Origin: Vicugna vicugna
Lineage: Eukaryota
Length of the DNA stretch: 64,000 nucleotides
NCBI GenBank assembly: GCA_013265495.1
Contig: MU057700.1
Coordinates: 372,001 to 436,000 of the forward strand
Direction of reading: 5' to 3'
The translations under genes and the position numbers were made by a program. Positions 1 through 64,000 of this stretch are shown in pieces. The notes beneath the pieces were generated by a model. The model searched no databases and was not told the origin of the DNA. It saw nothing but the letters and a program-made list of their open reading frames with translations. Within the stretch, counting starts at the first letter, position 1; each line of letters opens with the position of its first letter.

Positions 1-2382
1 GGAGCCTCCAAGGACAGAGGCTGAGACGCAGGCACATGTGAGCTCCCTGGAGACCCCCGGACAAAGTCCCTTGCCTCAGGTAGCAAGAGGCAGCCTTATG
101 TTCTTCCTCCTCCTGGGCTAGAACCTTCCCAACCCACAGGAATGACCTCCCTCCATGAGGGAAATGACAAGTGCAGAAGAGGACTGGAGTGCAGACGAGA
201 AACATGTCTCATCAAAAAGGATACAGTTTACTCTCTACTGTTTATAAAACTGACATCGATAAATAAAAACACGGACACAAAGTGTTTGCATTTTTATTCA
301 CAAAATTGACAGGCTGCACGGTAAATATGTTTGTGTAGGAAATATTAAAATGGTTTCCTTCTCAAAATACGATTTTTTTCTTAGCTTTAGAACACACTTT
401 CCTTATCTTGCCTGCCCACACTAATTTTGAACTTGAATTGCTCAGTGTCATCTGCAAGGACGCAGGATTATGGTCTCTCCTGGTGTGGTACAGAACTCCT
501 GATGTCACAGTGATTGGCGTAGTCCATGGCCGTGGTTCCCCCCGGCCGTGGTTCCCCCCATGCTGCCTGGCCCAGTTCCCTGACATTGATGTCCCTGAAG
601 CTGCTACAGCGAGATGGCCTCCCTGTCACTGCTCTCCTGCCTGGGCTCCTGCTGAGAGGTCGCGGTTGGCCAGGTCCTGGGATTGAGCACGTCCCAGAAA
701 CATCTGCCAAAATATCTTGTCATTTGACATAGCAATCAAAACCTGGGTTGCACAGGTGAACTGGAAGTTCTTTCAGGGGTTCACAGTGTGTTCCTCTTTA
801 ACTCTGGGGATGAAGCTCATTCTCCCGGCTGTCACACAGCCACTCATCCAGCCTCAGCTGCAGGACACGGCAACATGCTCCAAACTGAAAAATTCTCTAC
901 ATACAGGTTCTGGTTTCTCCTGAGCTCAGCCAAGAATCGTTCATGTGAGTCCCAGCTCCCAGAAGAGATGGGAGGCTCTACAGAATTCTAACAAGGCTGC
1001 CGAGGTTGTTGCCACGGAGAAGGGATGGGGGTGGGGCAGGCACCCTCAGTGGAGGGTGTTTTCTGTAGGTACAGGCCCACCTGGAGGATAAGCACCAAAT
1101 GTGAAGTTCATGCTGAAGGGAGATGCATATTCCCACTGCCGCACTTGCCCTTTCTGACCCAGGGCCCGAGAGGTGAGGATTTCTTAGGCACTTTCTAGAA
1201 CCACCCTACATACTCCCAGCCAACTATTCCACATGTCAACATGCTCCAAGGAGGAGAGGAAACCATTTACTGCTCTGCCTGGGAAAAAATGCTCTAATTG
1301 TAGTGGGGGAAATTATGCCTTCCCACTGAACTGTCTTTTATATATTAAGTATTTGTCCAAGATCTGTTCTCAGACATTATGTTCAACTCTATTTCCAGCC
1401 AAATTAGCTGGATTTGTGGCTAAGGAGTCCTTTATGGGGGCTGGAGGAGAATGTGGTTTTTTTATTTTTTTGGAAAAATAAACCATACACACATACTCCT
1501 AATGGAAGTTCTCTGCTCTGGAAAAAGGGTTTTTCAGTATTTTGGTAGTAGTTTTTCTCAGCATGGTTTTCTAAACATACTGAAGTAAAGGCTGCAGGAA
1601 ACAGCTGACCCAGAAATTATGTTTATTTCCAGTCTCTGTGGTCCACGTTGAAGGAGGAAGCTGAGAACAGACATGGGCACTGAGGGCCAGGACTGGGGCA
1701 GCCCCTGGGTGATGTGTACACGTGCCTGTGTGTGCACGTGCATATGTAGGCACCCAGGACATGACACAGGCCCTCAGTTTCCAATGCACAACTGCAACCA
1801 TAAATCAGATTTCTGTTGGTAATAACTGGCATTTGCCTAATGACCCACCTGCTCCTTACCAGACGTCTAAGAAGGAGCTCAAAGAATTCCTACACAATCT
1901 GACAGGAGGACATAAACGGAAACATTTAGCATCTTAAGCTTCACAGTGGTTCAGGGCAAAATTTCTCCTCCAACTTCTACTGGATTTTCAGTCATGATTA
2001 TGCATTTCACCTTCTCTCTCACAACTGTCCAACTCCAGCTTCAGCAAATAAACAGCAAGCAATTGGCTAGAAGAGCAAAAGTCTGAACTAGGCATTGCTC
2101 GCTGCTTATTTTAGGGGAGCGAGGAATTCCTTGAACGACAGAATTAGCTGAGTTTTAAGTTATTATAAATGTGGCTGTTCGTGTATATATTGTGTAAAAC
2201 AAATCAGTAACACCCCCAAGTGCCTCCTAGTCCTAGGTCACTAGCCCTCCCCAGTGGCCCCCACAGTAGATCCCCTGGTGATATCTTACTCCTTATATTG
2301 AAACTTCAAAATCAGAAATCTGACGTTTCCAACTAGGAAGTTAAAAAGAGAAAAGAAGTTTACACACTTTACGATACATGAT

Positions 2383-2388
2383 TTTATT
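2383..2388 (-). terminator. Polyadenylation signal AATAAA (likely main distal site)
   Basis: Plus-strand tttatt; followed on minus strand by GTGTGT and TTCTTTTCTCTTTTT downstream elements. Confidence 0.65.
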
Positions 2389-3067
2389 TACAGGACTGAA
2401 ATCACTTTCTTAGTCACCTTGATTACAAATTAACACGGTATGGTTTAATAATAACCTTTCATAAATAGATTTAACAAAGTTTAATCAATCACTGACAGAG
2501 TGCTACTTAATACTCAGTAATACTTAACACTCAGTAACTTCTGCATATATGCATATGAAAATTCTGTCTGATAGGACTAATTGATACGAGTACTTTCATA
2601 ACTTAGGAATAGACATTAGATAATGAGTCAAGGGTTAATTCCACTGGGTCAGCCAGTTAGACCTGGAGTTCTCACCCTGCCGAGGACAAACCTGCTGTGG
2701 CCACTCCACTTACCGAGTAGGCATTTTTGAGTTTATTCCTACTTCCGCATTTAACAAGACTATCTTTAAGCACATCTGAAACCCCAAAGTTTACTGCAAC
2801 TAGATAGTTGTAAAAGAACTTATCACAGTGTATCTGGACAATGGCCCAAATATAAACCTAAGCCACGCTGCATCTGCAGTAAGTGTTTTTCCAGAGCTTT
2901 CCCCGGCTGTGTGTGCACAGACTCCACCCCTCCCCAACCCTCCCCGCCCCATGAGGCTCCTCCACATACTCATCCAAACCTTCCTGGCCACAAAAATGCC
3001 CTAATTTTACTGCTTTTGTGAAATGCCTATAAAGTACAGTATTTTCAGGAGATGACCGTAAGTCCGC

Positions 3068-3207
3068 TCACAGTGCTTTAAGTCTGAAGACCAGGCAGTG
3101 TTTTGGTAACCGACCCTCTCCTGCAAGGTTACAGCGCTGAGACAGAAAGAAGAGCCGCTGGGACTTCCCGAAAGCCACCCCCGCAGGATGGGAGGAGCGG
3201 TGAGTGC
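3068..3207 (-). CDS. RET: Putative RET43-like alternative terminal exon (exon 21 ortholog)
   Basis: Pyrimidine-rich acceptor ...cttcactgcttgtttgtggtcacag, phase matches exon 19; (G)THRSSHPAGVAFGKSQRLFFLSQRCNLAGEGRLPKHCLVFRLKAL* resembles recalled human RET43 tail; expression unknown. Confidence 0.5.
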
Positions 3208-3986
3208 CTGTGACCACAAACAAGCAGTGAAGAATGACAAGAAGCTTATGAGTCATGGTCAGAACGTAAGAAACAAAAATGTCGGGCTGTAGCAGCTTTC
3301 AGTGACAAACACAGGAAAAGTGAAGACATGTACCTTCTCACACAAGCTCTATGAGAGCCAAGACATTGTCTTTTCCACATCAGAACTGTAATCAGAGGTG
3401 TAGTGGCCCTTGCTTATTGTTGAGGCTACTTTGAATGTAACTAGCTGAACTGTCCCTTTTAAACTGAGCACAAGTCCCACCCACTAGCATGTGAGATGGG
3501 CCACCACCGCCTTTTGGTGCTGGATGTGTGTGTGGTGGTGGGAGTGGGATTCACAGCAGGGAAGTCTCTGCTGTCAGCAACCCTTGCACAGGAGGCACTC
3601 CCCTTGGACGCCCTTTTCCTCCGTACCTTTCTCTGTTGGGGGTGGGGGAGCGATCCCTCAGCAACGGGGACAGATGTGTCTTGAGAGCCCCCTTTCCTCA
3701 CCCCGCCTGTTGACACAGCAAATACGGCAACACATCTCTCCATTGTGCTAAGTCTAAGAATCATTTTGATCATGATAAAAAAATCATACATCTTCCTAAG
3801 AAAAGGTAACACGATTTAAAAAAAAAAATTCTCAGGATCTCAAATGCTGAGCAGAGTCCTGTCCCGAGGTCCCCTCTTTCCCTCCAGCCCTGGCTGGGCA
3901 TTGACATCATGACAAGGCCTGGCCGAGCTCTCGTTCTGAACAGAGATGTATCATCTGGGCCAGATCTTGTGTTTTCCTGCTGCCTT

Positions 3987-4014
3987 TGTGTGTGTGTGTG
4001 TATGTGTGTGTGTG
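3987..4014. repeat. (TG)n microsatellite in 3'UTR
   Basis: tgtgtgtgtgtgtgtatgtgtgtgtgtg. Confidence 0.9.
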
Positions 4015-4250
4015 CTTCATGTTTAAACTGTGTTGCCTCATTGGGTGGCAACCAGAAAAATCCAACAGTTCAGGTAGTGAGTGAGGAACCCACACGTGTG
4101 AGCACGGAGTGTGTGGGGGTCCCAGTGCGCTACGTCTGCTGGGAGGGAAAATCACCAGCCAGTGTGAAATGCACAAGGAGGGGCCGGCAGCCTTTCCGTT
4201 CTTGGCATGTTTCTCCCCCTTGTGAGTCCATTACCTTTCCCAAAGAAATG

Positions 4251-4408
4251 TTAACTATCAAACGCGTCCATTAATTGTGCCGCTGAGGGTGAAACCATCC
4301 AGTTAGCATATACACTATCATTTGCATATCTTGGACACCCAGTGTTAGTGCCATCGGCTCTCGTGGGTGGTACAGGACTCTCTTCAGGCCAGTTCGGGTC
4401 TGACATGC
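4251..4408 (-). CDS. RET: RET exon 20 CDS, RET51-specific tail
   Basis: (G)[51 protein letters not shown]; tttttag acceptor; Y1096 YANW motif. Confidence 0.98.
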
Positions 4409-5652
4409 CTAAAAATGAAAACAGATCATTTGTTCTGCACTGAAGAACCAAAACTTCATGTGCAGACAGTAAGGCCTTGGCAAAACTCCCTTTGAGGTTC
4501 AAACCAAACTTCTGATTTCTGTGCCAATTGCCTGAAGGGTTTCGTGCTCCAGGTTTCCAAAACATTGGTATATCTAGGGGGAAATATCACGTGCTCTCTT
4601 GGTAACTGCAACTTAACAGAAACTATCAATTTTGACTTTTATAAGCTTCAGACTCGCAAATCTGATTTATATTTGTGGATTGGTTTAACTCTTTTTCTAA
4701 GGCAGCTTAAAGCATCCGCACCTTGCTGTACTACTGCAGCAGGAAGCTTCTATCAAAAGTTCTCTAACGGAAAGGAGCCTGCTTGTCTTCCATCCAAGCC
4801 TACCACGGAGGAGAGGGTCTTCAAATCAAGGGTGCACTCAGGCGAGTCCCACAGCGTCGACGGGACAAATGGCAAGTAGCACTAGCCAGCAAGGATTCAG
4901 TGACTCAGGAGGCATGCAAAAGGAACAATCTCAGCTGAAAAAAATGCTTGAAACTCCAAGATTTCCAAACAATCAGTGATGACGTTAGGAAACAGCAAAA
5001 AATTTCGAGTATTGAATCGAAGACGAAAGAAGGAGTTTTGGCAAGAACCATATTTACTGTCCATTGCAAGACCACAGCACCACAGACCACGTTCTTTCAA
5101 AAAGCGCTTTGCTCCAGCTTTTAGCACTGACTTTATAAGTGACAACTGTCATGACAGCGTGTGATGCAAAGGATGTGAAAACAGCCGTCTGCATGTGTCC
5201 TCCCCGGTGGTGGTCCCCAGCACCGGGTGACCTCCAAGAGCCACGGCCTGCCCAGACAGGGCCTGGAGGGGACCACTGGCTGCTCCTCCTTTCTAAATGA
5301 AATGCCTCCCCAGATCATGTAAATTTCTCTCAGTAGTTAAATTAGAAGTACTATGACTATGACCCACCCCAGAAATGACTTATTGTTTTCCCAATATCCC
5401 CTGAGAATTCTGCCCCACTTTTTCTTCTTTGTCATCTTAAATTGCTGGGCAGTCTGGTGATTACACATATTTTCACATCCTTTAAAAAAAAAACACACAC
5501 ACACAGTTGTAAAAATGCCTGAATGTAAACGGATGCAAAGTCAGACATTTACAAACAGAAAGGTTCAGAGCAGACTTTGGTTTCATTCAGACCAGAAACA
5601 CTCTTAAAAAGCATTACAGAGAGTAAGGACAGCGCAGAGAGGAACAGTGTGG

Positions 5653-5684
5653 CTAGAACCTAGTAAAGGCATGTGAAATTCTAC
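5653..5684 (-). CDS. RET: RET9-specific tail by read-through into intron 19: (G)RISHAFTRF*
   Basis: GGT AGA ATT TCA CAT GCC TTT ACT AGG TTC TAG, identical to the known RET9 tail peptide. Confidence 0.97.
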
Positions 5685-5829
5685 CATAGAGTTTGTTTTC
5701 GATCCACGTGGAGGGGAGGGCTCGAGGGAGGGGAGCGCTACTACAGTCCACCAGGGGCATCTCCTCCTCCGAGAGGTCGTCATACAGCAGGGAGCCGGAT
5801 GGGGTGGGTGCGGCCAGGTCCAGGTAGTC
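5685..5829 (-). CDS. RET: RET exon 19 common part (Y1015, Y1062), 145 nt
   Basis: Manual translation [48 protein letters not shown]; cag acceptor, G|GTAGAA donor. Confidence 0.97.
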
Positions 5830-7141
5830 CTGGAAGGGAGAGGTGGCTGGTCACCCCTGGCGCGGGCCTCTACCGGACATGCCCCGGCCCTCCCCGCATC
5901 AGAGGGGAGCCCTGGCCGAGTCGCACCCCAAGCCTACTGGCCGCTCCGTGGGACCTGAGCCCCTTGCCGATTGCCAGCCCTGAGCTCCCCCACACCTGGC
6001 CATGCTCTGTGGTCCCCACTGCTCCCCACTGGAAAGCCACCTCCCTGGGGGCAGAAATGGGTTCCTACTAGCCGAGTCCTCTCCCTGCAGCACTGGGGGC
6101 ACCAGGTCCAGCACTGGCAAACTGGCCTGTTTACAAAACCCGAGGCTCTGGGAGAGCTCGCTGCAGTCCCATGACTCAGATAGGAATGCCAAGAAGTATC
6201 TCAATCTGCCGAATTCTTTCCAGCTTTCCTCCAGGCACTCCTGCCATTTAGAACATCACTTCAGGACTCAGAAATCTGAAGTCACGGATGAGGGTTTTGC
6301 ACAGGATGCTGCTATAAGCTTCAGCTCCCAAGTATGACAATTCTGGAGTACCTGCTATTCCCACGGCCCTGGTTAAATGTGTCGTGAACGGTTGAAGCAT
6401 TTTTTTCTGGCTGCTTCTCAGCACTGTTTTAGGAAGGCCGTCTCAGCCTCAGCTATCACTTTTGTTTAGGACAACCCTGCACTCATAGGATTCGGAGGCT
6501 TCCACCAAGTGATACACTGATGTTAGGTTTTATTACAAGTCGCCTCGTCCATGCATCTTGCTTTTTGTGTTGGTAGAAATGACAACTTTTAGTAAATGTC
6601 TCAGTGCAAGGATGAACTGCGAGGGCAAGGTCTGGGCCTGCTTTGTTTATGTGTATCCCCAGCATCTAAGGCGGAACACGGTACACAGCAATGGCTCAAG
6701 TAATATTAGTTGGAACTTTGCCGACTTCTCAATTACCCAGAGTATAACCTGGAGGCCCAGGGATATGTTTTGTTTGGCCCACGCTGAGCTTTTGGAAATT
6801 TAAATGAATTGCTAACATTAAAAACTTGGAAACTTAATATAAATATCCCATAAAACTCAGAGGAACTGACCCACTGGCACTCATATTCTTATAGGTTACG
6901 TGTGCCTACGGTGAGGGGTCCTTTCGAGGCGGCTGGTGGGCTCCCATCTGTCAGAATCTTCACTGCTCCCTAGTCTCCCCGCTCCCTGCACTCCCGGCTG
7001 GGCCCCTCAGAGCATCTGACTTCCAACTAAGTTCTCATGTTCTGTTAATGAAAATGATTCTGTTTGGCTTTGGAACATTTTCCTCCCACCCCTGCCTGTG
7101 GAGGGCTCTCAAGGTAAAAATCTTGGTTTCCTCATGATTTA

Positions 7142-7471
<330 letters not shown>

Positions 7472-8429
7472 TCATGGCCACCACACCCAGAGAGTGCCCT
7501 GGGCCAGGGGGCTCTGTTCCCCATCCCCAAAGCTGTTTCTGTGTCACTGACATCCTTCTTTGAGCGGGGCCAGGGTTTGAAGGGTCATCAGGGGCTCACA
7601 GTATCTGGCCCTGGCGTCCAGCTGTGCCTGCTACGGTGGCTAAGGCAGAAATGCCAGTCTTTAAAACTCTTATGAAGGATGAGCTGGGTATAAACACAAA
7701 CACACCTGCCAATCACACCTGTGTCTCACCCCTTCCTCTCTTTCCTGGGGACCTGGCATGGCTGCAGGGCTTCCAGGACTACCACGTGGGTGTGAGCTGC
7801 CAGTCCAGGCCACCCGGGGAGGTGGCACCTACTCACCCTTGTGCTCCCCCATCTAGCCCCGAGCCGGGCACGTGGCAGGTGCACAATAGACTTTGTGGAA
7901 TGAATGGACCAGTGTGCCTCTGTCTGTGGATGACCCCTTCTCATGTGTTCTCAACTGTCCTCCGAGAATTATCTGATGGAACCATATCACCAGATGAGAA
8001 GATTCTGGTGCCCTTGGGCTGAAGTCCAGGCCCCCCCAGCCTGCCCTTTGCCCGCCTTTGTGCCTCCTCTTGGGCACTCTCCTATAGGCACCCCTGGGTC
8101 CATTCTGAATCACCTGCCCCTCCCCAAGCATCCTGGGATAGGTCTCTGGCCTTGGGCTCAAGGACTGAAGCACCCTTTCATCCTTTCCCACTATCTCTCC
8201 CCAGGTCCTGTTCCCCTTCATCTTTGTAAGTCCCTCTAGGAAGCCCACCCATCCCCCAGCAGTGTTGGGGTCCCCAACATCTGTCCTTATGTCCAAAGGT
8301 GGTTCTCTGACTTCTGCCCCGTCACGCTCTGCCTGTCACTACTGGCACCCAGGGCTACTGAGGGGCAGGAGGGAATGACTGTGTGTGTCTGTGTCTGAGG
8401 GAGGCTGGGCCAAAGCAAAGCCTGCTCAC

Positions 8430-8567
8430 ATCTCCTCACTGCAGTTGTCTGGCCTCTCCATCCGGTAGCCTGTCTTCAGAAGGTTGAAGAGCCGCTCTGG
8501 AGGAATCCCAGGGTAGGGGTTGCCCCCTAGGGTCACAATCTCCCACAGCAGGACACCGAAGGACCAC
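8430..8567 (-). CDS. RET: RET exon 17, 138 nt
   Basis: [45 protein letters not shown]; cag / GTGAGC. Confidence 0.99.
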
Positions 8568-9860
8568 CTGTGGAGAGCAAGAGGACCAGTGAGTGGCTGC
8601 ACTGGGTCTGCGGCACCCTCTGTGCAGCCCGGACTCCCGTCCCTCCAGCAGCTTCTGACCCAGAGTCCCCAGGACAAGGAGTGGCCTGAGTGCTCACAGT
8701 TTCTGCCTGGGCCGACTGCACAGATGGATGAGGGATAGAGGTGGGGGTGAGCCGTCCTCACCTCTGCCAAGCTCAGCCTCCACACCCAAAAGGGACAGCA
8801 GCTGGCCCCTGAGGTGATGCTCTGACGCATCAGACATGGCATAGAGAGGCCAAGCAAGTACAGCAAACACGAGGCGGAACCTAGGCCCCAGGGCACGGGG
8901 CTCCCTGCACAATTCCTCCACCTTTTCTGTGTGCTTGGAAATGTTCATAAGATCTTAGAAGAAAAAAAAAAGCACCGCTATAGAAAAACACTTAACTGTG
9001 AGGGAAAATTTACTATGAGGTGGGAGCAAAATCATATCACAAAACAGCATTATCACACGTATGGGAATAAAAAGCATATTCTTGTACAGCACGGAAAACA
9101 CCAGAAGGCCGCGCCTGTGAGGGCCAGCAGTAGGTGTTTAGGGGTGGTGGGATCCAAATGACTTTTCGTCTCTTCATTATGCTTTCATCTGCGTTTTCCA
9201 ATTGTTTTACAGTCCACTTTGTACTCAGAACACAGTTGTTGAAACAGTTTGAGAACTAACTGCCTTTTCACAGCCCACATTATCCAAAGTATGCATGCCT
9301 GTTCAGAGCCGAACACTTGGAACAAGTCTGTTGTATTTTTGAAGACTATCAAGAATGCAATTGGACCTGGAAGACTGAGTTTTGGTTCCCATCTTGCAGC
9401 AATTGGGGGCGCACAAGCCTAGAAACTTACTTACTGAAGGCCATCCCTGCCTGTTGGGCAGGGACCAGTCCCGGGGGACCTGCCTGAGCCCAGCCATGCT
9501 CAGGCCCATAGGAGGGGGACTGCTTGGCTGGGCCTGTGTGCCACTAGGATGCCCGGAGAGGAGAGGAGAGGAGAGGGAAGGGGAAGGGAGGGGCGGGGAG
9601 CAAGACAGGGGAGGTGAGCCGGGTTTGCAGCCGCAGCTCACTGCCCTCCTGCATTCCACCTCGGCCTTCAGAACTACTGCCTGGGCCCTCGCCATTTGCT
9701 GAGTGAACACACAAAGCCTCAGCTTGGGCCACTGCGGGTGGTTGGCATGAGCTGACAGGCACTCAGGGCCAGTGCTGTTCCCCAGCCGAGCTGCCCAGAC
9801 AGGCGGCATGGCCCCCTACACGTGTAATCTCCACCCCAGGAAGTCAACACCTGGACTCAC

Positions 9861-9931
9861 ACATCACTCTGAGTGGTGTAGATATGATCGAAAAGGGACT
9901 CGATGGCCATCCATTTGACTGGGATCCGACC
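9861..9931 (-). CDS. RET: RET exon 16, 71 nt
   Basis: GRIPVKWMAIESLFDHIYTTQSD read manually; tag / GTGAGT; M918 equivalent intact. Confidence 0.98.
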
Positions 9932-11803
9932 CTAAAGAGGGAGCGAGAGAAAGGCATTAATGCCACTCTGACATCTTGGGGTGAGGGGTGGGGGAGGGTG
10001 GGGCCGTGTCCCAGATGCTTCCAGCTCTGAAGCGGGGCTGAGAAATTGTATCCAGCATGTTCCTGGCAGCACAGCCTCGCAGGGGCTAGAGCTCCAGCCT
10101 GGCCCTCCCAGGCCTGGTTGAGATGCTGTAGGGAGTCAGCTGGCCTGCCCACAGCTACACAAGGTGTGCCGGTCACGCACCACATCCCTGGTGAGAAGAA
10201 ACCCAAGGAACTGATAACTGAGTGCAAGCCAGGTCCCCCTGTGGCTGAGTCCGGGGAGCACTGGGGTACCCTGGGTGGTGCTGCCCAGTGGGTGGGCCAA
10301 GAACACCATCCAGCAAGATGTTTTCCCAGTTTGGGAAACCAACATCCAGCCTTTCCGTCCTGGGGACTTCTGATGCAAACGAACACACTAAAGGCTCTTC
10401 TGAGAAGCTCAGAGGGGAGACGATCTGTGTATGTGCCTTGAGGCTAGTTTTTCCCTCTTATTTTATCCCAGGGCCCTTTTAGCACCTTCTGAAAGGGTGC
10501 CTCTCCCTCCCCCCATCCCACCAAGGAGGTGCTGGGATCAGACCTAACAAATCCTCTCTAATCCAACTCGAGAACTAGCTTTCCAGTACAAGTAGGTCAA
10601 TCTGAAGGCCGAATCAATAATAAAGGCCGTGCATTGGATTTTAATGCAACTTTTACTGTAATTCCTTTTTGTTTAAAGTACTCTTTAGGATTTACGCCCT
10701 TGCTGAAGATGAAGCGTGACTGTTTGGGGGAATGTGTGCTTGTAACAACGCCGCCTGCACCCTGTGCTCTCGGGAGCCGTGCTTGTGCTTCTCCATCAGT
10801 GACACGGGGCCTTCTTGAGGACAAGGGCGTCAACAGGAAGACTCCGTCCACCCCCTCCACGGGGCGGGGAGCAGCCGCTCCCCACTTCCCCCTCAGTAGT
10901 TCTGAGATACGCTGTCACAACGGAAACCCCAGAAAAAATGAAACATCCTCACAGCCCTTGGCAGCACTAAGGCTCCTCAGGTGTATGCCGTTGCTTTTTT
11001 TGTTTTTCTCTTTGAGCAACATCTGTTCTGAACGTCAGATTAGCTGTGTCTCTTGAAGGGGCCCATGAGCTGGCTCTGTCTCATCTGTCACAGTGAGGCT
11101 GCAGGAGAGGGGCTGAGGGGGCAACAGTACTAACAGGGTCTAGACCGGTGCCCCAGGGAGCTGGATGACGCCAGGGGACCAGGTATCCTGAGATGGGCCC
11201 TAATCACCTATTTCAGAGACTTGAGAAAAAAGGCTTCTGAAATCCTTACGCTGCAACTCTGGAACCCCGTCTCCATGGCCTCTCTGTGCACCTTCTAAAC
11301 TCACTTCGCCAGGAAGTCCCAGGTCTCTGTCCCAGCAGAAACCCCACCTGTGAAGTGGTTCGTTCTCTTCTGCAAAGAATGACTACAGAGCTCGGGTGAA
11401 TTTCACTTCACTCTGCTCTGAGCAAAGGGCTAATGTTCCACAGAAAGGAAACAGTGACCTCCACTCTGCAGAAGCCAGAGAAACAACTGTGGGGAAGACT
11501 TATTTCTGCAGCGTTAGGTGACCTTCAAAAGTGATAGCCATGAAAAGCAAGAGATGCTGCCAGGCCCCAGCTCCCCGGAGGGCAGCTCTGAAAGGGCGCC
11601 GGTGGCACTGAGGAAGAGAAGGAACAACGAGGTATTCAGGACTGGGGAAGGGTTCGGGGATGAGGGCTGGAAGGTTAGACTCTAAAAATCTGCTTTATCT
11701 CCTCCAGGTGTTCTAAGGGCTCTGCCTTCACCCTGTGGGCACCCCGACTGCTGCCCCCACCCAGCCCTGGAGCCCCAGGCCGCCACACCCCACGACCTGG
11801 TAC

Positions 11804-11926
11804 CTTGCTCCTCTTCACGTAGGAATCCTCTTCATAAACATCTCGGGACAGACCAAAATCCGAGATCTTCATCCTGCGCCCTTCGGCTACCAGGACATTT
11901 CTGGCCGCCAAGTCCCGATGGACGAG
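11804..11926 (-). CDS. RET: RET exon 15 (catalytic and activation loop), 123 nt
   Basis: [41 protein letters not shown]; cag / GTACCA. Confidence 0.99.
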
Positions 11927-12009
11927 CTGCGAGGAAGACAACAGCAGGGATCCCTGAAACCCCGGCCCATCGCAGGCAGTTGGAGGGGCCAGGCTGGGGC
12001 AGCACACAC

Positions 12010-12224
12010 CTTCATCTCGGCCAGGTACTGCATCCCCCGCGAGATCTGCCAGGCGAAGGAGATGAGGTCGCCCATGGTCAGGGCCCGCTCCTCCGGGTTG
12101 TCCAGGTAGCTGGAGCTGCGGTTGTCTCCGCTGCCCATGTAGCCGGGCCCTGCCTTGCGGCTTTCTCGGAGGAAGCCCCGCAGGGAGCCGTACTTGGCGT
12201 ACTCCACGATGAGGAGGAGCGGCC
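12010..12224 (-). CDS. RET: RET exon 14 (hinge, kinase insert), 215 nt
   Basis: [23 protein letters not shown]...GMQYLAEMK; cag / GTGTGT. Confidence 0.98.
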
Positions 12225-13250
12225 CTGGGGGCAGAGGGGCTGGGCTGTGGGCTGAGGGCCTGTGGGGTCCCCGCAGGTGCAGGTCAGGCAGAGCACGGGG
12301 AGACTGCGGGGCCCCGGGGCAGGCCCTGCACCCTACCTGTAAGTGGGCAGACAGGCCTGCTCTGGGTGGCAAGTGCCTGGGTTCTGGCAGCCTGAGAAAT
12401 GATTTAAGTCTCGGCTCACTCTAACATCCCTTGCTCTCCCTGTTGCTAGGGCCTGTGCCAAAGCCAGCTTCCTGGGGGGTTGAACATGACCTTCTCCCTG
12501 GTGCCCAAGGCAGGCAGTCACTGTGTTCAGTGCTGCCCGGGGAGGCACCCCCTGCTGCTGGGATGCCAGGCCTTTCCTGCCACAGCATGGCCTGGAGACG
12601 GCTGATAGAGGCAGAGGGTCTGGTGGGCATGTGGCCACCTGCTCCCTGTTCCTGCGAGCCCTCAGCAGCTCCTGGGCTGCGGTCCTGCCCTAAGGCCGGC
12701 CCTGAGTTCCGCTAGTGCTGACCAGTGTCTCTGCTGTCCTTTGCTCCCTGTTGGCTCCCTGTCTCCCTCGCACCCCAGACACATGTACCCACACACACGC
12801 AGTGAGAGGCCCCTAAGGATCAAAAGATCAGGATGCTGTTATGTAAGAGATGGTGACAATGCCTTTGCCATGCTGGAAGTTATGGCACACCTAGTCCCCA
12901 GTAGGTACCCAATAGGCGGAGTCCATTCCTGGAGCTCCCTGCCTTGCGGGCTCTGCCTGGGGCAGGGTACTGATCACCAGAAGGTCACCAGAGACCTCCT
13001 GGCAGCCCCAGCAGACCCAGAGAGCACACTTGGAGTAGAGGCCTTGTGCAAGCACTCATGTAGCACCTCTCTGGGCCCCCTCAGTGACACGTGAGCTCCA
13101 GGCAGGGGCCAGAGCCAGACACCGTGTTTCTGGGAGGACAGAGGACAGGGGCCAGGAGGAGGAAACGATGAGGAAAGGGGGAGGAGGAATGGGGTGGCCC
13201 AGAGTGCCCTGGCCTGTGCCCGGCTGCTGCTCAACCCCAGCCAGCCTTAC

Positions 13251-13358
13251 CACCCTGGCTGCAGGCCCCGTACAGCTTGATGACTTGTGGGTGGTTGACC
13301 TGCTTCAGGAGGTTGAACTCTGACTGTAGGTCCCGCATCTCACTTGTGGAGGCGTTCT
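13251..13358 (-). CDS. RET: RET exon 13 (alphaC helix), 108 nt
   Basis: [35 protein letters not shown]; cag / GTAAGG. Confidence 0.97.
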
Positions 13359-14726
13359 CTGAAATGCACGTAAACAGGACAACTTGCAAAGCAGTCCCTT
13401 CTGTTAGCCCCTTCTGCAACTCCACTGAGCCAAGTGACCCGCATCAGGGATCTGCACAGACCCCAGGAATCTCCTTCACAGACACTCTACCCAGGTTCAG
13501 ACTGAGGCCTGCAAGGACCCCACCGGTTGGGGCTGCTCTCAGCCCATGGGGTGGTCAACAGCGGCTTCATGTGCCTCTGGGGAATAGGAAACCTGAGAAG
13601 CACTCCAAGTGAGCAGGACCTTTCCAGGAAGAGCCTCCCAGGGCTGGGCCATGCTTGCAAGTGGCATTAGTTCCCTGTAATCGCCATCTCTCAAAGGCAG
13701 TGGTGCACAAAGATCCCCTCATTCATCCTTCTGGGAAGGTAAGAGGGCTCCCTGGTGTCCCCAAACACTTGCTGACCAAGCACTCAGCAGTGGGGTTGAG
13801 GCACAAAAGTGAAGGCTACAAGACTTCACAGAAGTCTCTCGCCATGCTGAGGTCGTGCGTCCAGAGAGCAGAGTTGTGCTCAGGCTCCCACCAGGAGATT
13901 GGGTATGGAGTTATTCTGAGTCACAAGCTGTGGCTAAACAGCCCTCCTGGGCCAGCTGCCCCACACCCACTGCCCAGCTGTGCCACGCCACCTCCTCGGG
14001 CTGCAGACCTGTCTGCAAATGAGAAGACAGCTGGGAGATGGGGCATCGGGACCCATTGGACCATATATGGGTGGCCTGGGGCCAGTCTCAGTATGCCCCT
14101 TAGGCCTTGGGTCTCATAGGCAAGGGGGGACGACCCCAGTCTGAGGGCCTGGGTAAGTATCCAGAAGCATTCTGCGCTGCGTGGCCCCCTGACCGCTGAA
14201 CCTATGTGTGTACTAGCTGACTTGCGCCCACTGCTGGCCACAGAGCCCGGCCATGGCAAAGGGCTGTCTACCCAGTCTCTGCTGAGAAACATGAGTGAGT
14301 ATGCCAGGCTGATAGCAAGACTAGGGCAGGGCAGGCCTGCTGAGGGGCAGTGGGGATTGGGCAAGGCAGGGCCCTAAGGGGCAGGGGCCAGTCCTTACAG
14401 GTGGTCTCTTTACCAGGACCCCAGTTGAATTCCTGGCTGAGAAGAAAGAATGGGGCAGACTGGGGTGGGGAGAGCTGTCAGTTCAAAACTAAAAGTGGTT
14501 TTAACTTAAAACTTGGATCTTTACCCAACATTGGTACAGATGCAGCACCACCACTCCTGAACCTTCCAAGGGAGGAACATCCTTGCTCTGCTTCTCCAGG
14601 GGCCAGCCGGGGCCACATCATCCATGGTGGGGGTCCCCGGCTGCAGCCACTCAAGGGGGGCAATGGGAGCGCTCTCCAGGAGGCACGAGGCTGGCCACGG
14701 GAGCCCTGGCTGTCGCGGTGGCTTTA

Positions 14727-15038
<312 letters not shown>

Positions 15039-16147
15039 TCACCTGAACTGGTAGGTTATAGTCACCAAAGGCAGGACCCACAGTCAGACCCTGAGGTGCC
15101 GTTACATGACGTGTCTCCCTCATAGGAAGGCAGGCGTTGCCACAGACCAGACTAGACTCTGTAGCCCATACCCTCACTGGTCCCCGTCTACTGAAGATGC
15201 CCTGGGCCATCCCAGCTCACGTCCTTGTCTCTCTAATGAGGGATTCAGGGCTTACTCAGCACGCACAGTGCTCAGCGGGGAGCATGTCCTCTTCCCTGGG
15301 AGTCAGGCCCAAGCCTCTCAGCACTGCCTCTGCTTTGGACACAAGCCAGCTGCCCAGGCCCTGGTGTGCCCTTTCCAGTGACTCTCAGAGAACCAAATTG
15401 ACTCCAGGGGCCCAAGTTGCCTACCAGCCTAGGACCCCCAGCTACAGGTCAAAGTATCCAGGGCAGCTCCTGGAAAGGTACCACTGTGCTCCTTGGGAAC
15501 CTCCATCCCAGTATGTGGAAGAAGCTGTCCCTCCCACAGGCACAGCCATTGCCCTGAACCTGCACACACCTGCTCATCACGCTCCCCGCCACCTGCCTGC
15601 CCACTGAAGTCCCTTCCATACACCATGCCTGTTCAAGACCACTCTGGGATGCCTTCCTAGACCCCCAGCTCGGCACCAGGTACTTGAACTCTGACTGGGG
15701 ATGTGGAAGCCTGACAGGAACCTCCCACCTGTGCCAGCACTGGGCGTCCATCGCCCCCAGTCTCACTGCAGCTGTCTGTGGGTGTGTCTTCAGGTACTGC
15801 TCAGGATGTGCTCTGCCAAGCTTGTCTAACAACAGAGGCAACACCGCTGGGGTCCCACTGTCCCTCGGTGACCAGAACCTCGCGTTCTAATGTCTGGGTG
15901 CAGAGGCAGCATCGTCTCAGCACCATGGCCAGGGGTGCCATCCAGCCAGCTCCTGGCGTCCTAGTGTCTCAGGTTCCCCAAGAACCCACAGTCAGGGCCA
16001 AAGTTGACATCATCATCGCTGCTCTGGTGTGCTCATCTCTACACTGCACTGGATAAGAGTTTAGTCTACTGTACACAGAGACTGTGCGAAGCACATGCGG
16101 ATGTCACTGATTTGATTCTCACAAGAATGTTAAAAATCATTCTCCCA

Positions 16148-16888
16148 AAGGGAACCCTCCTGCACTGCTGGTGGGAATGTAGTTTGGTGCAGCCATTATG
16201 GAAAACTGTATGGAGAGTCCTCAAAAAACTAAAAAGAGACCTATCATATGATCCAGCAATCCCACTCCGGGCATATATCCAGAGGGAACTCTAATTCAAA
16301 GAGATACATGCACCCCAATGTTCACAGCAGCACTATATACAATAGCCAAGATATGGAAGCAATCTAAATGTCCATCGACAGATGACTGCATAAAGAAGCT
16401 GTGGTATATTTAAACAATGGAATGCTACTCAGCCATGAAAAGAATAAAATAATGCCATTTGCAGCAACATGGATGAACCTGGAGATCATCATTTTAAGTG
16501 AAGTAAACCAGAAAGAGAAAGACAAATATCATATGATATTACTCATATGTGGAATCTAAAAAGAAAAAAAGGACACTATGAACTCATCTACAAAACAGAA
16601 ACAGACTCACAGACATAGTAAACAATCTTATGGTTACAGGAGGGAAAGAGGGTGGGAGGGGATAAATTTGGGAGTTTGAGATTTACAAATGTTAGCCACT
16701 ATGTATAAAAATAGAGTGAAAAAAAGTTTCTTCTGTATAGCACATGGAACCATGTTCAATATCTTGTAATAACCTTTAATGAAAAAACAATGCAAAAATA
16801 TGTATGTATATGCATGACTGGGACACTGTGCTGTACACCAGAAACTGATGTGTTGTAATTGACTATACTTCAATAAAATAAAAAAAAA
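16148..16888 (+). mobile_element. 5'-truncated L1 (ORF2 C-terminus, 3'UTR, A-tail), artiodactyl type, in intron 11
   Basis: [28 protein letters not shown]...YDPAIPL ORF2 motif; ends aataaaataaaaaaaaa; appears to interrupt a MIR. Confidence 0.92.
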
Positions 16889-16889
16889 T

Positions 16890-16995
16890 TCTCTCCACTT
16901 TATATAAGAGAAAACTGAGTTCAAACAATCGAGTAACGTGGCCAAGACCTCAGAGATGATCAGCGTGGCCCTTGGGCTTCAAGCCTGGCTCTGGT
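16890..16995 (-). mobile_element. MIR (part interrupted by L1)
   Basis: ccactttatataagagaaaactgagttca...gtaacgtggccaagacc. Confidence 0.55.
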
Positions 16996-18335
16996 TGCTC
17001 TGCACCCTGGGCTGAAAGCAACGTGGGCCGAGGATGGTCTGTGTCACCTGGCACGAGCCCCTGCCAGCACCACTCTCGCTGTGTATCTCACTACACATGG
17101 CTAGGGTGGATAAAGGAATCAAATGGCTCGTCCCAGAGGCCTGGATGGAGGCTGAGATGCTGCTGGGGGTGGGGGTTGGAGACCCTGCCTGCTGAGTGAC
17201 TGGACTAGGAAAGGCAGGAGGCAGGCGACTGTGACCACATCTAAGAACGGTCCTCACAGCCAAGACCCTCGCCAACGGGCGAGCACCCCTTGGGCGGCAC
17301 CTGCTAGGAAACTCAGCTACCTCCCAGCCCAGACCGTGTGGACCGCCAGGGCCCTGTGGCCCCTGGGTGCTGAGTTTCCTGCCTGGAGGCCCCTGCCAAG
17401 ATGTATACGCTGTACTGCTTCCCTATCCAGCCTTGTGGGCAGAAGAACTTCTGCTCCCACTCACCCTCAGTCCTCCCCCCAGGCCCAGCTTCCAGCTTCT
17501 TGGGTGTTCCCAGCAAGATCAGTGAAGGGACATGGCAGGTTGAGGAGGGGCCTGGCCAGGTCAGGGGTGGTGTCTGAGAAGCACATGCTGACCGCAGGCC
17601 CAGGTTTCCTGCCTGGGAGAAGAGGGCTCTGGAAGCTTGCTGGCTCTGGCTGGTACTCTCCCTTAGTGGGCCAGTCGTGGAGCCTGGGGGCCGGAGGATC
17701 CTCAGTGTCCCCAGTCCTGCTCTCCATACTACAGACAGACTCCGTTTCCTGCTGCTGCCACCCTGGCCAAGCCGCTGCCTGCCACCATCTCCCCTGAATG
17801 GGGACAAGCCTCATCACCCACCCCTGGACTCTGCAACAGAGTGGCCTGCGGAAATGAAGGCCAGGAAATGTGCCGCCAACCCTCAGGGCCCTACCCTCTG
17901 AGAATGAAATCCACATTCCTCCTCAGGACCTCCCTGCACCCTCCATCCTCCCCCCACCAGCCCTTGGGGCACCTGCAGGATAGCCCCCGTCAGGTACAGC
18001 ATGGCCTGCCCTCCTTTTATCCTAACAGCCCAGATCCCAGTCCGTTTAAATCAGCACCCATCCTCCACCCTGATCCATGCCCTCCACTCCACCTGCCTTC
18101 TGCCCTCCATGGAAGGCAGCTCAGTGAAGGCAGGGGGTTGCTGGAATGCTCAGTGTCTTTCCCGTGGGCAAGGATGCATCAGCCACTCGTGGGCTGCAGG
18201 ACTCATGGCAGCACGAAGCCTGGGTGCCCCGTCCCCTCTCACCTCCCAGCTGCCTGAGACCCGAGGCCAGTGCCACCTGCAGGGCCCCCGGGAGGGGCTG
18301 CCTCCCCAGCCCCGAGGCCATGTGTGGAAGCTCAC

Positions 18336-18592
18336 CGGGATCTTGAAAGTTTCCACAGAGACCTGGTTCTCCATGGAGTCAGTCGAGGGCCGGCGGGTGC
18401 CGGATGAGGAGTAGCTGACCGGGAAGGCCTGGGCGGGCCGTCGGAAGGTCATCTCAGCGGAGGCAATGGGTGGCTTGTGGGCGTTCTTGTGGTAGCGGTG
18501 GATGCAGAAGGTGGAGAGCAGCACAGACACGATGAAGGAGAAGAGCACGGCCACCGCAATCACCGTGCGGCAGAGCTCATCACACAGCAGGT
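18336..18592 (-). CDS. RET: RET exon 11 (transmembrane and juxtamembrane), 257 nt
   Basis: [31 protein letters not shown]...[20 protein letters not shown]; cag / GTGAGC. Confidence 0.98.
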
Positions 18593-19479
18593 CTGCGGGC
18601 AGGGGGGCTGTGAGAGACCACACTTCGGGAGGGGGGCCCCCCGAATACCTACAGGAGCCAGCACAGCTCAGCTCTCTAGCCTGCTGTGCCCAGGACAGCT
18701 GGGAAGTGGCTGCTGTGACAACCTGTGAGCAGCCTGGCAAGTGCTACTGGTGTGAAGGTATGAGGGTAACCTGCAAACACTCCAATAGCACCGACCCTGA
18801 GGCAGGTACTGTTATGCACATTTTTGCCATCAGAGACTGTTAAGACCCCCTTACAGAAGGGACAGGGTAGCATAGAGTTGAAGCAGCCTGCCTGGAGAGC
18901 AGAGGCAGTGCACCCCTGCAGGCGCCGTGCACGAAAGCCAGCTTGCCCATGAGGGCTGGCGGGAGGTGTAGCTTTTCCTCTTCATTCCCAATATCCTTTG
19001 TATTTTCTTTATATAAAGAGGGGAGGAAATGAAAGTGGCTCAGGACCCAGGGCCACGCAATAGTCACCCAAATACCAGAAAAGTATCCCTGGGTTCGGGC
19101 AGGAAAGCTCCCCATGTGCTCAGTGGGGCACCTGCCATCCTAGAGGGAGCACCTGGAGGCTCTGGCTGGAGGGTGGGGACCCAGGCGGCCTGTGCCATGG
19201 GCCCAGCAGAGGCCCTGCACAGGGACAATCCAAGCAGATGCTGAGTTATTTGGTGGAAGAACTAATTTTCCAGGCCAATCTTTATCATAGAACTTTGGGC
19301 CAGAAAGCAGTCTCAGAAGCCCTCACCCAGCTCCCTGTCTGCACAGATGGGGGAACCAAGACCCAGAGGGAAGGAAGAAGGTCTCTTGGGTTTCCTTGCC
19401 TTCCTGCAATTTCCTCCCTTGAGCGATGGGGCTCAGGGAGGTGGGGATCCCTGCCCAGCTGGCGCCCCCACCCGCTCAC

Positions 19480-19602
19480 CCTGGCTGTCTTCCGGCTCAC
19501 AGAAGCACTTCTTCTCCTCGGGGAAGCAGTTGCAGATGCCGAAGCCAGCTTTAATCCCCCTGCGTTCCCCTGGCTCATGCCCACCGATGATGCTGCCGCT
19601 CC
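19480..19602 (-). CDS. RET: RET exon 10, 123 nt
   Basis: [40 protein letters not shown]; cag / GTGAGC; C609/611/618/620 equivalents present. Confidence 0.96.
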
Positions 19603-20177
19603 CTGGTGACAGACACAACCCACTCAGCAGCCCCCTCAGCCTTCAGGGCGACCTAACCAGCCTGGACCACCCAGATGGGACTGTGAAAGGCCCCTCCCCA
19701 CCCCATGTCAGCACCCTCTGGCCCAGGGAGGGTAGTGAGCTCAGAAGTCTGGGTCACCTGGGCAGAAGGCTTAGCAAGACAGGCCCCCAAACCAGTTCCC
19801 TGGCTACAGCAGGCGAGAGGAGGAACCCACAGGCTACCCAGGACCCTAGGTGAGGTCCACGAATGGTTACTTTTCAGGAGCAGAGAAGGGGCTGCAGGGG
19901 CAGCTGGGAGCCAGTGGAATGGGGGGCAGGGAGCTGCACCCCGTGAGTTGGCCAGGGTGACACCGGAAGTATGAGTCAGGCCACCAGGCTTGTTTGGGGA
20001 AAGGAGAACCCTTTATTCGAATAAAATGTTAGAAAAAGGCTCAGCACATGAAACCGAGGTGCGCAGCTGGTCTGGCTGAAGTGCAGGTAGGAGTCCAAGT
20101 CTCTTTAGCTCGGCACCCCCACTCATCCCAGGCTGTCCCCGCTCAGGTTAAAAATGCAGGCTCAACGGGCTGCTTAC

Positions 20178-20288
20178 GGAGGCAGTCCTGGGGGCAGATG
20201 TTGGCATCTTTGCTCTCCACGGCATCACAGTGGCCATCGGGGCAGGTCTTGATGCTGGGGGAGCAGGTGGAGAAGTTCCTGGTGATCC
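20178..20288 (-). CDS. RET: RET exon 9, 111 nt
   Basis: [36 protein letters not shown]; tag / GTAAGC. Confidence 0.98.
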
Positions 20289-20443
20289 CTAGACACACAG
20301 CAGGCAGGTTACCACCGCTGGGAGCACCTGCCCTGGTTGGACTGCCAGAGCCAGGAGGGCTGCACCTGAGGGTCTCCCAGGCACACCCTGCCCCGCCAAG
20401 GAGGAGCAAACTGAGGCTGAACAGGAAAAAAAAAAAAAAAAAA

Positions 20444-20472
20444 NNNNNNNNNNNNNNNNNNNNNNNNNNNNN
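20444..20472. other. Assembly gap (29 N) within an A-rich tract in intron 8
   Basis: N run flanked by poly-A. Confidence 0.99.
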
Positions 20473-21007
20473 CGAAGAAGAAAAAAAAAAAAAAGAACCC
20501 ACACACAGAGCCCTGCCAGCAGGGGCATCCTTGAGGAGAGCTGGGGGTCCAGAGTGTACAGGGCAGCCCAAGTGGTGAGGGCCAGAGGGATGGGAGAGTC
20601 CCAGGGGTGTGCCTGGCCTCACGGCAAATAGGCCGGAAGAGACCAGACGAGGCTAGGACCCTCTCAAGGCCGCACCATACATGGGACCCTCATAAGGGTG
20701 AGTGTGGCTGGGAGCCAGCTGCTGTCCATGCCCAAGCCTGTCAGCACCCCCCCTACTTGGGGCCACCCTCCCTGGGCTGGGACTGCCCAGGTGGAGGCTC
20801 TCTGTCCCCTGCACATCCCAACTTCGGCCCAGACCTTCCCAAGCCCAGAGTGAGTCTGGCCTCAGGCACCTGTGATCTCACAGCGATACACAGCCTGAAC
20901 GTTCTCGTGCCACCCACTCCCGGCACTCACGTCCACCCGCTCCTGGCATCAGGTGCCATCACAGGGGACAAGGCGTTGGGGAACAGACTCAGAGTGGGGG
21001 AGCATCA

Positions 21008-21229
<222 letters not shown>

Positions 21230-21442
21230 TCAGGTCACAGGGGGCCAGCCTGTGCCCAGTGTCCAGCCAGCACCCACGCGTTGGGGCAGCACTGGCTGAG
21301 CTGCCCCAACGGGTTGAGCCCAGAGGGGAGGGAGTGACTAAGCACCAGGGTGCAGGGCAGTGATGGGGCCTGCTGGGGAAAGGGGCGGCACCACAGTCAC
21401 AAAGCGGGGTCAGCTACTGGGTTAAGTCTGGAGGGAGGATGC

Positions 21443-21682
21443 GAGGTGGCCAGACTCAGCCAATGACACACAAGACGCCCAGTTAATCCTGAACTTCAGA
21501 TAATAGTCAATATGTGCTTCATGTTAAGTATGTCCCTAATATCTTGGTGACATACTTGTAAGTTTGTTTTCTAAGAGACCCTGCAAAGGTTGCATGGGAC
21601 ATACTTATACAAAAAAAAATTGCTTGCTGTTTACCTGAAATTCACATTTAACCAGGGCCCCCTATGTTTCTGGTCCACGTCT
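21443..21682. mobile_element. MER53-like palindromic hAT MITE in intron 7
   Basis: gacgcccagttaa..tgaacttcagataa...aagtatgtccc / gggacatactt...tgaaattcacatttaacc inverted arms match recalled MER53 consensus. Confidence 0.75.
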
Positions 21683-21897
21683 AGAGCGCGTTGACGGCAG
21701 TGATGGAGAGTAATGACCATTGACAACGCAGTCACTCTGGGCTAAATGGTTTCTCATCTTACAGGGAAGGACGCTGAGGCTCAGGGAAGCTGCCAGTTTG
21801 TGTGGGGGAGCAGGACCAGGCCCCTTCTGTGTGGGAAAAGCCTGAGGCTCTATCCTGCCCTGACCACCCCCACCCTCCACGCAGCCCTGGCACTCAC

Positions 21898-22156
21898 ATG
21901 TCCCCTCCACGGTGACGAGCAGGGCGGCCTGGGCTTGCCTGCGGGTCGGCCGGTCAATGGCCATCACCGTGTACTGGAGTTGGGTGCACTCGGGGCGCTG
22001 CAGGACCTCGGTGTCATTCACAAACAGGGTGCCCGTGGTGTCCTCGGCCGAGGTGACCATCCCCAGCGCGCTGCAGTTGGCACTGGGTAACTGCAGCTTG
22101 TACTGCACGTGGATGCCGCTGAACTCCTGGCAGTTTTCCACACAGACTTTCCCAAT
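21898..22156 (-). CDS. RET: RET exon 7, 259 nt
   Basis: [15 protein letters not shown]...LLVTVEGT; tag / GTGAGT. Confidence 0.98.
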
Positions 22157-24185
22157 CTAGGCATGGGACCCAGGGAATGCCTTAGCTGGGTGGCTGGAGG
22201 CAGACCCTGGCAGCCTGAGTCCCAGAAGTCTCCTATTCAGCCCAGGGATGGCAGCCTCCCTGAACTCCCCATCCTCCATGGCCTGGGAACTTGCAGACCC
22301 ATCTGCCTGCCTGGCCCTACCTTGCCCAGGATCACATCACCATCCACCCTTGCTGCTGGGAGCCGAAGGTGTAAGAACACAGGGAACTCAGCTTTGATTT
22401 AGTGGCTGGCCCTCCCGGAAGATGCTGACTCATTCAGGCACAAAGGCTGCCCGGATGCCTACTATACACCTCCCTCTCTTCTTTGGGCCAGGCCAGTTTT
22501 CCTCTAAGAACTGCCAGTTCCCATCCTCAGCGCATGTGGCTGGGGTGGTCCAGTCCCTGCCCAGGTCACCTGCCTGGTTAGTCAGAGTACGGCACTGAGG
22601 GTCACTTGATTCACACACCACAGTTATTTGTCCCACATGGGACCTGGGGGCCATGCTGGAAATTGGGCTGGAACCCCTGAGAAAGAGGGGATGCTAGGCT
22701 GGCAGCTACAGCCACTGGGGCCAGGAACCAGGCAGTTGAACTCTCTTTTTGACCCCTCAGCCACTCGAGTTACAGTTAGGGTTGCAGTGGCTAGGAACCA
22801 GGAGCTGTGACTAGTCAAGGCTGAGGTCTGGGGGGCCTGGTTTAGGGGAGGAGGGCAGGGCCCTGCCTGCAGCCACATACCAGACCCTTGCTCAGCCCTG
22901 CTCAGGCCCAGGGCAGAGCCAGGCTCCCCCAAGGCCATGCCTGACACAACAAATACACCTCCCAGTCTCCAAGCACTTCCCCATACAAAGGGGGCTCAAT
23001 TCCACTCTCTCCTGTGATCCTCAAAATTGCCCAAGGTCACTATCCTCAATTTACCATCATAAAAACTGGGGAGAGGGTGAGAGACCACAGTGAGTCTGAG
23101 GCTGGACTGGGACTCAGGTCTCTGTGGTCTCCTGAGTCTGTCGGAGCACAGATGACCCACCTCCAGCAATGCCTGGTCCCCTTGGCCCCTCGGACACCCC
23201 TCAGGCCCCTCTGCTTTGTCACCTCCCACCATCCTTGACCCCTGACTCCATGAAAGGCCTGGGGGTAGGTGGCAAGTCAGGGAGCTTGGATGTGTTCAAC
23301 GGTGGGTTTCTTAATGTGCTGGACCTGGGTGGCTGCCAGGAGTGGAGGGGGGCATGGGAATCAACTGCAGAAACTGGCAAAAGCCTTGGGACAGTAGGAG
23401 ATGGCTTTAAACAGGACATTCTAAAGAGGATGTAGCCACAGCTGCTCTACTAGAGAATGCAGTATGTTAAGTCACATGCATCCTCTGACTGCAAGTAAAC
23501 TTTAAAAAGTGCTGAAGAGAAACATTTGAGAAAGAACTGCACCAAAATGCTAAACACTGATTGATATGGGAAGAAAAGATCACTGTGTCTAGCCCTTACC
23601 TTCTTTGGCGAATACTTATTACTTTTATTTTTTCTACTTCTAATCATTATTTTCCAATGACAAATGCAAAACAAGTTCCAGCAAAGGTAACTTGCAAGAA
23701 CAGTAAAAGGTAGAAGCGCTCCCTGTCTTTCCCTGCAGAGGGCGCCACTGTTCACCGCTGCCTGTACGTGCACCCTGGCAAATTTTCAGCAGTGAAGACT
23801 TGTTTTTGAACACACGGAGCCACGTGAGACCAATATTTCTGCAAACCGTTCTTCACTTAATTCACCAGGAATGTCTTTCCAAGCCAGCATACATAGATTT
23901 ACCTGGTGCTGCTCTTACATTAGTGCAACATGTGCTTTAAAGATACCAAGGAAGGAGAGGGCAAAGAAGGGGGCCCACGGAGCCCACCAGCCCTGCTTGC
24001 GACTGTCCCACTTTCCACGGCCCCAGCCTCTCTGGCTCTGGGGCACTCCGTGTACTACTTAGCTCACGGAGTTGGTGGCGTCCGCCCCTAGCCCTGCTTG
24101 AAATCTGCTAAAGGGAGCACCCCACCTCCGGAGTCCCCCACCCCTCCATGCCCTTCCCCAGGCAGGCAGCAGGTCGTGGGCTCAC

Positions 24186-24385
24186 CTGGGCGAAGCGGCG
24201 AGCCCGCCTGCTCACGGCAAAGGAGTAGTCGCTGGGCAGATGCAGGCTGACGGGCAGTACCGACACGTTGAAGTGGAGGAGGAGGACGCCCTCCCCGGGG
24301 CCCTGGAAGTCCGAGTCGTTGACCAGTACAGCCAGCTGCACAGCACGGCTCTCCGAGATGGGGACGCTCCGGTTGAGAACCAGCC
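24186..24385 (-). CDS. RET: RET exon 6, 200 nt
   Basis: [11 protein letters not shown]...[10 protein letters not shown]...RRARRFAQ; cag / GTGAGC. Confidence 0.97.
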
Positions 24386-25690
24386 CTGCGGGTGGGGGCA
24401 GTGATGATGGGAGGGTCCCTGCGGGTGGGGACCACTGTCCCTCACCACTGCATGCCTCTTCCCAAATACATTCCCTGCACACACACACATGCACATGTGC
24501 AAACACGTACTTTCATCTACACGGTGCACAGTTAACAAACCTGGCAAGAGGCACTAAGTTAGAACTATTACATGTTAGTTACTGTGCTGAGTTGGAAGCC
24601 CAGAAGGCCCTTCTCAGCTGGGACATAACGTGTGTATGTGGTATATGTTTTGGTGGGGAATACACACGGTAAAGACCTGGCACCACAGAGGCCCGCCCTG
24701 GGAAGATGTGCTGGCCCCTCCAGTTCCCCCAGAAAACTTGTCTCAACAGCAGCAGCCTCCAGTGGACCCCTGGACTCTGCAGGCCTCCAGCCCCCGGGAG
24801 TTTCCACACTTTTGTGCACCTCCTGTGGGCTGAGGCTATGGTTCTAGTTTAGACTGAAGGAGGGGCTCTGGTGCACACGGTGTCCAGTGTGAGTGTGCCA
24901 GGGCAAGGATGACATTTTCCCTCATGTAGGACAAAGGCCTTTCAAGGCTTGGTGGGGGCAAGGAGGATGAGAAACAGATAGGATCATTCCAGGCACAAAG
25001 GGGTAAAGGCACTGGTGATCCTGGTTTTCCATGGAAACAGATCCCCCAACAAGGATCCAAGTCCAAGTGGGGTATTTGAAAGGTGATCCTAGAAAACATG
25101 GGCAGGAGGGGAGGGGAGGGAGGCAGGGAGTCCTGGCAGCTCAGGAGGATGTCCTGTCCTGCAGGGGAGCACCGTGGGACCTGGAGCTAAGCCTGCAGGT
25201 GGGTGCATTCCAGGAGCCAGACAGGACAATCACCTCAGAACCCCCCAACACCCGGGCATAGAGCTGCTGTCGTACACCAACCCCTGTTCATAGAGAGGTT
25301 CTGAGAGGGGAGGGGGCAATAATCCCTGGGCATTCGGGCACCTGGAAGGTGGCAAAGCAGGTGCCAGGGGCCAGAGGAAGACTCTAGGTGATGACGTGTT
25401 ACAGTGAGCAGTGAGCCCCAGCATGGTTAGCATGGGGAGGTGTGGTGGGGTCCTGCCAGCGTTGGTCACGGGGCAGTTCAGGGAGAGAGGACAGCCTGTG
25501 AAAACCCAAGGAGGCTGAGGTAGGACCAGCAGAGACAAGGAAGGGCTGGGAGGAGGGATGGCAGGGACGGCTGCCAGGGGCTCAGAGGACCAGGACAGGT
25601 GTCTGTGTAGGCAGGGTGCTGCTCAGCCCAAGAAGAGTGGGCCACCGGTTCCCTAGGGGGCCCAGCCAGGCCACACCTGGCCTCTCTTAC

Positions 25691-25886
25691 TGTAGTCATG
25701 CACGGTTGCGCGCACAAAGCTGCCGTTGGCCTGGGCCAAGGTCTCGTTGGGTGAGTGCTCTACTCGGAAGGTCTGGAGGGCCCAGGCGTCCCCAGGGAGC
25801 AGCGTGCTTGTGTACCGTCTCAGGAGCTCCCCGGATGCTGGCACCACGTCTGCATCGAAGACACGTAGTGTGGCCACCACTGTGCC
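25691..25886 (-). CDS. RET: RET exon 5, 196 nt
   Basis: [21 protein letters not shown]...RATVHDY; cag / GTAAGA. Confidence 0.98.
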
Positions 25887-26559
25887 CTGCAGAATATGGG
25901 CGCATAGTGCCAATCAGAGCTGCTAAAGCCAGAGGCTGTGCAGGAGGCAGGTACTCCACAGATGGACAGACTGACCTGGGTTCAAGTTCTCGTGGGGCCC
26001 CTAGCCAGCCTGGCTGAGTTACCCTTCCTGGGCCACTGTGCCTCACCTGTGCAACAGGTGTGAGAGGCATCTACAGAGTTCCCATAAGAATGGATTAGAG
26101 CAGATGCCCTGGGGCTCTGCTGAATACCTCATCCACGTGCCCATAAAGCAGAGCAGTGGCACCCCCACTACCCCCTGAGGAAGCAGGGCCCCACAGGGTG
26201 GAGGAGTTAGCTCACTGTCATAGAGAGTCATGGCAGAGCTGGGATCTACACCCAGGTGTCCACCAGAATGCTCTCCTTTAAGCATCCTCTGTCCACCAGG
26301 CTGGAGAGGGGCCGGAGGAAAGTTCTGAGCAGTCACAGGGCATCTCTGCTCTCGCTGCTAACCAAGACTCTCCAATGTCACCACAAGGTGACCCTGCCAG
26401 GCTCATGAGACATTTCACTACCAGATGTGCTTTCCTCCAGCCCACCCGTCTACTAAATCTGCTCCTGGAGCGCCCAGAGAAGCAGGCAATGACAACATAC
26501 TATGTCCCCGTCCTGCCATTGCTCCCGCTGGCTGGCTATAGCTGCAGGATAGCCCGATA

Positions 26560-27518
<959 letters not shown>

Positions 27519-28559
27519 TCAGCTCCACAGTGGGGCAGTTTGCAGTGAAGACTGCACTGAGCTTCACTGTGGCTGCAGCTTTCACTAGTGCTGCTGGGGA
27601 GGGGCAGGACCTGGTGGCCTCCATCAGGTCCTCATCCTGATCACCTAGGGAGGGCTGGCACCAGCTCAGCCAGGCTGCAGGCCGAGATTTAGCTCCCAGC
27701 ATTTGCTGGTTTTTGAAAAAAAGTTGGAAATTGTTTTTTTAATTATGGAAGCAATATGTGCTCATTTTAGTGAATGTGAAGAATAAAGCCACCATTCCAT
27801 CACTTAAAAACAAACACAGTGGACATCTGGTATGATTTTATGATAACATAAATATTTAATATTTATGACTGGTTCAAATCCCTGTCCTAAACACCTTTTG
27901 GCTGTGTGGCCCAAAGCTGGTCATTCTGTCTCTCTGTGCCTGTTTCCTCACCAGAAGATGAGGTGACAAGGGCTAAAGTGTCTGTTCCTCTCCAGCAGTA
28001 TATTCAGTGACTCACGTATATTCCCACAAACCAGGGAGGCGGGAGCCAGTAACAACACACTCTTCAACCCAAGCCTGTTCTGGAATTCATCCTGTAGAAA
28101 GGGGAAACGCTGAAGGCTTGAGGGTCACACCAACCACCCCACAGTCAACCACAGGAGGGTCACATCAAGTCCACTCGGTGGGAAATCACATCAGGGAATC
28201 AAACGTGTGGCAAGTGCTTATCATATAATGTTTCCCTCTATTGTTTATGGTTATAAAAAACGCTCAGCAAAATTTATAAAAATTTTAGCAAAAAAGGGCA
28301 GCACACTAAACCAAGTGCTTTGCAGGCAATCATGCACAAAAACATGGCTGCTGCAGGGCAAGTGGAAGGATGCTGGGGGAGCATGAGTGACTACTTTTCT
28401 TTCTTTATTGAGATCTTTAACATTATCACCGTGTGTGTGCCATCAACCTGGCGTGAATCCAGGTTCTACTTACTAGCAGTCCAGTTAGTAAGTGTCCCTT
28501 TTCAGTCCCAGTTCCTTGCCTTTAAATGGCTTAATGGCACCTCACACGTGGCCGCTCAG

Positions 28560-29390
28560 CTGCCTTCTCTCATCTCTGCTGGGATCCAGCTCCCCAACCC
28601 CCACGCTCTTGGCCTCCCCAGAGCTGTCTGGTGGCAAGGTCCACTGTCCCTGCAGCTGCTCAGGCAGAATCCTGGAATCCATGCTTGGTCCCCTCTTACT
28701 TTCAACATCCACATCCAACTCCCTGGAAAATCCTGCTCGATCTTCCTTCAGAACACACCCAGAACCTGCCTGCTTCTGGTTGCCCAGTGGCTTCCATCCT
28801 CATCCCTGTCTTCATCCTCTTGTTCAAAAACTTCTCCTGTAGCCTCCTATTTCCCCACTTCCCCCCTATACCACTCACCCCCAAATCATTTCTAACACAG
28901 CAGCCAGACTGATCTTTTAAAGGTTAAGTCAGGTCCTGTCAATGACCCTCCTCATTCACCTTCCATGACTCCCCTGTTCCTTACCTGGAAGCCCCTTCCC
29001 AGGAACTTCTCGGCCCTCAGTAGCCTCCACTCTCCCACTGTTCACTGTACTCCAGCTACACAGGGGTCCCACCTCCGTGCTCTCGAGGGGCTCACCCTGA
29101 TTGCCTGGTACCCTCCTGCCTTTGCTGTAGTTCCCTCTTTCCCCGCCACCTGACTTGGGACAGCGACCTCCACCACCCCCGCCTTCTCAGCTTTATTTCC
29201 CACCGAGTCCCTTCAGAGGCCACTCGATTTCCTTAGCATGTGTGTGGTCTCCATTTCCCATGGGAAAGGAGGCTCCAGGCAGGCGGGATTCTGCTCTGAT
29301 TTGTTCACTGTCAAATCCTTGGTCCCTGGAACACTGCCTGGCCATGGCACGCATACAAGAGATACTCCTGGACTTCTGAATGAGCAGATG
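28560..29390 (+). mobile_element. L2 3' fragment
   Basis: Pyrimidine-rich L2 text ending ttgttcactg...ggaacactgcctggc...tgaatga. Confidence 0.65.
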
Positions 29391-29457
29391 ATGTGCTGGT
29401 GGAGACTAACCAGGAAGGCTCGGGCCGAGAGACTGCAGCGCCGTGCCTGGCACTCAC

Positions 29458-29745
29458 CTCCCAGGAGCCTGTAGGCCACGCTGACATTGGGGCAGAGGAA
29501 CTGCACAGGCAGCAGGCGGAACTGGTGGAAGGTGCCAGGAGGCCTGTTTTCCCTAATGCGGAAGGACAGGCCTGTCTCGGGGAAGCAGAGCTCCCGGGGT
29601 TTGAGGGCACCACAAGCTGGAAAGGAGGCGTTGATGAAGGAGAAGTACACTCGGGCACAGCCCGGCCACTGGCACTCGCCCTCGCGAAGGGACGCTGGTG
29701 ACAGGAAGACCTGGAGGTAGACGGTGAGCAGGGGGAAGCCGCCGT
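29458..29745 (-). CDS. RET: RET exon 3, 288 nt
   Basis: [14 protein letters not shown]...[31 protein letters not shown]; cag / GTGAGT. Confidence 0.98.
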
Positions 29746-31446
29746 CTGCAGAGAGACAAGAAGTCAGTCCTGCTGGGGGTGTCACCTGCCAGGAGGTGGG
29801 GCACAGAGCCAGAAGGGGGCAGGAGCAGCTGGGCTGGTAGATCCCAGTCCTCACCAAGGTCCACAGGGCTCCGCCAGGCTCTCTGCCCTGGCCTGCCACC
29901 TCCCCCTCGCCCCCTACTGCCCTGGACCTGGGGTCCGCCTGCCTCAGGGCCCTGAACTCCTGTTCCCTCAGCCTGGGGGGGGGTACTTCCCAGGCCCACC
30001 TCTCTTGTTACTCAGGTCACAGCTCAAATGCCTTTCTGCAAGGAGGTGTCCTGAGCCCTGGGCCTAGCACCAGATGGAGCACTTCCCAGGGCGGGGGGGT
30101 TCCTGCCACATGTGGGGACCCTCCGAGGAGTTTCATTGTGGACGCCTCTGCAGACACACAGAATTCCCTAGAAGCTAGGGAGGAGATTTCTGGCAAGTTC
30201 CATCATGGAGGCACCATAGCAACTCTCCCTCCAACAGGCCTGGATCTCAGCTGGGCGGGGGCCTCTTCCTGGGCCCTCCCTCGCAGCCCTAGGGAAGCGG
30301 CTGCCTCACACATCCCACATTCATTAGTTCTCTGTGCTTCATACTAGCCTCTCCATTCCTCCAGTGTCCTGCTGCAGTTAATAATTCTCCATACAAACTT
30401 TCCCTGTCAAATTACTGTGATTTCTCTCCTGACTGGGACCTGACAGGTGCCTGAGGCTGCTCTCCAATCATGAACGGGACAGGCCTCCTATTAACTCCGA
30501 CCCTCAGCAAATTCCACTCTGGCCTCCACGCCAGTGACCCTGGTTCTTCAACTCCCCACTAGGGGCTTGCAATGAAGAAGGTGGCAACTAAGTATGTGCG
30601 GAACCAAGACCCATCTCCAGGAGCCAACTGGGGAGCCCTGGGAGGGGCATCTTTACTTGGGGACCCTGGCTTTATTGGCAGATGGGTACGGTCATTCTCT
30701 TCCTGCTGGGCAGGGCCACCTTCTCTGCATTCGCAGGCATGCCACCTGCCTCTGCTCAGCACATGGGAGCTCAGGGCTGGGGTGAGGCTCTACTGACGCC
30801 AGGTCTCTGTAGGAGGCACTCATTGCAGGGAGCTACTGGGTGTGTGATCACCATGTTGTGCCATGAGTCAAAATTCTGCTCCACAGCCCCCCTCCACCAA
30901 GGTACCAAGGTCACACGTGGCCTTCACTCTAGCTCGGAGCCCTGCTCTGTGGAGCTGGCTGGGCCCTCCTCCTGCTCCACTTTGCTCCCTGGGACCAGGC
31001 CCAAGTCCCCACTGGGTGCCAAGGGCAGCTTGCTGCTGATGGGGAGCATGCTATCTGTGGGAACTGCTGCTTCTCCAGCAAGTTCCAGATCATCTGTTAA
31101 ATCAGGATCTTGGGGGTGTTTATAGCCCCTCTTAAGTCCTCTCTCACAATCCCAAAGCCTTGTTAACCCAACTGGAAAAGGCATCTGGATCCAGCCTGGA
31201 GAGAGCACCCAAGTCCTTCACGTGGGTTCTCCAAAATCCTGACAGCCTCAGAAGGCCCAAGGGCCCTTAGGTGGCTCCCTCACCAGGCTGGACACAGAGG
31301 CGGGCTAGCCTCATCTCACTCCTTCCACTCTCGCACGCAGGAGCCCTAGGGAGGCCACCCTTGGTGTGACGTGAGTTGCCGGAGGGTAAGACAGGAACAG
31401 GCGAAAGTGAGGTGGGTAGGGGGTGAGGTCAGGCATGCTCCCTCAC

Positions 31447-31710
31447 TGCGGATGCTCAGCTTCTCCCAGGAGCTGTGGTCCAGGCTCCGGTTCAGGTAGA
31501 GAAGCCCCGTGTCCTCCTGGATGCGGATCCAGTCGTTCTCATGCAGCCGCGTGCGGTAGGCGCCGTAGAGGTGCTGGCCCAGGCGGAAGCTGGGTACCTC
31601 CTCGGGGACATCTCGCAGGGCGTGGACGTACAGCAGGGGCGTGCCGGCCGGCTGGTCCACGTACAGCTTCTCCCAGTAAGCATCCCTGGAGAAGTACAGT
31701 CCTAGCGGGG
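31447..31710 (-). CDS. RET: RET exon 2 (CLD1), 264 nt
   Basis: [19 protein letters not shown]...WEKLSIR; cag acceptor, GTGAGG donor. Confidence 0.98.
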
Positions 31711-31879
31711 CTGCGGGAAGCAGGGGAGCCCGTGAGGGAGGGAGGGACGGTGACGGTGATGCCAGAGCCTGAGCAGGCCTCCCGGGCAGACCAGTGTTCC
31801 CCAGCAGCTTTATTTCACACTTGTTAAAATTATACATATATACCAGCAACAAAAACTGAAACATATAGTTTCTTTGTTT

Positions 31880-32230
31880 TCTTTTTTTTAAACATTTTTA
31901 TTGCGGTATGATTCCTGTACAGTAAACTACACGTTTCAGATGTACACTTTGATGAATTTTGATAGATGTACACACTCATGAAACTACCACCACAATCAAG
32001 ACAGCTAACATTTCCATCACTCTGCAGCAGGTGCAAATTTCACATTCCCAATGTATCCCTTTCTGCCCTCTTAACCCCCTGGTAACCATAAGTTTGTTTT
32101 CTATGTCTGAGTCTGTTCCTATTTTGTAGGTAAGTTTACTTGTGTCTTTTTTTTAGATTCTACATATAAGCAACATCACATAGTTTTTTTTTTCTTTTCC
32201 TGACTTCACTTCAAATGACAATCTCTACTT
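31880..32230 (-). mobile_element. L1 3' end fragments upstream of exon 2
   Basis: T-rich tail then L1 3'UTR-like text (ccctggtaaccataagtttgttttctatgtctgagtctg). Confidence 0.7.
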
Positions 32231-32599
32231 TATAATAGCTTCTTTGTGGACAAAAAAAAATCACTAATTTAAAACTCTGATCTTAGTAGGACTTTCTCAT
32301 CTGTAGTCCAAAGAACATCAACACGCAATTGCTTGTATAGCAAAACACTCGCTGAAAACACACTGCTTTAAAACAGAAAAAGAAAAAGGAAGAAGTGAGG
32401 CAGCACAAAACAGTTGCAAGATCATGCTCCATTACCTGCGTCTGATAAGCACGTGAACCACTCAGCTGGGAATTCACGCAGGCTTCTGAGCAAATCACCT
32501 GGAGCCAGAGTTTTCAAGTGTACAAGACACTGCCAGACAAGCAGGCAGGCAGGAGTCACCAAAAATGAATAGAGCACTTTTTAAGTAACGAATCTTTAT

Positions 32600-33115
32600 C
32601 TAAAGTCAAACACACTCCTACCATATGGGCCAGAAATTCCACTCAATTTATGCAAGAGAAATGAAAACATATGTCCATCAAATGACTTATTCACAAATGG
32701 TGGGGTTATTCACAGTGCCAATAAGTGGAAGCAGCCCAGATGTGCTCCAGTGGGTGAAGGAAAACAAACAGTGGTACATCACACCACGGAACCCTATGCA
32801 GCAAGGACAGGGCGTGAACTAGTGACACACACGACACCCTGGCTGGACTCACCGACTTTGTGCCATGCAGAAGGGGCAGGCACAAAAGAATCACGTGGCA
32901 TGATGCTAGACTGATTTCAGGTGACAGAAATCAGACCGGATACCTGTTGGGGGTAGGGGAAGGCAACAGACTGGGAAGGGCAGGGGGCATGTTCTGGGGA
33001 ACACAGAGGTTCCATATCCTGACAGGGGTGTGGGGCACACAGGCATATCCATTTGTCAACAGTGCATAGCCAAGATTTGTGCATTTCAACATGTGTAAAT
33101 TTTGCCTAAGATAAC
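32600..33115 (+). mobile_element. Ancient L1 (L1MC/ME-like) 3' fragment
   Basis: ccagaaattccactc...agagaaatgaaaacatatgtcca...tgtgcatttcaacatgtgtaaatttt. Confidence 0.7.
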
Positions 33116-33260
33116 CGATCATGAGGAGGGTGGATGCGACCATGGCCTTGCTGGGTGAGCCCACAGGGGCATGCATCCTACTACCCTGTGACTTTGTATA
33201 TGTTCAACGGTTTTCATCATAAAACGTTTTAAAAAACAGAATTTTTAAAAAAGATGGATA

Positions 33261-34149
33261 ACTGGGCAAGCAATGCTTAGAAACCATTAAAAACCTGTAA
33301 ATACATCCTACAAAGTACAAAAAATACTAATGCACAAACGTTAGAAATACTGCACTTGTGTGTAATGGATTTCTCTTTTCAGTTTGTTTCCACCCACATC
33401 CCACTTCCTTTGCAGCCATAAGCGTGAGTGGCCGGTCCACTCTGCACCAGTAGAGAACACCGGGGGCCACCTGGGGCCACCTGGGGCCTCGAGGACGCAA
33501 TTGGGCATGGGAAACAATCAGGTGCCAGATGGAGTCAGGGGAAGAGAACAGGTAGGACCTTCTGGGTCCCAAAGTGGTGAAACAGGAAGAAAACAAGAAG
33601 GTGGCTTGTGCTGTGGTGTTTCCCAAGGATGACCTCAAAGGCAGCCAGGCTGGGAAGGCCAGTGTGTGTTTCGTCCTGCCCACCCGGAGTGGGTGCTGCC
33701 CTGCCAGACACCTGCGCCACGGGAGTGAGGGGGAGAGGGAGGGAGGGGAAAGGGAGAGGGGGATGAGAAAGGCAGAGAGGCAGCCGGTGGTGGGGAGGGG
33801 AAGAGAGAGATGCTCTGGCCTCAGCCAAAGCCTGGCCCTGTGCACCCCACACTAAACAAAGAGATGGAGGGACAGGGTCAGACACATAGTGCTGACCTTT
33901 TAGGCCTTCAGAAGGTGTTTCCCTAGGAACACTGTCCCTGGAGTGGGACCCAGAGTTACTGGGAAGGGCTTAAAATGCTTAAAAACCATTAAAAACCTGC
34001 AAATATATTCTACAAAGCACACACACACACACAAATACAGCACTAAAGCAAACATTAACATAGCACAAAGCAAACATTAGCAATACTGTACTTGTGTGTA
34101 ACCGATTTCTCTTGTCAATCCGTTTGTTTCCACCTATATCTGGCTTCCT
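33261..34149 (+). repeat. Diverged direct repeat pair (33261-33409 and 33958-34149)
   Basis: aatgctta(g/a)aaaccattaaaaacctg...aatactg(c/t)acttgtgtgtaa...gatttctctt...gtttgtttccacc in both copies. Confidence 0.85.
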
Positions 34150-36689
34150 AGTACAGGGCTAGGACCTCCAAGGAGATGGCTCTGTGCCCTGAGCCAGACT
34201 CTGTGCTGTGGCCTTCCTGCCTCATGGGGGAGGATCCACCCCAGAGTGTCACACAGCTTGCCATCCGAGCGGGAGGCGGCTCAAAGAGCCCCGTGAAGCA
34301 ATCAGGGCAAGTCTGAGGAGGGAGCGCTGAGACCCTGTTTCCCTTACCTTGAGGTCCCACTGGCAGAGACCAACTAGGCAGAGCTGCCCCTATGGGGCTG
34401 AATGTCACCCGCCTCTCCCCACTGGCCAAGAGGACACAGGCTACCCCACAGATGCCCTTCAGGGCTGATTTCTTTGGGATTTAGTAGCTGACCCTAGCAG
34501 GATGGTAGGCAGCTCAGAGGGCTGTGTTGGCCCCAGTGGCCACAGGCTGGCCTCTTCCCTGATCCTGTTACAGGGCAGCCAGTGGCACCGGCTCAGAGCA
34601 GACCTCCTGCCAGCTGGGCCGAGAGTTGGGCCCAGCTGACAGGCCCTCCGTGGATCCTGCACAGCTAAGTCCACTCCACAGGCTCGCACTTCCTGGGAGA
34701 AGCATCCACACTCCCAAGGTTTGGGGGCCCAAACAGGACCCTACAACACTGCTCATGGCTGCTCCTGAGGCAAAGGCAGGGGTGCTTCCTGAGGGGTCTC
34801 CTCACCCCATGAGAGGGGAGGGACAGCTGCAAAGGGGTCCCCGATGCGGCTTGGCTGCCACCTCCCACCAGGAGTGTGCCATAGCGCCACAGTGCTGCCT
34901 GGCAGAGTAACCTGGGTCTGCCCTCCCCAGTGGGACCACCTCACTGAAACCCGAGGGGCTCCCGGCTCAGGGCAGCCCCCGGCCCAGCCCCAGGAAGGCC
35001 GAGTCTGGGAAGGCAGACTCAGAAGGGGGATCAGAACCAGGCACAGCCCTGCTGCCCCAGGACACGGGCCCAAATCAGGAGCAGCAACACAGCTTCTTTT
35101 CCCTCCAAAGTTCCAAGAAGGTTGCGAGTCAGAGGGTCTAGGGGGGGCTCTGAAGGTGGGTGGGGGGCTAGGGAAAGGGCCAGGAAGCTGATGCTGCTGC
35201 CCCGTAGACAGGCGGAGGAACAGCTCTCCCTTCCCTGGACCACCACCTTCTCCAAGGACTCGGCCCACTGCTGCCTCCTACTGCCTCTCCAAGGTGTGGT
35301 GTAGGGTGAGCACAGAGGTGGCACCTGCCTCTAACACAGCACGAGGCCGAGCCCCCACGCATACAGTGCCTCCCCGTGTCCTCACAGCCCCAGACGGAGG
35401 TGCCGATGGGACCACTGCTTTGCAAACACAGGCACTGAGGCAGAAAAAAAAAAGGTTGTTTGCATGCTCAAGGGCACACACGGACCGCAAGAGAACCAGA
35501 ATTCATAAAGCAGTCTTTCCAGCAGCACATCCCCCACCAGCCTGCTCTACCCTACATCACAGCAGGCTGGCCTCTGCAGCCACCGTGCCCTCGGTCCCCA
35601 GCTGACCATGCCCGGGCCCTGTGGGGGAGGCTCCCCCCTGCCACACACACACAAGTACTGCGCTGTGACCGAGGCTCACTGCAAGTCAGGAACATCAGCT
35701 TGCAGTGGAAGGCAGTCCCTGCGGACTCACAGTCTCTCGGGAAGCTAGCACTTCTGGCTACAAAGAGGATGAGAGAATTTAATTCCCAGTGGCTTGACAA
35801 AGGGGTGGCCTGGTGGCAGTCCAGGCTCATGACACCATGCTGGGTGGGAAGGGGGCTCAGCCAGGGCCTGCACTGCTGGCCTCTTCCTCACCCTGGCAGA
35901 AAGGTGTGCCCCAGTCACTGGAGATCTGAGATGCTGCAGGGAACTCTGCTTGTGGGGGAGCCCAGGGTGGGTGCAGGTCCAGATGGCATACAGCCCAGGG
36001 CAGGCTGTGTTTTCCAGAGCCCACCAAGTCACCAGCTCTCTATGACGTGCCAGACCTCGCTGTGGAGGGGCGAGGCCTGTGTTTTAGCCCCTAGAGTACC
36101 AGCGAGGGGATGCTGTGTGGCAACAGAATCGATGTCATGAGAGGCCACAGCTTCTGCCAGCTCATTCTCTCAGGACGCACACCCCAGCCCTGGTCAGCTG
36201 TGCATGAACTGGCTGTCCTTGAGATGGCCCAGAGCACCCTACCTGCCAGGTAGCGGAGAGCAGATCCAGGGCAGGCTCCTCCTGGAGCACATGCATTTTC
36301 TGTGGTCTGGGGGCTGGGAGGTGGGAGGGCCCTGTGCTCCTAGGAGCACCGCCCCCATCCCCGCAAGCTGGTCGAGTCTCCACCTCACAGACCACATGTG
36401 CAGGGGAGAATGGGCCCTGCCCGCCTTCATCTCAGAGCCAGGCCCGACGGGATCCGTGTGGGGCCCAGTCTGTTGCTGCCAAAAGGGATTTGTGAGTCGG
36501 GCAATGACTGTGAGCAGAAACAGACTTAAATGCACTTAAAATGCCTCCCAGGTGGTCCCTGCTCAGGGCACGGCTGCTTTCATGCTCCTCCTTGTCACAA
36601 ACACTTTTCAATGGGAAAACATATGGTCCCAGGTGGAGAATGAGGAGGTGGGTGCGGGCCCCAAGGGGGTGTAGTCTGGGGAGCCCACA

Positions 36690-36810
36690 GGCCTCCATGC
36701 TTGGTTTAATACTCTGCTGTCACTGTCCTGAAATCCTTCGTAATTCTAGAACAAGGGGCCCACATCTTCATTCTACACTGGGCGCCACAAATGATGCAGC
36801 CAATCCTGAT
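36690..36810. mobile_element. Probable non-autonomous hAT DNA transposon fragment
   Basis: ccatgcttggtttaatactctgctgtc...aacaaggggcccacatcttcatt resembles MER-type elements; family not resolved. Confidence 0.4.
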
Positions 36811-37039
36811 GAGTGAAAGAGCAGACCCTGGGACAGGCCACCATGGGTGTACAGCTTTACGGGGCTGTGCAGGGTGCAGGCCTCCTCTGGGCCTTGGTTC
36901 CTTCAAGTGTGAGCAAGAGAAGGGCATGCTGGGGAGAGGAGGAGCAGCCAATGCAGGTGCCGACAGGCTTCACCTGCGCACAGGTACGTATCGAATGAAG
37001 CTGTCACTTCAGATTCACAACCACTGTGTGCAAATCCCT

Positions 37040-37180
37040 CCACTGCCCCATTTCACAGGGAAGAACACTGAGGCGGGGTGGTGAGAAGCCTTACCAAGGT
37101 CAAACAGCTGGAGGTTCTGCCTCTTGCGGTTTGGCACAATGGCTGACAAAGTGACTGTGGGAGTTAGGATCTGGGCAGAT
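37040..37180 (-). mobile_element. MIR
   Basis: ccccatttcacagggaagaacactgaggc...ccaaggtca core. Confidence 0.55.
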
Positions 37181-39595
37181 GCTGACCCCACCCAGGGCCC
37201 TGCCAGCTGGCAGCCCTTTACTGCTGGCACCATGTGTCAGGAAGAACTTCCCAGCTGGGGAGCTCAGACCTGCCTCTGCTGAGAGCCTCCCCTGGAACTT
37301 TGGGCAGGTCAACAAAGCAGGACTTGCAAAACCTTTCCCGCCTATGCCTTCCACCTCTGAATGCCATGGGGTGGGAGTCCTCCGCCGACACCTAGCCTCA
37401 CGTTTCTGCCTGCCTGCCAAAGGCCCAAGTCACCGCATGCATTAGGAGGGACACCAGGAACCTTCACGGCCTCTGTGTGTGTGTGTGCGCATGCGTGTGC
37501 GTGTGTATTTCCTGAACTCCGGTAATGGAAAGAGAGATAGAGGTGCACCGGCCCAAGACTCCACCTGCTCCACTCTGCCCTGCCCCGCCAGGAAAAGACG
37601 TGGAACTAACATCAGTGAGGCGGACGTGTGGTTCTGCTCAGAGCAAGGCCTCCTCTGACATCTTCATTACAAGTAAAGCTCCCAGGGCAGTGACGGTCTC
37701 ATTCGGTGCACGAAGTCACCAGCTACGATTCTGCAGCTACCCGTACCTTTCTGTACCCTGGAAAGGCAGTTTTCAATGTTAGTACCTGGTTGGGATGTGC
37801 AATTTATTTGTATTTGGATGCAGATAGAACCAGGTCCAAGTTCCCATCCCCATCTCATTCATTCAACCCATTACAAGCTCACACGTGTGCGCACACTCAC
37901 CCATTCACTCTTACCCACCCGGCCACACGCACACATTCTCACCCCTGCACTGGACTCTCTGAGCCCCCTCCTTTGCGGTGGAGGACACCGCAGGTGGACA
38001 AGGGCTCCGCTCCTGCTTCTGGCTGTTATCCCTTGCTTTTGCAGCACAGGGGTGCAGGCACACCCCGCCTGCTCCACCCCAGCCGCAGGCCGAATGCCTG
38101 CAGTCCCTGGGAGCCAATACTCTAGGATCACCTTCCCATAATCCCTCAGACGCAGACGCCTCTGCACACCCACTGACAGCCTCTGCTCCCTGTGCCCTGG
38201 AGGGTCACCTCCTGCTGGTCCTGAGGCTGCAGGCCAGTCCTGGCCCTGGGCAACCCAGCCAACTTCTCCACACGCAGTGTGCTGCCACCCAGATCCCCCA
38301 GGGGGCTGTGACCCCAGCCTGGGGAGGAGGCTTCTTCCCTGGGCGCCCACCCTCAGCCTGAGGGTGGCCCACAGAGCTCTCTGACATCTCCCTCTCATCA
38401 CTGTTAAGAACTCTTATGTTAACCTCTCCTGTTTCATCTGCTGTGTGGCTGCTGCCTCCCGATTGGACCGAGACTGATACACACATCTCCCTCTCTCACA
38501 TATACATTTACGGTCACACACCCTCACACACATTCTCTCCCACTGTTGCACACTCATACCCCCAACTCCAACTGTCTTGCTCACTTAATGAGACACAGTG
38601 AGCCTGCCGGGCCCTGACCCTAGGCTCTCCTTCGCCAGCTCTCCATGGCCTGACCAGCTCTGGCCATCGCGGTCAGCACACAGCCGCCCTGAGTTTCCTT
38701 TGACCTCCTCACCACCCTTGGTGGAGGATGGGCTGCCATCTGACCGTGCCAGTCCTGATCCAGGCCAGCACCTCCTAACCGGGCGCCCCTGGCCTCCCAC
38801 TCCACATCTGGGCCTGTCCTCCAGGCCACCCAGAGCACCTGTGAGTCACACTCATTGTGGCCATCCTGCCATGGACATGAACAGAGCCTTGAACAACTGA
38901 AAATGTCCTAGGACTGCAATATGAAAGCCAGGATTTGGGGCTCTCAAGAAAGAAAAAAACACCGTGAGATGGTATGTTCTGTGAACTGAGTGCAGTTAGC
39001 AGCCGTGCCCACATCTGTGTGCAAGGCAGACCCTTCCTGCAGCAACAGCTCACCGGGCAGTCCTGGCTGCTGCCCCTGATGAGTGCCAGATCATGCAGAT
39101 GACAGTTTTATTATGGCCCAGCAGAGTCTCCCTAACAGACCGTTTCCTAATGCCATCATCTTCACTGGGAATGGGAACCAGACCTCATGGACTCCTCCCC
39201 AGGGACGGGCCCTCCCCACGAAGGCCAGCTGTCCCCATGGGGGGTCCCTCCAGCCCCACCGCCCAGACAGCAGTGCTTGGCACCATCACCCTCTCAGGAT
39301 GTGGCCCGTCTACCCCACCGCCCCTCCTCCAACATCCCGCTCACGTCTTCTCTTTCTTCCAGTTGAATATTTGATATGTACAGAGAGTACATTTTGCAGA
39401 GCATTTATGCGGAAAGCATATGCTAGAACAGACACCCATGAACCCACAGTAGCAACGCTGCTCCCACGCCCCCACCTCCCACTGTCTCTCACTCACTGCA
39501 AACATGAGCCCGGGTCTTCTGCCTTTCTTGCCCCTCCCCCATCTTTTCCTTTCTTTTTTTAACTGCTTTTTTGTTTTTACTGCTTTTACCTCATT

Positions 39596-39763
39596 TTTTT
39601 AAAACAATTTTTATTGAGTTATAGTCATTTTACAATGTTGTATTAAATTCCAGTGTACAGCACAATTTTTCAATTATACATGAACATACATATATTCATT
39701 GTCACATTTTTTTTCATTGTGAGCTACCACAGGATCTTGTATGTATTTCCCTGTGCTATACAG
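39596..39763 (-). mobile_element. Short young L1 3' end with target-site duplication
   Basis: L1 3'UTR terminus flanked by ttttacctcatt at 39584-39595 and 39764-39775. Confidence 0.8.
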
Positions 39764-40099
39764 TTTTACCTCATTCTTGAAAGGTATTTTTGCTGGGTAG
39801 AGCATCCTTCAGGACAGTGATTCTGTCCTTCAAAGGCATGATTCCGCTGTCTTGCTTCTGTTTCTGCTGCTGAAAGCTCTGTGCTCGTTTTAATTGTCAC
39901 TCCCTAGTATTCCATCTTCTCTCTGGTTGTTCCTAGGACCTCCTGTGTTTAGTGCTCTCAAGTTTCACCATGATTCATCAGCCTTCTCACCTGGAAAGGT
40001 GTTCTCTCTCCAGATTCCCCTCCAGCAAACGGCAGCCAGTCCCATGGCTCGAATGACTGCCTCTGGGCTTAGGAATGCAACAAGCCCTGACCTTGTCAC

Positions 40100-40575
40100 A
40101 GATCTCCACCAACTTGCTTCATCCCCTACCACATCTCCATCCAGCCTCCTCACCCTAGTCAAGGCACCACACACCTCACTGTTGAGGCCACACACCTTAG
40201 ACTCATGCTGAGCCCTTGCTTCATTCACCCCTTACACCAGCCCACAGACTGCCCTCTGCCACCCCGCTGCCCAAGCTGCCATGCTCGCTCCCCTCCCTCC
40301 CCTGCATGACACCATGACACCAGTCTCTCTGAGCTCCCTCTTGACCCCATAAGCCACTTCCCACAGAGCAGCCAGTGTTAGTGGGATGTCACCCTCTGCT
40401 TAAAGCCCCGCACTAATCATCCACTGCTTGCAGAATAAAACAAACCAGGGCTGAGGCCCCATTCGCCCTGCTCAACTCAGCTCCTCTCCACCCTCGAGGG
40501 TGCCCACCTCCCAGCCACACTGGCCAAATCACAACATACGAGCAGAAAAAACAAGTGAATGAATGAATCAATGAA
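40100..40575 (+). mobile_element. L2 fragment
   Basis: tcaccctctgcttaaagccc...cagaataaaacaaacc, ends gaatgaatgaatcaatgaa. Confidence 0.5.
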
Positions 40576-41195
40576 GGAACAAATCTAACAGATAAATTAT
40601 TTCGTGAACAGGGGTGAGTCATGGCTGGGCACGTATGGGAAATGGTCAGAATCCGGGCTAGGAGAGGGGCGGGGCCAGGGAGGCAGTGAGATTAGACTCA
40701 GCTAAGATGCTCTGGGTTGGTCTGATGGGCACTGGGAGCCACGTGGATGCTCAGCAGCAGGATGAGCCTGATGGAGCCTCGTCCTGTGCTCACAAGACTC
40801 GGGCGAGGCGTGCAGTGCCCTCTGGCTGCCTTGGAGAGGCCAGCAGTTGGTGTTGAGCCAACAGCCAAGAGAACAACCCAGAACAAAATCACTGACCCCG
40901 GCTCAGGAAATGACTTACTGTCAACTGAGGAACCCTGCCAACTGGCAGATGTTAGGCAGAACGTGTGTGCGCACTCACACATGCACGTGCGTACACCCGC
41001 TAGTGTGCACTCACAGGCAGGGAGACCCTGTAGTACACGTCACACACCCTGGATTTTGATGCTTTGTGCCAGCTAGAGGTTGGTTTTGCAAGAGACTGTA
41101 ATGTAATTTTGCTTTCAGGGAAAAAACTACAGATCGGGGAGGCTTTACTGCAAATAACAATTTTTTTAGAGGGATATATATAAAGGGGATCCCAG

Positions 41196-42275
41196 TTTTT
41201 AAAATTAATTGTGGTAAAATACAGAACATACAATTTATCATTTTAATCATTAAGTGTATAGTTTAGTGACATAAAATAAATTCACATTGTTTTGCAACTG
41301 TCACCATCATCCATCTCCGGAACTCTTCATCTTGCAACACTGAGACTGCACACCCACCCATTCAACACTAGCTCCCCACTCGCTCCAGCCCTGGCAATCA
41401 CCATTGGACCTTCTGTCTCTGAATCTGACTATTCCAGGCACCTCGTATGAGTGGAGTCACGCAGTATTTGTCTTTTTGTCACTGGCTTAATATCATTTAT
41501 CATAATGTCCTCAAGGTTTACCTATGTTGTAGCAGACATCAGAATTTGCTTCCTTTTTAACGTTGAGTAATATTCATGGATTCACGGATACACCACATTC
41601 TGTTTATCCATCCATCCATCCATAGACTGTTAGGTTGCTTCCACCTTTTTGCTATTGTGAATAATGCTGTGATGAATGTGGGTATACAAATATCACTTTG
41701 AGACCCTGGTTTAAACTCTTCTGAGTGTATACCCAGAGGTGGAATTGCTGGATCATATGGCAATACTATTTTTAATTTCTTGAGGAATTTTAATGCTGTT
41801 TTTCAGAGCGGCTGCACCATTGTACATTCCCACCAACAGGGTACAAGGGTTCTACTTTCTCCATATCCTTGCAACAGTTGTGATTTTTCTGGTTTTTTTC
41901 TTTTTTTTTGATAGTAGCCATCCTGATGGTTTGAGGTGACACCACATTGTGATTTGGACTTGCATCACCCTATTCATCAGTGATGCTGAGCATCTTGTCA
42001 CATGCTTATTGGCTGTTTCTTCTTTGGAGAAATGTCTGTTCAAGTGCTTTGCCCATGTTTGAATTGGATTTTCTTGCTGTTGTTGTCATTGAGTTGCAGG
42101 CGTTTTTGTCTATTCTGGATGGTAACCCTTTATCCGACACAAGATTGGCCAGTACTTCCTCCTGTTTCACAGGCTGCCTTTTCACTTTGTTGCCTGTGTC
42201 CTTCAATGTTTTAAATTTTGATGCAATACAATTTATCTATTTCTCCTTTCTTTTGCCTGTGCTTTGGTGTCATGT
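41196..42275 (-). mobile_element. Old L1 (L1M-type) 3' fragment
   Basis: Degenerate ORF2 peptides MNRHFSKEE and PYDPAIPPLGI...ALFTIAKRWKQP on minus strand. Confidence 0.9.
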
Positions 42276-43656
42276 ATGTTTGAAGGATGTGCCCACAACT
42301 CTGTCTTTAGAACCAAGGCCAAACAGAACCGGTCAGTTCTTGGTCCCACCTGGCATCCCTCCAGCGCCGCCCTGGCTGCCTGCCACAGGCCAGGTCCTAC
42401 CCGGGCACTGCCGGTTCCTGCTGTGGTTCCCGCCTTGGCTGCTACTCACTCACAGGGCCACGGGACTCGGGTGCAGGAGAGACCTGAATGGCTGAGGGGC
42501 TCCCTGGCCACGTGGGCCCACCCTCAGTGCCAGGCTCCCAGGGGTCCTTCATTTCTAACAGCACCAACAATCAGCCGCTGAGTAACAGGCTCCCTCAGTG
42601 CACACAGTGGCACAGTGCCCGGGCCCACACAAATGTTTCAGCTTATTTTAAAGACAGAGGTAAGAAAGAAATATAATAATGACTGCGAAATAATAAAGCA
42701 GCCTGGATTATATCTGTTTTTGTATCAACAGACACAAAATATAATTTTACTTTTTTTATGGGGAAAGGAGCCCACAGAGGTCACAAGGCCTGAGCCCACA
42801 GTGGTTATGATGTGGCCTTGGCTCCAGAGAGTCACCTGATACCTACAGAGAAGGCAGAGCCCAGACCGAGGCCAGCTGAGTTTGGCCCAGAGCCCCTTCC
42901 TCTGCCTGTGTGGCCGTACCTCCTGCCCACGTGTGCCAAGGTGCCAACCCCAGGAGTCCCGTGTGACCACTCACTGCACCCTGCCTGGCATCTTGCTCCA
43001 CAACCCAGTTCCTTTCTGCCTCCCCTACATCAGGGGTGTTCAGAGGGCTCTGGCCTCCCCTGACCCTGGGCAGCCACCACACACATCTGTTCCCAGGTGT
43101 CTTGCTGGGCCCCCCATGCCTGGCCCCATGCCTGCAGCCTTGGCCTGCAGGTCCCATTGTCACACCCTGGCTCTGGGCTTTGAGTTCACTGTTCCCAGCC
43201 TTGCCCACAGCTCCCAGGTATGTGGTCCCCTGACCTCATCTTCTCTCCTGGGTGAGCCCCTGCCCAGCTCAGCCTTTCCCCCCACATCCCGGGCCATGGT
43301 AGCCCTTCCTTCCTGAACTCTCAGAGCACTGACCTGAAGCTAACAGAAGCAGAGGCCAGCACATCCCATGACCCAGGCCCTGCTCTGAGCATGGTGCCTG
43401 CTCCATCACAACCTGCCAGGGGCTACTCTCATCAGCCCAAGTTCAGGTGAGGAAGCTGAGACCAGAGAGATCAGGGGCCTGACTGCGCCCCAAGATGTGA
43501 GTGGGAGTGGCCAGTTAGGCCTCTGCTTAAGTGTGAGCCATGGTAGGAAGGTCTACTTCCTCAGCAGCTCTGCCCGTGAGCATGGAGGGAGGCCCCTCAG
43601 GCCAGCCCCACCGTGGCACTGATGGGATGTTCAGCCCCTCCCTGTGTGTGTGGCTA

Positions 43657-44035
43657 TACCACCACCATTACCCAACCCCCATCACCACCACCGCCACCTA
43701 CACCATCGCCACTACCGTAACCACCACGCTCACCAGAACCACCCTCACCACAACCATCATCACCATCACCTTGGCTCCCCTACCACCTATACCATCACCT
43801 CTAGGACTCCACACCCCCCACCATCATTATCCTCACCCCCAGCCCCCAACCACCACTTGCACCATCATCACCCTCCCCACAACCATCACCTTCACCCCAC
43901 CACCTTCACTACCACTGCCCACCACCACGTACACCATCACTCACCATCAAGCATCATCACCTTCATTCCACCCCCAACCACTGCCACCACTGCCATTTTC
44001 ACCACCATCACCATCTTCACCACCACCATCACTTT
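43657..44035. repeat. Degenerate (CAC/CAT)n low-complexity tract
   Basis: About 380 bp of accaccaccatcacc-type triplets. Confidence 0.9.
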
Positions 44036-45419
44036 GCCAGCCATCCTGAGGCTTCCAAATGAAAGCAACTTTGGCAGGTTTGCCCCACACAAACAGTGGG
44101 AAGAAAGCTGGGTTGTAAAGACCCACGGGACCCTCGCTTGTCTGATGCCTGGCACAGAGCAGTGTGAAGGGAAGGCCTGGGGAGGGTTTGAGTAACTTGA
44201 TGGTCCACAGCTACCTCCCTTTGAGAGCCAGCTGCCTCTGTTCACGGGTCCTCGTCTCAGCTCAGCTGTACTCAGTCACAAGCCAAAGCCTCCTTTGGGG
44301 GACATCTGACAGCGTGTCCCAATCCTGATGCTGGAAACTGAAACCTCTGTCAGTAAAACCATCGAGAAAATGCTGGCCTCTGCAGGTGCATGCAACAGAT
44401 GGACAGCTCAGTGTATACAGTGGGTGCCCGATATATCAAGGCCAGCTACACCCCTGGTGCCTAGCGAGGACTCCAGTCACCACTAGTGCAGCCTCAATTC
44501 CAGTCTTAAATTCCTTCTTCCTTCAATGCTGCCTGCAGGCCTCAGGGGGCAGCCTGTGCCACTGTGGCCTCAAGGCTGAGTGCCCTGCCTGGTCTGGCCT
44601 GGGCAAGCTGGATCGGCCTGGCACAGGAGGAGAAACACTGGGTGCCCGGGCTTCCCAGGGAGACCTCTGGGGCTCTCCATGCTCCTGAGGGCTCGGTGTC
44701 ACACAGAGCCCAGGCCCCTGCCTGCCTGTCTGGTCGGGGGCTTCACATGCAGCACAGCTCTCAAGGCCCTTCTCACCATCATCCCTCCAGCCCCGAACCC
44801 CTCCACTGTGTGTTCCCTGGTGCGGCGGGACCCAACATGGGGGTGCAGTGTCTCCCCAGACACCTATTTTCTAGGGCTCTGTCTGGACAGGGTGGCCGGC
44901 GGCCTGGAAAAACAGCTAGATGGAGGAGGAGAGACCAGAGGGCCAGCCCTTGCCTCAAGGCCCCACCATCCCGGCACGCCCGCCACACTCCTCGGCATCG
45001 TTAAAAAGCTCTTCCTCGCACACCTTGCCTGAGCTCTCGCTGTTGGCCAGACACCTCGCTCTCCCCATCTAATGCTGGGAAACAGAATTCACCTCTTGCA
45101 CTCCAAGTGGAACTGTCCCCAGGGCCGGGGTCTCCTGACACTGCCCATGTCCTCCATGCGGCCCTCTGCCTCGGGTGGGAAATGGGTTGGAGCACGGCTG
45201 AGGTTTGGGGGAGTGAGGTGTGCAGCTGAGGTCTGCAGCCCGGCAGCGTGGGAGCCAGCAGCCCAGACCCATCCCCTCTCTGCACACAGGCCCCAGCCTT
45301 CTTTGCTCCCAGAGGCCTGGGCCCCAGGCTGTGCCCAGTACACAAACCCCCGCGGCCACCACCCACACTTCCCCACCCGCCCACACCAGCTGCAGGGGAC
45401 TTGCTCAGAGGATGGACAC

Positions 45420-45610
45420 TCTTGCCGAAATGTGATTTCCCAGCTGCCACTGACTTAATCACCAGCCACCCTGGCAGTTCCTTCCGGCTTCTATGCAAAG
45501 GAAACTGCCAATTAGGTTACAATTAATTTCTTACCCAGGGCAAGGCCTGACTAGAAAAAGACTGGCCACCCAAGTGGCCTGCTGATGACTGTGCGGGTCA
45601 CCAGGCCCCC
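45420..45610. promoter_or_regulatory. Core of intron 1 enhancer, ortholog of human RET MCS+9.7 (RET+3)
   Basis: Minus strand CAGGCCACTTGGGTGGCCAGTC...GAAATTAATTGTAACCTAATTGGCAGTTTCCTTTGCATAGAAGCCGGAAG matches recalled human sequence around rs2435357; about 11 kb from TSS. Confidence 0.75.
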
Positions 45611-48099
45611 TCAGCTCCAGGGCTCTGGTGCCCTGTGGCCCCAGCCAACTGTGGGTGTGCCAGCCCCAGCCTGGAGGCGACAGATCAGGACGTCACCAGC
45701 TTTGACCCTGGTGCCTCTGCCTGGGCAACTGTCCCCCTCACACTCAGCAGGGCACTGTGACTCAGACTTAAACAAAGCTGTCACCCCACCTGTCTCCAGC
45801 TCCCTGAACAGAGATGGTCCTGCCCATTTTTATCCCTACGCTCCAGCACCCTTCTCGACCATGTTCAATCTTAACTGGTAAGACTTTTAGATTCTTGAGA
45901 AACCATGCCCTAAGTGCTTCACATGCATTGTCCCCCTTAATCAACACAACTGCCAGAGGTAGCGACGATTATGATTTCTGTCTTACCTTGGCTGAGGGCA
46001 CACAGAGATTGAGCTGGGATTTCAGCCAAGGGTCCCATCTGACCAGCATGTGTGGCCACCAGGCTCCTCTGCTCAGGGTGGCCGTGCACACACATGCAGA
46101 AGAGCCAGGGCACCATGACTTGGGACTCCGGGCCACCCACCCACCTGTTTGCAGACCAGGAGGAAAATGCAACCACAGATAACTGTCTGCAGCCTCTTTT
46201 GGCCTCCTTTGAAAGGCAGGTGCTCCTAAAAGTTTCTTCATATAAGGTTGCTCTTTTACATTGCAGTGAGATAGAGCGAGGGCGCAGGAAGGCGTGAGCA
46301 GGCAGGAGTTTGCTCAGGCAGCATCCGCCTGACGGACAGACACAGTAATGGTGGCTGTGTGCGCAGGCGCCCACGGATGCTAGGGGCCTGACGCGCCCAG
46401 GCCTGCTGGACACAGACGTGAGCCTGGAGGAGTCCTTCTCTCTGTCCCCTGCTGGGTCTGAGCACCACCAAACGCTTGAGAAGGTGGATCAGGCAAAGCC
46501 CACCTTCAGCACGTAGATGGTGACCCACAGCTTGTACCTCCTGGTGGGGGTGCTCAGGGTAGCCCCTGGGGGAGCAGCACCCACACAGGGCCGCCCACAT
46601 AGGGTGATGGAAGCAAAGCCTGCGGCAGCCTGTCTATCCAACTGGGACCCACTGCAGCTCGAGGGGCTGCTGGGAGGCCATCCTGCGTCAAGTCTGAGAG
46701 GAATGGTGGGGGTGGGGGGTGGTCCGACACTCTCAAAGGAAGACCATTCTTGGACCTGGGGCTGGACAAGTTGCAGGTGCTGAAGGCCGACTATGCACCC
46801 ATGCAGACCAGTGCTGGGGGCCCAGACCTCAAAGATCCCAATGTCAAGAATAAAACAGAACCCAACTCCAGGGCCGGAGCGGCTGTGAGGAGGAGTCATG
46901 GCAACCAAGTCCCCAGCTGATGCCTTCCTGCTGCAGGACACCTCACACCTGTCTCCAGGCCTCAGCTTATCCGTCTATAAAATGAGGGGTTGCTCCTGAT
47001 GCTGAGGCTCTTCCAGAGCAAATTCTGATCCCCTCTGAGTCTAGAGGACATCTGTGCAGGAGCATTCATGGGATGAGCTTCCTGATCAGGGGCTGAGAGA
47101 CAGGATGGTGGGCATAATGGAAATCAGGGTGGGCTTGAGCCTAAGGTGGCCCGTGGGGGGCCAAGGACATGGGGGCCGGAACAGGATTAGGACCCCACAT
47201 ATCCTCCTAGGCTGCCGATGATAAGGCAAGAAGACCTGAGTCTGGATACAAAGGAGAGATTTCAGCATGATGCGAGGAGGCAGAGAGACGAGGGCAGAGC
47301 GGGGCTGGAGCCATGCTCCTTCCTGCCCCGCTGTGTGGCTGGCTCGGCTCTCAGCCTGTCTGGATCTGTTCCCAGCTGTGGACTGGGACATGAACTCTTG
47401 CCTGGAAGCACTGCTGGGACAGGGCTTTGCTGGTGGAAGCCAGAGCCAGTTCTCATCCTTTCTCCCTCCCTGACTCCCGAATGAGACTTGCCTGGACCCA
47501 CAAAAGCTTCCTGCTACCTCCTGATCAAGGCCTTCCCACCCCATGCTGGGCCCTGGCATTCGTGCAGCTTCTGGGTGGGGGCAAGGTGCACTTCCCTGGT
47601 ACGTTCTGCTGTCCCAGGAGAACTGCTTCAAGGGATGGGCAGCATGACGTCACACAGCTGCAATTATGGTAATCAACTTGCACCAGATCCACCTGATTAT
47701 TTTTAGAGTCTGCATTGAGACTAAGCAAGACAGGGCAGCCCTGGGTTCCCCTCCTGCTGAGTCCTGCCTTGCCAGGTGGGCTGGGTGGGTCGCTGGTTCC
47801 TGGAACCCCTACCTTCCTCTACCTCCTGGGTCCTTCACAGGATAGTCCTCGGGCATCAGCGTCTCACACACAAGACGTGACACCATTGCTTCTGGGATGT
47901 TTGAGCTCAATATGGCTTTAGAGTCCGGATCCTGTGAGAATGTCCTCAGGGTCCCAGTGGGGTCATGGTGACTCAACCCCACAAAAGGGCATTGGATGAA
48001 CCCATGTCCTCTTCAAAAGGGACCTGGGGCTCAAGATGCCGACAGAAACGTCTCTGGATGAAAAGTGCTTCTCAACAACACTTGGTGGAGATTTGATAA

Positions 48100-48965
48100 A
48101 GCAAAGTAATCCCCACAACAAAGAGACACCCCACCCAATTAAAACTTGAGAAAAGGATCTGAATCCAAAGAAGATACAAATGGCCAATAAGCACTTGAAA
48201 GGTGCTCAACATCACTAATAATTAAGGAAACGCAAACCAAAACCACATGAGAGATCACTTTGTATCCACTAGGAAAGATACAATTTAAAACTATAAACAA
48301 AAAATAACAAGTGTTGGTGAGAATGTGATGAAATTGGAGCCCTCGTACACTGCTGGTGGGACTGTAAAATGTTTCAGTTGCTGTGGAAAACAGTCTATCA
48401 GTTCCTTAAAAAAATAAAACTTGAAATTACTGCTTGACCCAGCAATTCCACTCCAAAGTATACACCTAAGAGAATTGAAAACAGGGACTTAAACAGATAT
48501 TTGCACATCAATGTTCAAAGCAGCATTAGTCACAAGAGCCAAAAGATGTAAACAACCCAAATGTCTACCAACGGATGAATGAATAAATAAATGTGATGTA
48601 TACATGAAACGGAACATTACTCACCCTTAAAAAGGAATGAGGTACTAATACATGTACATTGTGGATGTTCCTTGAAAATGTCAAGCTAAGTAAAGGGAGC
48701 CTGATACAAAGGTCAGTTTATATTAACTATCCAAAATGGACAAGTCCGTAGGGACAGATGCAGGATGGCAGTTACCAGGGCCAGGGTCGGGGAATAGGCA
48801 GCAGTGTCTAATGGGCGTGGGGTTTCTTCCTGGGGTGACGGATGTGTTTTGGAACTACACAGAGGTGATGCCAATGCAACACTGTGAATGTACTAAATGC
48901 CACTGAATTGGTCACTTTAAAACAGTTGATTTTTATGTGATGTGAATTCTATCTCCAAAAAAAAA
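48100..48965 (+). mobile_element. Old L1 (L1MB-like) 3' fragment
   Basis: caaatggccaataagcac...tgctcaacatcacta, gacccagcaattccactc, ends tgtgaattctatctccaaaaaaaaa. Confidence 0.88.
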
Positions 48966-51900
48966 GTGAATTGTAATTATTTGTCACTGCATTATCTGCC
49001 CCTGTCCCCGTGGCTAGACCCCACACAAACCCCTGTTGTGCTGACCAGGAGAGGCTGACCTGGAAGAGTTGTGTGCAGGGGCACAAGTCCAGACAGGGGA
49101 CCCTCAGGAGTGTGTGCAAGTGCCCCAGTGTGTGCCCCACCCCGCACCATGATCTCCTTTGTAGTCCAGCCTCTCCTGCAGAGAGAAGGACTATGTGACT
49201 GGATTCCAGTGGACATGGGCAAAGTGCCATGGCCCCTCCAGGCTTGGCTCCACAGAGTTCTGTGCCCATCCCCGTGTACATGACTAGGCGTGTAGTGGCT
49301 GATGGGTTGGGGGTGTGGGGACAGGAGACACATGCACTGTGTTGGGACACAGAGACTGGGTGCTTGTTACCCTCAAGTACACAGCCTCTCCTGCCCTCAC
49401 AGACACAGGTGGGTGGGAGGCTGCGGAAGCAAAACAGATTCAAGTAGGTCTGAGATGGAGACTTTTCAAGGCTCTGTGGTATCATTCTGCTGTCCAGCTG
49501 GATGAATTTTCTGCAAACACCACCTGCAGATGCCCATCCGACCAGGCTCAACCCTTCCATGTGGCAAAGCACTGCCCACAGTGCTAAGTGCATGCAATTC
49601 TGCTTCCACAGCTGAGGACACGAGGGCAGCGGCGCCCACTTCATTGCTACGTGGCGGCTGGGAAGGAGCCCTGCATTCCGACTCCATCCTTTCCCCTCCC
49701 CAGAGGAAGAGAGCAGACAGCAGTGGATGCCGCACAGGCAAGGCTGGAAGGGCAGGATGGGGGGAGCAGGCAAGAAGAAAGCCCACTTGGGACCAGCCCC
49801 TCAGCTTCTGGGTCTTCGACCGTTTCACTGTTTCTGTGCGTTCGGCTGTTTCAGAGGCAGAAAAGTTTGATGAAGAAACTCAGTAAACTGCCCGTCTCCA
49901 CTCAGACTCCCATCATCACTTTGTGCACCCCCAGGTGGCCCCCCACACTCACCCGACTCTCAGGTCCTGGCACACAGAACACGTATCTTCCCAAGCATTT
50001 TCCAGACTGTTAGTTAAAGTTTAGGAACTTACATTGTTTCTTTTCCCCTTTCTGCAAGAGTGAGAACAATTGGAATTTTCTGGCAATCCCACAGGCACGC
50101 AGAGTGGGGCGGTGCTGGCATCAGTTTTGATGTCCACTGTCTTGCCAGGGGCTTTCTGATGGTTTTAGCAGCAGAATCCTTTCAGATCAGACAGCAGGTC
50201 AGGGCCAGAGCTCAGGGCAGAGCTCAGAGGTTGGACTCCCTCTCCTGGCCACCCTGCCCCTCAGGCACTTCTCTGGAGCCTTGGGCTCTGGAGAATCTAG
50301 ATAGGAGCACCCCACGTCAGAAGAGTGAAGGCTTAAGACTGCGGTAAGGTGCAGCCGCCAGTACCTGAATCTGGGAGAGGGCCTAGGGTCCCAGGACCCA
50401 GGTCTGCAGGGGTCTCCCCTGAGCAGGTTCCAGAACTAATCCCTGCCTGCCAGAGTTTTCCAGCCCTAACCCAGCCCCAGGAGGCATCGCTGACATCATG
50501 GAGAGCGTGCACCAGCTGGACCACCAGGTGGGCACACACCCCACCAGGTGCACAGGTGACCTTTCTGCAGCAGTGCCCTGGCTGCTAAACTCTGTGGAAC
50601 CACTCACAGGACAAAAGCAAACAGAGGTGTTTGCTCATGGCTGGTCACCTGCTCTCCTTGAGGGCTCAGGTGGTGCTTGAACTGCCCCCCTCAAGGTCTC
50701 ATTGGCGTCATCGACCTCACATCCGTGCTTTTTAGGGGGCATTGGCTCTGATGGGGGAGGAGCTAAGGGAACAGTGGCGCCTCTCTGCCATCTCTCACCC
50801 CACCCCCACCTTGCCTGGGGTCTCAGAGTGGACAGCTCAGAGGGCCAGTGGCTTCACAGCCTCCAGCCTTGGGGGCTCTGAGAGGGTTCCCAGAGGCTCC
50901 CACAATTACAAAGCTGTGAGGCCAGAGCTTGATGGCAGCCCAGGCCTCGTCTGGCCCCAAAGCTCAGGGAAGGTGAATGGTGGGAGGACCAGGTGGGGAT
51001 GGAGGGCAGGAGAAGGGCCCGTCCATAGAGGCCCCCAGGTGGCCTAGAGCTTCCACTGGAAGAGGCCTCCATCCTCTAAGGCCCTCTGAGATGAGGTGAA
51101 GCCCTGCCTCAGGAGTCACAGCCACCCCCAACCCCCTGAACATGGGCAGGCCCTGGGCTACCAGTCTCTGTTGCTCCCGGGAAGGGAGAGGAAAGCCACC
51201 TGGGCTCTGGGAGACCTGAGTCTTCACACCCCTTCAAGCCCACAGGGGGCCCTCCCCAGGCCACCCAGGTCATGGCCCTCAGAAGGACATCCTGGGCCTG
51301 ATCTCTCTGAGTCATACTGACCCCTCAGCCTTCCAGGGACTGAAGCACCCCCACCCATGAAGCATGGAAGACAGAACCTCAAAGACCCAAGGGAGGCAAA
51401 TGAGAAGGAGGGAAGGAATGGGAGGGTGACAGATGACCCCCAGCTGCCGTCATAGCTGGTGGCCCACAGCCAGGAGGGTCATGTTCCTGCCTGGCTGCCC
51501 CCCATCCCCTCCCACCTGGCCCCTCAGCCTGCCTGCTTCCATGCACCGGTCTGAAATCACACACACACATTCGAGACAAGTGATCACTTTGTGCTTCCTT
51601 TACTGCCCATCTCTCCCTATGGAGGACAGCTCTGAGGTCAAAGGGACCTTCTGTTGTCTCAGCACCTACATCCCTAGCCCTGGAGCAGCTCCTTAGGCAG
51701 CAGGGGGTCCCTCGGGGAGTATCTGTGGGCTGATCACTATGACGGCTATTGTTAACTGTTAAGTCACTCATTCAGAAAAACAGTCCCTGAGGTGAGGAGG
51801 AGGAGGAGTATATGCTTGACCCCCACACAAGGAAGTGTCCTCCCCGACTGACACCCACGGGAAGGGGGAGGGGGTCCACAGTGGAAATGTAGCCACGTCC

Positions 51901-52569
51901 ACAGGAGGGAAGGAAGTGCCACTGATGGTGGGGGAGGGCTTCTCCAACTCTGCCTTTTTCCCTGGGTGCCCAAATGGGCACTTTCTTCTCTCAGTCTGTC
52001 CTGGAGCCCTGGGGAGGAAGGCTCTGTCCTGGGAAGGCTCCGTCCTGGACAAGGAGACACAGCTGTACCCACGTGTCCTGAAGCCCAGCCCCGCTCCACC
52101 CCCCCAGCACAGTAGTTTCTGTCAGGTTCTGCGTCCCCAGACAGTGGACCCAAGGACCACACGCCTGGCCTACAGCACCAGCACAGAGGCCTCTTCCTGT
52201 CACTCCAGAGCACACATGCCCCAGCACACACGCCCCCTCCCCTGGGGCCAGATTGGCAGGATCCCACCTACTGGCTGTTCCTGGCCCCACAAGACTCCCA
52301 GATACCAGTGAAAGCGCCAGTGCCGCCTGAGAAACCAGCCGAGATCCCCAAGGGGCTTCTGTTTCAGGTGTCAGAGCACAGAGCCACACTTTCTGCCCAT
52401 ACCTGGACCAGGCTGTCCCCAGGGCCCCGAGGAGTAGTCACTGGTGGATGAGTGAACTCAGGGCCACCTTCCCCTCTCAGGACTCCTCCTCAGCCCAACC
52501 CCTGGTCCCCACCACTGGCCCAGAGAAGGGGCTTGCTGAAAGCGAGGGGACCAGGGGTGAGGAGTCACT

Positions 52570-52690
52570 AAGTCCTCTCCTAAGTCACTAAACTGAGGGT
52601 CAAGTCCACAGGCTGTGAGAGCCTCTGTTTCCTTACCTGTGAAATGGGAAAACAAGGCCACTTCCCCCAGGATTTCGGGAGGATACAGGG
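52570..52690 (+). mobile_element. MIR
   Basis: gagcctctgtttccttacctgtgaaatggg core. Confidence 0.55.
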
Positions 52691-55600
52691 AGCCAGCAGA
52701 CAGGTAATGCTCAGCCCAAGACAGGCAGGCCCTGAGGCTCCTGTGGGCTGGCTGCTGCCGGCATCGGCCAGTTCAGACCAGGAGACCTTCCAGTTCAGAC
52801 CAGGAGACCATGGAAAGGAGTCCTCGCTCAGGTCACAGAGTGGGGAAGGCCTCAGGGGAGGCAGCAGCTTCCCGGCCCTCCCTTCCCCTTGGTACCCCAG
52901 GCTCCATTTTAACAGATATCATCATTTTTCATTAGTTTTCTCCTCCCCTGGCTAAAAGGCCATTAGCTCCCCATTAGGTGACAGCATCCCATTTTCTTCA
53001 CACCACCGAGGAAACAGTGATTTACTTAGCCACCCCTAAAGCAATTCTGCAGAATAAAGGCAATTTAGCAATGGTCTCAATAAACTTCGCCATTTGCTCT
53101 CTGCTCACAGACCCCACCCTTAGGAGCCCACCAGCTGACCCAGCCCCTCAGGCCCTGGGTGGGTTGGGCCCTGCTAGGGCCCAGAGTAGCCAGCCTGGGA
53201 CAAGGGCTGCTCCCAGAGGCCAGACGCGCTTAGTGGGTTGGGGTGGAGGAGAAAGAAGGCTGGGCCCAGGTAAGCCTGGTGAAGCAAGACATGTCTTCCA
53301 CGAGTCCCTGGTCAAAGAGAGGAGGGGCCGAAAGAGGCAGAAAGAAGTCGGCAGAACAGCCTTCCTGGCTGCAGGGCTGCTCCAGCATCTGCTGGTCCAG
53401 GCAGAGGTGGTACACCCAGGCCCAACCACAGCCTGGGGAGGGGGCCTCCTAAGTGATGGCCATCTTCCCTTCTTCAGTACCTGGGGGTGAGACGGACTGA
53501 AAGGCGCAGAGGATGTGTGTGCAGGCAGAGGGAAGGCCTTTCTTTCCCCGTGGCCAAAAGTGCTGAGCAAAATGGAACCCAAGAAGCCAGGCCAGAAAGA
53601 TGAGAGAGTGAGGCCTGGTGAGGAACAGCAGAAGGTCAAGGAGATGCCGTTGGGTGAGGGGTCAGCCTGAGACATTCAGGGGAAACTCCAGAAGCTGGGA
53701 CTCAGTCTCCTGGTCCAGGCAACAAGATGGCTTTACCTGCACTGGAGCAGCACAAGACCAGAATGTCTTCTGAGAACTTTCAGATGCAAGTCCTTCATCT
53801 CTGGTTCCAGGACAGCCAGGGTTGATGGGCTGTGCTCCTGAGTGTGACCGGGGAAGGGCAGCTGCCCCGGTGTATACAGGTGGGGGTTCCAGTGTGTGTG
53901 TGGCAGAGAGAGGGGCTGGGTTCCTTGGGTGAGGGTGGAGTGTGAGGGGACAGGCTGTGCTGTGTGAGTGGATGTGTGTCCACTGGCCTCATGATCACAT
54001 ATCCTTGAGAAAGGGCAGAGTGTGTGTTAGTGATGACCAAGAGTGAGTGTGAGAGCGTGTGAGCATGGATTCAAGGGTATGTGTGTGTGCGTGCGTGTGT
54101 GTGAACGCATGGATACCAGCCTGTGAGTGAGGAGTCCTGCCCTGATCTGAGAGTCTGTGTCTGGGCTGGCACCTCTTTCTGAAGGTGTGTGCACTCCCAC
54201 ACAACGAGGGTGTGTACGCGTGGAGGGGGCAGGCCTTGGGGTTTGCTGATGTCTCATGACCTTGCTCTGAGCATCCCTGGGTCCACCTCTGCCTGCCCTG
54301 AGGCAGGGCGGTTCCCTCCCCTGCATTTCCAGTCTAGGCCACTGCCTCTTCATCTGGGCTGCCTCCTTACCCTATTCCCTCAGTTCCCCAGCACAGAACG
54401 GAGCTTCCAGTCTTGGGGAGGTATCTGGTCCAGTAGGGGAAGGCTTTCATTCTCTCGAGACCCAGCCCATCCCCCAGGCAACAGGCCCAGCCACTGAAGG
54501 GCTGCATCCACAAGAGGGCGCCCGGAGGCCGAGCTGCTCCCAGCCTGGCGGGGCTCACGGGAGGCCGTCTGGGGCGGTTCAGTGAAAGCCAGGCTCCCCA
54601 GCTCCAGGATTGCTTCTCCGTGAGGGGTGCCTCTCCAGAGGCCTAGCTGCCTCCTCCTGGATACTGCGGGACCACCTCTCCCCTCTTAGTGCCTCCAGGC
54701 GTGGTTTCTCGCTCATCCCAAGGGAAGGGTGGGTAGGGCAGGGGACCCACTTTCCCTGGATTGGAGAGCCTTTTTTTTTGACCACCCAACTCCATGGGTC
54801 CGGGGAGAGGAAAAGCTCTCCTGCATTCCTGTCAAGTGTCACAGGCCCCCTCACAGTACACCCCCACCCCCCAACCTTGTCCAGGCCCCCACAGCCTTGC
54901 TCAGCACCCTGGCTATGCCTAGGGCTGTGGAGAGGCACAGGGGAACCATACTGACTTCAGGCACACATGACACCTCCCAACCCCCAACTACAAAGTTGCA
55001 ACCCAGAGTTACAAGTGGTCTTCAGAACACCTTGTGTGTGTTTACTTCTGCCCTGCCTTCAACCTCCTCCTGCCTTTCCCCTAACAGCACTGTGACCCTC
55101 AGAGTCCCAGTGCTGGAAACAGACTCTTTCCCCCATCCTTTCCCAGTGCAAGGAAAGGGTTTCTGCTCTGCCTTCCCTATGATGGACTGGAGACCCATTC
55201 TGGCTTCGGCATCTGTCTCTTGAGCCCAGGATCCAGTCACACAAGCGAAGCCTTGCGCAGGCATGTGCACCCAGAGTCTGTGCAGGACCAAAGGCTAGAA
55301 GCAGGAGACTACGGCCTCCTCTGATCCCAAAGGCCACAGGGAGAGAAAGCCCTGTGTGAGGAGTCAGGGAGGGTGGTCGGCTCCTTCTCTCTGGGAGGGA
55401 AACTTGATGTATAAATAAGTACTTCAGAAAGGGATCAAGTTAGGTACAGTTCAAGGGGAACTAAAATTCATGGCCAAGGAGGGTCAAAGATTCACAGCCC
55501 TGTAGTTCATTCATTCTGACAGTTTGGGGGTGGGGGCGGTGACCAGCTTTTGCAAGGCCACATCTAATCCTCCCAGCACCGACCCTGGCGGCACACAGCC

Positions 55601-56396
55601 CTAGCCCACTCCAAGATGGTCAAAAGCGCTTGGTAAAGGTTGGCTCAGAGCCATCGAATGGTCTCAAAGGCCACACCTTCAGGTGCCCACGCCTGGCAGC
55701 GGCGCGGGACTCTGAGGCTGCGGAGGGACGGGAGCCACGGCGAGCCCTCAGCCGGCTGCGCTGGGTCAGCCTGAGCAGGCCCTCGAGGGCAGCATCCTTA
55801 GAAACCACAGGCTTTTTGCTTTTTTAAGGACTAGGGCGGCAAACACGCGCAAGGGAAAAGCGATCTTTTAAAAAAGAGCAGATCCTCTCTGCGTACCGCG
55901 GCGAGTCAGGGCGTCGGAGCTGGAGGAGGAATGCACCGACGTGGAGTGTAAAAAGAAAACCAGGACAGAGCAATGTTTTGCAGAAACAGAACTGCCTAAG
56001 TCTCCAGCTTTCTAGCTACCTCACTCGTCCTCCCCTACTTGTACCGAAACGGCAAGATCCGTTCGGTTCGCTCCAAGACGTGGCTACGGTGAGAGGCGCA
56101 ACCAGGCTGGGGCGCGCGGCTGCGACTCCGGCCCTGGGCACCGACCCTGGCCGCCTGGCCCGTGTCCCGCTCCGACCTGCGTCCAGCTCTGGCTCGAGAC
56201 CCGCCCAGCCTGGGGCCCGAGGCGCCCTGCCCGCCACACCACCTCTTTCCCAGCCGAGCCCAGGCAGCCGGCAACTGCGCAGCCCGCTGCCCGCCGCAAA
56301 CAGAAAGGCGTTTCCGAACGCGTCCACTCCGCCGCTCGGCGCGCGGCGCCAACTTCGCCCCAGCAGCTGCGGGCACCAGTCCCCGGCAGGACTCAC

Positions 56397-56463
56397 CTTC
56401 TCCGAGCAGCGGCAGCAGCAGCAGCAACCGCAGCCCCACGGCGACGGCCGTCACCTTCGCCAT
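56397..56463 (-). CDS. RET: RET exon 1 CDS, signal peptide MAKVTAVAVGLRLLLLLPLLGE (67 nt)
   Basis: Strong Kozak gcgATGG; donor G|GTGAGT; phase 1. Confidence 0.97.
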
Positions 56464-56653
56464 CGCCGGGGCCGCAGCAAGAGGGATGGTGACTTGGACT
56501 GGAGGTCTCGGTGGCGGGATGCGGCGCTCAGCCGGGCCGCCCCATGCCCGCCTGGGACACTGGGGACTCGGCGGACACTGCCGGAGCAGAGCGTCGGGGC
56601 GCGGGCTCAGGGGTACTCTAGGATGCTGTGCACCGGGCTCTGGTCGCGGGACT
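56464..56653 (-). other. RET: RET 5'UTR (exon 1 non-coding part)
   Basis: Minus strand begins AGTCCCGCGACC, matching the recalled start of human RET mRNA; GC-rich, leads to ccggcgATGG. Confidence 0.7.
56528..56545 (-). promoter_or_regulatory. Upstream ORF MGRPG* in RET 5'UTR
   Basis: ggcATGGGGCGGCCCGGCTGA, strong Kozak, only upstream ATG between the inferred TSS and main ATG. Confidence 0.7.
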
Positions 56654-56674
56654 GAGGTGGGGGGGGTGGGGGGG

Positions 56675-56877
56675 NNNNNNNNNNNNNNNNNNNNNNNNNN
56701 NNNNNNNNNNNNNNNNNNNNNNNNNNNNNNNNNNNNNNNNNNNNNNNNNNNNNNNNNNNNNNNNNNNNNNNNNNNNNNNNNNNNNNNNNNNNNNNNNNNN
56801 NNNNNNNNNNNNNNNNNNNNNNNNNNNNNNNNNNNNNNNNNNNNNNNNNNNNNNNNNNNNNNNNNNNNNNNNNNNNN
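56675..56877. other. Assembly gap (203 N) over the RET core promoter
   Basis: N run next to a G-run. Confidence 0.99.
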
Positions 56878-59319
56878 AGCGTGGCTCCCGCGGGGCGCGG
56901 GTTAGGAGAGCGGTGCTGATCGCGGGGTGCGGGCCGGGTGGGGTGCGAGTAGGAGCGAGGTGCGGGACGCGGGGTGCCTGCCTGCCAGCCGCAGCCTCAA
57001 TCCGCGCATCTCCGCAGGCACAATCACTCTTTCTCAGCCTATGAGCCCGCTCACGATTTCTGCGCTTCGACCTTTCCCGCTGCCCAGAGAGGGCAGGGAA
57101 ACCACGCGGGGGTGCTAGGTCTGGGCAGAATGGCTGTGGGTGCGAGCGGACAAGGAGACTAGGCGGGCACCTCGCCTCCCAGCTCCAGGCGCGGCGCGCA
57201 TCCTCCGCCATTTCTCAGATAAGGCAGGCGCTGTGGGAGCGCGGCCTCTCTAGGGGCCGGTGGCGAGAGGAGGGGAAGAGCCGGGAGAGCAAAGGAGAGC
57301 CGGAGCGCTTTCTGCGCACTCCAGGGGCCAGCCTGGCATGTGGCTTACAATGTCCGCGGTCTCCCTAGGGGTGTCCTAGAGCTAGTTTGTGAACCCCTCT
57401 CTTAGGACTGGTCTAACCAATGAGAGCAGGCAACCGACTCTGGGCGCATCTTTCAAAGACACCTTGCCCTGGTGTCTTGAAGGCTTGAATGGGGTGCCCC
57501 TCTTCCCCACCAAACAGAAGAACTCTTAGGGCGTGGGGCTGACTGGGGTAGCAGAGCAAGTGACAGGGAAGAACTGGAGCCCAAGATTTAATTTTTGCCC
57601 TAAGAAACGATGCCCATAAACACATCCTGTCCTAAAAAGGGAAGACTAACATGGGGCGTCCTGGGGTGAGGTTGGAGGTGAGTTCTAGGCTCCTCCTGCC
57701 CCCAGCTGCCTCTGAAGGTCTGGCAGCCACCTAGGCACAGAGGCAGAGAAGCCCATGGGTTCTTGGGGTGGGAGGGTCCAGGGCACCTAGGCCTGGGGTG
57801 CTCCTACGTCAGTGTCTCTTCTTCCTGCTGTGCACAGCGCCCCGCCCTCTTGCCTGGCTGAGCTCAGGGATGAATAAGAGCTGTGCACATCACGCTGCAG
57901 ATATGAAGTCAAAGTGAAGTCACCCTCGCAGGCAGGAGGAGGAGCTGCCAAGACAGGCTGGCTGGGGGCTCTGCCAGCCGATATGTTCAGAGCCAGCCTG
58001 CTGGCCGGAGGCCAGGGCACAGTGCTACCAGCTCAGAAGAGCCACCCTGCGGCCATTGGACCTTGTGTTGCCTGCCTTACACTTCTGGGGCCCCAGGCCC
58101 TTGGATTTATGGGGCTGGAGTTGGCCAGGGTGGGCTCCCTTGGGTGTAGACAGGCCCTGCCTCTGGTGCTAATAATATCTACCAAGGCTGCACATTCAGA
58201 CCTATGAACAAGGAAGGGGCCTGAGTAGGAAAGGAGAGCCCGAGGGGAACTTCTTTGTTACAGACAGGCTCCTATGGCAAGAGGATGCAGAAGGAAGAAA
58301 AGTGGCCTGGCCCATTCTTCCAGCCAGCCCCACCCTTGTGCCTCCCAGGGACTACCCTGGCCAGGCCTTGGCTGACACTGGACAGGCTGGATGTCTGGTT
58401 GTGCTGTGTAATTGCCTCAAGGGCCCATTGGAGACTGTGCTCCTGCCTGGGTCCCCTTGGGCTCTTCCACCCTCTCTCCACCACCACCCTTGGGGATCTT
58501 GAGTGGACATCTGACGCTATGGTGGGGGCATTGCCCTCTTCTTAGGAAAAGGTTTGGGGACCCTCATATGTGTACCCCTGTAAGTGTATGCACCTGTGTT
58601 CACACACGTGGATGTGGCTGTATACCCTTCCCCGCGTGCATGCCCAGAGACCTGATCAGGGGACATCCAGGAGAGGACAGAGAGCACTGGGCTTGCTGGC
58701 CTGGGAACTACAGGGAGGGGAGTGACTCTGCCCTGCCTGGGCTTAGACACTGGCTCAAGATCCAGAACATCAGGCAGCAGGAAGGAGCTTCCTCACCCAG
58801 TGGAGAGGAAATAGATGTGGCCTTACAAGTGGAGTTCAGAGACCAAGCTGGGGTAGAATCCGAAGGTGCCAGTCTGTGATTCCTGGGAAGCCCCTTTCTT
58901 TACTTCTCTTTGTCCTAGGCGCCCCGGGACAGTTACACAGGAGAGTCTAAAGCAGTTTCTTGCTCCCTGTCTTGGCTTCCCCTAGTCATGCCCCTCTGAG
59001 TCTCACTTTCTTGGAAGGAAGAGTGAAGATGAAAAGGGAGTACATGTGAGGGTAGACCTCAGTGCCAGGCACACAGTAACTGCTCAATAAATCATAGCCA
59101 TCCTTGCCCAGGCTGAAGACTGGCTCTAGCCTTAGCCTTGCCCTGACCACACTGTTGAGGGGTGTGGGCTCCCACAGGCAATGGGAAGCTCTCTGGGAGC
59201 TGGGGTGGGGGCACATCACAGTGCTATCAGTGCTCCCGTCTTTTATCAATATGTTAGATTCCTGGGTCTCACTTCCATAAAAATCCACATTAAAAAAAAG
59301 TTCCCCAAAAGATTGTGAT

Positions 59320-59510
59320 GCTTTGGAGTGAGTCAGACCTGACTTTGAATTTTATCACTTCTAGTAAAGTGACATTGTACCAGTCACTTTACCTCTCTGA
59401 ACCTCTGCTTTGTCTTCTGTAAAATAGAGGCTGAAATAGTCCCCATCCCTTCCATGACTGTGAGGAATGACCAAAATAGTGTGTGTATGGTCTAGCCCCC
59501 AGCACAGGGT
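59320..59510 (+). mobile_element. MIR
   Basis: agtcagacctgactttgaat...cagtcactttacctctctgaacctctgctttgtcttctgtaaaatag. Confidence 0.7.
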
Positions 59511-62334
59511 ACACAGCTCAGTGGGCAGGTGACTCACATGTTATCCCTGCAATGTTCCTTGCTTCCGATCAGGTGAGGCCTCCCTGGAGCCCCTTGGGTC
59601 TGGCCCAAAAACACAGTACAGGGAAGGGAGCGTGGAGGTCAAAGCCAGCGTAGACGCGGATCCCAGCAGGCTTGCCCAGGTTGAGTGGAGCGGCTGTTGA
59701 GGGTAGGAGGTGGGACGGGATGCTCTGCGACTAAGGACCCAGGTAGCTGTGGAGACTTAGGGAGGTCCAGGCAGGTCCAATGGTGCTAAGAAGGCCAGCC
59801 ATTAGGAGTGGAGGCTGGGTGCAGGGACAGGAAACCTTGGCCCTGGGGGGCCTTGCGGGGAAGGGGAAACAGAGTCAGGAGCAAGCACAGCTCAGTTGTT
59901 GGGGCACTGGAAGGCCAGGTGGCATTCCTGGAACTACTGATTGAGGCATTTCAGGCCCCTGCCTGGGGCCAGATGTGGTCAGAGCAGGTTTGGGAAGGGG
60001 TCTCAGTCCCTCCTGCAGGCAGTGTGATGCAGGGGCTGGAGGCACAGACTCTGAGGCTGACTTCATGCTGTTAGCTGACTGCTCAGTGCCTCAGTCTCCC
60101 CTCTGTAAATGGGGGTAATAATTGTACCTACCACTGTACTCTGCTGCTTCAGTGGGGTGTTGAGGTGGAGGCAGGTCTGTCACCAGCCCTTCCTTGTCCC
60201 CCATGGCTTGCCGTCCTCTAGGCACAGCTGCAAGGGGAGCCAATGCCCACCAGCTGGCTCTCAGGGCCCCACAGTAGGGCTCCCTGCCCCTCCAGTGTCA
60301 AATATGCTATCCCCATAACACACTCGTGATACGCCAGGCTGGTCTCCCAAGGGGTGGCCCAGGGGTGCTCTTCACCTAACTCTGTACCTCATATGCACAG
60401 CTGGTGTTTGCAGACAGGGCCTCAGCCTGGCTGGTGGGAGGATCTTCCCTTGGGCCTGACAAGGAGCTGGTACCTGAGTGGAGTCATTTTTCTCCTCTGC
60501 ATTTCCTGCGCCACCTCTCTTTCCTCCCTTACTTCCTCCGCTCTCCCTTTCTCCTTCTTCCCCACCTCCTTTCTCCCTTCTCTGAAAGAATCTCTTCTCC
60601 AGTCCTTTCTCTCAGTGCAAGAACCAAGCTAGTTGCATCAATGAGGCCTCAGGGTCTTCATCTGTAAAGTGGGAATAGTAATACAGTGACTGCCTGGCAG
60701 TGATGTGAGGCTCAGCTCAAATGAAGCATTTGGCAGGAGTTTCTGGCTCCCTAGAAAGTGATCATCTTTCTTGCTCTTCTTCCAGGGTCCTCTGAAGTCC
60801 AAGGAGCTGTGTGAGTGGTAGGCTAGTGGTATGGTGTGAAGGTTGCAGGTCGGCTCTGGCTTGTATCCCGGCTGTCTCTCTGGGCTGGATAACCTCAGCA
60901 TGTTCCCAGTATGTCTGGGCTTCAGCAAAGTGGAGTTCCATCCACCCAGGTGCCCGAGGACAAGTCAGTCCTCGGCAGTCAGTATGAGCTGTCAATGTTA
61001 TCACTGATTGTCATCTACTGTAGAGGCTGAGGCCAAGAGGCCAAAGGGGTCAGTGGACACTTGCTAAGGTAGCACAGAAAGCTGGTGGTCTCTAAACCCA
61101 AGCTGTCTGCTTCCCTCAGCTCTGGCTTCCCACTTACATAGGTAAGGAGTCACACCCTGTATGGGGATGGCAGTCAGTGAGGCTGGCCTGCAAGAGCCTA
61201 CTAACCTGTCTCTCACCTGCCCCCCACCCCCCATCACATGACCTGCAGCTTTCTCAGTGGAAGGAGAGAGAGCCCCGGAACCCCAGAGTCCTCTTTGCTG
61301 CAGCAGCACTTACGTGAGTGTGTAATTACACACTGGGGAGTGGTGGGTTGATTAATGTTCAAGCCCCACCGGGCACTGGGGGCTTTGCTCCCACACAGTC
61401 CCCAGCCAAAGGGTACCGCTGGCCCGAGGCCACTGAAACCTGATGGGGCCTCAGGCTTGGCAGTGCCCACCTCTTGCATCAAGGACACCAAAGAGAAGGC
61501 CCACTCTGGCTCCCAAGCAAGCCATGGAGAGCTCAGCGAGCTTGAATTGGCCAGCCCAGCTGATACGGCCTGAATGCTTTTTAGAAAAAACATCTCCCAA
61601 GGCAGTTTCATAATCTGCCTTGTAATGCAGATTTAGACAAGTTTTTACGAATGCACTTTTTAAAATAGGTCTTAATGGATCCTTTGCAGTAGTTACAGTC
61701 CATTGTGTAAATGCAAACAGAAGGCTTTTTGAAAACATGTATTATTGATCAGAAAGGCAGCAGCAATTAGAAGCCAGTGTGTCATATCATTCAACACACA
61801 CTTCCTATACTGCCCTGCTGGTGCTCACTCATAACTTTCTGACAAATTATCCTGTCACTAGGCAGCCTTTTCTTTTCCTTTTTGCTTGTGAAAGCCAAGA
61901 TGGACCTCCCCATTGGTTATTAGCTAGAGGTGGGTGAAATATGAAAAATTAAGCTTACCTTTGCCATCGCAAAACCTATTTACGACTTCTCCAGTTTCAA
62001 GCTGAAACGGCGAAACCTTCAGGGAAGATGGATGATGCTTCTCTATTTGGTCTATGGCCCACAGTGAAAAAACAGAACAAAACAAAACTGGTGGCAGGTA
62101 GCATGTGCTGTGGGAGGGCTGAATCACAAAATCAGGGAGGTGTGAGCTGGAAGCCCTGCTTTGGGGAAGGATGCTTAATGAGTGTCCACAGGAAGGGGCC
62201 CCAAACATCCCTTTCCAGCCATGGACCCTAAAATGATCAACTAGCATAAAGCTGAGACTTGTTTTTGCTAAAACTCATATTTCACTCTATCTGTCATCTG
62301 AGCTGCACATTTTCCATTCACCCTTCCTCTTGCA

Positions 62335-62450
62335 AAAGCTCATTTATTTAGCAAACATTTGCTGGGTGCTTACTGTATTCCAGGCACAATTTTCAGCAAG
62401 GGAGACATTACAGTGAACTCAACAAAGACCTTACCTTTGTGGTATTTCTC
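62335..62450 (-). mobile_element. L2 3' end fragment
   Basis: catttatttagcaaacatttgctgggtgcttactgtattccaggcac. Confidence 0.55.
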
Positions 62451-63386
62451 ACAGTCACCAACACAGGAGGCACATATGCAGTGCCTTGGAAAGTGACCCC
62501 AGATGGGGAGGGACCCAGGGCAGGGCCCCTGTCAGGGCTGGATGCCCAGGGAAACTGACTTTGGGCAAAGAAGTTGGAGCTGTGGGGACAGTGCTGCCCA
62601 CAGGGAGCAGGGAGGGGACAGGACGGGCCTTGGAGTTTCCTACACTTGGAATGAGGCCCCTGCAGAGAGGAGAGGCTGTCTTTTGTCTTCCCATGAGAGC
62701 ATCTCCTGGACATCCTCACCCCTCTGGAAGCTGCTACTCTGATCGCTGAGAGGGTGATAGCCGGCAGAATCTGCAAAGTGAGCACTCTGGCCTGGGCAGT
62801 CTTTTGGAGCTGAAAAAACCTGCTGTGCTCTCGGCGTGCTGACAAGTAGGAAGTTCATTGACTTAATGCCCTGTAATGGCTTCCAAAGTCTCCTTGCCCA
62901 GGATGGGTTGGGCTGCAGCTCCAGGCACAGCGTGCAACTTCTACATCCATCTCAGGCCTGAGGGTGCTGAGGCGGTGTGCTGTGAGCTGGAGGGGTCGGG
63001 GAGAAGGGGGTCAGCAACCCCCTGTGGGAAGGCACAGAGTTTGAGGGCGTAGCCTGGGAGGCTCCCCCAGCCCCCAGTGTTTGCAGACAGACAAGAGCAA
63101 TAGGGCACTTACTTGTCTCCCTCTCCCCATTTCCCCGCCCCCGACCCTGCAAGTGCCCCAGAAGACATTACTCAGCTATTTCAAGCCCCCAGGGGTAGGG
63201 GGGCTCCTGATCTCAAGAAGATCAAGGGTGCCCTCTTTGCTTCCTCTCAGGCATCTCCCTAAGGTCACTACCTGAGCCTAGGTCTAGCTGGGGCTCCCAG
63301 CCTTGCTGCAGGCCGCTTATATAGGCCAGATGGGGCCCCTCCCTGCTTGCTGAGAAGTTTGCCAGCCTGGCCTTCATCCCCTAGAA

Positions 63387-63590
63387 CAGTGCGGTCCAGT
63401 GGAACTTTCTGCAATGGTAGTAACTTCCCATTCCGCACTCTCCGATGTGATGGCCACTAGCCAAGTATGGCTCTTGAGCACTTGAAATGTGGCTAGTGTG
63501 ACTGAGGAACTGAATTTTTAATTTTACTGAATTTATAGTAATGTAAAATTAAGTAGTCATAAGTGGCTGGTGGATTTACTGGGCACTGAA
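63387..63590 (+). mobile_element. MER3-like hAT-Charlie MITE
   Basis: gaactttctgcaatg...gccactagcca...gagcacttgaaatgtggctagtgtgactgaggaactgaattttta. Confidence 0.85.
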
Positions 63591-64000
63591 GCTCTAAGAA
63601 ACACCTCCCCAGCCTCTCCCTGGGGCTCCCGGGGGCTGGGCAGGCCTCTTGCCCAAACCCCACCCCACCCCTACTGGAATGAGAGCAGAGAAACCAGAGC
63701 CTGCTTGGTCACCCTCCCCAGTGGGCTCTCTGATCTAGCAGCTTCCACTCGGTTTCCTGGTGGTTTGAAGATGCCATAGCGCCCCTGAAGAGAATGGCGG
63801 TGTGGCTGGGGTTCACTCTGGGCATGCGCTCTTGCTGTGGGGCATCTTCTGTTTTCCTCTGGGCCTAGCCCCAAGCCTGCCCACGCCTCCTGAAACCCCT
63901 GCCTCCTGCCGGCTGGTGTGGTGAAGGCTGCAGGGCCCTGCTCTCTAGGGCCTCTTTGGAAAAGGGCTGATGAGTTCGTGCATATTAAGATGTGGTGATG

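Follow-up and report, generated by a model that had tools for sequence, protein, structure and literature searches.

The 3' end of RET in the window

The window, by which we mean the whole 64-kb stretch of DNA analysed, carries the 3' part of mammalian RET on its minus strand. When a human RET isoform (P0016) was used as a tblastn query, exons were found from 31726 down to 5686. Exon 19 (5829-5685) encodes 48 residues and the first base of the next codon, reading ...CTC TAT G at 5685; it is identical to the human isoform at 42/50 residues, with a one-residue gap, and is followed by a phase-1 donor, G/GT, whose GT occupies 5684-5683. Read-through into intron 19 yields the RET9 tail, (G)RISHAFTRF (5684-5653, with the stop TAG at 5655-5653). 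The coding part of exon 20 (4408-4251) follows an acceptor AG at 4410-4409 preceded by a U-run, tctgttttcatttttag; it encodes the RET51 tail of 51 residues and ends with TAA at 4253-4251. All of these features lie on the minus strand. It is only beyond Y1062 that RET isoforms diverge, with consequences for adaptor binding, trafficking and oncogenic strength.

Canonical poly(A) signals further downstream on the minus strand begin with an AATAAA at 2737-2732 and continue at 2485, 2449 and 2388; neither AATAAA nor ATTAAA occurs on that strand between the exon 19 donor and the signal at 2737 (5684-2738). RET9-type transcripts ending in intron 19 would therefore need a non-canonical signal here. 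The exon-21-like stretch that is our subject lies upstream of 2737 and thus within a long RET 3'UTR. A donor-like AAG/GTAATG, recognised by reading the sequence, occurs in the same UTR 16 nt after the RET51 stop (4238-4226, minus strand, the exon side ending at 4235).

Several other features of the region were recorded. The RET51 3'UTR contains an imperfect (CA)n run, acacacacacatacacacacacacaca, at 4030-3985 on the minus strand and a T11 run near 3830. An Rfam lncRNA match on the plus strand (5343-5524) was rejected, having scored 17.5 bits against the 43 needed. Two kinase-domain tblastn matches on the minus strand, 12210-12007 and 11956-11804, are separated by about 50 nt and overlap in the query, which suggests that the intron between them is very short or that an alignment ran too far. 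The GC skew of the plus strand is -0.13 to -0.24 over 38001-46000, so the RET sense strand is G-rich there; this segment is upstream of the exon at 31726 and presumably lies in the large first intron. Internal repetition is scarce in the window: blastn against itself gave 12 self-matches, and there is one short tandem repeat (52768-52809).

An in-phase acceptor and an open frame in the RET 3'UTR

The exon-21-like body (3207-3068, minus strand) consists of 46 in-phase codons closed by TGA at 3070-3068. It is preceded by an AG at 3209-3208, the end of an acceptor string, ttcttgtcattcttcactgcttgtttgtggtcacag, in which the AG follows the pyrimidine-rich ttcttgtcattcttcactgcttgtttgtggtcac. The junction reads CAG/GC (3210-3206) and is in phase with the phase-1 donor of exon 19, so that the first codon of the tail would be split between the two exons. 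Translated from that codon (G + GC) onwards, the tail is GTHRSSHPAGVAFGKSQRLFFLSQRCNLAGEGRLPKHCLVFRLKAL, followed by the TGA; it has no tyrosine and no recognisable motif. In another frame, the minus strand at 3122-3078 reads ...TKTLPGLQT and stops at TAA (3080-3078), and this reading corresponds to the C-terminal end of the RET43 tail in human. The donor, acceptor, phase, frame, TGA and shifted KTLPGLQT reading with its TAA had all been located in an earlier note on this DNA, and every one of those coordinates proved correct. The open frame, by itself, does not exceed chance expectation: of the 416 AGs that follow the exon 19 donor in the window, 65 (15.6%) open at least 46 in-phase codons, and the stop-codon frequency of this UTR (0.043) gives 45 open codons a chance of 0.14.

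The sequence in front of the AG has the look of a 3' splice site. We delimited a 48-nt pre-acceptor block (3256-3209, minus strand) that comprises two branch-point-like motifs, TTCAC (A at 3228) and CTCAT (A at 3249), a tract rich in U and C, and the first base of the AG. A third such motif, CTGAC, has its A at 3259, outside the block; positions -20 to -5 hold 11/16 pyrimidines and no A, with C at -3 and G at +1. A crude filter that required at least 11/16 pyrimidines and a Y at -3 was passed by 32 of the 416 AGs, among them both the candidate and the true exon 20 acceptor. Branch-point-like motif, pyrimidine tract, YAG/G and conservation across species (see below) are thus all present at this predicted site. 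The RNA around it may also be structured. The predicted fold of 3300-3150 has an energy of -48 kcal/mol (z=-2.6; 3/200 shuffles as good), and an inverted repeat (3261-3244 with 3225-3211, minus strand) pairs the CTGAC/ATGA...AAGC region with GCTTGTTTGTGGTCA just before the AG, forming a predicted hairpin that could hide the acceptor. No Rfam family matched the block in a search of 2000-6000, and an exact 29-mer from the block had no match in the genome-contig and viral-contig collections.

Correspondence to human RET exon 21

Human RET43 is reportedly formed by splicing of exon 19 to exon 21 (as Myers et al. 1995, Oncogene 11:2039, are said to have described). The same paper is the one cited for human RET43 in a passage of PMC4734678. 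Human RET 'isoform s' (P0016, NCBI) ends ...NKLY DAQHSSSLVGAAFGKSQQLFWLCCQHCNFAEKSRITKTLPALQT, its tail running DAQHSS...KTLPALQT, and 1062 + 44 gives 1106 residues, in agreement with the RET43 length given in passages of PMC7583994 and PMC8948417. An alignment to human exon 21, which the earlier note had proposed as a check, finds homology. With isoform s as tblastn query, tail residues 825-857 fell on window 3196-3101 (54.5% identity over 33 residues), and the last 14 residues, 851-864, fell on 3122-3081 in the other frame (57%). By BLASTP, the window and human tails are identical at 18/35 positions. Instead of the RET43-type end ...KTLPALQT after 43/44 residues, the window tail reaches 46 residues and ends ...VFRLKAL.

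The position of the human splice point was provided by P0007, an unspliced open reading frame of primate type. Its residues 17-60 are the tail of human isoform s without a difference (44/44), and they are preceded directly by MTHKLLVILHCLFVVT (...LFVVT), which is the translation of the pyrimidine tract ahead of the AG. The human splice point therefore corresponds to the window AG at 3209-3208. Taken together, these alignments indicate that human RET exon 21, with which RET43 terminates, has its orthologue in window 3207-3068.

The window itself is not of primate origin. An Alu core motif has 0 matches at ≤3 mismatches in the 64 kb, and this, with the 42/50 identity of exon 19 to human, marks the window as non-primate. 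As judged from the alignments, exon 21 DNA and its splice site are thus shared with non-primate mammals, and the tail of primates is one of several readings that differ by frameshifts. Several statements of the earlier note are borne out by these results: the human RET43 tail that it gives is correct, as NCBI human isoform s shows; the divergence of the window and human tails near their ends by a frame shift is seen both by tblastn and by frame-by-frame mapping; and its view that the exon sequence and acceptor predate primates agrees with an orthologous stretch having the same acceptor position in a non-primate window.

Annotated isoforms and transcripts

We then asked which annotated proteins carry this tail. 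Among 8000 candidates scored, three did: human isoform s, human isoform w and siamang isoform X13, all of them primate. Isoforms are merged in the protein databases at 90% or 50% identity, so that RET43-like models from non-primates could have gone unseen, and the merging at 90% together with the limit of 8000 candidates makes this primate-only result weak evidence. A query with the tail against longer proteins gave one hit among three candidates, an unspliced ORF. As to sequencing runs, 20/24 contain part of 3000-5900; five of the runs are on record as RNA and hold 0.56-0.64 of the words of this segment.

A study by Carter et al. 2001 reportedly dealt with the conservation of RET splice variants and may already describe non-primate sequence. 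In our literature search, RET43-like exons or transcripts were not reported for any non-primate mammal. Passages of PMC10015789, PMC8948417 and PMC7583994 describe human RET43 as a low-level transcript, and a passage of PMC8533768 describes its protein product as not demonstrated. RET9 and RET51 appear as the conserved isoforms in passages of PMC9108399 and PMC7583994, and it is the tails after Tyr-1062 that decide adaptor binding (PMC3189609).

Related sequences on public contigs

Nine relatives (P0002-P0008, P0011 and P0015) were obtained from three protein searches and one representative search. The latter gave nine hits at E≤0.001, of which four were kept (P0006, P0007, P0011, P0015); P0009, P0010, P0012, P0013 and P0014 were dropped as long multi-stretch matches of 31-38% identity, and P0012, the one inspected, is repetitive and unrelated. 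A locus on a metagenome contig (L001, the one locus from 272 pattern matches) was also set aside, being an unrelated A+T-rich contig that does not align. On their public contigs all nine relatives are unspliced ORFs, whose start falls within the tract preceding the AG; none is a spliced form, and they are not mutually independent. Each was mapped back onto the window frame by frame.

The mapping showed that the frame of the tail is often changed. P0003 and P0004 are in frame with the window without gaps, and P0005 and P0006 are in frame with two and four codons missing, respectively. The frame changes near 3160, right after AFGKS, in P0008, P0011 and P0015, near 3120 in P0007 and near 3078 in P0002. 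Non-triplet indels within the 46 codons are thus present in 5/9 relatives and the window frame is kept in 4/9, counts that give no share of mammals with an open frame, since relatives are visible only where frames are long enough to be called ORFs, within the searched lengths. The end ...KAL of the window is found in P0003, P0005 and P0006; P0004 has lost the stop and reads on for seven residues. By these sequence comparisons, the frameshifted tail of the window is shared with the contigs of at least four other mammals, P0003-P0006. The first residue of the tail is D in 8/9 relatives and G in the window alone. The AG is retained in the same proportion, 8/9, as deduced from T/A followed by D. 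The exception is P0015, in which VVT is followed by H, indicating that the AG is lost; the conserved block is still present there.

Conservation of the pre-acceptor block and of the tail

We compared the conservation of successive segments, pooling the nine relatives and scoring each against the window at the level of translation, not DNA. Upstream UTR (above 3256) was identical at 44/69 positions, the 48-nt block (3256-3209) at 138/144, tail codons 1-16 (3208-3161) at 90/135, tail codons 17-46 (3160-3071, in whichever frame aligned) at 178/247 and downstream UTR (below 3071) at 156/231. The tail as a whole (268/382, 70%) is thus hardly distinguishable from the flanking UTR (200/300, 67%; Fisher p=0.36). 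The block (about 96%) stands far above everything else (468/682, about 68%; Fisher p=5e-14), and it is better conserved than the tail in 9/9 relatives. Conservation does not end with the tail: in P0015 it reaches about 2770, beyond the stop, and in P0002 about 3490 on the upstream side. The peak on the block, and not on the tail, suggests that selection preserves the acceptor or an RNA element rather than the peptide, which, on these translated identities, drifts like UTR. In protein-level comparison, then, the stretch does not behave as a coding exon: frame and stop are not kept among the relatives and the tail is not above the neighbouring UTR. The pattern is accordingly the one that the earlier note had named as refuting its proposal, that of plain UTR with indels of any length. 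It does not support the open frame as the mark of a preserved isoform, since five of the nine relatives shift frame and the tail is conserved no better than its flanks.

These results make it very improbable that a functional RET43-like protein isoform (a 'RET46') is conserved outside primates, with its tail selected for the signalling context it would give after Y1062. Such an isoform would agree with a frame that is open and in phase, with four relatives in that frame, three of them (P0003, P0005, P0006) having the same ...KAL end, and with a single frame through the first 16 tail codons in 9/9 relatives. Those 16 codons are, however, identical at just 90/135 positions, and the identity of the entire tail equals that of the UTR (p=0.36). 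Moreover, 5/9 relatives shift frame, P0004 has lost the stop and one relative has lost the AG. The tail itself offers neither a tyrosine nor a recognisable motif, and, according to PMC8533768, a protein product has not been demonstrated even for human RET43.

The stretch might also be plain conserved 3'UTR that is never an exon here. The open frame would then be inherited chance, and the 48-nt block would be a UTR regulatory element, either a site for pyrimidine-tract or GU-binding proteins or the arm of an RNA hairpin. The equal conservation of tail and flanks (268/382 vs 200/300) and its continuation well beyond the stop, to about 2770 in P0015, speak for such an explanation; it would also accommodate the persistence of the block in P0015 despite loss of the AG, the predicted hairpin (3261-3244/3225-3211, z=-2.6, 3/200 shuffles as good) and the restriction to primates of annotated tail-bearing isoforms among the 8000 candidates scored. 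Yet the block looks in every respect like a 3' splice site, lies exactly at the human splice position and keeps the phase of exon 19; at +1 the window carries the consensus G, in contrast to the A of 8/9 relatives; no Rfam family matches the block; and the collapsing of isoforms at 90%/50% identity could hide non-primate RET43-like models. We hold this explanation to be possible but doubtful.

A conserved acceptor without a conserved frame would also be explained if the acceptor closed an intron in the RET51 3'UTR, from 4235 to 3208 (about 1 kb), the joining of exon 19 to exon 21 being a by-product of exon 20 skipping. The donor-like site 16 nt past the RET51 stop is close enough to that stop for the spliced mRNA to escape nonsense-mediated decay, to which a 50-55 nt rule applies. 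The count of 21 RET exons in the literature (PMC5889499) also fits. Against this, the putative donor is known purely from how its sequence reads, and the long contigs with relatives (up to 7234 nt) all keep the acceptor region unspliced. An intron of this kind, as read from the sequence, seems unlikely.

A probable minor splicing by-product

We judge it moderately probable that the stretch is the orthologue of exon 21 behind a competent and conserved acceptor that is occasionally used, giving a minor RET mRNA whose tail peptide is not under selection. This site, intact and strongly conserved among placental mammals, is most likely competent as a 3' splice site. We infer that in this species, as in humans, exon 19 would now and then be spliced to the AG at 3209-3208, which has to compete with the stronger and earlier acceptor of exon 20; the candidate acceptor looks weaker than the exon 20 U-run and is transcribed later, so rare use is to be expected. 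The resulting minor mRNA would encode a product that retains the kinase and the docking motif NKLY(1062) and terminates with a lineage-specific tail of 46 residues without tyrosine, the tyrosines of the RET51 tail and the C-terminus of RET9 both being absent. The primate RET43 tail and the ...LPKHCLVFRLKAL tail of the window would be frameshifted versions of the same DNA. In short, the exon-21-like stretch is probably the source of a minor by-product and not a hidden functional isoform. Several observations run counter to this explanation. The block persists in P0015 despite the loss of the AG and may therefore be conserved for a reason unrelated to splicing; the predicted hairpin could hide the acceptor; the annotated tail-bearing proteins among the 8000 candidates scored are all primate (3/3); and none of the nine relatives is a spliced form.

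A stronger version of the same idea, which we consider rather unlikely, is that the exon 21 acceptor is an ancient placental element under strong purifying selection and that splicing into it is regulated outside primates too. If so, regulated splicing from exon 19 would swap the context after Y1062 and remove Y1096 and the RET9 C-terminus, while regulated splicing from the donor-like site just past the RET51 stop would swap the 3'UTR. What would matter is then the loss of the RET9 and RET51 tails, or of about 1 kb of UTR, and not the peptide gained, and a switch might be provided by the hairpin, in which the branch-point region is paired with the acceptor. Under our preferred reading, a minor by-product of an occasionally used acceptor, the conserved object is likewise the splice site and not the peptide. 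This argues against seeking a conserved function of the RET43 protein and modestly redirects attention to the reasons for the strong conservation of the acceptor block.

Comparison with known RET isoforms

The candidate resembles human RET43 in gene, strand, place in the long 3'UTR past exon 20, acceptor position and phase. The first ~37 residues of the two tails are homologous, and 34/53 residues are identical when the pre-acceptor block is included. They differ in length (46 residues in the window, 44 in human), in the first residue (G in the window, D in human), by a one-codon gap in mid-tail and by a frameshift near 3120, after which the window ends ...LPKHCLVFRLKAL and human ends ...ITKTLPALQT. 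The ORFs of P0002-P0006 are 69-82% identical to the window ORF and have the tail version ...FAGEG.LPKHCL.F.LKAL in common with it, so the window is not unique; these ORFs depart from it in starting with D instead of G, in gaps of 0-4 codons, in the lost stop of P0004 and in the terminal frameshift of P0002. The RET9 and RET51 tails, both present and intact in the window, are, like the candidate, alternative C-termini that diverge after Y1062-G through the choice made at the exon 19 donor. Unlike them, the exon-21-like tail changes frame in 5/9 relatives.
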